Program-made: the position numbers and the translations under genes | The notes under the pieces: generated by a model | What the model saw: only the letters and a program-made list of their open reading frames with translations | What the model was told of the DNA's origin: nothing | The model's database searches: none | In this document: in pieces, positions 1 to 64,000 of the stretch | Layout of the letters: each line of letters starts with the position of its first letter | How positions within the stretch are numbered: position 1 is the first letter of the stretch | From: Oikopleura dioica | Lineage: Eukaryota > Animalia > Chordata | Direction of reading: 5' to 3' | Assembly: GCA_907165135.1 (NCBI GenBank) | Contig: OU015568.1 | Span: 9,362,001-9,426,000 of the forward strand | Length of the DNA stretch: 64,000 nucleotides

Positions 1-42
1 TAAGCTCATCATAAAAATCCTGTCCTTTTTCTCTCTGAAGTC

Positions 43-1750
43 TCATTTCTTCCTCGTTGTCTTCAGTTGCTGGATTCTGCTCTTCTGATGCCTCTTCTAT
101 CTGATTCTGCTCTGCACTCGGTTCCTTTTCACTGGCTTCTGTTGTTTCTAGTGCTGGTTGAACATTACTTGAGGAGCTGTTGTTTGAGACTGGCGGCGCT
201 AGCTCCTCCTCCCTGAAATAACTTTACGTCCTCGAGGATGTCCTCTCTGATTTCCTACCGGGTTTGAGGCGCCTGATCTTCCGTCTGAATTCCTTGAGAG
301 TTTTGCTCAAGGTCTTGCCACTTTTTCAGCCGATCTTTTATGCTAAAAAAGGATTGAAAATTTCGCTATCTTCGTTGATTTCACCTGAAGCCCCGTGGAA
401 AACTATCTCGTCGGTGAAAATACAGATTCTCTTTCTTTCTCGAGTTTAGAACAGAAATTTCGGACGAATGGAATTTTTGCTCTAAACAATCCTTTGGCAG
501 CGCCGTCTTGATGGACTGCGGCTGCGATTTGTTCTGAAGGATTTCCTCCTTTGTCTCGTTCGGCTGTGGATAATTGATATCGGTTTTGTCCAAGTGCGAT
601 GGATTACCATCCGATTGAACGGATTTGTACTCGTTCAACTCGACAGCTATATCTTCATCCCTATTCTGTATGAGCTCATCCCCTCGCTCTTCTTCTTTCT
701 CAGCAGTTTTGTAAGATTCTGAGCTGCGAGTAGACGCCTCTGAGGAATTTTCCTCGCTGGAGCTTGAAATTAAATCAATTTTTCATGTAAAAATTATTTT
801 CTAAAACTACTCAAAGTGCAAATTTAGAACTTTGATCAATGAAAACTGTTGTTTGACAAACCTAGAAGATCGAGAGACAGATCTCAGTTCCTCCTCGATT
901 CTTTTCTTATTATCTGGTTCATTTTCTCTCTGAATTTCGACTGGCGGCATTGGGAACTCATCAAGTTTCATTTCGCTGTCATTCGTTTTCGATATGCTGA
1001 CGTGAGTTCGATCGGAGATATCCGTAAATGACTCGGTGACAGTAGTTTGGGTCGATGAGTCGCAGAAAAAAACTCTCTTTGGCTGAGCACTAGTCGGTGA
1101 AATTAACGTCGTGTTGACTTGGACCCCTATGTTTTGCGCGCTTGAGCTGGGTCAAAAATCGCTGGATTTTTTAATTCTTCCAGATCAAGATTCAAACCCT
1201 TCCTGTTATTAGCCACGCTTGAATCTGAAGAAAAAATTCTCTTACAAGTAGGACGCAGCCCAAAGGCGAAAGCTACTTTGACTCGTACCTGAGAGGCGCT
1301 GGTTGAATTCCTTGAAGCTGGAAATTCGCGCATGCCGCTGGTAGGCCTGGTCAGTTCGCTCCGCCAGATCAAGTGTTTTCGGCGACGGCGGGCGCTTACT
1401 TGCTAAATGCGGATTTGAGTTAAAAAGATCTAAAATCTCAAAGTCATGAGCAGCTCTTTCTTTGTTCTAATCGCAGTCAGGAGATTCTCTCTTACCGAAA
1501 ACAGCATCTTCATCTTTCATCGAGATTTTCAACATGTTTTTTTTAGAAAATTTTAACTTCTCTAATCCCTTCCTGAATCTTTTCTCTCCATTTTGTTCAC
1601 TTTTATTATAAGCTCTGACTTATGCATCTTTCCAATCTCGTAATTCTTCGCTACCATCTCTAAGCCAATTTTTAGGGCTTTCGGATAATTGCTTCTCCTC
1701 TTCTTATTATAGCTCCATCTTTGCCCGGGAAGCAGGCGGTCGACTTTCTT
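43..1750 (-). CDS. Multi-exon gene, unknown low-complexity acidic/Ser-rich protein (5' end not resolved, may extend to ~2250)
   Basis: Minus-strand open exons join in frame across GT-AG introns: ...KVDRLLPGQRWSYNKKRRSNYPKALKIGLEMVAKNYEIGK..., ...TTLISPTSAQPKESFFCDSSTQTT...RIEEELRSVSRSS, ...NEYKSVQSDGNPSHLDK..., SIKDRLKKWQDLEQNSQG..TR|EEELAPPVSNNSSSSNV...EDNEEK*. Stop TGA at 43-45. Confidence 0.55.
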
Positions 1751-2710
1751 ACTGCAACAACAAAAAAGAAAAAAAAAGTTACGAGGTCAAATTATCCGTC
1801 AATGCCAAATCCGCAGTAATAATTAGAGGATTCAAAGACAATAGAAACGATGCATGGGAAGATACTTTTGAATTCACGAGTAGACATCAAGAATCTCGAT
1901 CGATTACGGAGCAGACTTTTCTGCCTGAGTTATAGTAATGACACCCTTATTTTACATGAGCAAAGCATGGTTCAAAGGATTTTTGATTTTTGTAATTTAT
2001 ATCAATTCTTACCTTTCAAAAAACTTCTCTAAGAGCTCAAAAACGAGATCGATCTTCTGATAAATTCTAGTCAGAAATAAAAGCCAATACGATTAGATAA
2101 TCACTGACACGCTGAGAAACCAGAGGCCGGAAATTGTTGTTGTGTTCGGTAAAGGTAGATTGCTTCTGAAAGAAAATCAGAAGGCAAAAGCTCATTCGGA
2201 TTAACTCATCTCAAGCTTGCTCCACGACATCAATTTTCAATGCTCCGAGGAATCAACTTCGTTTTCAATTATTCATGCCTGTATTTATGTGTAAACTGCT
2301 CAAATAATGCATTTTCAAAGAAAGACTCAGCTTCTGATTACTTTTTAAAATAAATATTTTATTTACTGATGACACAGTTTGAATAAAAACAAGAAATGTT
2401 CGATAAGGCGTTAGGCCAAAGATCGAAGTGGGACGAATTTATCGCCAATGAATTAAAAACATTGGATACAAGAAAAGAAAAAGTTTCAGGACTCCGAAAT
2501 GGAGGAAAAAGCAAGAAAAGTGCGAAAAGAGGAAATTTCATGCGGAAATACAGTACGAGAGAAAATGAACGAATTCCTACTCAGAGCACAAAACAGCGGT
2601 GAAAAAAATTGAAACAGGTAAAATTTGCAACGATGCAACGGGAAAAAAGAAACGGTAACGGTAGGAATTTCAGAAAAAACTAGGAAAGTGGCTGTTCAAC
2701 TAGGACCTTT

Positions 2711-4702
2711 TTACCAGGAGACGACGGACGCTCGGCTTTGGGATCGGCTTCGGCTGAGGTTTCGGCAAAAGTCCATGACGGTCTTGCTGACAAATCCTTC
2801 GGAAGTGATGATGATGTCCATAGCGTCGAGGAGCTCGTTTTTCTTGACTCCGTAGCAGCTTCGGACGTGGCCGAGTGTGGTCTTGCACTCGCAGAGAGCA
2901 AGTTTATTATGATTTCCCAATTTAGTCAAGCTGGCGGCAACGTAGTTTCGGAGAATTCGCGACTTGACTTCAGCCCTAAAATGATAAAAGTTAACCCCGT
3001 GGAATCAACAACGACTTTTTTTCTTACCGATCGAGTTTGACAAAGTTGTGGAGAATGTCCCTCACGTTGGGATTGTAATCTGGAATACACTTCGCCAGCT
3101 TGAAAAGCAGATCATGTACCACGCGCTCTCCCGAGAATCGACCACAGGCGCGAATGATGCAGCTCCAATCCTTCTGGGTGAAATTGTTGAAGTCGGCGGC
3201 GTGGAGGACAATTGCGCAACGGATGACGATTTGCTTGAAGAGCTCGTGGTCCTCGGCCCGTTTTCCAAAGACCCGGTGGAAGGCATCAAGCCAGTGAATC
3301 GTCAAAAGTCTGAAAAAAGTTATAAGGGGCTGAAAAAGGAGTATTTTTAACTTACCGTCCATCTGGGTGCTTCTTATCAAAAGAAATGTCAATGCTGAGG
3401 AAGATCTCGGGGATAGTTCGCTCGAGTCCGATGTGGCGGAATTCTTCGCAGCAAATGTAGTCGCCGAGTGTTTTGGTGAGGAGGATGAGATCGTACTCGG
3501 GCCAGGTGAACGGGTACGTGCTCGAGCCGAGCCAGCAGGCGGCAGAGTTGATCATCGTCATCTTGAGCTCTGGTTTGATTTCCCGGACGAGGAAGTGGGA
3601 GAAGTTCGTCTTGCAGAAGAGAATGACTTCCTCCAATGGAACGATGTTGCTTTCCTCCTGAAACAGATCTCGTAAAAGGGGAAGAAAAGCAAAGACTTAC
3701 GTAGTGGCACAAGTTGATCAGAACGGCAATGTCGCTCTTCTTCAACGAGTAACCGATCTGGAGCAAATCATAAGCGATCTCTAGCTTTCGCTTGTTGTCG
3801 AAACGCTCTGGATGAGCTCGGATAGCATGGATGGTTTCTTTGACAATCTGGCCGAGACCTGTTCCGTGGACGACTCCATTCTTCAGCTCTGCTTTTTCCT
3901 CTGGCGGCGCGTTTCTCCACTTGGAGATGGTGGTATGGAGAACGGCTTCGGTAAAATAGGCGGTGTTGTAGAGCTTGAACGTGGCCATCATTCTCTCCGC
4001 TTCAATCCAGTATGGGAGGCAGCTCAGATCTTTCGCTAAAAAATAAAGTTTCAGAAAACGCTGATGCGATGAAAAAAGGAAAATTCCTTTCCCCTGAGAT
4101 GAAAAATGGCAACTAATCGCTCAAGAATGGGAGTGAATTGCAAATGAATGGTACGTGGTATGGTACTTACAGCTAAGATTCTGCATCATCTGGATGAAGA
4201 TTTCCTGCGGAAGTCCTGCGGCGAATCGATTGGAAGGAGTCATCGTCGGTGGGGTCAGCGAGAGAGCAGGAGAGATTGACGGAGAATACTCACTTTCCGA
4301 AAGGTGAGGTTCAGTTGGGGCCCAGTTCCAGGCCCCTCGACCTTCATGGTGGAGAAGGAGAAGAGTTTGCTGTCCGGCGATTTGGTTCATACAAGACTGG
4401 GAGTCGTTGTTGTTTCCAGCATCGAATTCTTCAGGTTCTAGAGAAAGGTTAGCTCACGTGATGTTTTTGAGGATTTGAAAATAGTCATTCATGATTTCAA
4501 TTCAAAAAAATATTTTGAATGGATAATCTTTGATATTTCATAATAAACCTTTAATTTAATTTAAATAAATATAGAGGACAACAATTAATTTGAAAGAAAA
4601 CTTACCGATTTCTTCTTCGTCCCTAGGAACCTTGACAGAGTTTGGCTGAGTGTTGGAATTGGCTCTGTGGAGCCCTCTGACTTCCTTGAGAACCATGCTC
4701 AT
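2711..4702 (-). CDS. Multi-exon gene (~6 exons), unknown helical protein
   Basis: MSMVLKEVRGLHRANS..EEEI (ATG ~4702, GTAAG donor ~4605). Further exons ~4171-4440, ~3701-4038 (..YWIEAERMMATFKLYNT..LINLCHY), ~3356-3670 (EEVILFCKTNF..DKKHPD), ~3025-3305 and 2711-~2975 (..SRASVVSW*), all with canonical GTAAG donors. No family recognised. Confidence 0.7.
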
Positions 4703-5967
4703 TCGTCTTCTCTTGATCAGATTATCTCTTGATTAGGATAATTAAAAAATTTGATAAAATTATTTGATGTTTTCCGCGTGTGTGCGAAAACGGGAATGAG
4801 CGTCCGAGACGGGAGAGAGCAGGGGAGCCCTCGGCTTCGTGGCCTAGTCGATGATTCACGATCGCGCTCGATCCTGCTCGAAACGAACCAATCCAAAACT
4901 CACCAGATACGGTTTACGCGCTGTTTTCGTCGGATAGCCAAAAACACTGGCTTATTCACTCGCTTTAGTGAGTCGAAAGGCAATTTTGATTTTGTAAGAA
5001 AGACGAAAACAACCATTTTAGAGCGGAAAAAAGGGAAAGCTAAAAATAGGGTAAAAACGCGTAAATTATCTGGAGATCAAAAAATTATATTTTTAACCTT
5101 TATGTTTGAGAAGAAATTGTGTTTTTAGAGAAATTTATAAAAATCTTCTTAACTAAATTTTAAGTTCGGGAAACTTTATTAAAGCCGAAGTTAAAAGGAT
5201 ATTTTTTCGATAATTTCAAAAATAAAAGTACTCTTTGTGCATTGACTTTATCAAAAGTAAGAAATCTCGTCGAAGAGAACCTCCGATAAGACATTTTTGA
5301 AAGCAATTCTTGAAAAGGGAAAACGAGGGCGTGAGAAAGTTGGCGCACCCTAATTTGAACTTATGACTCATCGAAGGAGAGACTAACTCACGGCGAATTT
5401 AGCTTCTTTTTGCGAGAATATTCCAGAAGCTTTTTTCTAGGAGAAAATCGTCTTTACCGGCTATTCCTCGTCGAAATCTCATATTTTCGACCCTAAAATA
5501 TTTTTTGAAACAATAATTGAAGAGAAAGGAAAGGAAGACCCCTTCTAAATATTGACCAGAAGAGGAAGAATTTTAGAGAAAACAATTTCTTCTCGAAAAT
5601 TCGAGAAAATTTTAAGGGGCGTGTCTGGTTTTTTTGCTTGAAATCGACACATTTCAGAAGAGAAAATTTTCATCATTTTTTCTGATGCAAGAATCTTCAA
5701 CACTGAGTCAAAGTGACAAATCCAGTCTTCTCAATAATCAATCATTCTTTCCATATTCTCAAAGTTCAGCGAAAAGCACCCCTCGGCACTTTGTCCGAGA
5801 TGTTCTAAAATGTTCTTGATTCATATTCTAGTCATCCTTTCTTTCCGAGGCGCCGTGAAATTTATACAAAACATATTTCTTTTTCCTTTTATTGTTTTAA
5901 ATTTGTCAATTCAAGTGAAACTTTTCAGAGTTTCGTCGAGGAGATTCGCGAAATCGGACTCACCGAA

Positions 5968-6593
5968 ATGCCGCCGCTAATTCGAAAAGAAGAAATGTTT
6001 AGCTCCGATTCGGAGGACTTTTCGGACGATGAGGACTGGCACCCTTTGGTAGATCGGCATCGTCGGAGAGCAGTTCGTTTCATCGAGTCTGATTCTGAAG
6101 ACGAACATGAATTTTCGCATGTCGAAATGATTCTTCATCTATTTGAAATCGCTCTGCAGGAGCTGGGCTCGGCAACCGGGTGGAAAACTTGACTACGGGT
6201 CCTGAAAAGGTTTTACTAAATAAGCGCTTTCGCCTAGAATAATATCTCACTATATTTCACACTGACTCAGGTTTTCTTCACATGTTGCCGAGCCCAGGCT
6301 AGGAGAATGTTGGTCGTCTTTTTTGGGGCCGAGAAGAAGATTCAGAGGATGACTATTCTACAGATTCCGAGTTTTCTGGCGAGGAGATGGAAGCAGATTC
6401 AGAAGAAGAAGAAGAGGGAGATTTGTTGGAGCATCTGGCGTCTTTGTTCGTCGAAGAGCGGAGGTTCTCTTTCAAGCGCGAGAAAAACGTTGATATTTGA
6501 AATTTTAGTGACGTAGACGAGGAGGAACACGATTCTGAAAAACAGGAAGAATTCGAAGAGCTACAGGACGAAAGAGAGAAAAATCGCCAGTAA
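5968..6593 (+). CDS. Acidic low-complexity protein, paralog 1 (MPP...DWHPLV family)
   Basis: MPPLIRKEEMFSSDSEDFSDDEDWHPLVDRH..ALQ, then a probable GA-AG intron to 6302, ENVGRLFWGREEDSEDD..EERS, intron, DVDEEEHDSE..EKNRQ* (TAA ends 6593). TTTTCAG upstream of the ATG. Confidence 0.7.
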
Positions 6594-6819
6594 AAGAAGA
6601 CCTGTAAATTTTGCCCCTATTTTAGATTCACTGCCTTACTGGAAATGCCTTCACTACAGAAATATAACTGTTTTTATTTTGATTAAGAAAAATTCTTAAT
6701 AAATTAAATTTAAAAAGAGTGTGCGCCTTTCTCAAAATAGATTTTTCTTGAATATCATTTCAAATCAAATTTCTTTCAGATTTTTAAAGTAGGGAATCTG
6801 AAATCGGGCTCTTCGAAAA

Positions 6820-8272
6820 ATGCCGCCGCTTATTCCAAAAGAAGGAGAAGAGGAAGAATATTTTTCCGAATCAGATCTTTCCGAAGATGAGTGGCACCCT
6901 CTTGTTGGGTTGTAGGCGGTAACGTGGGATTTTAATCCTGTGCACACTCAAGTGCCTGATGTGGGATTTTTAATCCCACGTTCATGATTTCGTCGACGTG
7001 GGATTATAAAATCCCACATCAGGCACTCCGGTTGACGTGGGATTGAAAATCCCACATGACCGCATTTCAGGGGTCGATCGACGTGGGATTTTTTTCTGCT
7101 CAAAATTCAATGACACAAACAACTCTAGAACAAAATAAGACAAAAACTGCAGGACAAGGTACGCGACGGGCCAAAAATAAGCTTGTTTTTAGGGGTTTAT
7201 CTCCATTCCTGCACGCCTAAGTTATGTTGTGTAAAATCAGGGATTTGTATGCGCTCCGCGCTTGATTTGAAAGAGAAACTCATCTTTGAGGTTAAAATCT
7301 TTCTCTATAATCGCGCATTTAGTCAAAACAGTTCGCTTTTCGGTTAACTCTTTTTCGTTGTACATCAAATTAGCTATTTGTGACGTAAAAACATCCATAT
7401 TTACGTCCGAGCTGATGAAAGAGCCCGGGGAGACGGAATAATTGTAAAAATATTCTAGATGGATGACTCTTGTTGTTGTTAATTTGAGCAAAAAAATCCC
7501 ACGTCGATCGACCCCCTGAAATGCGGTCATGTGGGATTTTCAATCCCACGTCCACCAGAGTGCTCGATGTGGGATTTTAAAATCCCACGTCAGTGAAATT
7601 AACAACGTGGGATTAAAAATCCCACATCAGGCACTTGAGTGTGCACAGGATTAAAATCCCACGTTACCGCATACCACCTCTTGTTGGTCATCACAGAGAT
7701 ATTCTCCCTGAAGAAGTCGATTTAGAAGAAGATTTGACTCAGATTGAAAGATATCAAACGATTGAGGATTTTATAGCGCAGGAAATTGCTGAAGAACGAA
7801 ATTTCATTGAAAGAGCGCAACTTAATTCCTCTGAATCGGAGTCTGAAGAAGAGGTGTTGTATGAACAAAGCGATAGATTGCAAACCGAAGAGCAAGAGGA
7901 GGAAGAACGAAATAATCAAAATAGAGAAAGGTTCGGTTTCTATCGCAGAGCAACAAGAATCACTTTTCAAATGATAAGATGAAGCCCTGAATAAGAGTAG
8001 CACAGCTTCGGGAGATTGGAAACGAAGATCGTCCAAGAGGAAATCAGCAGATTACAGTAGATCAAGAAAATATGGAAAGAGAAGGAGCTGGTCGTCGTCG
8101 AGCTCATCGTCATCGGATCATCATGCTTCCACCCGACGAGTCTGATTCTGAAGAAGAATCGGAACTTCAAGAGCCAGAGGAAAAACGAATTCGCTTGGAA
8201 AATGAGGACGAAAAAGAAAATGATGCAGCGATCCAGCCAGATGCCGAAAGAACCATGAGCGAGTACCTGTAG
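6820..8272 (+). CDS. Acidic low-complexity protein, paralog 2, exon 1 interrupted by a foldback MITE
   Basis: MPPLIPKEGEEEEYFSESDLSEDEWHPLVG is broken at 6908 and resumes in frame at 7688 (HHRDILPEEVDLEEDL..). Last exon ..LREIGNEDRPRGNQQ..MSEYL* ends at 8272. Confidence 0.7.
6909..7677. mobile_element. Non-autonomous foldback/MITE-type DNA transposon (~770 bp, ~195-bp TIRs)
   Basis: Left end GTTGTAGGCGGTAACGTGGGATTTTAATCCTGTGCACACTCAAGTGCCTGATGTGGGA matches the reverse complement of the right end (2 mismatches in the first 8 nt). Arms are ~6909-7103 and ~7483-7677 and are built from GTGGGATT..AATCCCAC units. Direct repeat CTCTTGTTGG at 6899-6908 and 7678-7687 (10-bp TSD, or 8-bp if the ends are GG...CC). 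Confidence 0.92.
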
Positions 8273-8730
8273 ATTCTTTTTCAGTTCAACTGCCCTTGAC
8301 TGTATATCGACTGGAAAACAAAACTATTTTTATTTTAATAAAAAGGAACCATTTAACATTTTAAATCATCATAAACATTAAGCGCCTTGCTTTTTTTGCA
8401 AATAATGAAGCGAAATTTGAGAAAAATAAAAGGTTGAGTTCAAACAGTAAAGTTGAGAAAATCATCAGTTCTTTTCTTAGGTCTGAGAAGTTTTTATCCG
8501 GATTTTAATCCTAGGTTACAGGGAATATGAGTCTGTCAGACTTAAAAACACCGGTACAGCTCCGGCTTGAAAGCGAGAGAATTCGTTCTAGATAGGCCGG
8601 GTAACTTGTTTTTCCCCGCTCGCGATGTAGCTCACTCTGAAATTCTTGCTCTTAGGTGAGTTCCTCGGGTGATTTTTTAAGTTATAAAGTTGTTTTTTTT
8701 TCAAGCTCCGAGGAAAGAGAAAACGAGAAA

Positions 8731-9305
8731 ATGCCCCCTCACCAGCCAGAAAAGATCAATTCTCTCTCCGACTCGGATGAATCTGATGTTGAAATGATGC
8801 ACCCGCTTTTGGCTGCTGCTAATCGACAGAACCAGGAGGTTCTCGAGGAGGACGAAGAAGTCCATGAAGAGATGGAACTAGATTGGGAGCAACTCACTGA
8901 TGTTGAAGACGATGACGAGTGGGAGGATATGGATGACGAAGATGAGGGAGATGCCGACGAGAATGCATATGATGAAGGAGAAGAGGAGGAAAATGATGGC
9001 GACGAGGACGAAATGGATGAAGAAAGTGAAGAGGAAGAAGAAGAGGAGGATCCTGAAGGGAGAGAGCGGAGCCGGAGGTGCTTAAGGTTGTGTTTCAATT
9101 TAGTTTTTTTTTCAGAAATTTTTACTGAACGTTCAGCAACGTTCTTAACTTTTCTGCGATCTTGGAGAATCAGATGCGTTCGATTCAAGAACGCTGCCAA
9201 GAGCTCGGCGAAATTCTCCACCGCCCTGACTACGACTCCGACGAGAGCTACAGCGAAGACGAAAGTGAAGATGAAATTGTTGCGAATCCAGAATTCTCAA
9301 CTTGA
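8731..9305 (+). CDS. Acidic low-complexity protein, paralog 3
   Basis: MPPHQPEKINSLSDSDESDVEMMHPLLAAA..(D/E tract)..RSRR, intron, then ..ILENQMRSIQERCQELGEILHRPDYDSDESYSEDE..PEFST* (TGA ends 9305). Confidence 0.7.
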
Positions 9306-9438
9306 AAGTTTCAAGTTGAAACTAAGCTTTAGAATTTAGTCTTTTATCAGTCAGAATTCTTTAATAAAGCATTTATTGAAAGTCAAAATGAACAGTTGTT
9401 TAATTCTCTTTACATGTTGTGGGTCGTTGAGTGATTCC

Positions 9439-9660
9439 TTATATCTGATAATCAGGTGGCGGGTTAGTTATGTTACTGGGAACTTCTTTTGAATTGGAGA
9501 AGTGGCTTTCGGAATCGAAACTGGCTCTTCTGGGAATATACCCAAGCTCGTCCCTTCTGCTTTTTTTCGAAGTGGCGTTGAGATAACACGCCAGGACGAC
9601 AATAGACATAGCAAAAGCGACGATAATTATGTACAATAAGATTTTGGGGATATCGCTGTT
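9439..9660 (-). CDS. Last exon of a small single-pass membrane protein with a cytoplasmic PPxY motif
   Basis: DIPKILLYIIIVAFAMSIVVLACYLNATSKKSRR...NPPPDYQI*: hydrophobic segment, basic stop-transfer residues, PPDY. Probable upstream exons near 9820-9845 and 10110-10155; start not resolved. Confidence 0.5.
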   Translation of the reverse strand, partial: NSDIPKILLYIIIVAFAMSIVVLACYLNATSKKSRRDELGYIPRRASFDSESHFSNSKEVPSNITNPPPDYQI

Positions 9661-11027
9661 GCAAGATTTTAGATTTAAAAGAATTGACGGTCTGACAAAT
9701 TATCTTTCATCAATCTCGCTTCTCCTCTCTGATAAATAAATCAACAATAAATTCTTAAAATGTCGACATATAAATCTATAATACACAGTAATGGCGTTGC
9801 ATCTAAAATCTTGTACCCTTGACAATACTCCTTTTCAGCTGTCAAACAAAACTCTTTCGAGCGGCCGACTTGATCCTCCGCGAATTGCTAAAACATTAAC
9901 TTATTTTTGGCGAGCTAAAAAAAGCGGTTTATAGACATCGCAGCTTAAATTAAGTTAAACTGTGCTCTTATTGCATTAGTTAGGAAGCCCTTTCCTTGAC
10001 AAAATTGAAAGTACTATGATTTGTCCAAGTCGTTTTTTTTCGGAATTTCGATTTGTTAAAATATAATTACAAAAATTAAAATTATTTCCTCCGCTAAAAA
10101 ATTCGAACTCACCTTTATAGGTAAATCTTCCTCGCTTATACTGGAATCGTCCTGTATCTGAAAAAAGTCTTTAAAAATATTCCTGCCGCTGTTGCCTTCC
10201 ATGCGAGGCGGAATATGCCTCGCTGATGGAATGCGTTCACAACAGCAGCAGAAAAATGGATGATCCGATTTAGAAATTAATTTTAATGTCCGAGTGGGAT
10301 ACTCTCAAGGATCTTAGTAGACTACTTACTGCATCCATTATGATCGTGCGTCCATCCAAAGATAATTCAATTGCTGTTTTTGAGCCCTTTAGTTGGTTCA
10401 ACAGTATTTGTTAATTTTGAGAAGTCGAGATATAAAACAACATAAAAACATATCTTTAACATCTGATCAATATGCTAATATATTGGCGATGCCAATATCT
10501 ATTTTTGCCACAGAGAAGGTCTTTTAATAGTTTTATAAGTCTACTGCGTCCCTTAATTGATGTGTTGCCCAATGTCCCGATTTCTTACTGTAAATATGAA
10601 ATGATTGTTCTTTGATAAATTAATCAAATGCCTTCCTGAACCTTTTTCTTCGAATTAAGCTCGGAAGAACTCTTCTCTTCAATAATTTCTTAGGACGAGT
10701 CAGGAATCAAAAGAACAAGAGAAAGTGAAAGCTCGTCCTTTTCTAATCCGTTTAGGTAGCCGCGGCGAAAAAATAACCGCCAGAGCTGCGCGCCATCTGG
10801 CGAGATTGTCATAACTCACCTGATTCAATTATGCATTAAATTGTGGCTTCTCCACAAACATTTATGACTGTTGATTTCCCGCGGTTTCGCCAGATATAAA
10901 ATTTATAGTTATTTACAACAAAGAACGCGTTTCATCAACTTTCAAGTGCTCTTTTGTCTCGCTCAAAATTCCTTTCATGTGTTATTCACTGAACTTTTTT
11001 CAATTTTTTGATGGTGTTTTTTAGAGA

Positions 11028-14000
11028 ATGTCTTCGGCTTTTGCCGAACTTGGCGTTTGTGATGAGATCGTGCAAGGCCTCTACAAGATTGGATGGGCCC
11101 TTCCTACGGATATTCAAGCAGAAGCTGTTCCATTGATTCTTGGAGGAGGAGATGTTCTCATGGCGGCCGAAACAGGATCTGGCAAGACTGGAGCGTTCTG
11201 TCTCCCAGTCATTCAAATCGTGAACGAGACAAAGCAAGAGTCTGGCAAGCCACAAATAAAACGCTCCAAGCCTGCGGGGTCAGTGTCCTGCAAATTGAGC
11301 ATGGAAGAGCGATCGGATATCGTGGCCGTTTCGCCCGACGGATTGCAAATGCAGTGCCGTGATTTCCGACTGTGGGGCGGTTGCCGATCGACTTGGGCGA
11401 CTAAAGAAAACGCTGTTGCTTTTTACGAAGTGACATGCACCGACGAGGGATTGTCGAGATTCGGCTTTGGGACGATCACATGCGACTTGAACCTGGGAAC
11501 GTGCCCTGAAGGTTTTGGCTTCGGCGGTACTGGAAAGAAATCCAATCGCCGACAATTTGACAGTTATGGGGAGCCCTTCGGACAAGGAGACATTATCGGT
11601 TGCTTGATAGATCGACAGAGGAACGAAATCAAGTATTTTAAAAATGGACGAGACCTTGGCGTCGCTTTTCAAATCCCGAATTCGATGAATAAAGAGCCGC
11701 TTTATGCCATTTGCTGCTTGAAAAACGCAGAAGTGGCAGTCAATTACGATGGCCCTTTCAAGCACCCTCCAGGGGGGAATTTCACTGCGTATGGGAAGAT
11801 GGATGCTTCAGTTAGATTCGCTGCTGGAGCAGGACCTTCCGTCAAAACTGGTAATACAAAGGGCCTTCCTATGGCGATCATTCTTGAACCTTCCCGTGAG
11901 CTCGCCCAGCAGACTGAACAATGCATTGAAGACTTCTCTCAGTATCTTCCCTCTCCGTCTGTAAATTCAGTCTGCCTCGTCGGAGGCGGCGACTCGAGAT
12001 ACCAAAAGCAAATCGTTGAAGAAGGCGTCGACATCGTGGTTGGAACGCCCGGTCGATTGGAAGACTTTATTAATTCAGGCGTATTGAAACTGGACAACGT
12101 CAGGTTCTTGATCGTGGACGAGTGCGACGCGCTTCTCGCGCAGAATCAACAGCGACTCATCGAAAATATCCATCGAAAATGTCCTCACATCTCGCCCGAA
12201 GGTCGTCGTTTGCAGATGGTTGTCTGCTCAGCAACGCTGCACAATTTCAATGTAAAGAAACTGGCGCAGAAATTGATGAGCTTCCCGACTTGGGTAGATT
12301 TGAAAGGCGAAGGTAAGTTCATTTAGAAAAATTCTGCTTATAACTAACATTTTCATTCAGATTCTGTGCCGGATACAGTACATCACTGTGTGGCATTAGT
12401 TGATCCGACAGAAGATCGCTCCTGGTTTGATTTGTATCGAAACAAAAAGGTTTAGTTCTTGAGCACGCGATTAGCCGATGATCTACTTTTCTTCTTTAGG
12501 GAATTATCACAGACAGGGTGCATCAATCCGACCAAGTCTCGAATGCCGGCCAAAACTGCTCTGACGAAAGCGTTTCAGAAGGGATTAAAAAGCTCAAGGG
12601 CGAGTACGTCGTTAGAATTATCAAAGTAAGAGTTTCTTGCAGCAGAAAATAGTTTCAAATTCTCTTTCAAGGCGCATAAAATGGAGAAAGCGATAATTTT
12701 CTGCCGAACAAAATTGGATTGCGACAATTTGGAGCGACTCTTCATCAATAATTACGGCGGCGGGCCCTATTCCAAGGGAAACTCTGATTTCTCCTGCGTC
12801 TGCCTTCATTCAGATAGAAAACCCAATGAAAGAAAGGCGAATCTTGAGCGATTCAAGAGAGATGAAGTTAGGTTTCTTATTTGCACGGATGTTGCTGCTC
12901 GAGGAATCGACGTCAAGGTAAAATTTTTCATATAAAATATCGAGTACATCAAGGGGAATCTATGGAGATCGCTGGATGCCTGAAAGCGTTCTGAGAGATT
13001 TGAATGATTCTCGATGTGGTTTATAAACAGCTAGTTTAAATTCTGGTTCAAAAAGTTCACATCATTTTTGTAGGGCGTGCCTTATGTAATCAACGTAACA
13101 ATGCCTGACGACAAAGCGAATTACCTCCACCGGGGGATTGGAAGGTGAGTCGGCCACCCAGACCAGATTTTTAAAAATGATAACAGCTGGAGCGTTCTCT
13201 CAGCACAACGCGGCTTATCAATCATCGCCCAGGGGAGCAAGTGACTGTAATCAGCATAGGAAATCGGTACTGTGCAGGGCAAAAGGGCCGCATTCGCAAA
13301 TAAAAATCTGTTTTCAATGGAGCCTCCTTTCTCTAATCCGTCGTACCAAGAGATAAAAACTGCAGTTGCTGCCACTTACAGTCGATGTTCTTCTTCTCCT
13401 CCGGTCTTGTATAGTATCACATCAGGGCAACGAGCTCATAGCGCAAATTTTTGGCTTTGGCAAGGAAAAAATACTAATTATAATATGTATTCTTCTCAAA
13501 ACAAAATATATAGAACCTCTTTCGTTCTATCGTGTGTACATAAATCTTGTAAAGCAAGCTATGTTTTCAAATGTTTAAATAATGATCTACTGATTGAATT
13601 CACTCAAGATTGTGGTGGTAAAAAACCTCGCCCTAAAAAACGCTATAAATTTAACTATTCTCATCCCGACTTCGCCAATGTAAATAATTATCAATTTGTA
13701 AAAATTAAAACTAAACATTCTGATCATTGTCCAAAAAGTCCATACCAATCATTGAAAAATATTTTCCGAGCTGAAAATACCAAACAATCTCTGTACTATT
13801 CGAAGGATCAAACTGATCTGACTTATTTTAGTTCTGAAATTTCTAAAATTTCTTCTCAGCGTTTACGCGGAGTTATTGATCTTACCCGGGAGAGTTGGAG
13901 TATTCAAAAAAAACTTTCGCAGCGAAAAGTGAATTGCAATGAAATTCCATTCGCTTATCGTACAATACCAATGTTTCCCGAGGATTTATCTTCATTTTTA

Positions 14001-15851
14001 AATCAAAGCGATATTCAAGAGCCATATCTTCAATATCAGTCTCCATCCATAACTGTATTTTATCTAGAGCGAGATCTTGAGCGCTTAGATATTGGCACTA
14101 GAATGTTAAATGGTCAAAGTTCAGTAATGCCCCTCGGCTGCGATGCAACCTTCAAAATTTGTCGATCTTTGAAATATTATCAACTCCTGACTATTTGTGA
14201 GTTTTGTCAAGATCCTGATGATCAGACAAAATATTTATCTGTTCCACTGATTTCCTGTCTGATGGTAGACAAATCCTATGAATGTTACGTTGAGTTTTTG
14301 ACTTATCTGAAAAATACCTTCTTCTCTCGTTTTGGTTATGAGTTAAAAATCCCTAAAGTAATTGCCGATATGGAAGTCAATATCTTTAAAAGCTTTTATG
14401 ATGTTTTCCAAAGTGAGTGTACTTGGTGTCATTTTCATTGCTTGCAAGCATGGCAGCGTAAGCTGAAATGTTTGACTAGGTCAAAACTTTGTAAGAATTC
14501 TACTGTAAAAAAAGCTTGGGATATCTGTAAAGGTCTTCCATTCATTCCGCGCCATTTGCTAAAATGTGCTTTTGATGAGCTTAGAACCTTTTGTGAACAA
14601 CAAGAGGGGGTAACGCGAAAAAGTCTTTTGCTTTTTTGCGATTATCTTGATGTAATTAGATATTTTTAATTCATTAATTTAAATTTTATTAGGAACAATA
14701 CTGGGAGAGTCAATCGAAGTGGAATCATTTTGAGCGCATTATGGTTGGTGATTATTGCCTAACCAACAATATGTGTGAAGTGAGTTTTGAAGCAATTATT
14801 ATTTTATAAAATCTAAGGCCTATCACTCATCGTTGCACGACAAAAATGTGAGAGGCCGTAATTCCCTTCGAAGATGTGTTGAGACAATTTGGCAATTCAA
14901 AGTCAAAAACCTGAATCGAGTCTGCAACAATCAGTTACGTCGGCGAAAGAAGAAAGTTGCAAAAAGACACTATTGTCTTCGAAGATTGTTAGATTTGATT
15001 TTGGAACAGGAAGACGATTGGCTAGAAAGGTTTTTGTTTTGAGAAATCATTTAAATATTTTAAATAATTTAGCAATATTCTCAAAATCTGCTCTCAATTT
15101 GCTGACTTGGAAACAGATCTCATCGAATTTCCTTCAAAATATTGCGATCTTTGAATGTATAAATGTATATATCATATTTCAAATGTTGAAATATATCATC
15201 AAATTTCCAAATTCGAGTCAGTGTTCTCTTTGGCCGATGCAGATCTATATCACTCAGCAGGTAGCATTTGGCATTGTTGGTCTTTGAAGCTCCGAGCTGC
15301 TCATGCAGCTGTTATCATTTTTAAAAATCGGGTCTGGGTGGCCGACTCACCTTCCGATACCTCCCTCCACCGTATCGGCCGCGTTGGCCGCGCCGATTGT
15401 ATGGGCCTAGCAATCTCCCTCGTGGCCAAACAAAGAGAGAAGGTTTGGTATCACTCCAATTGTAGGACCCGGGGAAACGGCTGCTTCAACACAAACGACA
15501 TCAAACACGGTGGATGTACGATTTGGTACAACGAGATGGCACTTTTGGGCGAAGTAGAAGATCATTTGAAAGGTAAAAATAATATTATGGGAGTGCACTG
15601 GTTTTTGCAGAGTTGGATGTTTGAATTAAGACACGATTGAACACATTGACCCAAAAACGATGTTAGTTCCAGTGAACGAGTTCGACGGAAAAGTCGTTTA
15701 TGGAAGGAAGAACATCGAGGGCTCCAACAACATCCTGACTGGGCACTACCGCGAGCTACTTCCTACGCTAAACGAGCTGAAGCGATTAGAAAAAAGTGCG
15801 CAGGGCTCGTTCATTGAACTCTGCACTCGTGGAACAAATATTTTTGCGTAG
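11028..15851 (+). CDS. DDX1: DEAD-box helicase DDX1 (SPRY insertion); this allele is disrupted by a MULE in motif VI
   Basis: Motifs [20 protein letters not shown] insert, [32 protein letters not shown] and the DDX1-type tail [12 protein letters not shown]. Exons 11028-12312, 12361-12449, 12500-12625, 12672-12917, 13074-13132 + 15373-15572, 15631-15851. Confidence 0.97.
13133..15363 (+). mobile_element. Autonomous-looking MULE (Mutator-like) DNA transposon, ~2.23 kb
   Basis: TIRs of ~57 bp: GGAAGGTGAGTCGGCCACCCAGACC(A/C)GATTTTTAAAAATGATAACAGCTG with 1 mismatch in 50 bp. TSD CCTCCACCG at 13124-13132 and 15364-15372. Encodes a MULE transposase. Confidence 0.95.
13317..15042 (+). CDS. MULE transposase, ~548 aa, 3 exons
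   Basis: Exons 13317-14651, 14693-14779 and 14818-15042 (41- and 38-nt GT-AG introns) join in frame. MULE signatures [27 protein letters not shown] (CxxH) and TNNMCEAYH. N-terminal C-x4-C...H-x2-H-C zinc-finger-like region. Confidence 0.92.
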
Positions 15852-15969
15852 TCCTTGTTGTTGTCATTTTCTTCATTTGCGACATTTAACTGTACTGTTA
15901 CTGATGGTAGATTAATTTTAAGTTCACACTTAACAGATAGAAAGTTCAATTATCCAAGTAACAAGTCAA

Positions 15970-15982
15970 CCCTTTTTTTCAG
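15970..15982 (+). promoter_or_regulatory. Candidate trans-splice acceptor in the 143-bp DDX1-ADPGK spacer
   Basis: CTTTTTTTCAG ~13 nt before the ADPGK ATG, in a short AT-rich same-strand spacer with no upstream donor. Consistent with larvacean operons. Confidence 0.45.
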
Positions 15983-15994
15983 AATTTTAGTCAA

Positions 15995-18900
15995 ATGGGA
16001 GAATCGAAATCGACTCACTCAACAAGAAAAGACTCTTCCTTTCTTGGAAAGTCTTTCAAGAAATTCTCTCTTGGGGCGATTGTTGTCCTCTCCATCGCCG
16101 TTGGAATTCAGCTCTATCTTGGAACAAGAGTAACGAATGACGATGCAGTGCGACAGGAGAATATTCTAAAAGGACTTGAAGCGATTGAGAGAAGTTTTAC
16201 GCTTCGATCTCCAGCTCCGTCGGTTTTTGTTGGATTCGGAAGCTGCGTTGACGTTTTCGCGAAAGCGATTCCGTTGTTCAAAAAGCTTGGCTTCGCGGAA
16301 CCAAATGTGGAAAAAGAACATGGTGTTCTCAGGAACGCGGTTCAAAAATGACTCTATTGACTGTAACTTAGATATAGAATCAGAATTCTCTGAAGTGAAT
16401 GACTTAGATTTACAGTTGGGTGGTTTTTCGATCGCGATAAAACAGAAAACAATCAGATCTTATGGAAGAATTCATGTTTTATTTCAAGAAAGGCGCAGCA
16501 GCAGAAAGATACGTATCAGACAGGGAACTTTTCGATAAACTAACAGAAACGGCGAAGCAGTCAGATGATGTCAAAATTGCGTTAGGTAACGATTACTTCT
16601 AAGATACAAAAGCATACGAAGCCTTCTGGCTTCAAAAAATCGTATTTACAAAAACTGGAACTGTTGAACCTTCTAATTCTCCGCGATAGAAAGCGTCAAA
16701 CCTTTTAAATTCTTTCTCGCCGAGAAATTCGATGAATTTTTCGCGTTTTCTCCTTCCATTCCCAGTTCGTATTTCTTCCTCGGCGGTAGGGGGCTCTTGT
16801 TATCACCAGTTATCACTCTTCGGATTGCCCTCGTGATTTTCTTCTTTCTGAGTTTTTCTTCCTCGCTGAGTGGGACCTTTACGATTTTTGGACTGCTCAT
16901 GGTGCTAGAATTCAACTCCATCCTTTTATTTTTCGACGCTAATTTTTATCGACTTTTTATTTTGGAAAATTTGGATCGAGGTTGATTTTATGCGGCGCGA
17001 GCAGCGCTCCACTCCCGGTGGCGCTGCTCCCTGCTCAGCTGGACGCCGACAGTAACAAAGCGGGGGCTTCTGTTTCTACCTTATCAACCTCGCAGATTTT
17101 GCGGCGCCGATAATTATCGTTTTAGGCGGAAATGCGCCTGTCATCGCTCAACGAATCGCGAAAAACGGCGGAAACGTCGTTTTAGGTGCGCAGAATGCAG
17201 CTGACCTACCAATCGATTCAAGGGTCGTTCCGTCAGGTAAAACGGGAACCAGGGTTGCTTTTGTTAACAAATTATATTTTTTGAAAATATATTGATATTT
17301 TATTGTTTCGACATAGTAATCCTCAATGTAAAAAGATATTTTTTCTAAAGAATAAGAACTTATTAATAAAAACTTCTTCAAATTTCAGCTATATTTGCAA
17401 TACATAAATGATTAAATTTGAGTTCCCAGGAGATTGGGAAATCATTTTTTATTTTGTAAAATTGAGCGGTTTTCCGGTCGTGGCTGGATCCGGACAGAAA
17501 GTCAATTATCAGATCAATGTTTAGCTCAATCGGAAGTATTGTTTTTCATAAGCATAAAATCGCTTCAATTACCGGAAGTCGATTTTGAATACTTCCCACA
17601 ATCCTCAATACAATACTATCCGTTCGAACGGCTAGGTATTGCGTTGATGATATAATTTTTATGGATTGATTTGGCATAATTATTCTTTTAAACTTGTATT
17701 AAAATGCGTAGATTCAAGAACTTTCTGGAAGATATTCTCGATCGTTAACTTTTTATTAGGCCCCTTTGTGGACTCGAGCGACATTCACTTGATCTTAGAA
17801 TATGACAAGGATGAGAAGTTTGAAGAATCTTCCGCTAGCCGTGCGAATCGGTTCATCGTTCATTCTGATAGGTAACATTTTCTAACGACATTTAGCCATG
17901 ATTCAAAATGCAAGCTGCATTATGCAACAGAAGCTTCCTTCGATAGCGATTATATCTATCAAGTAATGGTTTTTTATTGGTCGAAATCGATAAGATATTT
18001 TGAGGATGGCCAATCAGACGGCTTGATGAATATATTCATTATCCACTGAAGCAATTGTAGGATCTCAGTATTTTTCCACTAAATTCTTAAAATAATCATC
18101 GATTGTTTATTTATTTCTGACCTAGATTCCTCACCATGTGTTTTTAGGTACAATCCTGTCCTGGCAGGACTTCAAAGCTTCAGGAAAGCACTGGATGAGA
18201 GAAATTCTCCACCAGAAGGGCTCGTTATAGGAGGCCTGCAGATGATGGGTACGTAATAATGTTCGATTTCCGAATAAATCAGCGAAACAAAATACGTAAA
18301 TTGAGAGGCTCTCAATTTGAAAGGAGGATTCCCTCCTTGAGTTTTTATTGAAAAAGATTCTTCTTTCGAGATCGTATCTTTATCAAATAGAATCTTAGGA
18401 AAATATGAGTCTCGCACAGTATATTATATGCCATGTGTGCGTTATGTAAGAACGCTTTCCACAGTTATAAATTTTGATTTTTGACATAAGTTTTGATAAA
18501 TATAGACTTCTTAATTGTTGCTGCAGAAATTCTCAATAAAGATTTCTTTAAATCTTTTTTAACTGCGTATCTAACTAGAATCCATTCTTCTAAATTAAAT
18601 GACTAGAAGAAGAACTCTTTTTCATAATAATGATTTGGTGCAACCATTAAACTCGTTTATCCAAAAGTAAAACTAATTTCTGGCGTCAATTTCCGCTTCT
18701 CCTTTTGATCTTGTCTTGATTCTCCCGTTTAGAGGGCTACGAATATCCAGAAAGGAAACGCGAAGAGCACTTTTCGTCGATCAAAGAGCTTCTTTCGAAA
18801 GTGGACGAGAGGACCAGGATCCATTTCGAGCTCGCATCATTCGTCGACGAGGAAATTCTTCAGAACATCAAAGAAAGCGTGATTCCATTTTCGGACTCGA

Positions 18901-20011
18901 TCGGCATGAACGAGCAGGAATTGCCAAATCTGCTCAGTTTGATGAAGACTGGCAAAGCTATTTCCGTCTCTGATGCTTACCCAAGGTAATTTATCTTTCA
19001 AATTGCCAATTTAAATATTCCCAATCCGAAACTGGGAGACATAGAGGACAGATTAATAGCTTATTAGCGGATTAAAACAAGCTGCTGGGAAGAAAGTATG
19101 GATTTTTATACTTTGAATTAAATCAGAAGAATGTTATTAATCCTATAATTAAAGGGGTAAGTGTCTCTGGATCTATTAAAGATACAATTAAAGATAAAGC
19201 TTCACAAGTTTTGCGTGGGTATGACTTTAAGTTTCTCAAAAGGAAGTGACCAGCCCACGGATGATGACGTCCCATTTAAAAATAGAAAAAATGGCAAAGG
19301 AAAAAGTAGCGGAAACTAAGAAACTCGTTGAAATTCTCCGTTGTCATTCTTTCCACTAAATTCAGAATCGCCTCGGTCCTTGATCAGATGCGCGAGATCT
19401 ACAAGCTCACGAAAGCTCAAAATTATCCTCGGCTATTATCACGCTTACACGTCCACAATATCGCGTTTCAAGCCATCGCGGTCCGGAAGAGCGCAGGCTG
19501 GAGGAAGACCATGACCGCGACGGCGATCTCCTCCTTGACGGCGCATAGACATGTCTGCCAGACAGACGATGTCGATTTGAAATACGCGGATGTTTTGTGA
19601 AGGGTTACTGAATCATCGGAATATGTTAAAAGCCGCGCGCGGCTTCTATTAGAGAATAAATAAGGATAATCAAAGAGCGACATTCAGCAAGTTTTAAAAT
19701 TCTCTTAGAAAGCCGCAAGCGGCTTTTATCACGCAAAAAGTAAACCCTAGAAAGATGGACGAAAGCTTTAGTAAATCAATTCTTGGCCTGGCGGATGGCC
19801 GAATCCATCTGAATCCCGAGAAGCCTGTCTCCTGTTGGGAAGAGGTGAGACTGAAATAATTAACCCGTTGACGTCAAAACGCTCGTTTCAGACAATCGCA
19901 GGCGACGCGTTCAAAATCTGCGTGGCGCCAGTCCTTGTCTGCCGCAATGTCAAGCAAACTGCAGGTGGCGGGGATAATATTTCCGGTGCTGGGCTTTTGG
20001 TGCAACTTTAA
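15995..20011 (+). CDS. ADPGK: ADP-dependent glucokinase
   Basis: N-terminal hydrophobic anchor, then GFGSCVDV, GAAAERY, GGNAPVIA, DIHLILEY..ANRFIVHSD, GGLQMM, RIHFELAS, DSIGMNEQEL, RLHVH and PVLVC..TAGGGDNISGAG*, spread over ~9 exons. Confidence 0.93.
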
Positions 20012-21099
20012 ACTACCCTGTCTACTGTTACAATTACTGTCACTTTTTTCGATTTCGTTCAACGTGGTGGCTTTTTTTTCTCTTCTAAAAATAATCAACT
20101 GACCGCCGCTGCAACTTATCGTTACTGTACTAAACAGATAAAAACAAACTTCGCTCTAAAAAAACTATCAAAGTATACAAAAAATCCATCCTGAAACAAT
20201 CCATTCAAAACACCATCGCTCTCTTTCATCTTCTCCTACCAGTAGTTCCAGTTCACTTAACTTCTTCAACCAAACACTTCAACTTATTCAATTATTCTCT
20301 CTGTATGTATTTCTGCTTCAACTTCTATACAATATAATATACATGGAAAATACAGTTCATATTTAATATAACAATATACATTTTTACGCATGATTTATGC
20401 AAAAATATGATTAAGAAAAAACAAGGGCTTTTTGCTTGCAATTGAATTGCATTTATGCCTTGTTGAGTTTCGAAGGCAGGGTTAGTAGCAGGAGTAGTAG
20501 CTGGGAGAATTCACGGATCGACTGGGGAGAACTGGTCTACGTCTCAACAGAACACGTAAATCTCGACGCGCACGTCTTATACCCAGCTCCGGACACACAA
20601 CCAATCTTATTTGATTAAAACGCACTTGAATTTTAACGAAAAGTTTGTTGATGATTAAATTTTTCAAGCACATTTCGGAAAAAGAAATTCTTTTGGTATT
20701 ATTTTGGTATTATACCATTCGAAAATGGATTGCTCGATCCATAAATGACCGTCGATAAGGATCAGCTAGAGGCAGCTTAGAACGAAAACTAATAAGTTTA
20801 TAATCAGTAAAATACAGACTATTGTTCAGGGAGTATGACTTCTTCAGAATTTTCTCAATTCGATATTGATTAATCGTTCGAGTATGTATAGAGGCACAAG
20901 AGAACCTTCAATTTTTTCAACTAGATTGCCATAATATGATGACTTATTTTGATATAAAAAGATATGCCGAAAAACAAGATTATGATTTTTAAATTTTGCA
21001 TAAAAGGACGATGATCTTCTGATGGTCTTTTGGTTCGTTCTTGTCGATTAGCGTGAGTCATGCTGCTCGTCTTCTCCGTGGGTAATTGTGATGATCCGT

Positions 21100-21500
21100 G
21101 TTGTTTTATTTTCGACTCGATTTTTGGCTCGAAAATGGGGGCACGTGATTGGCCGCGCGCTGGACGTGATGTTTGGTGCTTTGACGTGGGCTGAGCCGGT
21201 GCGAGGCGCCGCTCTCGTTTGGTCTCAGCTCAGTCGCGCAGCTCGGCACGTGCCAAGCAACTTTGCCATAACCTTGGTTAGGTTAGCACTCGCCCAGCCG
21301 CAGCAACCGGTCGGTCACACGCACGTGACCCCCGGTCCGGTCCGATTCGGCCCGAAATTCGGACCTAAACGGCCCAGAGAGCAGAAGCCCGAGAGAGGCG
21401 CGTGCCTCCTAGATCATCGAATCTAGAGAAAAGAAAAAAAAAAGAAGAAGCTTCCGGTCGAGTCACGTACCGGCCGGTCCGAAGAGCGCGGTCCGATCTA
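21100..21500 (+). promoter_or_regulatory. GC-rich promoter with clustered ACGTG/CACGTG motifs
   Basis: CACGTG at 21142, 21247 and 21322; GACGTG at 21163 and 21183; reverse ACGTG at ~21464. Lies immediately upstream of the bHLH-PAS ATG. Confidence 0.6.
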
Positions 21501-21501
21501 A

Positions 21502-24500
21502 ATGTCCGAGGAGGGCATCGACTCGTTCGTCGTCCGCCAATCAGGGGAAGAGTCTAAGCCCATTGTAACTCCTGAGTGCCAGAAAAAACAACGATCTGAA
21601 CTGTAAGTCTTCTTTTCTGATACCGATACTTACTGCGCTTGTAATGGCAATTTCAATTCCCAGCACTTCATACTGTGACAGTATTAATTTAATTGAAAGC
21701 ATACAATAAGAAAGAGAGCAGAGGAGCTCGAGATCCATTGATTTTTTATTTCTCAGCGCCTCTTCCTCTCGTTTATCGAATCTGATTTATATTCGCCTTA
21801 GATTATTATTAATTGAATAATAAATAATTTCAGCCTTTCAAAACTTCGCAAAGAACGATCAGCGCAAGCGGCAAAAGAACGTCGCGCGAATGAAAACCAC
21901 GAATATGAAAAAATCAAGAAACTTCTCCCCATCGACGAAGGTTTCCAACTCTTGCCATTTCTCTTCTAAAGCGTTTTCAGTGGCTGCGAATAATCTGGAC
22001 AAAGCAAGTGCAATTAGAATAACGATCGCGTTTCTGCGCTTATGCAAATTCGCGGGGAGTGGACTCACCGACTGGAATCTTCATTTCAAGGAGCCGCCAT
22101 ACGATGACGAGCAAATGCGACAACATCTTTGCAAATCTACTCTTCAGGTAGGCGCAGAATTGCTGCCGAATCTCCCAGATAAGCCGCTTGCGGCTTTTTG
22201 ATCCATAAAATATATCTTGGCTCAGCAACTTGTCCTGAAAGCCTGAGTCAGGTTATGAAGAGCTTGAATGAAAGTGGCTTTTTAAAATAACTAAGCTGAC
22301 TTTTTGTGGAGCTATTTTGTCGTTATGAAGAGCCGCACGCGGCTTTTTTCTCAATAAATTCCGCCTAATATTACGATTTTCAGACGATGGACGGTTTCCT
22401 GATGGTGATTTCTACCGACTGCAAGATCCTCTATCTCTCTGAAACTGTCCACGATCATCTCGGCCTGAGCTGGGTAATCTTGCATTATTCTGTTTCTTCC
22501 TGCTTAATTAAAACCCGTCTAGACGGATTATCCCGGCTCGGCTGTTAGCGAGCTGATTCCGCACCCAGAAGACCACCAGGAGCTCAAGTCGCTTTTGAGG
22601 GGTCTTCACAACTTGGCGCTCAAAGATGGTAGGAGTCCACTCTAGCGCTTTGTCGGGTGTTTAAGTCTGTCTCTAGAAAACACGACGGACTATGTCAACA
22701 TCGTCCTCCGCTTCAAAAGTCAAAAAGAAAAGCGCAACACTGGTTTGACCAAGGGAAAACTCGCCTATCCAACAAAGGTGAAACGAACAAATGGAAAAAG
22801 GGAAGATTATGAATTGAATTTAGGCCTGTCAAGTGGTCGGTTACTTGCGGTATTCGGAGCATGAGAACGCGCGGGGCCTCGTCTGCGCGGTTTACCCACT
22901 TATGTTGACAAACGTCCGGGATATGCCCCTTCCGCCAAATAGTTTCTACGTTCTTACGGATGACAAATTTGTGGTCACCAAAGTCGACAGGAGGTAAGTT
23001 GATAGATACCAAAGCGCATTCTACGCCCTAGAATCTAGGGGAGAGCCTTGCGAATCTTCCTGCAGGCTTTTCTCCTGGAATTAAAAAAGCGCCACCCTTA
23101 CTTTATCTTGTCAAAATAAGGTCACGCCCATTATCCACTCTGTACTAAAATTAATGGATTCACATCCTTACCTTTCCATTTTCTGTCTGACTTTTCTCTT
23201 TGTTAGCGTTTCGACATATATCGAACTGGAGCAAGAAGACATGATCGACGTGTCAATCTATAGCATGATCCACCCGGATGACGTGGATACCCTTATCGAA
23301 ACGCACAACCAATTCCTGCAGAAATCCCAGGGCGCGACCCGCTACTATCGCTGGCTGCAACGCAATAATGGTTATGTCTGGTGCAAATCCACGCTTTTGC
23401 TAGTTCAAAAGAAAGAAAGAGAGCTTATACTCTGGATTAACCAAGTTATCAGGTAAACATATATTTAGAAAAGTTATTTTTATAATTAACTAATTTATTA
23501 AGCGATCGACCAACTGACCCGTCTAATGGAATTGATCTTTTTCAACGATTCCCGGCCGATTTTAAGACTTCCAAAAACTCTTCACAAGGTAATTATTCAA
23601 AGAAGACTCTAAAAGTACACTCTATTGTGTCGAAAAGCCGCTTGCTACTTTTTAGAAATAGAAAATTTTCTCCCTAAAGGTCCCAACCGGCTCTTATCGA
23701 ATTATATAACAAATAATCGCGGTTGTTCGCAAATTGCTTCAGTTTCTAATAAGGGTTAAATAGCAGTATTAGACGACATATATCTTTCGACTTAGGCACA
23801 CTTTGGTAGCCTGGGGGCACGTTGTGTCTAGTTTGCAGAAAATACTCCGGAATTTTTAATTGGCTTTTTATCCCAAACACTTTCGACTGTGTTTGTGTGG
23901 CGGAATAGAATTTATTCACTTTTCTTCTGTAGCAATGAGCGACGCTAACTTGCTGAGCATCGACCAGGGGGAGATCTTTGAAGTAGAGCAAATTCAACAA
24001 GACACGAAGACGGAGACGAGCGGTTATCACGGCCCGGTCGACCCGGGTTTCGAAACCGGCGAAAGAGTTTCGATAAGTCCGCAGAATAAAACGCAGGTCT
24101 TTCCGAAAGAATATTCTCCAGGAAGCTCGCCGGAGAGAATCGGCGATTCGGAGTCGATAATCCTCCAAGAAGCTAGCGCAGAATCGAGCAGAAATCAACA
24201 AGGATTAACCTCCGAAAATCTCCAGCACAACATCGCCAAGTCTCCTAATCTAGCCATCGTCGAAGAAGACGAGAAAAACATCGCGACTTACAACCGACCG
24301 CCGAACAGTGACATTTCCAGCATCATGAGGCAGCGTAATTCCTCTTCGAATCCCCACGAAGGGCATCATAGTAGCACGCCGATTGTTCAGCTACCAAAGA
24401 TGAAGAAACGCATTCCTTCCGAGCCCTTCAAAAGACCAGTTGTTATTATGCAACCGCCTGCATTGAGAAACGAGCCCATGTAAGTTTTTAATAGAAAAAA

Positions 24501-25930
24501 GTGGTTAAATCGTTAAAAATTTTAAGTTGAAAAGCCGCTATTAAGTTTTAGAGCTGCATGCGGCTTTCGCACATTAGGATAATCTGATTGATATATTTTG
24601 TCTTAGTGGAACAAAGCATCACTTCAAAGACCGCGGCGATTCTTCCCAGCCGAACGAAAAGTACCGAAAATCAGAAGATGGAACAAAACTTCCTCGTCCA
24701 AAGTTCAAACATCCAAGCAACCGACCACGGGAAACTCTTCGTTCCTCCCTGGATGAGCGAAATCCGGCGAATCAGACCTTCGAGGGGAACGAAAGTGGCA
24801 AGTACTCGCCGCAAAAGGTGCGCTTGCCGCAGAACAAACGCCCCGAGCAGCTGAATATTGCTGTCCATCCTCAAGATCCACAAGGTTTTCTGGTTTTTCC
24901 TCTCTTTTTGTTCATTGGGGTTTTCAGTGTTAAATCAAGTAGCGGCTGGACCGGGGCTGCACTTCGTCACGCCGAACGGGCAAGAAGTGAGCTACCACAC
25001 TGGCGAGAGCGGCGTGTTGCCCGTCTCGACGATCCCATTCTACCCCTCCACAACGCATGTCCAGCGCAACGTCGAACAGCGCCAGAATGATAAAGTTATT
25101 TACTACGTGCCATGTCATCGTGAGACTGATGAGGTGAGAGCCAGACTGATCGGAGTAAATCTCTTCCGGCTGCGAAATTTTTTACGTTTTTTTACTATTG
25201 AAAATATTTGAAAGATTTTGAAAGACTCTTGATTAGGTTACAAATAGGAATTCTCATTCGTCCTTTTTCATCCTTTCTATCAAAAGATTAAAAACAGGAA
25301 ATTGAAATTTTCACCTAATTTCCCACCTAATTAAAATTGCCCGCGGCGAAACAAAACAAATTCAATCCTTTTTAGTTGAAACGCTTGAATAACCAATCAT
25401 TGCATCCCATACTGATATGCAAAAAGAGAAAACCTTTATCTAACTGTATCTGACTGAAACTGTTTCAGGAAAACAAGCCCAAATACGTCCATGTTCCCGA
25501 ATTGCCCATCATGGTCAATCGAAACGGGCGGCTAGAGCCCGAAGTCGCCGATCAAAATCAAAGCCCAAATCAACAACCGGTTCAACCGCATACTGTAAGT
25601 GTGCCGCTCTTTTAATTTTTGAACGAAAAAATTCACGAATTTTTACAGCCAAGCGCACCGGCAGTTCAACACGTGATGTACCTGGCAAGTCCAAGTTCGA
25701 CGCAAGCTGGTTATATCCAACACGCGCCCTCGCCCTTCATAGGAATTCCTTATATCACCCAAACTCCTCAACATGCCCAGCAGACTGCCCCTGCCGTGGT
25801 ACTCGTTCCCCAGCCAGCCAATAGCCACAATTTCAACGGTAAGCACCTTCTGTAAGAACACTCAGCAAACATATCTCTTCCAGGCCAACATCTTCAGCTT
25901 ATCCCTGGACCGGCTCCAATAGGAAATTAA
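21502..25930 (+). CDS. bHLH-PAS transcription factor, NPAS1/NPAS3/trachealess-like
   Basis: bHLH LRKERSAQAAKERRANENHEYEKIKKLLP..NLDKASAIRITIAFLRLCKFAGSGLTDWN (compare NPAS3 ..DFANQGDPPWN). PAS-A TMDGFLMVISTDCKILYLSETV; PAS-B IHPDDV..YYRWLQRNNGYVW..LILWINQVI; long P/Q/S-rich tail ending PAPIGN*. Confidence 0.88.
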
Positions 25931-26803
25931 ACGCAAAAATGCATACAAAGAAAACACAAAAAGAAAGCACAATAATGAAGCTCTCGCGAAAAACATCAAA
26001 AAATACTGAGCCTAGGCGAATATTTTAAAAAATTCATCTCTTTCTTTAGTAGCCCGTTTCTTGACCACATTCCGCCATTGCCTTTTCCTGTTTGTTAATA
26101 CTGTTCCACCTGTTTTTAGTTCCAAGAGGGGAAACTTTATTCATATTCGTTAATTTGCTTTTCAATTTATTATCTTTTCCTTGAAAACTTTCAACAATAC
26201 TTTATCTTCATTTCTTTTGAAATCGGCTTTTCGATTTTTGAAAGAATTACTGTAGCTACTAGCTGTAACTTTGTTACAGTAATTAGCTTTTTATCAGCTT
26301 ATTATTTAACTTAAATACCCAACTTACCAACTTTTACCAAAAAAGTTCAACTGTTTTATAATCTGGCCATTAGTTCCTGCTATAGTTCCAAAAAACAACA
26401 ACAACGATGAAATGTATCGTCTATTGAGTTCCAAAGTGTTTGAACCTAAGGTCGGGAATCTGTATTTTAAACCTGAGTCAGGGTCTTGAAGAGCTCAAAG
26501 GCGGCTTTTCGTGTGAGCTCTTCAAATCCGTGAGTCAGCTTGACGAGCCGAACTTTGAGCCAACACGGCTCAGCTCAGGTGGCTCAGAATGCTCCCTTGC
26601 TGAGTTGGGGAGATTGAGCCATTTCTTCCACCCATGCATTTTTCAAAGCAGACAGACTTGTAGACAGAGGAATGCGTGGGCGGATGTCTGCACAGAGATT
26701 GACTGCAATTTTTTGACCTCCTGACCATGACATTGTTTCTTTAGAAATTCAAGAGCCTTATTTTGAGAAAAATAAGAGGTAAATCGATGAGCTTTTGACG
26801 AAA

Positions 26804-29800
26804 ATGGGGGAACAGTTGGAGAAAGATCTCGCCTCGTACCAGGCGATCGCCCGAAAACTCTGCAACTTGACCGAGGATGATGACAAAGCGCTATTGACAA
26901 AGTCGATTGTCAAACTTGTCCACTACCTTAGATCGATCGACCAAGACGACACAACTCGTCGCGATGCCCTGGCCGTGGCGATCCATTGCATTGGAAAATC
27001 CTGCTTCATGGAGAGCGACGATCTGGTCGTGCGCGCCGCTACCGCCGGAGCGATGGTCCACGCCTTCCGAATTTACGTCCCGAACTTTCCTCCCTTTTGC
27101 CTCACAGACACAGCCACAGTCGACGAAGAACGTGTCCTAGATTCGCTGAACTTCCTTGTCGATCTCTTCCCCCACGCAAATGACGAAGAAGCGAACAAGA
27201 AAATCGGCTACGCGATCGAGTACATCAACACGATTCAACTGTTCAACTGCGTTTTCAAACTCGAGGGAGAGGACATTGGCGAAAACGAATTCATCGACAA
27301 GGCGATTAAGAACATCATCGAATGCAAGATGAAAGACCCGGGCAAGCGAAAAGTGCTCTCCAACATTCTCCGAGAGCTTATCATCGTCAGCGAGCACGAA
27401 GACTTTAATGTCATCGATGTGATGCTCTCGTACCTGATCACCGGCGTCCCGAATTACAACAAAAACGCGGCTCAAGTCGTTAAAGACGCGTTTTCCGAAA
27501 GCGGAGAGCACTTTGCCGACATTCTAGCTCTCTTCTTCAACACTGTCTTCGTTCAATTCGACAAGGTAAGCTTCCATTTTTTAGGATTACTGGTTTCACT
27601 AAAATTTCAAAATCAGGAACTGAAAAATATGCTGTTTCAGGTGATTCGATCGAGTCTTAGAGAGTGATTATGTGACTAACAGACTTTGTGATTATATTCA
27701 TATTGAATCAATATTATTGATCATTTTTAAGAACACAATAAATATGAATTCTGTTTTTTAAATCAATCAATCGTCAAGTGTCAATCGTATCTTGTAAAAA
27801 TATACGTGACTTTATTTATAATATCGTAACTTTCTTGGTTCAAAATCATCTGATTTTAATACTTACCTTTTCCGGTCTTTTAAAATCTAAATTGATCTGT
27901 TCAGATCCCGATCAAAGTCGCCAACAAATGGCACGAAGTGCTCCTCACTCTCTTCAAAATCGACCACAATCTGATTTCCAAAGAAACCGTCAAACATGTC
28001 CTCGAACTTGTCCATTCAAACACAACTAAAGTCGCAGAACGATCAAAGGCCCTTTCGTGTGTCTGCGAGCTCTATTCTTCAGAAAAGCTGCCTTCCGAAA
28101 TCAAAAACTTGATAATCAAAGCCCTGTCCCACCCAGTCGATGACCCGAAAGTTCGCGAAATGGTTGTCAAAAAGTGCTCCGATGTTCTGCTCAAAAATGG
28201 GCCGGACGAAAAAATTCTCAAACTTGTGCTCAACTTCTACAACGATGTAAAGGATAATGTCCGCGAAACCGTCGCTGAACGACTGCAAGCGATCATGAGC
28301 TCTTCCGTCGACTTTATAACAGAAGAATCGGTAAAAATACTGAGTACAGTGAGTACAGATCGAGTGTCACTGAAAGTCCGACTTGCTGGAATCAGAAGCA
28401 TCGCCCATGTCTACAAAACACATCGTTCTCAATCACATTTACCACTGATGAAAGAGTTGCTCCGCCAGTTACTGAAGGTTTACTGGTCTTTTGCGATGTC
28501 AAAAGGTTCGAAAGGGGAGCTGACGGATTCAGAAGAATCTGGGCGAATTGAAATTATGATGGCTTTTCAAACCGTCATCGTTGGAGGCGATTCCGTGGAC
28601 GCAGAAGAGCGAGCCGTCAATATGACGAACATCTGGCTGGACGATGACCCGCAGATCGAAAAAATCATCCGACGGATGCTTCTGGAGTTGTACTCGATGC
28701 GAAAGCCGTTTGAGCGCTCTTTGGAAATGATAATGGACCAGTCTGTCGAAGAAGGGCCGATTGAAGAATCGATCAAGTCATCTCTGAACGCTACTTGTGT
28801 CAAAGCTAAGGATAGTATGAACGAGTCGCTGATGAAAGTAATGCTCCAGAATGATAATCTCCTCGACATCGGCAGAAAAATGACGTACCTTGAAATGAGC
28901 GTCAAGCAACGAGTAAAATCACAGAAGAAATTTATCGACTCGGTTCGATCAGCAGATTCAACTATCAATTTGACTGCGCTTTCCGAGCTTTGCAAACGAT
29001 CGACCGACTGCATCATGGAGCCAAAAACTGTGATCAAGCTTTTCAAACTGCACTCAAACTCAACCGAAGAAGCGAAAAAAGAGCGCATACTGAATTTGAT
29101 TTATTACTTTTCAACCACTCACGAATACTCTTTTGCGAATCTCGAAGTCTTTGAGGTCGTTGTGGGCATCCTCGAAAAGGGCGATACAGTCAAAGAGATG
29201 CTCTTGCTGCTCAAGAATATCGGAAGTTTGTTGAACCAGGTCTACGAGGGTCGAAAACAAGCTGAAGAGGATGAAAACGCGGAACTGGATCTTTCGATTC
29301 TCAATCGATTCTGCAGCGTTCTGGAAGATTTGATACAAGGCGATGATTACAAATTGTCCAAGGTACGTACCCTCTCTCAATTACTGTAGTTATCACACAT
29401 TATTCTATAGTTAGCTATTGCGGCAATGATTTCAATCGGCAACGAAGGCGATATCTGTGTAAAATCGACTCAGAAAATTCTTCAAAGACTATCTGGAAAC
29501 GCTATTCGAAAGATCAAATCGGTTTGTCAGACCATTGATCTCGATTCTTAAACCAATTTTAGTGCTTAAATTCTGGAGACTATGACAATGAGTTCAATAA
29601 AGCGGCCCTGATTCTTGGCTGCGTGATGGCGGATACTACGAGCGCAAGTCGTGGCCAGTTTTTGCATATATTTGAAGGTACTCTTCCTTGATTTCAGTTA
29701 TTAAATTGATAAAACAAAATAGACTTTGTGGTCGGTAAAAACTTACAAATGCCTCCGGAAAATGCCGCAGCCTTCATCAAATGCTGCGAGAGACATTTGC

Positions 29801-32105
29801 GATTCATTTTGCAAGGTAAAGCCTTATTTAAAATTTCTTACAGTAACCTTAATCCAAAAATTCAGAGAGAACTACTAATTGTGACCGCCTGATCCAATTC
29901 ATCTCCCAGCAGCTTCATCGAAACAAGGGTGAGGCGAAAACAGCCGCTACAGTCGCCCTATTCCGGCTATCAACTTACAAGGCCGCTCGATCCAGCTTGA
30001 GTGGAAACGATATTCGCCAAATTTCATTCGAGCTGGCTAAAATGAAAGCAAAAGCCCTCAAGTACATTGGAAACAAGAGTGTTCCGCTCATGTGGATTTC
30101 TATCCTGATCATATTGGAGTTTGATAACGATTCTGCGTGGGTTGGTATGTTTGCTCATTTTTTTTTTCAGGGAAAGAGATTAACTGTCTTCTTCTAGCGA
30201 AAATTCAGCAAGTCGTAAAGCTTTACAGAGAGCAAATTACGAATGACATCACGAATGAGCCTGAAACAGTTCTTGTTTACGTCATCGATCTCTTACAGAT
30301 GTCATTTACTCTGCAAGGTAATTGTTCAACTATAAGCCTTTTGTTCGAAATCAATTTAGAGCTGAAAAGTCCAGAAGGTCAAGGAAAGCTGGAAGACATC
30401 CAGGACCGTCTGCGTATTTTCATTTCTGCGTTCACTTCTCCGCCGTCGTATGGTCTGCGTAAAACTGAAAGCGATCGAAAAAAGGTAGATTTGTTAGCAT
30501 TCAAATTCAGAAAATTAAACTTGTCGAATTCTAGCTTTGGTCTCAATTTTCTCGCTCGTACGGAATTCTTTACGGGATCGCGCAAGTCTGTCGCCGCCAT
30601 CTTTTAACCATCGGTTGTACGACGATCAAAGTCACTGAGAAAACTTACACCGTTTGTGAGATCATCATGCAAGAAATTCGCCGTCAATCGGCAGAATCAA
30701 AGATGAGCATTGATCATTTTCTTCCGAACGAAATGTTGAGGCTGTTTTCCAAGAAACTCTTCAGCATCGCAAAGACCAAAGAAGGCAGAGTCATCAACAA
30801 CGATCAATCACAGTATATGCCCGAGTATTTGGTCTACGCAACTCAGGGCACGAGCGCGGGCAAGAGAAAGCAGCCGAAGGATATTGAAAAGATGAAGCTG
30901 GATGATCATGATAGGTAATTTTTTAACTAAAAAGAAATATGGGGTTCTAATCGCTTTTGTTTCAGCGATGAAAACAGAGAGGAGGAAGAGAATCGAGAAG
31001 AAGAACAAATCATTCCCAAAGAAACCAAAACTCGATCTGGCCGTTCTGTCCGTCGAAGGATCATCGATGGAACAGAAGAAGACGAGAAGAACAAGAGTCA
31101 AAATGCTGAAAAGAGTCAGAACGCCTCCACTGTTTCTGAAGAGTCCGACATCTCTACTGTTTCCAGAAACTCGTCGCGAAACTCTGACCGAAGCCGAAGC
31201 AGATCTCCGGTAAAGAAAGCTACGCCCAAAGCTAAGGAGCCTGTGCGATCAAAAAGAAATGCTAAGAAGAAGGAAGAAGCGGAGGAAGAAGCATCGGCAG
31301 ATACGTCACAGGGAGAGTTTCAGATTTAATTATAGCTTATTTGAATTGTCATTGTCATAAATTTGTCATAATTTATGCTTCCTCCTTTGTAGCTTTCATA
31401 CTTTTGTAAAAACTCGTGAACAGGATAGTATGGAGGTTGATTCTGCAAACGAGGATGGAATGATGTCACCTCCTACTCGAAGACCACGAAGAACGACTTC
31501 GAAGCCAGAGCTGGTTATCAAGGCGAAATCTAAGAGAAAGACTATGGGAGGAAGAAGAAAGCTCCCAAGTTCTCAAGAAACCGAGACGGAATCGGAAGCG
31601 GAAAAAACTCCCAAAAAGGCCGCCAGAAAGGTTCCAGATAAGAAGGAAAATAAAGAGAACTTGGGCGGAAAAAGGTACAAAGAGAGCTTTTGTAGCGATT
31701 TCTTGTTTGAGACTCTAACTAAGAGTTATTTTTAGTCAACGAAAGAAGACGATAAACTTAGACACCTCCCAGTCATCGCAAGATGAAGAAAGTCCGAAGC
31801 GAGGAAGACGAACTCGACTGGAAGAAAAAAAGATCGATGATAGCAATGTGACTAACAATCGACGAAAACGCAAGCCAGCGTCTTCCCAGTCAAGCCAGGA
31901 ATCAGACTCTGGCTCAGTTTCTTCAAGACGCTCTTCTTCACGCATTGCCTCTCAAAGCACCGATTCTCAGTCGCCAAAGAAAGTAAGAGCTCCTCCAAAG
32001 AAGCAAAAGACCCTTACTAAACCACCCGCGAAGGCGCAGCGAAGGTAAAACAAAAAGTAATAACTAAATAATTAAAAAAAATTCAATAGGTCCCTGAGAA
32101 AATGA
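26804..32105 (+). CDS. PDS5: Sister chromatid cohesion protein PDS5
   Basis: N-terminus LVVRAATAGAMVHAFRIYVPNFP (compare PDS5 [21 protein letters not shown]), HEAT-like body, EKTYTVCEIIM (compare EKLYTVCDVAM) and a K/R/S/E-rich disordered tail. Multi-exon; last codons spliced to TGA ending 32105. Confidence 0.85.
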
Positions 32106-32305
32106 AGAGGTCAACTTAGGATTCTGCCACTCATATGTAACCGCCTTTCTCCACATTCCATTTTCTGCACATTTTAAGCACTGCCCAAATATATAATAAT
32201 TAAAATTCAACACATTCTTTGAAATTACTCAATTAATGAAAATATACTTGAGTTTACTTGTTTCTTGCTTTATTCGGGGGATGTCAAGTTTGCAGTTCAA
32301 AGGTT

Positions 32306-33113
32306 TCAAGGAGAATCTGGGTCGAACTGAGTGAAGATGTCCCAGGAGCAGTCAGAATGTTCAGAGTAAACAAGCAGATCCTCTTGCATGCCCCAGTTCT
32401 CAATAGCATTGTCCTATTTCAGATTAGTTTTTTTCCTCAAACTTAGAATACCATTAGCTCTCTGTATTGATCAGTCTGCAAGAAGTTTGGATCACGAGCA
32501 AGCACCCAAGCCTGTTCGACTGTAATAAACCAATATCGTTCGCAACCCATAACTAAATCAATAATTTAAGAGGACTTTTACGACCGACAACTCCTACCAA
32601 CAGCGTAGTTATCATAATCAGTGTCCATCATTTTATAGTTGCCCTTGGAGGTGAACAATTTCGAGATCCAACTGGCAAAGGCAGACTCCAAATTGAACGT
32701 AACTGTCAACCAGTTTGGCTTGTCATCCTAAAATTAACGCTAGAAATTTAAGAAAACAGTGGGCAATTAACAATTTCTTGGACAGCTTGTCCGACACCTC
32801 CGGTGAGGTCTCTGACTCCATCGCGCTCGTAGATTTGAGTGTTGTTGACTTTCACAGAGAAGTCATCTCGATCTGAGTAGAGAGCTCTAACGCACTGAGC
32901 ATCATCGTCTTGGAAGTAGTTTGGGTAGCGGGCGACTTCATTCCATTGCCCTTTATATCTTTTCGATACAATTTATATCTGCAAACTTTTCGAAACTCAC
33001 CGTTCAATATCAAAGTCTGCAATAACCGGCGCTTCGACGCATTTCTTCCCCCAGTACCAGATCTGTTTTGCTTCTGTAAAAGCGAAAATTCCGAAAAATG
33101 CGAAAAGTTTCAT
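32306..33113 (-). CDS. Secreted lipocalin (ApoD-like), copy A
   Basis: Signal peptide MKLFAFFGIFAFTEA, then WGKKCVEAPVIADFDIER, GxW exon ..EVARYPNYFQDDDAQC, GNYKMMDTDYDNYAV, EQAWVLARDP and ..FDPDSP*. Confidence 0.85.
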
Positions 33114-33212
33114 TTTTGCTCAGTCACGAGTTTTATGGAAAAAATCGTAAAGAAATCGGGCTTTATGAAGAGCGTTGTTCCGCGTTTGCGTTTTGATGGG
33201 GGTCATCGAGGG

Positions 33213-34623
33213 GAGAGAGGCGATTTTCTGGCAGTTAGACTTTCTGGCAGTTAGACTTTCTGGCAAAGGCGATTTTCTGGCACTGCCAGAAAATCTAATA
33301 TGCCAGAAAATCTAATTTCCAGAAAATCGCCTCTTTTGATTTTTAATCTACAGTTGGTGATCCTGGAAGGTTAAAAAACGGAGAGGGTTTTCGACAGTAC
33401 CACCAATTTTTTCTTACATGTTTTATGAAAATTCATTGACAAAAGCCACTTTTGACCCACTTATTCAAGATTATTGGCTGTAGCAAACATAAATCAGCTT
33501 TCTTCCGGGAATTTTCGTGTTAAGCCGTTAACAGGGTGACGATTTTGCCTACGCTTTTGCCTGTCTGTGATTGAGTGAAATCATGGATCCGGGCATACGA
33601 TTGGCTACTCATTTCCACGGTGTTAACAGGTTAATCACCCGGTGTTATTTGCATCTGATTTTGAGTACTTGGTCACAGTGGGCAACCGCTGAGATAATGG
33701 CGCACGCTCATGCTTTTTGAAAATGAACTTTTTATATAACTCTCCTGAAAATTCTTCCTGAGAAGGTGGTGGAATCGGTGTCATTTTCAATATTTTTTCT
33801 ATACGATTTTTCTTCCTTATCATTCTCCATTTTCTCAAAAAAAATCAAAACCTAACTTTTCAGCTGCCTGTGAACCCGTTTGTCACTCCGAAAACAGCTA
33901 GAACGAACTACCCTCATTCTATTTTTAGCGCAGAAATTTCAATTCCTAATTCGTAGTCTTTTTCAGCGCCCTGAATAGTCGGCTTTTAGATCAAACGCTC
34001 CCGTCGAAAGGTGCAAACTCCTGCTGAAACTGCTCCGAAATGAAATTTGTGTGATAATCACCAGTTTTTCGAATATATAAAATGATTTTATTAAAAAGAG
34101 TTTCTTGCAGAATTTCAAATAATATCCATCCTATAAAGGCGATTTCACCACCTGAGGAAGAATTTTCTGGAGAGTTTTATAACAAGTTCAGTTTCAAAAA
34201 GCATTAGCGTGCGCCATTATCTCAGTGGGTGCCCACTGTGACCAAGTACTCGAAATCAGATGCAAATAACACCTGGTGATTAACACAAAAATTCCCGGAA
34301 GAAGCTGATTTATGTTTGCTACAGCCAATAATCTTAAATAATTGGGTCAAAAGTTGCTTTTGTCAATGAATTTAAAAAAAAAACGTGTAAGAAAAAATTG
34401 GTGGTACTGTCGAAAACCCTCTCCGTTTTTTTACCTTCCAGGATCATTAACTGTAGATTCAAAATCAAAAGAGGCGATTTTCTGGCAGTTAGACTTTCTG
34501 GCAGTTAGACTTTCTGGCAAAGGCGATTTTCTGGCAGTTAGATTTTCTGGCAGTGCCAGAAAATCGCCTTTGCCAGAAAGTCTAACTGCCAGAAAATCTA
34601 ACTGCCAGAAAATCGCCTCTCTC
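33213..34623. mobile_element. Foldback-type non-autonomous DNA transposon (~1.4 kb)
   Basis: Ends GAGAGAGGCGATTTTCTGGCAGTTAGA / TCTAACTGCCAGAAAATCGCCTCTCTC. Inverted arms are ~33213-33780 and ~34140-34623, with tandem TTCTGGCAGTTAGA(C/T)T units at the tips. TSD CATCGAGGG at 33204-33212 and 34624-34632; the empty site is seen in the paralog at ~35641. Confidence 0.93.
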
Positions 34624-34747
34624 CATCGAGGGTCGTTATAATTGATGTTGAAGACTTTCTGTGACCACTCAACTTATGAAGGGATACAAGGGTGGCTTGC
34701 GTTTTGCTTTATTTTGAAATGTTCAAGTTTGCAGTAAAAGAATTTAT

Positions 34748-35564
34748 TCAAACATCTCCCCAGTCGAACTGAGTGTTGATGTCCCAAGAGCAGTCGGAAT
34801 GATCTGAGTAAACAAGAAGATCTTCTTGTACTCCCCAGTTTTCAACAGCATCGTCCTAATTTTGCGTAAGTTCATTTTCTCCTGTAAGTTATCTTACCAT
34901 CAATTCTCTGAATTGATCTGTCTGTGGGAAGTTAGGATCGCGAGCGAGAAACCAAGCTTGTTCAACGGTAATAAACCAGTATCGTTGGCAACTGAGCACT
35001 GAAAAATTTATTGAAGGATGACTTTGTTAATGCTCAAAATCTCTTACCAACAGCGTAGTTATCATAATCAGTGCCCATCATTTTATAATTGCCCTTGGAA
35101 GTGAACAATCGCGAGATCCAGTTTGCAAATCCAGACTCCAAGTTAAACGTTACTGTTAACCAGTTCGGCTTGTCCTCCTAAAATAACCGTTAAAATTATA
35201 TGCGAGGATGGAAGAATTACAATCTCTTGGATGGCTTGGCCAAAAGCTCCGTTTGCTTCTCGAACTCCATCTCGTTCAATGATTTGGGTGTTGTTCACTT
35301 TCACTGAGATTTCATCTCGATCCGTGTACGTAGCTCGGTTGCACTGACCCTCTTCGTCTTGGAAGTTGTTTGGGTAGCGGGCTACTTCATTCCACTGTCC
35401 CTTGTATCTTCACAAGATCTTTAATACCTCTTCATACTTTTCTACGTTTACCTTTCAATATCAAAGTCAGCAATAACCGGCGCTTCGACGCATTTCTTCC
35501 CCCAGGACCAAATCTGCTTCGCCTCTGTAAAAGCTAATATTCCGGAAAAAGCGAAAAGTTTCAT
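34748..35564 (-). CDS. Secreted lipocalin (ApoD-like), copy B
   Basis: MKLFAFSGILAFTEAKQIWSWGKKCVEAP.., YKGQWNEVARYP, GNYKMMGTDYDNYAV, EQAWFLARDP and ..FDWGDV*. Same exon structure as copy A. Confidence 0.85.
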
Positions 35565-36158
35565 TTTTGTCCGATCAATTTTTTATGAGAAAATCGTAAC
35601 AAAATCGGGCTTTATGAAAAGCGCTGTTGCGCAAACTGGGGGTCATCGAGGGTCTTATTCATTGAAAGCTAGAATTTGCGGTCGCCCAAGAGTGGATGAG
35701 TCAAAGCACTACAAACTGGAGTGCCTCCAAGCTCTTTTTAGGCTTGACCGAGTTTTATATGAACTGTAAAGCGAAGATTGCGTCTTGATCTGTTATCAGG
35801 GCTCATAACCTCGTTTCCAGGGTCATTCAAGCGATAACAAAAGCTGCTTTCGATTACTTTTACTGGTTAGCTTCGAAATCTTCCCAATTATCCTCGTAAA
35901 ACGAGCTTTGTTCTGTCAAATTATCTCTTATTTTCGTTGACATAACAAGATTTCTCGAGTAAGAATAAATGCTACAGAAAAGTACTGAATCCAGATCCAT
36001 AGTCTTATCGTGTTAGATGAATAGAAGGGCGTTGTTCTTAAAACAGGAAATGAACAAAAATATTCTGATCAAAGAAATATGAAAGAATTGAATTTTTGAA
36101 TAATGTTTGTATTGAACTTTTTGGAAAAAATATGAACAGTTGGGAAAAAGCAATAAAA

Positions 36159-37004
36159 TTAGAACATGGCAAGCATGTCAGAAAGAGAAAGTCGTTTAGC
36201 AGGAGTAGGGTGGAAGATTTGGTCGAAAATCGATCGCATTTCTTTTCGAAGATGTTTTTCAGCAATGAAGTTTCGGATGACTCGGTTGTTCTCAAATTTC
36301 CATGTTCCGGTGAGCAAAACGTAGAGAAGAGCTCCTAGCGCCCAGGAGTCAGCTGATTCGGTTGAAGAAACACCAGTAGTGAAGATTTCTGGTGCCCAGT
36401 AGTCGGGAGTTCCTCGAGGAGTGGAGGATTCGCTTGTCATAGAAGCGCAGCCGAAATCGATGATGAAGATTTGAAGAGTTTCAGGATCGATGAGGATGTT
36501 CTCGTCCTTGATATCACGGTGGGAGATGCCAACGGCTTTCATTTCGTCGACGGCTTCGACAACTTGTTTGAAGATGAAGAGAGCAGCTTCTTCGGAAAGA
36601 GCGCCGTGTTCGCGGACGAAATCGAAGAGGTCAGTGACGTTATCGACTTTTTCCATGACGAGGACGAAAGACGATTTTCGCTCGAAGAAGTCGATTGGCT
36701 GGACGACGGCTGCGGAAGCTTCGGCGGCTTTGAACTGGAAGTAGATTTCGGAAGGAACTTGACGACCGTCCATGGCGATGTATTCGGAGACGCAGGTCTT
36801 TGGAATTTGCTTGATGATGACAGCTTCGCCAGTTGAAATATCGAAACCAGAGTAGACGATGCCATTGGCGGATTTGATGATTTCTTCCTCGATGGTGAAG
36901 CTTTTCGAAAATCGTTTAGCATCGGCAGCGATGATTTCAGATTTGTTGAAAGTGAAAATTTCTTCTTCGGAAGTGTATCCGGATTCGATAGAGTGTTGAG
37001 ACAT
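36159..37004 (-). CDS. PIM-family-like Ser/Thr kinase, intronless
   Basis: VIIK, VPSEI, LVMEKVDNVTDLFDF (PIM-type hinge), HRDIKDENIL, DFG, GTPDYWAPE. The Gly-loop is degenerate (KSANGIVY). Confidence 0.88.
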   Translation of the reverse strand: MSQHSIESGYTSEEEIFTFNKSEIIAADAKRFSKSFTIEEEIIKSANGIVYSGFDISTGEAVIIKQIPKTCVSEYIAMDGRQVPSEIYFQFKAAEASAAVVQPIDFFERKSSFVLVMEKVDNVTDLFDFVREHGALSEEAALFIFKQVVEAVDEMKAVGISHRDIKDENILIDPETLQIFIIDFGCASMTSESSTPRGTPDYWAPEIFTTGVSSTESADSWALGALLYVLLTGTWKFENNRVIRNFIAEKHLRKEMRSIFDQIFHPTPAKRLSLSDMLAMF

Positions 37005-37376
37005 TTTTAATCTTTTTGGCTTTTGTTTTGTTTTTGTGATAATTCTCACAGACAGGAGATTGCTTATATAGATGGGCAGAAAAGGGCGCCAGAGTCAACT
37101 GGTGGCAATCAGGTCAACCCAGGTGAACAATCAGGTCAAAGCGCCTATTCCGCGAAGGGAAACTGATGACCAGCTGACATTATTTCAGGCTTTCGCTCGC
37201 GGCGCAACCACTTTGAAAGTTACGGCTTCTCTTTGGTCTTTGTGGGTAAGTATTGTTAATAAGTACTTTTGACAAAACACGATAAACAACTTTGTAATAC
37301 ACAGAATGAAAATATTTTCGCAGGGAATATTTATTTATAAAAAGTTTAGTACTTATTTGAATTCTTCTTCTTTCTT

Positions 37377-40300
37377 TTATGCAAGAAAATGTGCTAAAAA
37401 GATGAGCAAAACAGAGGTGAAAATTCCGTTAGATCTAGCACTGTTTTCATCATCAGAATCTGTTGTTGTGCTCGCAATGGTGGAGGTTGTTGTTGAAGAT
37501 GTAGCTGTTGTTTCCACACCAACAATCAGATCAGGACTGACAATGGACCATTCGGTACTGATTTTAATTCCGCTCAACTCAATGGTAACTGTATTTCCGG
37601 AAAAAGTCGAGCTGACAGGTTGACCATTGACCAAAACAGTTGTTAAGCGGCGTTCAACGCCAACAATGACGAGTTTTTCAATGTCAAGATCGTCTTCTTT
37701 ACCCGCAACGCAGCGTTTTGTACAGAATGAAGTGAACTCACCATTGATAGGGTTGAAATTGAATTTCATGTAATTGTCTCCCTCTTCATTGAGTAATCCC
37801 ACTCCATTGTCGCGGAAGATCGCCCCTTCTCTAAGCTCTGTTGGCTTGACCTTGTCCATGAAGTAAGTGATTGTAATTGGATTGAATCGTTGAGCAACAG
37901 TTGTTACCTCCGGAGTCTGAGAAGTGAGGAAAGTACCGCCTCGGGCGTAGAGAGGAATCGTCATCATGTCTGCCTGGATAAGTTTTGTCTTTCCTGAGCC
38001 AACGATTTCTTCGTAACTGTGGTAATCATACCAGGACGCGTTAGCGGGGAAGTAGACAGCTCGACTGACTGCATTTTCTTCCAGCACCGGGGCGATCATG
38101 AAGCCACGTCCCCAAAGAAATTGGTCCGAGCAGTCAGCTGCGTTCCTGTCAAAAGGGAATTCGGCCATCAACGATCGTACAGTTGTACTGCCAAACTGAT
38201 TAGACTCGTACATAATAGTTATCAAACTTGGAATAAGGGAGTATCTGATAAGAAGTGCATTTCGCGTCGATTCGATCATGTCATCGTCAAAAGCGGTCGG
38301 ATGCTGGTCAGCCCATCCAATTGCATTATGATTTCTCGAGTAAGGGTAAAAGGCTCCAAGCTGCTGCCATCGCTGACACAATTGTGGAGTTGTCTGGAGA
38401 AAAAATCCGCAAATATCAGCTCCAGTAAAAGCAAAACCAAAGAGCGAGTACTCAAGCATGCTGATGATACTCCATTTCATCTGGGACCACGTACTTTGAT
38501 TGTCGCCGAACCAGTGACCTGCAACACGGCCGGTACCGGCAAACTGCGATCTGGTCAGAATAAAGCTTCGTCTATCGGGGTACAATGCTTTTAAAGTTTT
38601 ATCCGTCACCAGATTCATCGAATGGCCGTAAAGTGAATGCACATCATAGTGTTTTCCCCAAGCCTGAACTCCATCCATACAAAGTGTCCCCGCAAAAAGA
38701 CCTTTTTCTGCACCAAGAATGTTAGGAATGAAAGGCGGGTTGCTCCATTTATCCAGGCATTGTTGAGGAGGATCATCTCGGGCATTGTTGAAATTGCTTG
38801 GTTCATTCATGTCAATCCAGAGAGCAGCAAAATTGACACCTTCATCATCAAGAAATCTTCGGCATTCATCAGTCCACCACGGCTCAGTTTTGTTTATATC
38901 CGTGAAATCAGGGAAAAGAGTCAAACCAGGCCAGACTCTAGCTTGAGCAGGAGTTCCGTCAGGATTTCTTATCCAGACATCAGCCGCTTTGGCTCTTGCG
39001 TAAGATGGATACTCGGCCTCAGTGTACTCTTTCTTCGTATCAGGGTTAATATTCGCAATTGCAGGATCAAGAATAAGGATGAAGTGCATGTTGTGATCTT
39101 CCAAAAGTTCTTTTGCGAAATCAGCTAGTCCGCTAAATTTATCCGGATCGATGGTGAAGTCTTTCTTTCCATCCATGTAGTCAATGTCAGCATATTGGGC
39201 CTCAAGTGGGATTTTAGCAGCGATCATTTCATTGACAACTTTTTTCATTTCATCGACAGAGTTGTATCCCCACCGACTGAGATGAAATCCTAGAGACCAT
39301 TGGGGAGGCAAAAATGGCTTTCCTACGATTTGAGATGTGTAAACTTGAACGAGTTCTTCAGCAGAATCAGCCACAACGATCGAAATGTCAAAAATGCCTC
39401 CAGTTGAGCGCCAGGTAATCGCCGGTTTCGGAGAGAACTGGGCCTCCTGAGCGTTCGAGTTGTGAAAGTAAACCCCAAAGAAGGAATTGCCCTCGCCGCA
39501 CATGAAAAATGGCTGAGCGCCGTAGAGGTTCTTTTCGCCAAACGTCAAAGCATTATCTCGAGTAAACATCGGCCATCGATACCAATTAAGACTGTGTCTA
39601 AATCGTCGGTGATTATGTTCACCGAGACCGTAGCAATTGGAGGATCCGAGAGCGAAGCTGGTCTCCAAATATTGATCTTCAAAGATCAACGGGCCATGAG
39701 AAGAGTCGATTAAATCTTGTCCATCTCGAGAAATTTTAAAGAAAAATCGGTCGTTGACATGTCCGTATTCAACAGAATAATCAGATTCAGATGTAGTGCC
39801 CTCAAATGGGAGTTGATGAATTTCAGCTTCATCTGGGATTTCGAATCGACCCTCGGCGGAAATCTTCATTCGGAAAGCGTTTTTCGACAGCTTTACCATA
39901 GTGACTTGGGGATTTGTAACAGGTTCCGAGAATTTGCTGATAGAATTGAGCTCAGCAGGTCTGTTGAGTGAAAAGGACTCGCTGGGGCTAGTCAAAGCTC
40001 CGAATTTCGAAGATATGTATCCGTGGTTAATTATCGAAGAATTATGAAAACACGAAGGAGCATCGGGTGTTGATGGTAATTCTGACCAAGTGCATCCTCT
40101 TTCGGCACATTCATCTGGACCAATGTCTTTTTGGCCTGGAGTACAGTCAACTCGATCGTTGACATCTCCGACCACTATGCTGATATCAAACTGTTGGATT
40201 ATGCTCAGTTTGACGAATCCATCCTTGATGACCAGTCTTTTTGATTCTTTTTGTTCCCATGCTTCTTTTTCTAGCGCTTTACCGTTAATGAAGACATCGC

Positions 40301-40658
40301 TGACTGTACCATCAAGACCGTTGATTTGAAAATGAGTGAACTCAAGTGGATGCTTGGTTCCATATTCTTCGTGAATCTCTGTGTCGATTCCTCCCATCTT
40401 GACAGATGATTGGAGCTGATTATGGTGGAAGTCGAATTCAACAAGAGTGTACTCACCCTTTTTGAGTGGATCGATATAATTGCCTGAATCCCTGTAGAAA
40501 TCGCCAGTAGCTTTTCCATCTTCGTCAATGTTAACTTTGAGGCCGAGTGCGTTCACTCGCGAGTAATCTTCAATTGTTTCTATTTTATTTTCATGCTTCT
40601 TTATCTGGCTCAACGATCCGTATGCCGCAACAGCTAGAAGGCTGCTGGACAACCTCAT
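37377..40658 (-). CDS. GH31 alpha-glucosidase (GAA/MGAM/SI-like) with trefoil domain, intronless, probably GPI-anchored
   Basis: 1093-aa ORF: signal peptide, trefoil (CTPG..CAERGCTW..CF), DIDYMD, WIDMNEP, HWFGDN, GADICGF, RWQQLGAFYPYSRNHN, Thr-rich stalk, hydrophobic C-terminus. Confidence 0.95.
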   Translation of the reverse strand: MRLSSSLLAVAAYGSLSQIKKHENKIETIEDYSRVNALGLKVNIDEDGKATGDFYRDSGNYIDPLKKGEYTLVEFDFHHNQLQSSVKMGGIDTEIHEEYGTKHPLEFTHFQINGLDGTVSDVFINGKALEKEAWEQKESKRLVIKDGFVKLSIIQQFDISIVVGDVNDRVDCTPGQKDIGPDECAERGCTWSELPSTPDAPSCFHNSSIINHGYISSKFGALTSPSESFSLNRPAELNSISKFSEPVTNPQVTMVKLSKNAFRMKISAEGRFEIPDEAEIHQLPFEGTTSESDYSVEYGHVNDRFFFKISRDGQDLIDSSHGPLIFEDQYLETSFALGSSNCYGLGEHNHRRFRHSLNWYRWPMFTRDNALTFGEKNLYGAQPFFMCGEGNSFFGVYFHNSNAQEAQFSPKPAITWRSTGGIFDISIVVADSAEELVQVYTSQIVGKPFLPPQWSLGFHLSRWGYNSVDEMKKVVNEMIAAKIPLEAQYADIDYMDGKKDFTIDPDKFSGLADFAKELLEDHNMHFILILDPAIANINPDTKKEYTEAEYPSYARAKAADVWIRNPDGTPAQARVWPGLTLFPDFTDINKTEPWWTDECRRFLDDEGVNFAALWIDMNEPSNFNNARDDPPQQCLDKWSNPPFIPNILGAEKGLFAGTLCMDGVQAWGKHYDVHSLYGHSMNLVTDKTLKALYPDRRSFILTRSQFAGTGRVAGHWFGDNQSTWSQMKWSIISMLEYSLFGFAFTGADICGFFLQTTPQLCQRWQQLGAFYPYSRNHNAIGWADQHPTAFDDDMIESTRNALLIRYSLIPSLITIMYESNQFGSTTVRSLMAEFPFDRNAADCSDQFLWGRGFMIAPVLEENAVSRAVYFPANASWYDYHSYEEIVGSGKTKLIQADMMTIPLYARGGTFLTSQTPEVTTVAQRFNPITITYFMDKVKPTELREGAIFRDNGVGLLNEEGDNYMKFNFNPINGEFTSFCTKRCVAGKEDDLDIEKLVIVGVERRLTTVLVNGQPVSSTFSGNTVTIELSGIKISTEWSIVSPDLIVGVETTATSSTTTSTIASTTTDSDDENSARSNGIFTSVLLIFLAHFLA

Positions 40659-40978
40659 GCTGATTTAAAAAAATCGAAATTCAATTGTGTTTCTAATGAG
40701 CAGATACGCCAGTGAAGCAAAGTTTTTATCAGCACCGTACAAGTTAGCAAATATAAGCAGATGTCGTTTGTTTTTCAATGGATTAACGATGTTTATTTAT
40801 TGTTACATTTCAATAACGGCTTTCATTATCAAATTCAGGAAACTTGCAAAAACTCTTCCTTGATTTCATCTATACTCAAAGATTGAGTGTATCAAGTTCA
40901 TGGTAATGAAATATTCTAGAATTAAGCTATGATCATCTTTGATTATTTATTGCTTCTCTGTATCATTGATACAGTATC

Positions 40979-43900
40979 ATGTCATCTACTGAACCAAGCA
41001 CTCGAAAATCGCGACTAGAGAAAAAGAAAGAAAGCAAGCGCGATCTGGCAGATCGACTTCTAAAATACGCGGTTTTGCCAAACGACGATTGGAGTAGATC
41101 TCCAGATGGAAGGATGACCCACCGATCCGTTTCTCACAATTCTCTTGATCGGAGCCAGTCTAGTCGAAGATCGTTTTCAGCATCTGTTTCTCAAGAAAGT
41201 GATCAAAGATGGCAAAGACAAAGCTTACCTAAAACCCCAAAACGAGTCGAGTCTCTTAGGAATTGATCTTACCGTCTTGTTTATATATCATTCCTACAGA
41301 TAGAAGAACAGTAAGATCATCGTTTAGCACTATTCGTCAGCCTCGGCCTTCAGGCGGGACAAGTCCAGATTTAGAGGCGCCAGAATACGAATACGTAGAC
41401 GGAACCAAGCCCAAAGAAAAAACAACCGGTGGCGGAGGAGGCGGGGTAAATGGCTCAATCGTTGCGATTAACGCGCAGCCAAGAGCAGCAATCGTGTTTG
41501 GCATCAATAATTTCCTTATCCTGGTCAGTTTGACATGGCATCCCATGTTGTTTAAATCGAAATCTGTTTCATTTAGATCGCTCTTATCGTTGGTTTCTCA
41601 ATTATTGGCACGCAGGTGAATACGATAAAGAACTTCCTTATGTAAGCAATTAGATAATTTATAAATTTAACGATAATTAATAAGACCCGAAAATGGAAAT
41701 GTAACGAATCCGCTTGAAATTCCACCTCGTTTAGGAAAGGTTCACAGAATAAAATAACAATTGTTTTTTCGACAATATGAGCCGAGAAAAGCTATCCAGC
41801 TCCGGGAATGTTCGATTCCAAAGCACGCCGATCCAGTCGTTTCTTATTGGTACAGAAAACCGGGAGAGACATCCGACTCGCAGCATTTATCAAATGGAGG
41901 GCGCTTGGAGAAATCCCTGAACATCACAGAAACGAGGAAGAAGAGTTCAGGTCAAGATCGACTGTGGGTAAGTCAAGACGGGCGAATTTTCGGCGGCGAT
42001 CCTGCGGAAATCGAAGACTACCCCTGGCAAGTGTCGATGCATAGTGCGGCGACGGGACACCAGTGTGGCGCCTCATTAATTACCACCAGATGGCTCCTGA
42101 CCGCGGCACACTGCCGCAAAGCTTCCGATGATCCAGCCGACTGGAAGGCTTTTTTCGGAATCAAATACCAGCCTAGCGTGGAAAGTTGCGCAAGTACCAA
42201 TTCTTGCGTCTTGGGCCAAGCTACTGTTGAAAAATTTTGCCTGTAATTAAAATGGTTTTTAATTTTCAATCGTAAAAAGGTGGACACTGGAGAGCAATAA
42301 ATGCGATTGTCTACAAACATCCTCAGTGGAATGAGGATACGTACCAAAACGACATCGCTCTGATGAGAATGACTCAAGATGTCCAGTGGACAGACAAGAT
42401 CATGCCAATCTGTATCGGATCTGCTTTTACTTCAGAAATAACTGGTGGAAGGAAAGAGTTCTGAAAGTCCATTATTGTCATTGATGTCTGTTTTTCGTAG
42501 ACATTTGGCTTTGAAGACTTCAGCATTAATCAAAACTTCTGAAAAGTCGCGTCCATGTTTCTGGTTTTGGAGACACTCAGGCAAGGTGTGTTTTCGAGAC
42601 GAGGAACATTGAGAGATCAACCGCAGAGATGATAATATTTAGTTTCTAAATCGCGGCCCGTACTGTTTGGAAGTAATCGGATCCAACTCCAAAACACGCC
42701 AACTTCAGAATCGAGACACTGACAATGGGGAGGAGTTCCAAAGCTCTCAAGTACTCAATTCGGTAGAAGTCGAATATATCGCGCAGGACACATGCCAGGA
42801 AGGGGAATTTCATGATGGCTTTCTGAAATTATGTCGCTTTCGAATAAATCTACCTAAAGGAATGATAAAAAATCGAAATCCCTTGCGTTTCAGGACTGGT
42901 ATGGCGAGGATCACACAATGCTGGATGATCAGCTCTGCGCTGGGCTGGAGTCAGGCGGCAAAGGAAGGTGCTCCCGCATCTGCCATTTTCGTTGACGCGG
43001 AGGAAAATTCTTCTGTCGAAAGTACTCGCCCGGGCGCATTCTTTTTCTACGTCAAGGCATTCGTGAGAGTTCTAGAGCAAAAACAATTCAATTGATTGCT
43101 TTTTAACGAGCTTATTAGAACCTAGTTTTCTTCATTCTTCATCGTCATATTATTGCACAATAGTCAATAGAAAACTATTTTCCACAATATATTTTTTTAT
43201 AAAAAGGGCCACCTCAGTCTGAGGCTAAGTGAGAGGCTTTGTGCGGTGGCGGATTGAAAGGGAGCATTTTTTAGATTCCTGTGTTGCGGATTCCGGCGGC
43301 CCTTTAGTCTCAGCTAAGCAGATTAATGGAGACGTCGTCTGGTTCCAGCTCGGAATTGGTAAACACTTTTTAGAACTCCCTTTAAAATTTATTGTATAAA
43401 ATTCAGTGAGCTTTGGATACAAATGCGGCGTGGCCAAGGAAAAGTTCATAAAAATACTTTATTTAACCTGTTCCCTCTGATTGAGCAATTTGGGCCCAAT
43501 TTGCGATGGGAGGATAATTAGTCTCGATTAAGGCTATAACCTCTCTTTTGGCCTCTCTGGAAAACGGACTTCCCTTGGTCGATTTCAAAAATATAAAAGA
43601 CAAATATACTTGTTTTCTCCTAAAAAATTCAAAAATGATATCAAAAAATACTTTTCGTCCGTAAATTTTTACTCTAGAATCATTCAAAAATCGCCATTCG
43701 GTTTTCCAAGAAAACTGGAAGCTCTGAGGTAAAATTAATCCGATAATAATATTAAATAGGGACAACTCTATGATCCCTATGGAAAAAATATCAAGAAATT
43801 GCCTAAATTATGATTATAGTTCTCTCTTCTTTTAAATCTCTTTTGTTTATAGACGAACGCTTGAGATCCACGCGGCCAATCAGAGCGCGATGAATCGCTT

Positions 43901-44499
43901 GACTCACACGCTCGCCAACAGCGCTCTCTTTTTGGCCTGGAGGATAGCACTCCGCGCAGCGCGTCCACGCGCATTTTTATCCTCAGGTGCCTGCACTAAC
44001 ATGGCGCTAGAATGAAAAATTGAATAGATATCGAAGATTTTTTCCATAGGGATTGTAGAGAAGGCTTTAATCTATTAATTGATCGAAAAAAATCTACCTC
44101 TGTAATGGTAAAATTCTTCGGAAAACCGAATGGCGTTTTTTAAATGATTATAAAGCCAAAATTTCAAAAGAAAAAATAATTTTTGATCGAATTTCTGAAA
44201 TCTACGATAGATTTTGAGTATATGAGCCTTTTTAATTTTTGAAATCGACCAAGGGAAGTCCGTTTTCCAGAGAGGCCAAAAGAGAGGTTATAGCCTTAAC
44301 CCGATTGAACCATAATCAAATCTTCTGAAAAAAAATTGTTTTGTGAACTTGAAAAAACAGGAGCCGGGAATATACGCCAGTACGAGTTACTTCGCCGACT
44401 GGATTGCTAAAGGAAGGATTTACATTTTTTACTGAATTCAATCCGTTTTTGGTCTAATTATAAACAGCCTCGGAAGTCGGGAATTTGGATTGCACCTGA
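40979..44499 (+). CDS. Type II transmembrane trypsin-like serine protease
   Basis: Cytoplasmic N-terminus, spliced TM IVFGINNFLIL|IALIVGFSIIG, activation site R-IFGG, LTAAHC, NDIAL, DSCVADSGGP, VSFG..C and PGIY..WI. Stop ends 44499. Confidence 0.9.
43532..44295. mobile_element. Non-autonomous TIR element with TTAA TSD and GG...CC ends (Kolobok-like MITE), intronic
   Basis: 61-bp perfect TIR GGCTATAACCTCTCTTTTGGCC...ATTTCAAAAAT with a diverged inverted extension of ~250 bp. TTAA at 43528-43531 and 44296-44299. Confidence 0.9.
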
Positions 44500-45576
44500 T
44501 TTCCCATTTTAGTCAATTAGAAATGCACCTCCTAGAACTGCAGCAGTAACAATTCTTTTCCATTTCAAAAACCTGTAATCGAGCGTTAATGAGTTGAGAA
44601 ACGAAAACTAACGTTTTTGAGTTTTTGAGAAAAGACTCAAACCTTTCCAAAAAACCATAATTGTAGCGTGCGCCAAAGTGGTTGGTCTTTTGAGTGGCGG
44701 TAAAGTGACCAGAAGTGATTATTTTCTACCTCATGTCTCTTCACTGATGACCCTGATGAGAATATTAGAACTCACGATATGATCGACCATTTGCTCGTTG
44801 CCCGTCAGATGACAAGGACACGGCGCAATTCGACCGAACCCCTCGCTTCTTGCACACTACCTCCTAAAAAAGGGGGAGTCCCTGGAAACTACTGAAAATC
44901 TCCGGCAGTGACATCACGTGGGGTCCATCCCGGAGACTTTGATTGACGATCGACATTGATGAACCCAAGATTGTTAAAAAAACTTATCGAAATCGAGCCC
45001 AAAACTACTGTCAATTTTCCAATCAGCTATCATTCCATGAGTTTTGGATCGAAAAGTTGACATTCTTGGGCTCGAATTCTGAAGTTTTAACTACAATCAT
45101 GGCTCCTCAATGTAGATTTCTAGTGATGAGCCTTCAGTAGAATACAGTTTTTTCTGTTATGATTTTAGAAAAGTCTTTTTAAAAAAATTCTTTTCCTCAT
45201 GTAAATCCTGAAACTCAGCAATCAGCCATTTCGAAGCGAACCACTAGAATCATGAATATTTTCCACTTTCTGCCACTTACTTTTGTGTACTTATTCGCTA
45301 CTTATTATCGCGGAAATCGTAATAAATAAGGCACTCGGTCGCCAATTTGGAATTTTGGAAAGTTTTCAGACCGGAACACCGGTAGTTTTTATAGCGAACG
45401 CGCGGAAAAATGTAACACTTCGTAAAAAAACGATGATTTCTGGCAATAATCCGATAAAAATGCGCCTCAGATCCGGTTCAGTCCCGCATCGTTCGGTTCT
45501 TATAAAAGCAATCGTCGATTGTGACAAATTATTCATTTGAACTTTTTTCGAAAAAAAGGTTCAACAAACGAGAAAA

Positions 45577-48500
45577 ATGAAGCTTTCACCATTGTTGGTG
45601 ATTTCTTCAGCGTCGGCGCTAGAATGCTATACTTGTCAGACTTCAGATCCTTCCACGGTAAGTTAAAAATTTCACCGCTTAGTGAATGGATATTCCAGAG
45701 CGGCGGTTTTAGACTGAAACTAAGTTACTCTCAAATGCTTAGATAATCGAACAGCTAAGTTTGCAGGGTCAAATTTTACTTACTGACTTTCGAAGCCAAA
45801 GTCATATTTTTACAATTTTAGTGCACGCTTGAAAAATGCCCAAACGACGGCCAAGAATGGGCCTGCCAAAACGAAGTGCGTTCTCATTCTCGACATTACT
45901 TTGTCGCAAAGGGCTGTAAGCAGCGAATGGCGTGTATGAACAACTCAATTCAAAACGACCGAGCAGCGTGGATTCCGTCCCAATGCAACCCTCTCAACCC
46001 CTACAACTCCGTCTGCCGCTGCTGCTGCGATGATAGAGACGGGTGCAACAAGGAGGACATCTTTTGTCTGGAAGCGCCGAAATGTCCTGAACTGGAGAAG
46101 AGAAAGAATCTCGACATGGAATGCACAAAAATGAGGGAAATAGGATCAGAATGTTCCTTCGAGTGCTCTGGAGATGCCGAGCTCGTTGGAGCGACGAAGA
46201 TTTCTTGCAATAATATGGGTAAGGCGGAAGTTCATCGAATGAACTTTTTACTCCTTACTCCTTTCTTTTTATTTGAAAACTTTCCTAGCTACCTGGGCTC
46301 CCGAGCAGCCAAAGTGCGTACCAAACTGTCCAACAATCGAATTCGAAGGAGGTAGCAAAGAATGCTCAAATGGTCGACGAAGCGGGTCAACGTGCAAATT
46401 CTCATGCCGAGAAGGGACACGATTAGTTGGTTCAAAGTCAACCACATGTGCGGCTGATGGTAGTTGGACTCGCGAAGCACCGACTTGTGAACCCATTTGT
46501 GATGAGCTGGAAGTAGCAAATGGCGATGTTCGTTGCTCGAATCGGAACTTTTTGGAGTCCATTTGTCAAATTTCCTGTGATGGGGATTTTGAGCGAAACG
46601 GTCCAGGAAAGGCGCTTGAAATTTTCGCTTGCATTTTATTCTCAACATTTTTCAACGCCAGAAAAAGCCACGCAAACGTGCAAACAAATCCGGGAATACA
46701 CGGCTGACTGGGACGGTAACGGTGAAACTTCCTGTGAGGCTGTTTGCAAAGCCCTGACGGACATCCCCTACGGATCAACATCATGTTCAAACGAAAACAA
46801 ACGCAACTCCGAGTGTTCATTTTCCTGCAATGATCGATTCCGCTTGCTAGGTTCTCCTATTATCACGTGTCAAAAAGACGGAAAAAGCTCCAATGGCCTC
46901 GATTGGTCCGGCCCGCTTCCAGTTTGTGAAGCGATTTGCGAAGCAATCCCTGTTCCTGAAAACGGCGAGAGTAGCTGCACAGACGGGCGCAATTTAGGCT
47001 CAACTTGTGCATTTTCATGCCCCGCTGGGACTCGATTAATCGGCGATAAGGCCTCAACCTGTACAGGATTCGGTGGCTTAGCTAATTGGACTACTCAAGC
47101 GCCACTTTGTGAACCAGTCTGCGACGATCTCACCTTGAAGAACGGCGAAATAAATTGCACCAACGACAATTTTCTGAATTCAAAGTGTTCATTATCCTGC
47201 GCCAAAAAATACGAACGCAACGGGCCAAGTTCTCAGACTTGCGTCGAGACCGGCCCCGCAAAAGCAGACTGGGACGGGGCATTAACGACCACTTGTCAGC
47301 CAATCTGTCAGCCATTGGTCGACATTGCAAACGGGGCCACAAGCTGCAACGATGGATCAAGGTACGTTCAAAGGGCCAGCATAAGATTCTCGACTAAAAC
47401 TGACAATGTCTATGTAAAGTGATGATGGATCTATTGGAGTAAAAGTTTACTTGTCAAACGTGGCCAGACGTTGTTATTGTTAAACTTGCCATTGTTTTGA
47501 TGTTTGACAAGAGCTACAACATCGAATTTCTGTGTTACTCTTTAACTTATTTGTGATTTTAGAATAAACTCAAAGTGCGAGTTCTCCTGTAACGAGCGAT
47601 ATCAGCTTCGTGGCTTTCCCTCTGTTACTTGCCAGCTTGATCGGACGATGGAAAATGGCCTCGGCTGGTCTGGCCCGATCCCTGGTTGTGAGCCGATTTG
47701 CCCAGAAGTGCCTAAGGTTGAAAATGCAGTGGTTGCTTGCGACAGTGCCACAGACATTGGCTCCATCTGTAAATACGTATGTAAGAGGGGCTTTGAACTA
47801 GTCGGCCGACCAACAACGACTTGTCTACTGGATGTCACCGACAGCACTGCTAACTGGGAGATAGGACTTCCACGATGTCAACGAACGTGTGATAAGCCAA
47901 TTGAAATTGAAAACGGCGAGGTGTCTTGTCAGGATGCGGGTTTTGTGATCGATCTATTTAATTTTTCTTCCCTTGAAATTATGATTTATCGAAAGCGAAA
48001 ATCTCTACTAGGGTTACGTAGATAGAAAGCTTTCCTTCTCCAATTCCTGGAAAAGATGAATTTTAGAAAGATCTTCAACCCTTGTTCCAGGAAAGCGGAA
48101 TTTCAGCCGGCCAAGTCTGCCAATACTCCTGTAACTCTGGCTACGAGCTTCGAGGAGAACAATCGACAACGTGTACAGTCACTGACGGTGGCAGTAGCTG
48201 GACTAATGCTCCACCAAGTTGTGAGCCAGTTTGTGGAACACCGCCAGTGATAGAGGGAGCGACAAGAACATGTGATAACGGAGACAGGGCGACATACAGC
48301 GTTGATAGCAAATGTCAGTTTGAATGTGGCGCGATGTCGAGAATGGTTGGCGATGACAGTATTGTCTGCAAAAAGGCACGGAGTAACTGATTCTACTCTC
48401 ATGATTTACTTATTCTCATCTAAGTGATCAAATCTGTTGACTTCGAATTAGGACTTCAACGGCCGAGCCTACTGGTCCGATTCTCGTCCAACTTGTATTC

Positions 48501-49978
48501 GTAAGTACCCGGATCATTCTTCTACGAAAAACAACTACGAATAGTCGTCTTGATTTTAACAAACTCGTAGCCACTTGCGCCCAGCGAACTATTCATACAC
48601 CACCGATGGCTGTTGAATGCACCAGTGGACGTGACATCGGTTCCACATGTAGTTTCGCCTGTAACGAATTGACGACAATGGAAGGTGAAGCATCTGTCGA
48701 CTGTATCGCTGATGAAATAAGCGGAGAGCCAGTTTGGTCGGATGAGTTTCCAAAATGCAAACGTAAGTTGAAAATTATCGTGTTCTAGCGACGTGTTTCC
48801 CTGTTGTTGTCTCATGAATTATTCAACGATTTCTAGCGCTCTGCCGCCAATTGCCCAAGACGGAAGCAAAACTAATTTCCTGCGATAATGGCAACAATGC
48901 CGGTTCAATTTGCACGGCCGAGTGTGCTGACTTGGGTTACCAACTGGCCGGAAACGAGGCGGTCACGTGTTCCACAAGCAAAGTCAAAGTTGATATGGAG
49001 AAGGTGTTGTTGAGTAATGAGTCGAACAGGAAGAGTTTCAATGTGGAAGTTGAAGCATTCGAAGAAGTTGCCGAGTGGGATGGACTTCTCGGTGTTTGCG
49101 AAAGTACAATTTTGTTACGAAACTCAACTTCTAATTATGTTTTAGGGACTCTCTGCCCTACTTTGGTGATGATCGAAAACGGGCAAGTAGCATGCACGGG
49201 GAGCAAATACGAAGACACATGTGACTTTAAATGCAACGACGGCTACAGGTAACATCCGGCGCGAGATGCGTCTTCTATCTTCCTCAAAATTTCAACATTT
49301 CAAACATTCCTTTCAGTCTTGACGGGCCCGCCACGGTCACGTGCTTATCGGGAAGTCGCTGGTCATCGACTGTCCCGCGCTGTTTACCCATTCCCGAGGA
49401 GGAACTCGCTGATTGCCCGATTTTGAAGACTAATCCTATTGTGCAAGCCGAATGCACGCAAGGCAACAAGGAGAGGGTCTATTTTTAGCATAACTATCGC
49501 CAAGTTGATTTCACAGAAATTTATGAAAGCAAAAATAAACCCTTGAAAACAGGTTGGCTCATTTTGCGCCTTCTCCTGTCCGACCGGTTACAAACTGATC
49601 GGATCAACTTCGACCGAATGTCTTGATTCGGCTTCGTGGAGCGAAGAAGAACTGCCCGACTGCAAGGTGGGAATTTGCGCTTTGCGAGAGCACTGTCATT
49701 AATTTGAACCGCGTTTCTAGGTGCGCATCATGATCTCGAGATGGATTTCGAATTTGGCGTTAGAGTACCAACCCAACTGGCGCTCCGCGGTTGAAATAAG
49801 CGTCATTCCACGAAATAGAGATGGAAAAGACGACGTGATCGACGAGGTCGTTTGTGAATTAATGCAGTGCCAGAATATTGAAGAATTCTTCGCATGGATT
49901 GAGGAGAATGGATATCAACTCAGTGAGGCCGAGAGAGAAGATGTTGAATTTTGCTGCGATGTTCCAGTTGAAGAATAA
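45577..49978 (+). CDS. Secreted protein: Ly6/uPAR-like domain + ~14 CCP/sushi repeats + short C-terminal domain
   Basis: Signal MKLSPLLVISSASA, then LECYTC...CQNEVR..KGCKQ..CRCCC..CN and repeated C..C..C.F.C..G..L.G....C....W....P.C modules. Ends ..FCCDVPVEE*. Confidence 0.88.
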
Positions 49979-50233
49979 TCTTTGAATAATATGAAGATGT
50001 AAAATTTTGTCTTGCTGGTTTTCCCAATAAATATGAGCTTTTCATAAGTTTAAAGATTTACTTGCTGTTTGTTTTCTGACTAGAGCAGTATTTGCTCATG
50101 TAGGCAGTAATTCAAATTAAAAAGTGTGATAGGAAACGTGAGAGAACTAAACTTGCCGGGTTTATTTATGCTAATTTTAATGCAAGAGTAATAATTAGAG
50201 AAAACTTTATTATCGATAATTAAGAATCGATCC

Positions 50234-51119
50234 ATGCCATATTCTTACAATCGCTACTCCTCGGACTCGTATAGAGCGAGTTGCGCCTCTTTATATGGCG
50301 TGAAAGATATCCTCGGTGGTAGGACACCTTCTAACGATCCGTCAGCCGATAGGAGTAGGCCATCTTACAGTTTTTCTTCTGATTTGGAGAGGACAAAATC
50401 GGAGGCATTTCGCCCAGCGACAAGATATACCGATAGTTTGAGGTGAAGAAGTCCCTTTTGACAGAGTTGAATAAGATCTTATAGGGACCTGGATAGTCAG
50501 CTGAAATCGCTCAAGTTATCTTCGTCGACCCCATCTAACACATCAACGTCGAGCTCCCACTATCTGCGTCGTCCGGCCACGGGCCTTTACAATCGGTACA
50601 CAAGCAGCACTTGTGTGACCAATACTTTACCGAGCATTTCTCCGTCCAGGGAAACCTACAACAGCTCGAAATATGGAACACCGACATCTTCTCAATCGCG
50701 TTACGATATCAGCTCTAGTCAGTCGATATTAATCCCTCCCGGTAGAGAAGCTCAAAAATCTCCAGCTGAAGAAGAATTGAACTGTGCCAAAAGAGCAAAT
50801 GAAATTTTAAAATCTGAGAATCAACAATTGAAATTTGAATTAAGAAAAGTGAAGGCTGAAAATAAGAAATTGATCAATATTAAGCAAGACTTTGAGGGAA
50901 AATTTGGTAATTAAACGTTCAATTTTTTTAAGAAATGATTTTTATTCAGAGTGCCGTATATGTTTTGAGATTTACGATACAGAGGAGCATTTTCAAGCAA
51001 CTCTCAAATGTGGCCATGCGTTTGGGGAGAACTGCATTCGAGCTTATTTACAGAGTGTGAACCGCTGTGCCCTCTGCAATCAAGCCGCCAATATTCACGA
51101 TTTACGCCGCGTTTACTAA
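50234..51119 (+). CDS. RING finger protein (C3HGC3-type, C-terminal) with Ser-rich N-terminus and coiled coil
   Basis: Three exons: Ser/Tyr-rich start, ILKSENQQLKFELRKVKAENKKL, then CRICFEIY..CGHAFGENCI..CALC..*. Confidence 0.85.
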
Positions 51120-52388
51120 ATGATTTTAACAAAAATATGCTCTCGCGAAAAAATTATATTCGAATATTTCTAATGCATGAGTTGTTGAGTTAACCGGTGC
51201 GCGTAAATCAAGCCGCAAATGAGCAGATCTTCACCCGGGAGTCAATTAGCCCATGAATCAGAGTCTTTGGAAAAACGGGCGGGCAGCGTAAGGGCTAATT
51301 ATTTACTTCACACGTTTTCGCGAAGGACGCGAATTATTATCGCATTAGGCTTGTGACACCTGAGGCCCGATATTTATCCTAATACATTTTCGAAACAGAG
51401 CCTTGTTATCCTTTTCGTTGACGAGAACTGCTAAGTACGGGTTTGTAAACTTTTGGCTTGATCACTCGGAAGTTGCAAAATAAATCGTCGGTGGCACGTT
51501 TTGGCGGTTTTGATTCAAAGATTCAGAGACTCACTCTGCGGCCGGGGCTTGTTGACTTGGCGCGCCCGCCAGATGCATCGATCCTGTCAATTCAACTACT
51601 ATCAGAGGCGACTCTCGATTCCCAATTGTATACGAGAGATAAAAGCATGGGAGCTTGCTTTTTTGGAATTTAGAAAAATCGTCATTTTCTCAAAAAAAAA
51701 AATAGCGCGAAAATCATCAGTTTTTTCTACTCGAAAAGTTATTTTATACTGTCGTTCTAGTTATACTCTTCTTTGCATATTTGTGGAGCTGGCTGGAATT
51801 TTTTATTGCGTGGTTAAATTGTGGAGTCTCGCGGTGCTGGGTTTAATCGATTCTGCGGCCGGGCCCGAACCCGTGTCGGACAAAGAAGTGGAGGAATTTC
51901 AAAGTTCTAGTGTCAGGATACCTCTGCGGCCGGCCTCCTTCTTATCTTATGTATCCAAAAGTGTCTTTCGGCGAAGTGCATCTCACAGAAGGAAAGAGTG
52001 GCGAACTGGAATGTCGCAGTCAACAAAACCCGCAAGAATTGGTCAACGAGTTTTTTCGCGTGAACTCGATCTTTTTTGTGTAACTCAAATAAAACTCAAA
52101 TAACCATTATTCAGGTGAACACTAGAATTTCGAGCAGTGAGTCTGCGATTCAAAAAATAGCTGTTAAGAAAATTGCTGAGAAAATAGTTTCTCGACCAGT
52201 TGTAGGAACCTGCCGCTGCAGATGTCTCGCTGGATCATCCGATAATGACAGAAAAGCTTTTTTCTTCACGAAAGCGGCTCTCCATGCAAATTGCTAATGC
52301 AAAAACGAAGCCAAGTGTAATTTGTACTTTTTTCATTGAGTCATTTTTTCAAAATAGCGTATTTGATTTCGCTTTCGATTCATTTTTT

Positions 52389-52650
52389 TCATCCTTCAAG
52401 GAGTTTTTTCGCGTAGTTTCCAAGGGTGAGGCCATCAAATTTTTTCATAAAAGACACTTGAAGATACAGTATGTTAAATATCGACTGCTACACTTGTATA
52501 AGACTTACACAATGATTTCACACGACCGTTTGACTCCCTAAAGCATCATATACAAGCATGAAATAAAAGTACTCACGATTGATAATGATGCCTAGCTCCA
52601 CTTCCATCAGCGATCGAATATAAAAAGAGAAGAGGGACGAAAATATTCAT
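52389..52650 (-). CDS. Small secreted peptide precursor A (56 aa, 3 exons)
   Basis: Exons 52577-52650, 52509-52537 and 52389-52456 with GT-AG introns: MNIFVPLLFLYSIADGSGARHHYQSESNGRVKSLLSFMKKFDGLTLGNYAKKLLEG*. Confidence 0.85.
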
Positions 52651-52960
52651 TTTAAAACTTCTTGCCTATTTGTCCTCAAAGAGAATTCCACACTTTCTTT
52701 TAAACATGAACTTATTTAAAATTCATTGGATTGAATCGAGCATCCGATTGGGAGCAAGACATCGAAAACAGATGTCTATGCCCATATAATATGGGCCATA
52801 TTCTTTGATAAGAAGTAAATTAAATATCGACCTACTAGTAGTGAAAAGTAGTGGTATCACAAAATAGAAGAAACATTTTATTATAAATAACAGCATTAGT
52901 ATTAAGACATTAATTTGAGTGAAGGACGAAAATTGAAACAGGGCTAGAAGAAAGATATTT

Positions 52961-53229
52961 TTAGCCTTGAAGGAGTTTTTTTGCATAGTTCCCGAAAGAC
53001 ATCTCATCAATTTTTTGAATAAACGAAACTAAGGCATTACTATTTTTGTTTGAAATTTGCCATATAAATTTGACATCAATAACTTACGCAGTGATTTCAC
53101 GCGGCCAGACTCCCTGAAATTCTTTGATAAACTCTTAAAAAATTTAAGTATTTACGATTCAAAATGATGTCTAGCTCCGCTTCCATCAGTTGCTGAAAGA
53201 AAAGCCAAAAAAGTGATCGAAAGCTTCAT
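52961..53229 (-). CDS. Small secreted peptide precursor B (55 aa, 3 exons)
   Basis: Exons 53156-53229, 53088-53113 and 52961-53028: MKLSITFLAFLSATDGSGARHHFESESGRVKSLLSFIQKIDEMSFGNYAKKLLQG*. Confidence 0.85.
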
Positions 53230-53344
53230 TTAGTCGGTTTTAGTAGTGAAAAAAAACCATACATTGAATCGGAATCCACTTGCTTTTGATTCTTATCATT
53301 TATTTCTTTTATTCTTTTTTCAGAAAAAGTTTCAATTTAAAATT

Positions 53345-53595
53345 TCAGTCTTGAAAAATGTTTTTAGCATAATTTCCCAGAGTTAGGCCATCAAATTTGC
53401 TCATGAACGAAACTAAAACACAGTCATTTTGTATATCAATGACGACTTACGCAAGGATTTGAAGCGACCATTTTTAGCCTCTCTAAAATATTATAATTAA
53501 TATTTATACACAATGAAATTTTACGAATGGAAATGATCTCTATTTCCGTCTCCAGCAACGAAAGCAAAGAGGAAAATAATGAAAGAATATTTCAT
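53345..53595 (-). CDS. Small secreted peptide precursor C (56 aa, 3 exons)
   Basis: Exons 53525-53595, 53451-53482 and 53345-53412: MKYSFIIFLFAFVAGDGNRDHFHSEAKNGRFKSLLSFMSKFDGLTLGNYAKNIFQD*. Confidence 0.85.
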
Positions 53596-54219
53596 CTTTA
53601 AAAACTCTGAAAAATGCCGAAAAACTTAAGCCAAAGTTAGAAAATGATTCTATTTATACACTTTTAGTAATTACAAATTCATGGAAATTGAAACAAGCTG
53701 CCAATAGACATGTCGATTAAAAGGCAAGATAGCATTCTTTCCTACTAAGTGGCGGACAAATTAAGTACCTAATAAGACAAAAAATAAGGCGACGGAGCAG
53801 CGAAATGGAAATGAGTTTTGAACTTTCTCGCCAATAATCGCCTTTCTGTACAAAATTCCAGAGCTGCGGCTCTTTAGTGTGAAGCAATCCAGGTGCTTCT
53901 AATTCTGAGTTGTTGGCGAGCTACTATCTGCGTTACTACCTTGTTTCTGCGGTTGTTAAAACTTCGGCACGGGCTCCAACTCTCTCTTATCGCCTCGTTT
54001 CATCAAGGCTCGAAAAACACGTGAACGGTTCATGCTTTTTTTTTGTTCAAAGGTTGTGCTCTTCTCTGCAGTCATTAATTTTCAGAAAATATTTTTTGGG
54101 AAAATTTTTATTAAAATCAAAAAGCATTTTTTGCAAATATTGATTGTTTGCGATCAGATGCAGACGAAAAAATATCAGAAAAATTCACTGAAATCTTGGA
54201 AAAAAAAGAGCAGAAGAAG

Positions 54220-54628
54220 ATGGAAGGTTGGGAGGTGCTTATGATTGTAATAGCAGTGATTGCATTTTTAGTTTGTAAGATCATTTTTTTAATGTTTATA
54301 ATTAACATTTTTTCAGGTTTCAGTTATCTTCTAAAATGCTGTTGGAAATTAAAGAAAATCAGAACTTCGTCTTCAAATGGTTCAGAAAGTCCAGTTGCCG
54401 ATGCAGAAGCCAGGCCGAGTTCAAATTCTGCTGACAGTGATACTCGCCCGGAGCCAATAGCACCAAGTCAAATAGAAATCGATGCGCCCGAAGTTCCCGA
54501 AGGTAAACCATAGCTTCGAATTTATTCTTATGAAAGAAGTTTTTATTACTAAAAATATTCAAGAATCCGTCTCGAGGGGAAAAGAAGATTTACCTCCAAG
54601 TTACGATGATATTCTAAATGAGTGGTAA
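54220..54628 (+). CDS. Small single-pass membrane protein with juxtamembrane Cys and a C-terminal PPxY motif
   Basis: MEGWEVLMIVIAVIAFLV|CFSYLLKCCWKLKK..PEVPE|ESVSRGKEDLPPSYDDILNEW*, joined through two short GT-AG introns. The start could lie further upstream. Confidence 0.7.
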
Positions 54629-55429
54629 AATTCAATAAAAAATATTCAGTAATGCACTGTTGAATGAAATTGATAAAGTCTAAAAATGTAGAAAACAAGC
54701 AATTTGACTATCTTACATCTTTCTCGCGCCACAAATTGAAGTAGCAATAAAGTCTAAGTTTAACCACAACATGATTAACATGGTCGAAACTTGCATAGTA
54801 TCGAAAAAATGGTAGCAATTTAAATGGTAGTTTCCAGTCTGTGGTGGCTTATCTCAGCGAGAACACGCAACCGTAGATTTTTCAGCGCTCGACAGATAAG
54901 AGACCCGTGAGTTGACCTCTAAGACCAAAATCCACGACTGATAAGGAGGTGATTAAGGTTCCAACCTTTTGGACCATCATCAGGCAAGTCCAAAGTGTTG
55001 ACATAAACTTTTCTTAATGAAAACTTTTTCCTTAAAAATCGGTGATTTTAAGATACTATCATCATCATTGATCTAAAGTGAGCAATCTTTGGTCTAATTT
55101 TCGAGGTTTTGTCGACAATTTCGGACGTAAAAAGTCCTCAATCTTAGAGCTCTGACTGTACAAATGAGTTGTTTTGAAGCCAACAAAACCTCAAAACAAG
55201 GAATTCCGTGCAGCTATAAAAATTCTGTTCATGACATTTTACCGTCTGGAATTCTCCATCTCGACTTTAATTGCTGCTCAAATGTCGAGCAAGTTGGTGA
55301 ACCCCCCAAGTGCGCACTGGAACGTCACTTATTCTGAAAAAAAGAGAGAAAGAGAGAAAAATGAAGGACAGGTGGCTCGATGCTTATTTTTCGATAGCTT
55401 TTTGGAAATTTTTGCTTTCAAGTTCGAGC

Positions 55430-55508
55430 ATGGGCAACCACACTAAGCTGCTTTGCTCGTTTATTTTGGCCGCGTCCGGCCGCGACACACGACGCGATGA
55501 CTTTATAG
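55430..55508 (+). CDS. Possible signal-peptide first exon (perhaps of the downstream chitin-binding gene)
   Basis: MGNHTKLLCSFILAASGRDTRRDDFI followed by a GTAACG donor, with a TTTCAAG acceptor-like site upstream. Linkage to the downstream gene is not shown. Confidence 0.3.
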
Positions 55509-58500
55509 GTAACGTGTACGGCCTAAACAACAAACACCTTCTGTCTCTTTCTTTCTTTTCTAACTACTGAGTGTTGTGTTGAACAACAAGTCTCGTTCCT
55601 CCGAAAATAAATAAATTTGTTAATTGAACTTTTAATTTTGTCAATAATTCTCACTGATTAAGATTTTCCCTATTCGAGATTTTAAGAAACATCGTTACTT
55701 TAGGGAGGTCGACATTCTTAATTGAATTCTCAAGCATACTTTGCACAAAAGTCATTTTTATAAAAAAAAAAGATTATCGATTGCTATCCCCTTAAAACGC
55801 ACGGAACTCTAAATTCGAGAGTTCCTGTCTTATCTTATATAAATTTCTGGCTCTAGCTAGCCACATGATCCGACCATAGAGCTTCCTTTGGGAAGGATTA
55901 CTCGCTCCCCCCTCCCTCATCCCCTTCCCTTCTACCGATAAACAATTTATTCAGTGGACAAGGAGTACGTGGATACTGTCTGTGCAGAGAAGGGCGAAGG
56001 AAGTTCACAAAAGTCACAATCTGTTTCCGCCTTGAATTTTCAAATCATCAATCGGGAAAATCGTGAAGCCGACAAGTTAATGTCTAAAAGGGATTGAGTT
56101 CCTAATCAGCTTTAAATCCCCGGATGAGAAAGTCAACAAAAGAGCTGGCTTTTCAAACAAGATGAAGATTTTAATGAAAAATCGGATTTAACTCGTCGGC
56201 GCACGTGGTTCCCAAATTTTGAATTTAACCCGATGGCGTGTTGCGGAACAAGATTTGACTTTGTGAACAAGAAGAATAAGGTTCCTACGCGTATAGCGAT
56301 TCCGGTAAGTTAAAACCCGCCACGTTGATTATTAACGAACTGATTATTTTTATACCGTAATTGATCGGCCTGCGTAACATCGGGATTTCGGTGATCTATT
56401 TATTGAAAATTTTCGAAACTCGAGAACTTAATTATTCTTCCTTCGTGGCTAGAATTTCTGGTTCATGGGACCCCAGGTTTCATTTTATTGACACTAATTT
56501 AGCCGGGGATTAATTTTGATGAACGAGGCTACTTTGAACACGAATTTTAAGAGTGGGACGCGAACGAATTGAAAAACTCATTTTTTTTCTCTTTTTTCGA
56601 GAGACCCTTAATCACTTTCCAGTAGCAGTTCAATAAAAGATCATTTTATACTTGTACAGGGAACAATTAAATAGAGCTGGTTCCCAGAATAAAACGATAA
56701 AAAAGCATGTCCGAAATTTCCTACTTTGGGAGATTAGAAAAAACCTTATCGCCATGTGTAATCTGGTCGTTATACGTTCAAAACCGTGTCCGCATGTGGG
56801 TGTTGTTCTAATTCGCGGGCTTGATAGCAGGGCTGAGCATGCTTCCGTATCGCAGTTTACTACATACTGGCTCCTCATCTAGTCGGAGGTGAGCCACAAT
56901 GAGCCGAAAACGTGGCAAGATGGGAAAAGTTCAGATAAAATTGACGTCCTGAAATACTTGGCTTGTAATACCTGCTGCATTACAGAACGTACAAAATTTC
57001 ATAAAACCTAAAGCAGCTTATCATTTTCCCGGATATTTCAACTCAATCCTCAATTGGTCGTATTGACCAATCAGGAGTCTGAATGAAAAGTTCGCTATAA
57101 AAAGAAGCGTCAGTAACTCTTGAAAAATGTTTAAAGTCGATGCGAATTAACCTGATCAGCATTTTTCGTACAAAAATAGATCTTGTCTTTTGGAAAGAAA
57201 AACATGTCGAGCATTATTATGTACGCCTGCTGCTTCAGTATTTATTATGCTGTAATTCCCTCAATTAGCTCCACGTGCTCCGCTCGGCGCTTGACCCATG
57301 TTGATAAATTTGCGGAGTGTTTGGATTAAAATTCGACTCGTATTTGAGCTTTGACATGCTGTTCTTGGTTAATTTTTTCAACCACCTGAATTTGAAGACG
57401 AATTTCTCAAGAATAAAGCGTCTCAAGATGGATGGACGCTGTCTTTTTGGCTGCCATTTAAAAGGACAAATAGCGGTATATTGGCGACCTTTTCAGTTGA
57501 TGTTGTTTATTACAAGCAAAAACTATCCAGTTAGCCAAGTAGCGCTAAGTAACTCGATCGAGGGGACAAGAATCATTTCCGGTTCCTTCTATTAGATAAT
57601 GCTTCTTACAGTCAGACGAAATATTAGTAAGTAAATGAAAACGATTCTAAAATATCTGAATTAAGTAAGCGAAAATTTCATGTCAAGTTGAAATTTCCTC
57701 AATCAGTTATCGTTTAATTTTACTGATGAAAGCACGATTTTAATGAACAATAATTTGATCCCCACATCTGGGAAAATCAAGCTCAAATTGTCGAGAATAA
57801 TCCTCGGTCGAAAAAATTTCTCCTTGAAGCTGTTCCTCGCCCGTCGAATTAGTGTCAGAACGGGCAACTCTTCCGTGAAACCTTCATCTGTCATCTACTC
57901 TAATTTGGAGCTAGAATTTGCCCGAGATGAGTAATCAGCCAATCGAGTGGAAGTGCTGCGCTTCCACAAGTCAAGGTCGACCTCTAAAGGGCAAAAAACG
58001 CGCTGATGACAGCAGCAGCGGAAGGGCGGAAAAACCGAGCGGCTCAACCAAGCCCCACCGCAAACTCATAACGCGCGCCAACTTGATTTTATAATTTTTG
58101 CAGAAAATGGGCATTTACAATTCCGGCGAAAAAAAGAAGACGACCCGAGCGATCATCACCTTTTTTAACCATTGCGGGTGCAAATTATGCACCCCAAGAA
58201 ATTTCACGCTAAGCTAGATCTGACGTTTTTACAGGGTAAACAAGGATGACCTCAGCTCGGAAATACGGCAGTTTGAATACCGGTATCGATACGTGTCAAA
58301 ATGTAAAACGAAAAAATAGACTGGGGAATAATCTTTCGTTAGAATTTTGGTATTAAGAGTCTCGATGATCGGGTTGAACTTTTGCGCTTGGCCTAGCAGC
58401 AAAGGCCACCGACGAGGGAATGAAATTCTAACAGCGCTCGGCGATTCCGGCTCTTTCCTAACGTGGAACATCGTATCTTTAAAAGGCCAATCAAATTCAG

Positions 58501-58982
58501 ACAGATCCATACAGTAGAAAAGAACCAGGGCATTTTGACGAATTCGAGGCATTCGTGTCGAACATGGCCAAATCCATGGCCTGCTTTTTCTGGAGAATCC
58601 TCAACGTTAATCGCCAAATTCCCGAAAAAATGTGATGAATGCGTTTAAAATTTCCAAAGAGATAAAATACCTGGCTGAGTGACGCTTCTGAAAGCACTCT
58701 GAACGTGGAACTAAGATAAGGTGAACCCCCCCCCTTATTATATCTTTTCAACAATAATAGGTTTCATTCCCACGTGATCCAGTTTTTTCGATTTTTCAAA
58801 GACCTTACTCTCTCAAAAAAATGATTTTAGAAGAAGCTTCCGTTTTTTCAAAGATCGCATAATTTTTCCATGAACATGCTTCTTCAAACAAGACGCGAAA
58901 AATCCCGATTTTCAACCGCGTTCTTCACTGATTTGTGATTTCTTGCCCTGAATCAAGATTTTTAAAAGGTTCATTTTTCTAG

Positions 58983-61900
58983 TTTGCGATCATTACATCC
59001 ACTGCGAAAAGCCAGGAAGCGGTGCTGTTCCCCACGTGATGCCCTGCTCTCCTGGGACTGTTTGGAACTCGATCGAGGTAAGGGATTATAAAACGGAGCT
59101 CTTGGAGGACTTTGACAGACGAATCATGATGCATTTCCTGATCAGCCGTATCCACAACTGCTGTTTTGTCTCATGTCTATCACTTTGTCTGATAGACACG
59201 GAGTCTAACAAACAATACAAACGTGAGAAGGGTAGATCCTTACCTTCCGTCTTCAGGGATTTTGCGACCACGCGTACAACACTCCTCCTCCCTGTGGAAC
59301 TCTGGAAACTGGCGAGCCAACTCATGAAGATTGCAAACAGGAATCAGGAATAACAAAATCATCCCTCCATTACACAAAATTAAAAAGAAACAAGCGCTTG
59401 AAGGGATAGAATTTCAGCAGTTCCAAGTGACTGCGTAATTTGATAATCTCCACTTGACAAAAACAAAAAAACTGCTTGTTGGTCAGCGGTCTAAGACTCT
59501 TAGAATTTGGCTTTTAAAAAGGGCCGTTCCATTCAGATTAGCTGCGGATAGTTTCGCCAGGAGCGTAAGAGCCTGAGCTTATGATCAATCTTCAATCAAG
59601 CGCATAATGTCGAGTGTGAAATCAAAGTAATCCTGACGGATAGGGCGATGGCGTTTATGCGCATCATCATAACTGCGAAGAATACTTTATCTGGTACGGG
59701 ATTATGAGGACTAGAATCGGCTTAACCTTCAATTCGTCGTAGAATTAAAGTCATAATCCCGCGTCTTAAAGCTACATGGGCCAAAAGTACTTCGGAAAAT
59801 GCCCAGGTACAGCAAAAATTGTCAAAATTGAAACTCATGAATGAACTTGAATAAGGTTTCAACGCTTTTCTCATAAATTAAATAAGGGTATCGCTACGTT
59901 AACTGCAGAATATATTCCTTCATTTTAGGGCTCTCTCCACAATTTGCCCATCTTTCAAAAATTACCCGAGGATGGTTTATTTTCACGTTTTTTCCGATAA
60001 GGCTCTCTGCCATTTCCAACACCTGAAGCTCGCTTATCGCACTGACCTGTAACCGAGGAGACTTTCGTATGTAGACAAAAGAACGTGAGCGGATTTTAAT
60101 GACGCGGCCGCGTTTCTTCTCCTTGGAAGAGATCCTCATTTTAGAAACTTTCTCTTGCGTCATGTAAAAATTGCTTTGACGTCAGTATTATTTGATGGCG
60201 AGTAAATTCTAGCGGAAAGAGCGGTTGAAGATTTCCATTTCTTCTCCCGGGAACAGGGACGAAATTCAAAGATCAAGTCAGCTTATGCGCCACTTTTGCA
60301 ATTGCTCAAAATCACGTTGCACTGTTGAACTTCGTTAAAGGAATATAATTCTGGTTTTCTGATTGGCCGGAGATTGATAGCGCCATCTAGAAACAGCGCC
60401 ATGTGTGTTTATTACACCGTATTGTAAATACGGTAAACAGCCAAAAACAAAAATTTTGATAGATTGTCTTCGAAGATTTGATTGGCTTGCAAAGAAAATT
60501 AAGAGTTCTAATTGGCTGAAGCTTGATTGCTAGAAATTTTTGCATAGTCGACTGTTTCTTCGATGATTTTTTCGATTTTTCATAGAAAGTCTCTCATTTC
60601 TTCGAGATAAAGGGTTAATGGCTATAGTATCAAACATTGCTCTCTTAGCCCACCAGGTGGTGAAATGTATTTAAGCTGGGTTCGGATTTGATCAGGTGGG
60701 AAAAATGTGCTCGGATGATCTCTTCGTGACGTCTTACTACTGCAACCCCACAAAGGTAAGATTTAGCCCATTTAGCGGAGAAGGGTAAAGACGAATAGAA
60801 AAGATCAATAAAGGGATAAATTTGCTTGGCTCAAGTAACCAGCGTCTAACGTGCCGGCTTTAGAAGGTTTACGGAAACCCGGTCACCACCCAAGCGATGG
60901 CTTTCTGCGACGAAAAGGAAGACGGATATTATGTAAATCCAGGTGAGCGCAATTTTTAATCCAAAGATCAAAAAATTGAAAAAAAATCCTCAAAAGCAAA
61001 AAATCTCTCTAAATTCAAAATTTTCGAAAATATTAATACAAAAACAAAGATGAAAAACCGCACAAGTGACGTGCAAGAGGGCTCTTTATAAAAATTTTCC
61101 TTGAAGAAAAAAAGTTAGATAAGAAGAGCGAGTTGAAGAGCGTTTTCATTTCTTCATTATTTTTTGGAAAGTTGGAAGTCAAGAACTTCCGGAAGTAGAG
61201 AACAAAGGACCAACTCACGACTGGCTACTAATTGACAAGATCATTAGAAGCTACAGCCAGGGAGGAAGTTTAGAACACGCATGCCGGATTCTTTGATTTT
61301 TTTGGTTTTTAAAAATTTTTTCTCTTAGGTGTTTGCGGCCGATATATCAAGTGCTGGAGCCAAATCGGAAGTGAATTTGCCTGCGAATCTGCACAGAATT
61401 TACTTGACGAGACTCTCGTTTGGAATCCAAGAAATCGGTCAGAAAATCGAACTTGATGCTAATCGCGAATGCTAATGACTCAAGCAAGACAACTTTAGAA
61501 GGTTTCTAAATAAGAGCGAGTCCCTGGGAATGATGCTCGTGGAATGTTTCTTATTACTGGAGGAATTCCAATAGGAGCATCAATTCGAGCAATTTTCTCG
61601 CGGGGCAGGCGCATTTCTCAGCTTGTTTTAAATTCGAAGGCCGCGGCGATTTTCTTTGAAGTTTTAATTTTAAAAATTTCAATGAGTTGATTTAAAAATT
61701 CTGATCGATCAAAGTGAACAGACCTGCGATCATCCTGCTACTCTTGGTGATCAGGAACGGATAATTTCTCCAAAAGAAGTCTTTTTTAGAAATCGAGGTT
61801 CTAAAAACCATTTTATTCGGTGACATTTTCCGCTGTTTTTGACAGCAGATCTGTCCCTAGCTCAAAATGCAGAGGGGAGGTCTTGATGAAAAAGCTCTGG

Positions 61901-63511
61901 GTTCTTTCTTATTGTCTTCATGCTAATTTAACAGGCGTACTCATGTAAATTGTTACAGATAAAAAGGGGTTCCGGAGACAGTTGAAAATAAACAATGGCC
62001 GTTCCTTAGAAACACTTTCTTTCTCGGCTCATTTTCTAGGGCTCATTTACATAACCCTCCTAAGAAACATTGACTCATCAAGAAGAAGTTGAAGGATCGT
62101 TTAGTCCACGTCCGAATTGAACCACAATTGGCAGCTGTGCCGGAGCTGGTAATGCTCACCTTCTCGGGCGCCTTGCCCAGTCCTGGCGGTATAATTTTCT
62201 CCCTTCTCATTTTTGATGAATCGACTCCAATTTCTCGCCGGCCTCTTTTCTGATAACTTATCCAAATATTCTCAATTGACGACGTGGGGCACTAGAATTT
62301 CAAACCGCAAGTTTTGGGAGTTGTAATTTTATAAAATAAATATTAATCAAATTAGTACCTCCTAATTAAAGGGCCAATGATAATGCGTTTGGTGATCGGG
62401 AGACCCTTAATTAATGAAAGAGTGACATTAATTAAAAGTTAATGCTTTTAGTGTTTATTGTCATTTCTCGCGAATTGACACTCACTGAGTGTCACCTATT
62501 TAACGAAAATTTGACGATGATAAAAATGAAAGAGTACACGCATGGGGAAAGTGTTGATGCAAAAATAGGGATCTGACGTGGGAACGCGTGAGTGTTATCT
62601 TTACTAAAGACACGATCTTGTTTAAGTCAAGCTGATTCGATTGGTTTGGAGGAGCTTCTTGTCATGGCTTGAAAATATTTTTTTTTATTTAAAAAGGCTT
62701 ATTTTTAGAAGCCTGCATAAAGGCGTTATTTTATTGGCTTGAAATGTTGGTGGCGCTGTTCGTGCTTAATTTAGTATCTGATTGGTCGATAAATTCCGAA
62801 TAAGATAATGTCGGTCGCTCAACCAATAAGATACCCAATAAAATTCAAACAGCGCTACCAATTATTTCATACAATGAAATTTCGTATTCGCATGAAATTT
62901 TCAATCCTTGAAAGACCCCATGGAGCTGTGCCAAAGAAACGGCCCAGGAATGTACGCTATTGAGGGACAATGCGAGCAGTACGTTCAGTGCTACGACTCT
63001 GCACTGATGGGTGGCCGCGGCGGGCGCGTCAAAAAGTGCTCCACTGGGCTGGTGTTCGACGCCGAGACCAAAGGCACGTGTTAAACATCCTCATTAAAAT
63101 TCTCAAATAATCGCTGCTCTAGTCTGCGACTTCGCCGAGAATGTTAAGGGTGCCTGTCACAACAACAAGCCCGCGTACAATAAGGGCGAGAAACCGAACG
63201 TCCCCGAAGAGGTAAGAGCTCTAGAATGACCTAAATGATGCCCTACTCAAAGCGCGCTTAGCATTTTTATCGAACAAAAGCCGCGCTCGATGTTTTATTT
63301 TCGATATTTTCGGGAAAAAGGGAAATCCGATTGACTTGCGATAAAAAATATTGAGCTCGGGGAAGAGTTAAGTAATTTTCAGATAAAAAATAACGAAACT
63401 TTTCAGGAAGAAATTCTCGAGGACCAGTGGATCAACGATGCGGACGAGTTTTGCAAACAAAATGGAGTGGGAACCCATCGCCATGCGAATGACTGCTCTG
63501 TTTTCTATGTG
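58983..63511 (+). CDS. Multi-domain chitin-binding (CBM14/peritrophin-A) protein, partial; continues beyond the window
   Basis: Exons 58983-59077 (CDHYIHC..PCSPGTVWN), 60676-60755 (GFGFDQVGKMC), 60867-60942 (FCDEKEDGYYVNP), 61329-61437 (CGRYIKC..C..LVWNP), ~62910-63072 (LCQRNGPGMY..CEQYVQC..CSTGLVFD), ~63123-63211 and 63407-63511 (FCKQNGVGTHRHANDCSVFY). Confidence 0.85.
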
Positions 63512-64000
63512 TAAGTTGTCAGCGATTTTAAGGGGGAAGACCACCATAAAACGAATTTTCGGCCGAAAAAATTAAATCAATTTTTAGATAAATACAAGAT
63601 TGAAATTATTTCTAGCTAAAAAAAAGGGTGCGCTAAAATCTTTGTTTTCTTATTTGTCTTTTTTTCGATTCGGTATTCTTCTATTTCATAACCCTTGTTC
63701 CAGCTTTACCTCAGTATTTTCTCCTACAAGTAGCGTCGTAATACAGCTGCAGCTAAAGTTGTCGCCTTTGATCTAAAATTACAAAAGAAGAAAAGGCGGA
63801 GATAAATGACATTATGTACGGTTAGCGAAAAAGATGCTTGTAGACAAGATTTTTCGGCTTCTGTTTTTTACGCGGTGCCGACAGATGCCAGATTAGATAA
63901 TCCTTTCGTTAAACGTGAGAGAGCTTTCTAAACATCGAGATAAAGTTATATTTCACCTTAACTAACCATGTCCCGAGTCCAGAATTTGAGAAATCGGCTA

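Follow-up and report, generated by a model that had tools for sequence, protein, structure and literature searches.

The window analysed, a stretch of 64,000 nucleotides of the Oikopleura dioica OKI2018_I69 assembly, contains a DDX1 gene whose coding sequence is split by a transposable element. This raises the question of how the element came to lie within a conserved single-copy gene, and of what the interrupted allele can still produce. The gene, located on the + strand, is a 741-codon CDS (741 aa), formed by exon 1 (11028-12312), exon 2 (12361-12449), exon 3 (12500-12625), exon 4 (12672-12917), exon 5, divided into a 5' part (13074-13132) and a 3' part (15373-15572), and exon 6 (15631-15851, stop included). 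The region 11028-13132 encodes a DEAD domain split by SPRY and the start of Helicase_C, while the 3' portion of the gene (15373-15851) runs from IGRVGRA of motif VI on. DDX1 exons, as well as the transposase exons described below, were searched separately, one by one: DDX1 exon 1 matched DEAD in two stretches (1.2e-35) and SPRY (4.7e-20), and exon 4 matched Helicase_C (4.3e-15). Identity to named animal DDX1 proteins ranges between 50 and 73%. An annotated OKI DDX1 model was not found by protein search of a database that includes the OKI proteome.

The insertion point lies between the second and third bases of Arg codon 602 (DDKANYLH-R/IGRVGRA), within exon 5, and motif VI (HRIGRxGR) is reconstituted across it. 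The alignment with a larvacean DDX1 of 744 aa stops at 13145 and restarts at 15350, thus breaking exactly at the element; this agrees with a previous sequence-only reading of the locus, which placed the insertion at the motif VI Arg codon of DDX1, and the gene is a true DDX1 orthologue. The element itself (13133-15363, + strand, 2,231 bp) is a putatively autonomous transposon of the MULE type, and has the same orientation as DDX1. It is flanked by a perfect 9-bp target site duplication (TSD), CCTCCACCG, at 13124-13132, where it covers DDX1 codons L-H-R up to bases 1-2 of R602, and at 15364-15372. The terminal inverted repeats (TIRs), at 13134-13189 and 15306-15361, are 56 nt each, 95% complementary, and common to other copies of the element; their 25-nt core was counted 17 times genome-wide, compared to 0 occurrences of the reversed control, so that the pattern is not due to chance.

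A spliced frame of about 548 aa, uninterrupted and carrying D-D-E and CxxH signatures, had been attributed to the element, and is supported by three stop-free exon frames (445 + 29 + 74 aa) and by the conservation of the relevant residues. Exon 1 (13317-14651, 445 aa) includes an N-terminal Cys/His region, D276, D351 and C371-x-x-H374; exon 2 (14693-14779, 29 aa) includes the C-terminal LTNNMCE, with the third catalytic residue; exon 3 (14818-15042) encodes 74 aa followed by a TGA stop. Two introns are predicted, on the basis of their GT-AG ends and of comparison with intronless paralogues: intron 1 (14652-14692, 41 nt) is colinear with these paralogues, and at intron 2 (14780-14817, 38 nt) paralogue L033 is continuous (TFTNNCIESYH), its residues 482-503 corresponding to 14714-14779 and residues 503-531 to 14815-14901. 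All these features lie on the + strand. A 40-sequence alignment shows little or no variation at D276, D351/E353 and C371...H374, and N and E of the TNNxxE motif are nearly invariant in relatives. Conservation of C73, H134 and C138, together with a beta-sheet modelled at low confidence, suggests a WRKY/FLYWCH-like finger in the N-terminal region.

Scanned singly against Pfam, the three transposase exons gave no useful match to MULE or FLYWCH even at E<=10, and a word-indexed protein search with exon 1 returned no match. Since a direct Pfam match is absent, the membership in the MULE superfamily, also claimed by the sequence-only reading, rests on strong indirect evidence from paralogues, profile search and fold. 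Four paralogues from the same genome, 24-33% identical to the transposase, match PF10551 with E-values from 1.8e-5 to 0.017, just under the cut-off. A profile built from the transposase and these four paralogues found 4,001 proteins; PF10551 was present in 38 of 39 sampled matches (best E 5.6e-17), and FLYWCH in 14 of the 39. The Atlas neighbours of the transposase are all MULEs, and the closest sampled relative shares 50% identity over 169 aa, with no close full-length relative found. Residues 235-445 were modelled at pLDDT >90, and the best Foldseek matches of this catalytic core were Hermes (hAT) and ISCth4 (IS256 family), with probability 0.99-1.0, as expected of an RNase H-like transposase fold; at 9-16% identity these are fold-level relatives, belonging to other families. 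IS256 is a recognised prokaryotic kin of Mutator. An assignment to hAT, suggested by TSDs which in some cases look 8 bp long, was dismissed on the basis of PF10551 kinship, the TNNxxE motif and the long, G-rich TIRs.

Within MULEs, the element is probably Phantom-like. Phantom/Muta-type animal MULEs, reportedly described by Marquez and Pritham in 2010 and including Muta1 from Aedes aegypti, share with it the TIRs, an 8-10-bp TSD, one transposase gene, DDE and CxxH residues and TNNxxE, and a FLYWCH finger is found in many of its profile-search relatives. Unlike them, the O. dioica transposase has no direct Pfam match to MULE or FLYWCH, and the likeness is one of features rather than of position in a tree; its ORF also has two short host-like introns, missing in its O. 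dioica paralogues. The Phantom/Muta type corresponds to group 20 of Dupeyron et al. 2019, which contains one tunicate sequence, from Ciona savignyi, and MULE TSDs range from 8 to 11 bp (PMC6446971).

The copy in DDX1 is the only full-length one (1-2231) in the assembly, where five complete deleted copies, each with its own 8-9-bp TSD, and fragments are also present. The TSD match is 9/9 in three copies, the one in DDX1 included, and 8/9 in three others. The deleted copies sit outside obvious exons, and one of them, L002, is 97-99% identical to the DDX1 element, which is likely the source of transposase for this handful of derivatives. Its open frame, the perfect TSD and the close identity of L002 are indirect signs that the element may be currently active. 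Compared to the other copies, the DDX1 copy carries private substitutions in both TIRs, which could impair its mobility.

The state of the site before insertion can be read from relatives. Uninterrupted exon 5 is found in five environmental contigs of relatives, at 80-94% nucleotide identity. These empty sites were reached through a 16-member ORF cluster, and all the members read give an uninterrupted motif VI stretch. Four orthologous contigs (L048, L049, L050 and L051) have an empty site with a single copy of the target. The junction predicted for an empty allele reads ...ACCTCCACCGTATCGG..., and two of the contigs, L050 and L051, show exactly the sequence predicted before insertion, with one CCTCCACCG copy. 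The expectation that removal of the element and one TSD restores the exact exon therefore holds, as natural empty sites carry that very sequence. The protein encoded by exon 5 is 100% identical to that of L048 in spite of about 80-87% nucleotide identity, indicating that this exon has not decayed. Contig L047 (Logan SRR23998797, 93% identical) was discarded as evidence of occupancy, its end being located before the insertion site. An exact-pattern scan of JGI metagenome contigs detected neither the empty-site 22-mer nor the TIR 25-mer, and exact ORF look-ups (DDX1 exons 1, 4 and 6, the chimeric frame 15155-15637 and the transposase) in a collection that may lack records of this genome, identified neither the same allele nor an empty one in other samples.

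That the insertion is most likely recent is indicated by three features: its TSD is perfect, the exons of DDX1 show no decay, and a relative with 91-94% identity has an empty site. The sequence-only reading had proposed a very recent jump, and these data support its recency; the near-identity of the TIRs, which it had used as a dating argument, does not stand as such, because it is a feature of the family, and the DDX1 copy even has private TIR changes.

OKI2018_I69 was assembled from Nanopore reads of one male, whose heterozygosity is 3.6%, and HaploMerger2 gave separate reference and allelic sub-assemblies. Noisy reads and haplotype merging might produce an assembly or polishing artefact, in which a chimeric read or a merging error misplaced the element. 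This appears very improbable, since a mis-join is unable to make a perfect 9-bp exon duplication flush with both TIR ends in an otherwise seamless exon, and the junctions contain no Ns or gaps. The locus lies on the pseudo-autosomal (PAR) scaffold. Given this location, a haplotype-merged assembly, its derivation from one male and the level of heterozygosity, a heterozygous null allele is the best reading. A cut-and-paste MULE would have entered exon 5 of DDX1 on one haplotype of the Okinawan male, generating an 8-9-bp target duplication, and the allele would probably persist because the locus is diploid and the other haplotype, dropped in haplotype merging, has an intact exon.

No second intact DDX1 locus, a possibility considered by the sequence-only reading, is present in the assembly: DDX1 residues 1-432 match a single locus, and the gene is single-copy. 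Numerous conserved genes have been lost in O. dioica, and the interruption of its sole DDX1 locus might also mean that the insertion is fixed or homozygous, DDX1 being dispensable in the Okinawan lineage and caught as an early-stage pseudogene. We regard this as improbable: the remaining DDX1 exons are all open, with proper splice sites, the exon 5 protein is the same as in relatives whose nucleotide identity is 80-94%, empty sites are seen in the nearest relatives, and the tRNA-ligase-complex partners RTCB, RTRAF/RLL and FAM98 are kept, each above the cut-off. The reading preferred as a whole, that is, a recent MULE insertion into a single DDX1 gene, on one haplotype, with a null allele sheltered by the intact haplotype, is considered fairly probable.

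The effect on DDX1 may be predicted from the DNA. Because the element and the gene have the same orientation, transcription would continue past Arg602 into the left TIR, and translation would meet a stop after four further codons (HRGIGR, then stop). Alternatively, the left TIR may act as a splice donor: it contains a consensus 5' splice site, AAG/GTGAGT, at 13142-13150, 12 nt inside the element, which is retained in 16 of the 17 genomic TIR ends, and its GTGAGT could be joined to out-of-frame acceptors. Either transcript would give a product devoid of motif VI and of the last 140 residues, and for this reason the allele is most likely null.

The outcome might be milder if splicing removed most of the element in the manner of a new intron. 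The sequence-only reading had found no short in-frame splice-out, which is not entirely accurate, as in-frame, stop-free donor/acceptor pairs, with weak-looking acceptors, were listed by enumeration. GT-AG removal from the TIR donor between 13144 and 13145 to the AG ending at 15264 would add 40 aa before RIGRVGRA, and GG/GA-AG options, with end at 15308, would add about 21-24 aa; wild type is restored by none of the pairs. From 15155 on, an open frame extends across the right end of the element, and non-GT/AG introns make up about 11% of those in O. dioica. On the other hand, the acceptor that keeps the frame is the third AG in a CAGCAGGTAG cluster and, unlike DDX1's own acceptors, has no T-rich tract; the better acceptor, CAG at 15308, shifts the frame when joined to the GT donor and leads to a TAA; the strong acceptors of the transposase introns lie upstream and would produce frame-shifted chimeras; and 21-40 aa added beside motif VI would probably be harmful to the helicase. 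Rescue by splicing is therefore held to be unlikely. Precise TIR-to-TIR splicing was also considered and rejected, as 0 of 10 registers across the TSD give GN-AG ends.

Exon insertions of maize Mutator and Ds are known to be partly spliced out via splice sites in their termini. The O. dioica element similarly lies in a coding exon, in sense orientation, with a 5' splice site in its TIR and a pyrimidine-rich opposite end, the last 55 nt of the right TIR being devoid of AG; in contrast with the maize cases, the most convincing of its donor/acceptor pairs do not keep the frame, and none restores the wild-type protein. More generally, TIRs could soften exon hits in either orientation of the element, the upstream TIR giving the donor, the downstream TIR a branch-point-like, pyrimidine-rich end, and a nearby AG in the flank completing the intron; the DDX1 allele would then be hypomorphic, instead of null, via +40 aa splicing of part of its pre-mRNA, which seems improbable. 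In DDX1 the TSD supplies no AG, so that exact or near-exact removal is impossible. Introner-type DNA transposons create introns (Huff et al. 2016, as cited in PMC13326754). They resemble the present case in that a DNA transposon with one splice site lies in an exon, and O. dioica is noted both for the turnover of its introns and for non-canonical ones; they differ in being short and high-copy, whereas the O. dioica element is low-copy, 2.2 kb long and putatively autonomous. Should the softening by TIRs be real, an autonomous MULE would have been caught turning into an intron inside a helicase core motif.

If the allele were expressed by splicing, the birth of an intron would be seen live at this locus; if not, the insertion would be a textbook example of a deleterious transposon polymorphism, neat but unremarkable as transposon biology. 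The locus shows that, in a single-animal reference assembly, a conserved single-copy gene can be represented by a probable knock-out, a point relevant to the users of OKI2018_I69 gene models and of BUSCO-type gene counts. MULEs are scarcely documented in chordates, one Ciona sequence being reported in a 2019 survey (PMC6446971), and an apparently intact, recently mobile one is described here in a laboratory tunicate with an extremely compact genome. If its transposase is active, the element and its short derivatives may provide a native insertional or transgenesis tool for Oikopleura.

The element, a 2,231-bp MULE-type transposon (13133-15363, plus strand), lies inside exon 5 of a gene of 741 codons, whose six exons, with boundaries read from the sequence, are located at 11028-12312, 12361-12449, 12500-12625, 12672-12917, 13074-13132 joined to 15373-15572, and 15631-15851. 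The domain search, run exon by exon, as for the transposase, matched DEAD (two stretches), SPRY and Helicase_C; this combination, with a split DEAD domain, is the defining architecture of DDX1. P0001, a 744-aa larvacean DDX1 protein encoded on a transcript-sized contig, has 73% identity to the window over exon 1; its alignment runs uninterrupted to 13145 and restarts at 15350. The element is placed 3' of the second base of the codon for Arg 602, in motif VI, as the sequence-only reading had proposed, and the downstream flank reads T-ATC GGC CGC GTT GGC CGC GCC (R-IGRVGRA). A 9-bp direct repeat, CCTCCACCG (13124-13132 and 15364-15372), the target-site duplication (TSD), abuts on both sides the terminal inverted repeats (TIRs), which are 56 nt long and 95% complementary (left 13134-13189; right 15306-15361).

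The empty site was looked for in orthologous contigs from environmental samples, which supplied the strongest new evidence. Two of them, L050 (Logan ERR1726614; 91-94% identical to the window, introns included) and L051 (ENA; 88-91%), both carry GCGAATTACCTCCACCGTATCGGCCGCGTTGGCCGCGCC, exactly the window sequence without the element and one TSD copy, so that the exon earlier restored on paper is found in nature. The exons of L048 (ENA) and L049 (JGI) share about 80% identity with those of the window, and both contigs also keep the downstream neighbour. In L048, window positions 13072-13132 correspond to 5712-5772 and 15365-15583 to 5765-5983, the overlap being the TSD, and the exon 5 peptide is identical to that of the joined window flanks. 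The peptide of the motif VI region is the same in all 10 members read of a 16-member ORF cluster over exon 5, which spans several lineages. As the exon is uninterrupted in relatives, the insertion is derived and, judging from these alignments, arose after two lineages about 6% divergent in nucleotides had separated. An assembly artefact is highly improbable, since the compared contigs indicate an empty-site pattern that assembly error could not have produced.

Other features of the locus were observed in the same contigs. The neighbour downstream of DDX1 (window ~16000-19000; L048:6100-8767) is an ADP-dependent glucokinase-like gene, with PF04587 on the orthologous contigs, and this gene order is common to the window and L048. 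In L047 (Logan SRR23998797), from a 93% identical relative, DDX1 exon 1 contains an insertion of 88 nt (L047:1261-1348, corresponding to window ~11813-11818), with a TAGATT direct repeat on both sides and GT-AG ends in no register; this is a non-canonical intron or else a small transposon-like insertion. Close to this point, L048 is longer by about 150 nt, and the window has neither.

DDX1 is single-copy in the genome searched (64.28 Mb, 19 contigs), where the second intact locus envisaged by the earlier reading was not found; the genome also encodes RTCB, RTRAF and FAM98, its partners in the tRNA-ligase complex. All other DDX1 exons are intact, and exon 5 shows no amino-acid change with respect to relatives differing at about one nucleotide in five, which argues against a long-standing pseudogene, and makes it quite unlikely that DDX1 is dispensable and the insertion fixed. 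We consider it probable that the insertion is a recent germline event on one haplotype of DDX1, sheltered by an intact allele. The window (C1, 9,362,001-9,426,000) is part of the pseudo-autosomal scaffold's long arm, so the locus would be diploid; the OKI2018_I69 source was a single male, with a heterozygosity of about 3.6%, and the 99-Mb draft was converted into reference and allelic sub-assemblies by HaploMerger2 (PMC8008620). The intact allele on the other haplotype would have been discarded by the haplotype merge. DDX1 exon 1 had no match among OKI2018_I69 proteins of 238-756 aa in the database, nor did the transposase among those of 245-779 aa. Because this proteome is in the database (it includes P0127, an annotated transposase paralogue), the public gene model at 11028-15851 may be fused, split or missing.

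The possibility that splicing partly rescues the insertion was evaluated by enumerating, across the element, all G*-AG pairs leaving the frame open. The left TIR carries a textbook 5' splice site, AAG/GTGAGT (13142-13150, 12 nt inside the element), whose GTGAGT is conserved at 16 of the 17 TIR ends genome-wide, and at the opposite end (15337-15363) a branch-point-like CTCAC motif precedes a pyrimidine-rich stretch. If the downstream TSD copy ended in AG, splicing would add no more than 12 nt, stop-free in all three frames. Read-through of DDX1 into the element ends at a stop, because of the TGA within GTGAGT. With a GT donor, motif VI is retained only by using the AG ending at 15264, which adds 40 residues; on paper, the CAG at 15308 used with a GG or GA donor (13131-13146) would add about 21-24. 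The claim that no in-frame splice-out exists is therefore not quite accurate. For exact removal, none of the 10 registers has G*-AG ends. The acceptor at 15264, the last of three clustered AGs, is without the T-rich tract of DDX1's own introns; the better ones fall out of frame or run into stops. Splice rescue is thus unlikely, and the allele is probably null or nearly so.

Genome-wide, element positions 1-2231 are fully covered by the window copy only. The 17 TIR cores identified correspond to this copy, five complete but internally deleted copies (869-1,080 bp, 84-99% identical to the element) and truncated or solo ends. One deleted copy, L002, is a simple derivative in which positions 1-276 are fused to 1563-2231; its identity to the window copy is 97-99%. 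TSDs of 8-9 bp flank the six complete copies; in three of them (L002, L005 and L014) the match is 8/9, the mismatch always being the base adjoining the left TIR, always G on the left, which suggests either a TSD of 8 bp in some copies and 9 bp in others, or a variable G as the first base of the element. TIR near-identity had been taken as evidence of a recent jump, a reading that does not hold: left/right differences are common to the family, which makes TIR mismatches useless for dating, and the window copy has two private changes (GGGGAATGG to GGGGATTGG and ATCAGGTC to ATCGGGTC). None of the other complete copies breaks an obvious coding frame; in this the DDX1 insertion stands alone, as would be expected of an event that selection has yet to remove.

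The transposase frame, predicted by the earlier reading at about 548 aa, is open: it consists of 445, 29 and 74 aa (548 in all), separated by short predicted introns of 41 and 38 nt with GT-AG ends. Comparison with colinear, intronless paralogues in the same genome supports these introns: L033 reads TFTNNCIESYH undivided, where intron 2 splits the element's LTNNMCE / AYH. L033 residues 482-503 match 14714-14779, and residues 503-531 match 14815-14901. Neither a Pfam scan of the transposase exons nor a word-indexed protein search produced a match. A profile built from exon 1 and four paralogues matched 4,001 of 1.84 billion proteins (E<=1e-3); 38 of 39 sampled matches contain PF10551 (MULE; best E 5.6e-17), and 14 contain FLYWCH. 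The D-D-E and CxxH signatures, already noticed, are borne out by residues invariant or nearly so in relatives (D276, D351/E353, C371...H374, and the N and E of TNNxxE). Neighbours in a language-model atlas are MULE clusters only. In the AlphaFold model of exon 1, residues 235-445 form a confident core (pLDDT >90), best matched among solved structures by Hermes, a hAT transposase, and ISCth4, of the IS256 family. Together with the 8-9-bp TSDs of six copies and the G-rich 56-nt TIRs, this makes the MULE assignment well supported, though indirect; a Phantom-like position is plausible, given FLYWCH in relatives and the literature (PMC6446971). We infer that the element may be currently active.

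At least eight divergent MULE-type ORFs, 24-33% identical to the element's transposase and open over 541-660 aa, are scattered over the genome. The four scanned (L034:854-3957, L036:376-3470, L038:786-3357 and L033, on contigs C3, C1, C5 and C2, respectively) all match PF10551, with E-values from 1.8e-5 to 0.017, slightly below gathering score; all are intronless, and three have their own TIRs. One paralogue, P0127 (CAG5095105.1), carries the annotation of an ordinary gene, OKI2018_I69.XSR.g14035. Chordates are said to have few MULEs (PMC6446971); the number and scatter of these divergent ORFs indicate that O. dioica is host to several MULE families.

What the first reader, a model, noticed from the sequence alone, without database searches (positions are those of the whole stretch)
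52389..53595. Hidden cluster of three micro-genes encoding secreted amphipathic peptide precursors
The cluster is invisible to the ORF track because every exon is under 75 nt. Three tandem genes share identical intron phases (2,1), identical last-exon length (68 nt) and conserved protein despite divergent DNA, indicating purifying selection. Architecture: signal peptide, short His-containing pro-segment, conserved GR, then (V/F)KSLLSF(M/I)xK(F/I)DxxxxGNYAKxxxx. A and B end in a bare Gly (LLEG*, LLQG*), the substrate for peptidylglycine alpha-amidation (established chemistry); C ends QD*. The post-GR peptide has helical hydrophobic periodicity and net charge about +3/+2/+1. Hypotheses (inference): an antimicrobial/host-defence peptide family, a peptide hormone or neuropeptide family (DGLTLGNYAKKL loosely echoes glucagon-family DGTFTSDYSKYL), or small house components. 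I do not recognise the family.
Basis: partly seen in the sequence, partly recalled or inferred. Interest (0 to 1): 0.82.

Follow-up and report, generated by a model that had tools for sequence, protein, structure and literature searches.

The report
Tandem secreted helical-peptide micro-genes, Oikopleura
Three tiny neighbouring three-exon genes in this planktonic tunicate genome are real and kept by selection. They encode about 55-residue precursors of secreted, probably amidated helical peptides with no detectable relatives, and what the peptides do is still unknown.

Summary
On the minus strand of 52389-53595 lie three tandem genes of 55-56 codons. Each has three exons (71-74, 26-32 and 68 nt), six GT..AG introns of 38-59 nt, and intron phases 2 and 1.

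- **Selection:** exons are 59-74% identical in DNA, while introns and flanks sit at or near shuffle level (introns up to about 2.5 SD above). Substitutions pile up at third codon positions. In the part after the conserved Gly-Arg, dN is 0.18-0.30 against dS of 1.2-2.9.
- **Protein:** a signal peptide, then a conserved His-bearing polar piece ending in Gly-Arg, then a 26-residue part with two amphipathic segments around a hinge. A and B end in Gly just before the stop.
- **Genome context:** the genome (64.28 Mb, 19 contigs) fits Oikopleura dioica OKI2018_I69. It has a PAM-type hydroxylase gene and proprotein convertase domains.
- **New here:** two more diverged members sit side by side on another chromosome (contig C5).
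- **Relatives:** none in Pfam, PDB sequences, two very large protein libraries, metagenome contigs or the paper library. The glucagon echo has no statistical support.
- **Function:** unproven. The mature part is constrained while the signal peptide drifts, which slightly favours a specific ligand over a membrane-active defence peptide.

No RNA or cross-species evidence could be obtained. The scan has noted other hidden peptide genes in this genome, but not this family.

The parts
53525..53595 (-). Gene C exon 1 (71 nt): ATG, signal-peptide-like hydrophobic N-terminus, start of the polar His-bearing piece; ends in phase 2
   Evidence: model; hydrophobic fraction 0.79 and a phase-2 GT donor at 71 nt
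53451..53482 (-). Gene C exon 2 (32 nt): encodes the stretch up to Gly-Arg and the first residues after it; ends in phase 1
   Evidence: repeat family D3
53345..53412 (-). Gene C exon 3 (68 nt including the TGA stop): conserved helical part, ends FQD*
   Evidence: repeat family D1; profile hit E 8.8e-13
53156..53229 (-). Gene B exon 1 (74 nt): ATG, signal peptide, DGSGARHHFES piece; phase 2
   Evidence: repeat family D2
53088..53113 (-). Gene B exon 2 (26 nt); phase 1
   Evidence: D3
52961..53028 (-). Gene B exon 3 (68 nt including the TAA stop): ends LLQG*
   Evidence: D1
52577..52650 (-). Gene A exon 1 (74 nt): ATG, signal peptide, DGSGARHHYQS piece; phase 2
   Evidence: D2
52509..52537 (-). 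Gene A exon 2 (29 nt); phase 1
   Evidence: D3
52389..52456 (-). Gene A exon 3 (68 nt including the TGA stop): ends LLEG*
   Evidence: D1
53646..53657 (-). TATA-like GTATAAATAG about 55 nt upstream of the gene C ATG (approximate coordinates, read by eye; function inferred). A and B carry AAATAA-type stretches about 60-75 nt upstream of their ATGs.
   Evidence: read directly; not tested
53305..53316 (-). AATAAA polyadenylation-type hexamer about 30 nt after the gene C stop (approximate coordinates). Gene B has one about 80 nt after its stop. Gene A has no canonical hexamer within 90 nt.
   Evidence: read directly downstream sequences; not tested

Best explanation
These are three members of a five-locus, taxon-restricted family of tiny genes. 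Each encodes a prepropeptide of about 55 residues.

Shown:
- The reading frames, splice structure and protein sequence are kept by purifying selection after old duplications.
- The N-terminus has the build of a cleavable signal peptide: an 11-13 residue hydrophobic core followed by small residues before Asp-Gly.
- The C-terminal 26 residues form two amphipathic segments around a central hinge.
- The genome carries a PAM-type hydroxylase gene and proprotein convertase domains.

Inferred:
- The protein enters the secretory pathway.
- It may be cut after the conserved Gly-Arg.
- In A and B (and in paralogue D on contig C5) the terminal Gly is converted to a C-terminal amide. That would give peptides of about 25 residues, or about 41 residues if Gly-Arg is not cut.

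The part after Gly-Arg and the polar piece before it are the constrained parts. Polar residues and six consecutive residues, KSLLSF, are invariant among A, B and C, while the signal peptide drifts freely. For that reason I take the most likely role to be a secreted ligand that binds a specific partner (hormone, neuropeptide or pheromone-like) rather than a generic membrane-active peptide.
For: - Gene models with six GT..AG introns, conserved phases and 68-nt last exons.
- Exons conserved, introns and flanks not.
- NG86 dN/dS is 0.15-0.43 over the whole CDS. After Gly-Arg, dN is 0.18-0.30 against dS 1.2-2.9, Fisher p 1e-5 to 5e-3. For the signal peptide, dN is about equal to dS.
- Variable columns at codon positions 1/2/3 are 11/3/18 after Gly-Arg.
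- Residue identity among A, B and C is 3-4 of 14-15 in the signal part, against 9-12 of 14-15 in the polar piece and 14-19 of 26 in the helical part.
- Two amphipathic segments, none of 5000 shuffles as high.
- The AlphaFold2 model of paralogue D gives a helix over residues 10-32, mean pLDDT 74.
- A PAM-type hydroxylase gene lies at G000:C4 near 3.93 Mb; its best PDB matches are all PAM, E 1e-14.
- Convertase P domains occur at 7 or more loci.
- Paralogues D and E lie on contig C5. D has the same 71-nt first exon, a 42-nt phase-2 intron and an ending LIEG*.
Against: - No RNA evidence for transcription or for any of the six junctions.
- No orthologue from another lineage or species could be reached, so selection is shown only among paralogues.
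- Cleavage at Gly-Arg lacks the upstream basic residue that I recall as usual for monobasic convertase sites.
- C ends in Asp and E in Ile, so amidation is not a family-wide feature.
- Tandem one-peptide-per-gene clusters, as I recall, are also typical of host-defence peptides.
- No receptor or expressing cell type is known.
Confidence: 0.4

Rival explanations
1. Linear alpha-helical host-defence (antimicrobial) peptides. After secretion and amidation, the cationic amphipathic helix-hinge-helix peptides would insert into and disturb microbial membranes. Cecropin-type peptides work this way, and as I recall their genes are also small and tandemly clustered.
For: - Length about 25 residues, about 46% hydrophobic residues, and net charge +3 (A), +2 (B, D).
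- Two amphipathic segments around a Gly-containing hinge.
- C-terminal Gly in A, B and D.
- One peptide per small gene, in tandem clusters with a degenerate copy (E).
Against: - Charge is not conserved: +1 in C and -2 in E.
- The mature part is the most conserved part and the signal peptide the least, the reverse of what I recall as usual for antimicrobial peptide families.
- No Pfam antimicrobial family matches at E <= 10.
- No activity or induction data exist.
Confidence: 0.25
2. Small extracellular structural or accessory components, for example of the larvacean house, the gut lining or the egg coat. They would act by helix-helix self-association or by binding matrix components rather than a receptor.
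For: - Signal peptide and a high share of conserved hydrophobic positions, compatible with helix packing.
- Oikopleura devotes much of its secretome to lineage-specific house proteins, most without relatives elsewhere (PMC3390340).
Against: - No Cys, no repeats and no glycosylation-rich stretch. As I recall, catalogued oikosins are much larger.
- In the house proteomics the proteins were run briefly into a 6% gel and split only at 75 kDa. That paper neither supports nor excludes peptides of 3-5 kDa.
- No protein in the libraries searched, oikosins included if they are held there, matched the last-exon profile.
Confidence: 0.15
3. Not functional genes. Either these are transcribed but untranslated remnants, or a repeated element whose open frames are accidental.
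For: - No transcript, annotation or homologue could be found in any library.
- Gene A lacks a canonical AATAAA after its stop.
- Family member E has no recognisable first exon within 1.6 kb and lies beside transposon-like repeats.
Against: - Three copies keep intact frames, start and stop codons, six canonical splice sites and intron phases even though synonymous sites are near saturation.
- Substitutions show coding periodicity.
- Introns and flanks have decayed to background while the exons have not.
Confidence: 0.07

Closest known systems
Amidated peptide prohormones and neuropeptide precursors in general (signal peptide, pro-piece, basic cleavage site, C-terminal Gly as amide donor)
   Same: Signal-peptide-like N-terminus, a conserved Arg before the helical peptide, and Gly as the last residue in A, B and D. 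The mature part is more constrained than the signal peptide. PAM-type hydroxylase and convertase genes are present in the genome.
   Different: There is no sequence relation to any described peptide family. The cleavage site is monobasic Gly-Arg without an upstream basic residue. C and E lack the terminal Gly. The expressing cells and any receptor are unknown.
Cecropin-type linear helical antimicrobial peptides (insect cecropins, ascidian styelins and clavanins; recalled from general knowledge, not tested by sequence beyond Pfam)
   Same: Small precursor with one peptide per gene, tandem gene cluster with a degenerate copy, helix-hinge-helix build, and a terminal Gly for amidation in some members.
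   Different: No Pfam match. Charge is low and not conserved, +3 to -2. The conservation pattern is reversed: mature peptide conserved, signal peptide variable.
Glucagon/secretin/PACAP family (Pfam Hormone_2) and CRH/DH44 family (Pfam CRF), ligands of class B receptors
   Same: Helical peptides of about 25-40 residues, often amidated. Hormone-receptor-domain loci exist in this genome. There is a loose resemblance at DG..(L/F)..NY.K.L, and in paralogue D at PP.S...F (my own recollection of those families).
   Different: No match to either Pfam model at E <= 10 and none to any PDB chain at E <= 10. The Asp-Gly is internal, not at positions 3-4 of the mature peptide. There is no His or Tyr at position 1 and no Phe at position 6.
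Other hidden peptide micro-genes noted by this scan in the same genome (s1-342422, s1-365293, s1-534429)
   Same: Tiny multi-exon genes for secreted peptides, missed by ORF scanning, in the same larvacean genome.
   Those notes describe other peptide types. I did not test them.

Membership tests
Glucagon/secretin family (Pfam PF00123, Hormone_2) | Significant match to the family profile | tested here: not met
   hmmscan of all exon peptides against Pfam-A at E <= 10 returned no family. phmmer against PDB chains at E <= 10 returned nothing.
Glucagon/secretin family (Pfam PF00123, Hormone_2) | Mature N-terminus of the type His/Tyr-Ser/Ala-x-Gly-Thr-Phe directly after the cleavage site (feature recalled from general knowledge) | tested here: not met
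   Read from the models. Asp-Gly lies at residues 12-13 after Gly-Arg. Residue 1 is Val or Phe, and no Phe follows the Gly at +2.
CRH/urocortin/DH44 family (Pfam PF00473, CRF) | Significant match to the family profile | tested here: not met
   No Pfam family at E <= 10 for any exon peptide, including the 29-residue contiguous exon of paralogue D.
Amidated secretory peptide precursor (generic kind) | N-terminal cleavable signal peptide | tested here: inconclusive
   Hydrophobic core of 11-13 residues followed by small residues before Asp-Gly. No dedicated predictor such as SignalP was available.
Amidated secretory peptide precursor (generic kind) | C-terminal Gly (or Gly plus basic residues) as amide donor | tested here: met
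   A ends LLEG*, B LLQG* and D LIEG*. C ends in Asp and E in Ile, so this is met in 3 of 5 members.
Amidated secretory peptide precursor (generic kind) | Amidating enzyme encoded in the same genome | tested here: met
   Cu2_monooxygen and Cu2_monoox_C exons lie at G000:C4 near 3.93 Mb, and their best PDB matches are all peptidylglycine alpha-amidating monooxygenase, E 1e-14. The lyase (PAL) part was not tested.
Amidated secretory peptide precursor (generic kind) | Convertase cleavage site before the peptide | tested here: inconclusive
   Gly-Arg is conserved in A, B and C; Arg-Arg is at the aligned place in E; Arg lies two residues earlier in D. There is no basic residue at P4, P6 or P8. Convertase P domains exist in the genome.
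Linear cationic alpha-helical antimicrobial peptides | Amphipathic helix | tested here: met
   Two amphipathic 11-residue segments with hydrophobic moment 0.59-0.65, none of 5000 shuffles as high. The AlphaFold2 helix for D has pLDDT 74. The whole 26-mer at 100 degrees is not above shuffles.
Linear cationic alpha-helical antimicrobial peptides | Conserved net positive charge | tested here: not met
   K+R-D-E is +3, +2, +1, +2 and -2 for A, B, C, D and E.
Linear cationic alpha-helical antimicrobial peptides | Antimicrobial or membrane-disturbing activity | not testable with these tools
   Needs synthetic peptides and assays.
Oikosins (house proteins of Oikopleura) | Detected in the house proteome, or sequence match to a catalogued oikosin | tested here: inconclusive
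   No protein of any length in the 1.84-billion representative library matched the last-exon profile at E <= 0.001. I could not confirm that the oikosin sequences are held there. The supplements of PMC3390340 give accession numbers only.

The most novel reading that the evidence does not exclude
A larvacean-specific family of amidated helix-hinge-helix peptides that act as signalling ligands for a receptor still to be found. Alternatively, they could be the first host-defence peptides described in appendicularians. Either way the family has evolved by tandem and inter-chromosomal duplication and is absent from the protein collections that could be searched here.
Probability: 0.35. Interest if true: 0.6.

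Novelty: new member of a known kind. Interest (0 to 1): 0.42.

Why it matters
Oikopleura dioica is a model chordate with a very compact, fast-evolving genome, and its peptide signalling and innate defence repertoires are poorly known. If these genes are expressed, the family shows that micro-exon genes of about 170 coding bases can escape ORF-based scanning, and it does not appear in the large protein collections searched here. It would add a set of candidate ligands or defence peptides that can be tested directly with synthetic peptides, in situ probes and the existing single-cell atlas. The gain is an addition to a known kind of gene, not a new principle.

Tried and rejected
1. **Glucagon/secretin or CRH kinship.** No Pfam family and no PDB chain at E <= 10. 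Rejected as unsupported.
2. **One continuous amphipathic helix.** The hydrophobic moment of the whole 26-mer at 100 degrees equals shuffles. Replaced by two amphipathic segments.
3. **A fourth family member just downstream of gene A.** This is the 33-codon ORF at 52336-52235, minus strand, with a signal-like N-terminus. By eye, pieces in all three frames looked family-like. Local DNA alignment to A, B and C is not above shuffles (p 0.13-0.64), and no canonical phase-2 donor exists. Not counted as a member.
4. **Homologues outside the genome.** All of these found nothing:
   - The search for homologous proteins with the 40-residue open frame around B exon 3
   - The search for homologous proteins with an alignment of five open frames
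   - a profile search of 1.84 billion representatives
   - two metagenome scans
   - peptide words in the paper library, where the one hit was an unrelated hagfish keratin paper

   The queries were only 21-42 residues, so distant relatives could not have been seen. A control with a neighbouring Sushi-domain exon found an 80% identical protein from a public sequencing run.
5. **A first exon for paralogue E.** None within 1.6 kb upstream. Transposon-like inverted repeats lie there instead.
6. **Known RNA families and tandem repeats in 51000-54600.** Nothing relevant. The bacterial promoter and terminator scan is at background, as expected for a eukaryote.
7. Only exon-wise references were used. 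Joined coding sequences were built from window coordinates inside local scripts for statistics alone.
8. It was re-run without the row.

Full report
**What is there**

On the minus strand of window 52389-53595 I rebuilt three tandem genes.

| Gene | Exon 1 | Exon 2 | Exon 3 | Protein |
|---|---|---|---|---|
| C | 53595-53525 | 53482-53451 | 53412-53345 | 56 aa |
| B | 53229-53156 | 53113-53088 | 53028-52961 | 55 aa |
| A | 52650-52577 | 52537-52509 | 52456-52389 | 56 aa |

- Exon lengths are 71-74, 26-32 and 68 nt.
- All six introns begin GT(A/G)A and end AG, and are 38-59 nt long. The intron phases are 2 then 1.
- The genes lie 115 nt (C to B) and 310 nt (B to A) apart, in a 2-kb bin of 34.5% G+C, the lowest of the window.

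**Which genome**

The assembly has 64,281,565 bases in 19 contigs, and the window is C1:9362001-9426000. This fits the Okinawa Oikopleura dioica assembly OKI2018_I69, which has 64.3 Mbp in 19 scaffolds, a median intron of 49 bp and 11% non-canonical introns (PMC8008620). The identification rests on these numbers, not on a sequence match.

**More than chance, and coding**

- A repeat finder that knows nothing of genes recovered the three exon-3 copies (74% identity), the three exon-2 copies and the A/B exon-1 pair.
- Pairwise exon identity is 59-74%, 2.8-7.6 SD above shuffles. Introns are 51-63% identical, with splice consensus accounting for most of the excess, and 150-nt flanks are at shuffle level.
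- Nei-Gojobori dN/dS is 0.30 (A/B), 0.15 (A/C) and 0.43 (B/C) over the whole coding sequence.
- Split by part:
  - The signal peptide has dN about equal to dS.
  - The polar piece has dN 0.06-0.30.
  - The 26 codons after Gly-Arg have dN 0.18-0.30 against dS 1.2-2.9, with Fisher p of 1e-5, 1e-3 and 5e-3.
- Variable alignment columns after Gly-Arg fall 11/3/18 on codon positions 1/2/3, p = 0.005.

The duplications are therefore old, with synonymous sites near saturation, and the frames have been kept by purifying selection. These statistics used joined coding sequences built inside local scripts from window coordinates.

**The protein**

- *Signal-type N-terminus.* Each product starts with a hydrophobic core of 11-13 residues, followed by small residues before Asp-Gly. 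This is the build of a cleavable signal peptide and is too short for a membrane anchor. I had no dedicated predictor, so this is a strong inference rather than a test.
- *Polar piece.* Next comes a conserved polar piece, DGSGARHH(Y/F)xSES(N)GR in A and B and GDGNRDHFHSEAKNGR in C. A and B are identical at 12 of 14 positions.
- *Helical part.* Then come 26 residues. KSLLSF, K, D and GNYAK are invariant among the three.
- *Endings.* A and B end in Gly directly before the stop. C ends in Asp.
- *Amphipathicity.* The whole 26-mer is not amphipathic at 100 degrees per residue (z about 0). Its first and last 11 residues are strongly so, 0.59-0.65 against 0.27 +/- 0.09 in 5000 shuffles with none as high. 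The moment is minimal around the central DGLTLGN. So it is a helix-hinge-helix or kinked helix rather than one regular amphipathic helix.

**More members**

- *How they were found.* A six-frame search of the whole genome with the last exon of A gave a weak fourth hit on contig C5 (E 0.28). Reading that locus showed two genes 417 nt apart on one strand.
- *Member D.* It has a 71-nt first exon with a signal-type N-terminus, a 42-nt GT..AG phase-2 intron and one 88-nt last exon. There is no second intron. The protein is 52 aa and ends KKLIEG*.
- *Member E.* It has an 88-nt last exon with Arg-Arg at the place of Gly-Arg, ends FEQI*, and has AATAAA just after the stop. I found no signal-peptide exon within 1.6 kb upstream, where transposon-like inverted repeats lie. 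E may be a relic.
- *Is the kinship real?* A profile built from A, B and C alone finds E at E = 0.014 and D at E = 6.6 as the only non-self hits in 64 Mb. Their adjacency, shared strand, shared exon-1 length and phase, and ending at the stop make kinship credible. D alone would not be significant. Charges are +2 (D) and -2 (E).
- *Fold.* An AlphaFold2 model of the D open frame (29 real residues plus 4 from the intron, with a five-row alignment) gives one helix over residues 10-32, with mean pLDDT 74. This is modest support only.

**Processing machinery**

- The genome has three loci with both copper-monooxygenase domains.
- An open frame at C4 near 3.93 Mb matches only peptidylglycine alpha-amidating monooxygenase among PDB chains (E 1e-14), so the hydroxylase step of amidation is available. 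The lyase was not tested.
- Convertase P domains occur at 7 or more loci, and hormone-receptor domains at several loci.
- These results show feasibility only.

**Relatives elsewhere**

None were found.

- No Pfam family at E <= 10 for any exon peptide.
- No PDB chain at E <= 10.
- No protein at E <= 0.001 among 1.84 billion representatives with a 21-position profile.
- Nothing among 5.8 billion clusters with the open frames around the five last exons.
- Nothing in JGI metagenome contigs.
- No paper holding the peptide words.
- No paper on Oikopleura peptides describing such a family.

The queries were short, so only close relatives could have been seen. The libraries do hold sequences related to a neighbouring gene of this window: a control with a neighbouring Sushi-domain exon found an 80% identical protein from a public sequencing run. 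I could not reach other O. dioica lineages or any RNA data, so there is no orthologue and no junction evidence.

**What it most likely does**

The solid part is a family of small secreted helical peptides, some probably amidated. For the role I weigh three readings.

1. *Specific secreted ligand.* This is favoured slightly. The constrained parts are the mature peptide and the polar piece, including polar residues and a run of six invariant residues, while the signal peptide drifts. As I recall, that is the usual pattern for hormones and neuropeptides.
2. *Cecropin-like defence peptide.* This fits the size, the hinge, the terminal Gly and the tandem one-peptide genes. But charge is not conserved (+3 to -2), and the conservation pattern is the reverse of what I recall as usual for antimicrobial peptide families.
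3. *Structural or house role.* This cannot be excluded. The published house proteomics neither supports nor excludes peptides of 3-5 kDa.

The glucagon echo, and a CRH-like echo I noticed in D, have no statistical support and fail the positional features of those families.

**Verdict**

- The family is new as a sequence family but belongs to a well-known kind of gene.
- The scan has noted several other hidden peptide micro-genes in this genome, so this is one more of a recurring class. Interest is moderate.

Noticed in passing
window 52235-52336 (minus strand): A 33-codon ATG ORF with a signal-peptide-like N-terminus starts only 53 nt after the stop of gene A and ends in Gly. It could be another micro-gene, or the second gene of an operon with A. 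It has no significant DNA similarity to A, B or C, and its splicing is unresolved.
   Followed up: partly
window 52780-52796: Perfect palindrome GCCCATAT-A-ATATGGGC about 130-145 nt upstream of the gene A start codon. It may be a protein-binding site. Not tested.
   Followed up: no
window 52836-52847 and 53241-53252: An identical 12-mer (TTTTCACTACTA on the minus strand) lies about 190 nt upstream of gene A and about 12-23 nt upstream of gene B (family D14). It may be a remnant of a shared upstream element. If so, about 170 nt were inserted in front of A, or A has a longer leader.
   Followed up: no
window 52723-52896 (minus strand): A 57-codon ATG ORF with a very hydrophobic N-terminus lies in the spacer between genes B and A. 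It is probably a by-product of the A+T-rich sequence. There is no evidence for or against it.
   Followed up: no
window 54014-54105 (minus strand): Weak, sub-threshold full-length match to U6 snRNA: 20.5 bits against a gathering score of 44, E 0.07.
   Followed up: no
window 45876-49488 (plus strand): A long run of exons rich in Sushi/CCP-type Cys patterns. One 300-residue open frame has an 80% identical relative carrying Pfam PF00084 in a public sequencing run, ERR12944109.
   Followed up: partly
window 50892-51119 (plus strand): An open frame with a RING-finger-like Cys/His pattern after a coiled-coil-like exon. This is the neighbouring gene on the low-coordinate side of the cluster.
   Followed up: no
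L010 (G000:C5), about C5:577470-577590 and 577900-578200: Upstream of family member E lie a short element with about 30-nt inverted ends around an A-rich core, and a set of G+C-rich inverted and direct repeats. They look like small transposons and may have removed or separated E's first exon.
   Followed up: partly
L016:1101-1346 (minus strand; G000:C4 near 3.9296 Mb): Just downstream of the PAM-type hydroxylase exons lies an 81-codon open frame made almost wholly of His, Met, Gly and Asp. It is a possible metal-binding tail or a separate small gene.
   Followed up: no
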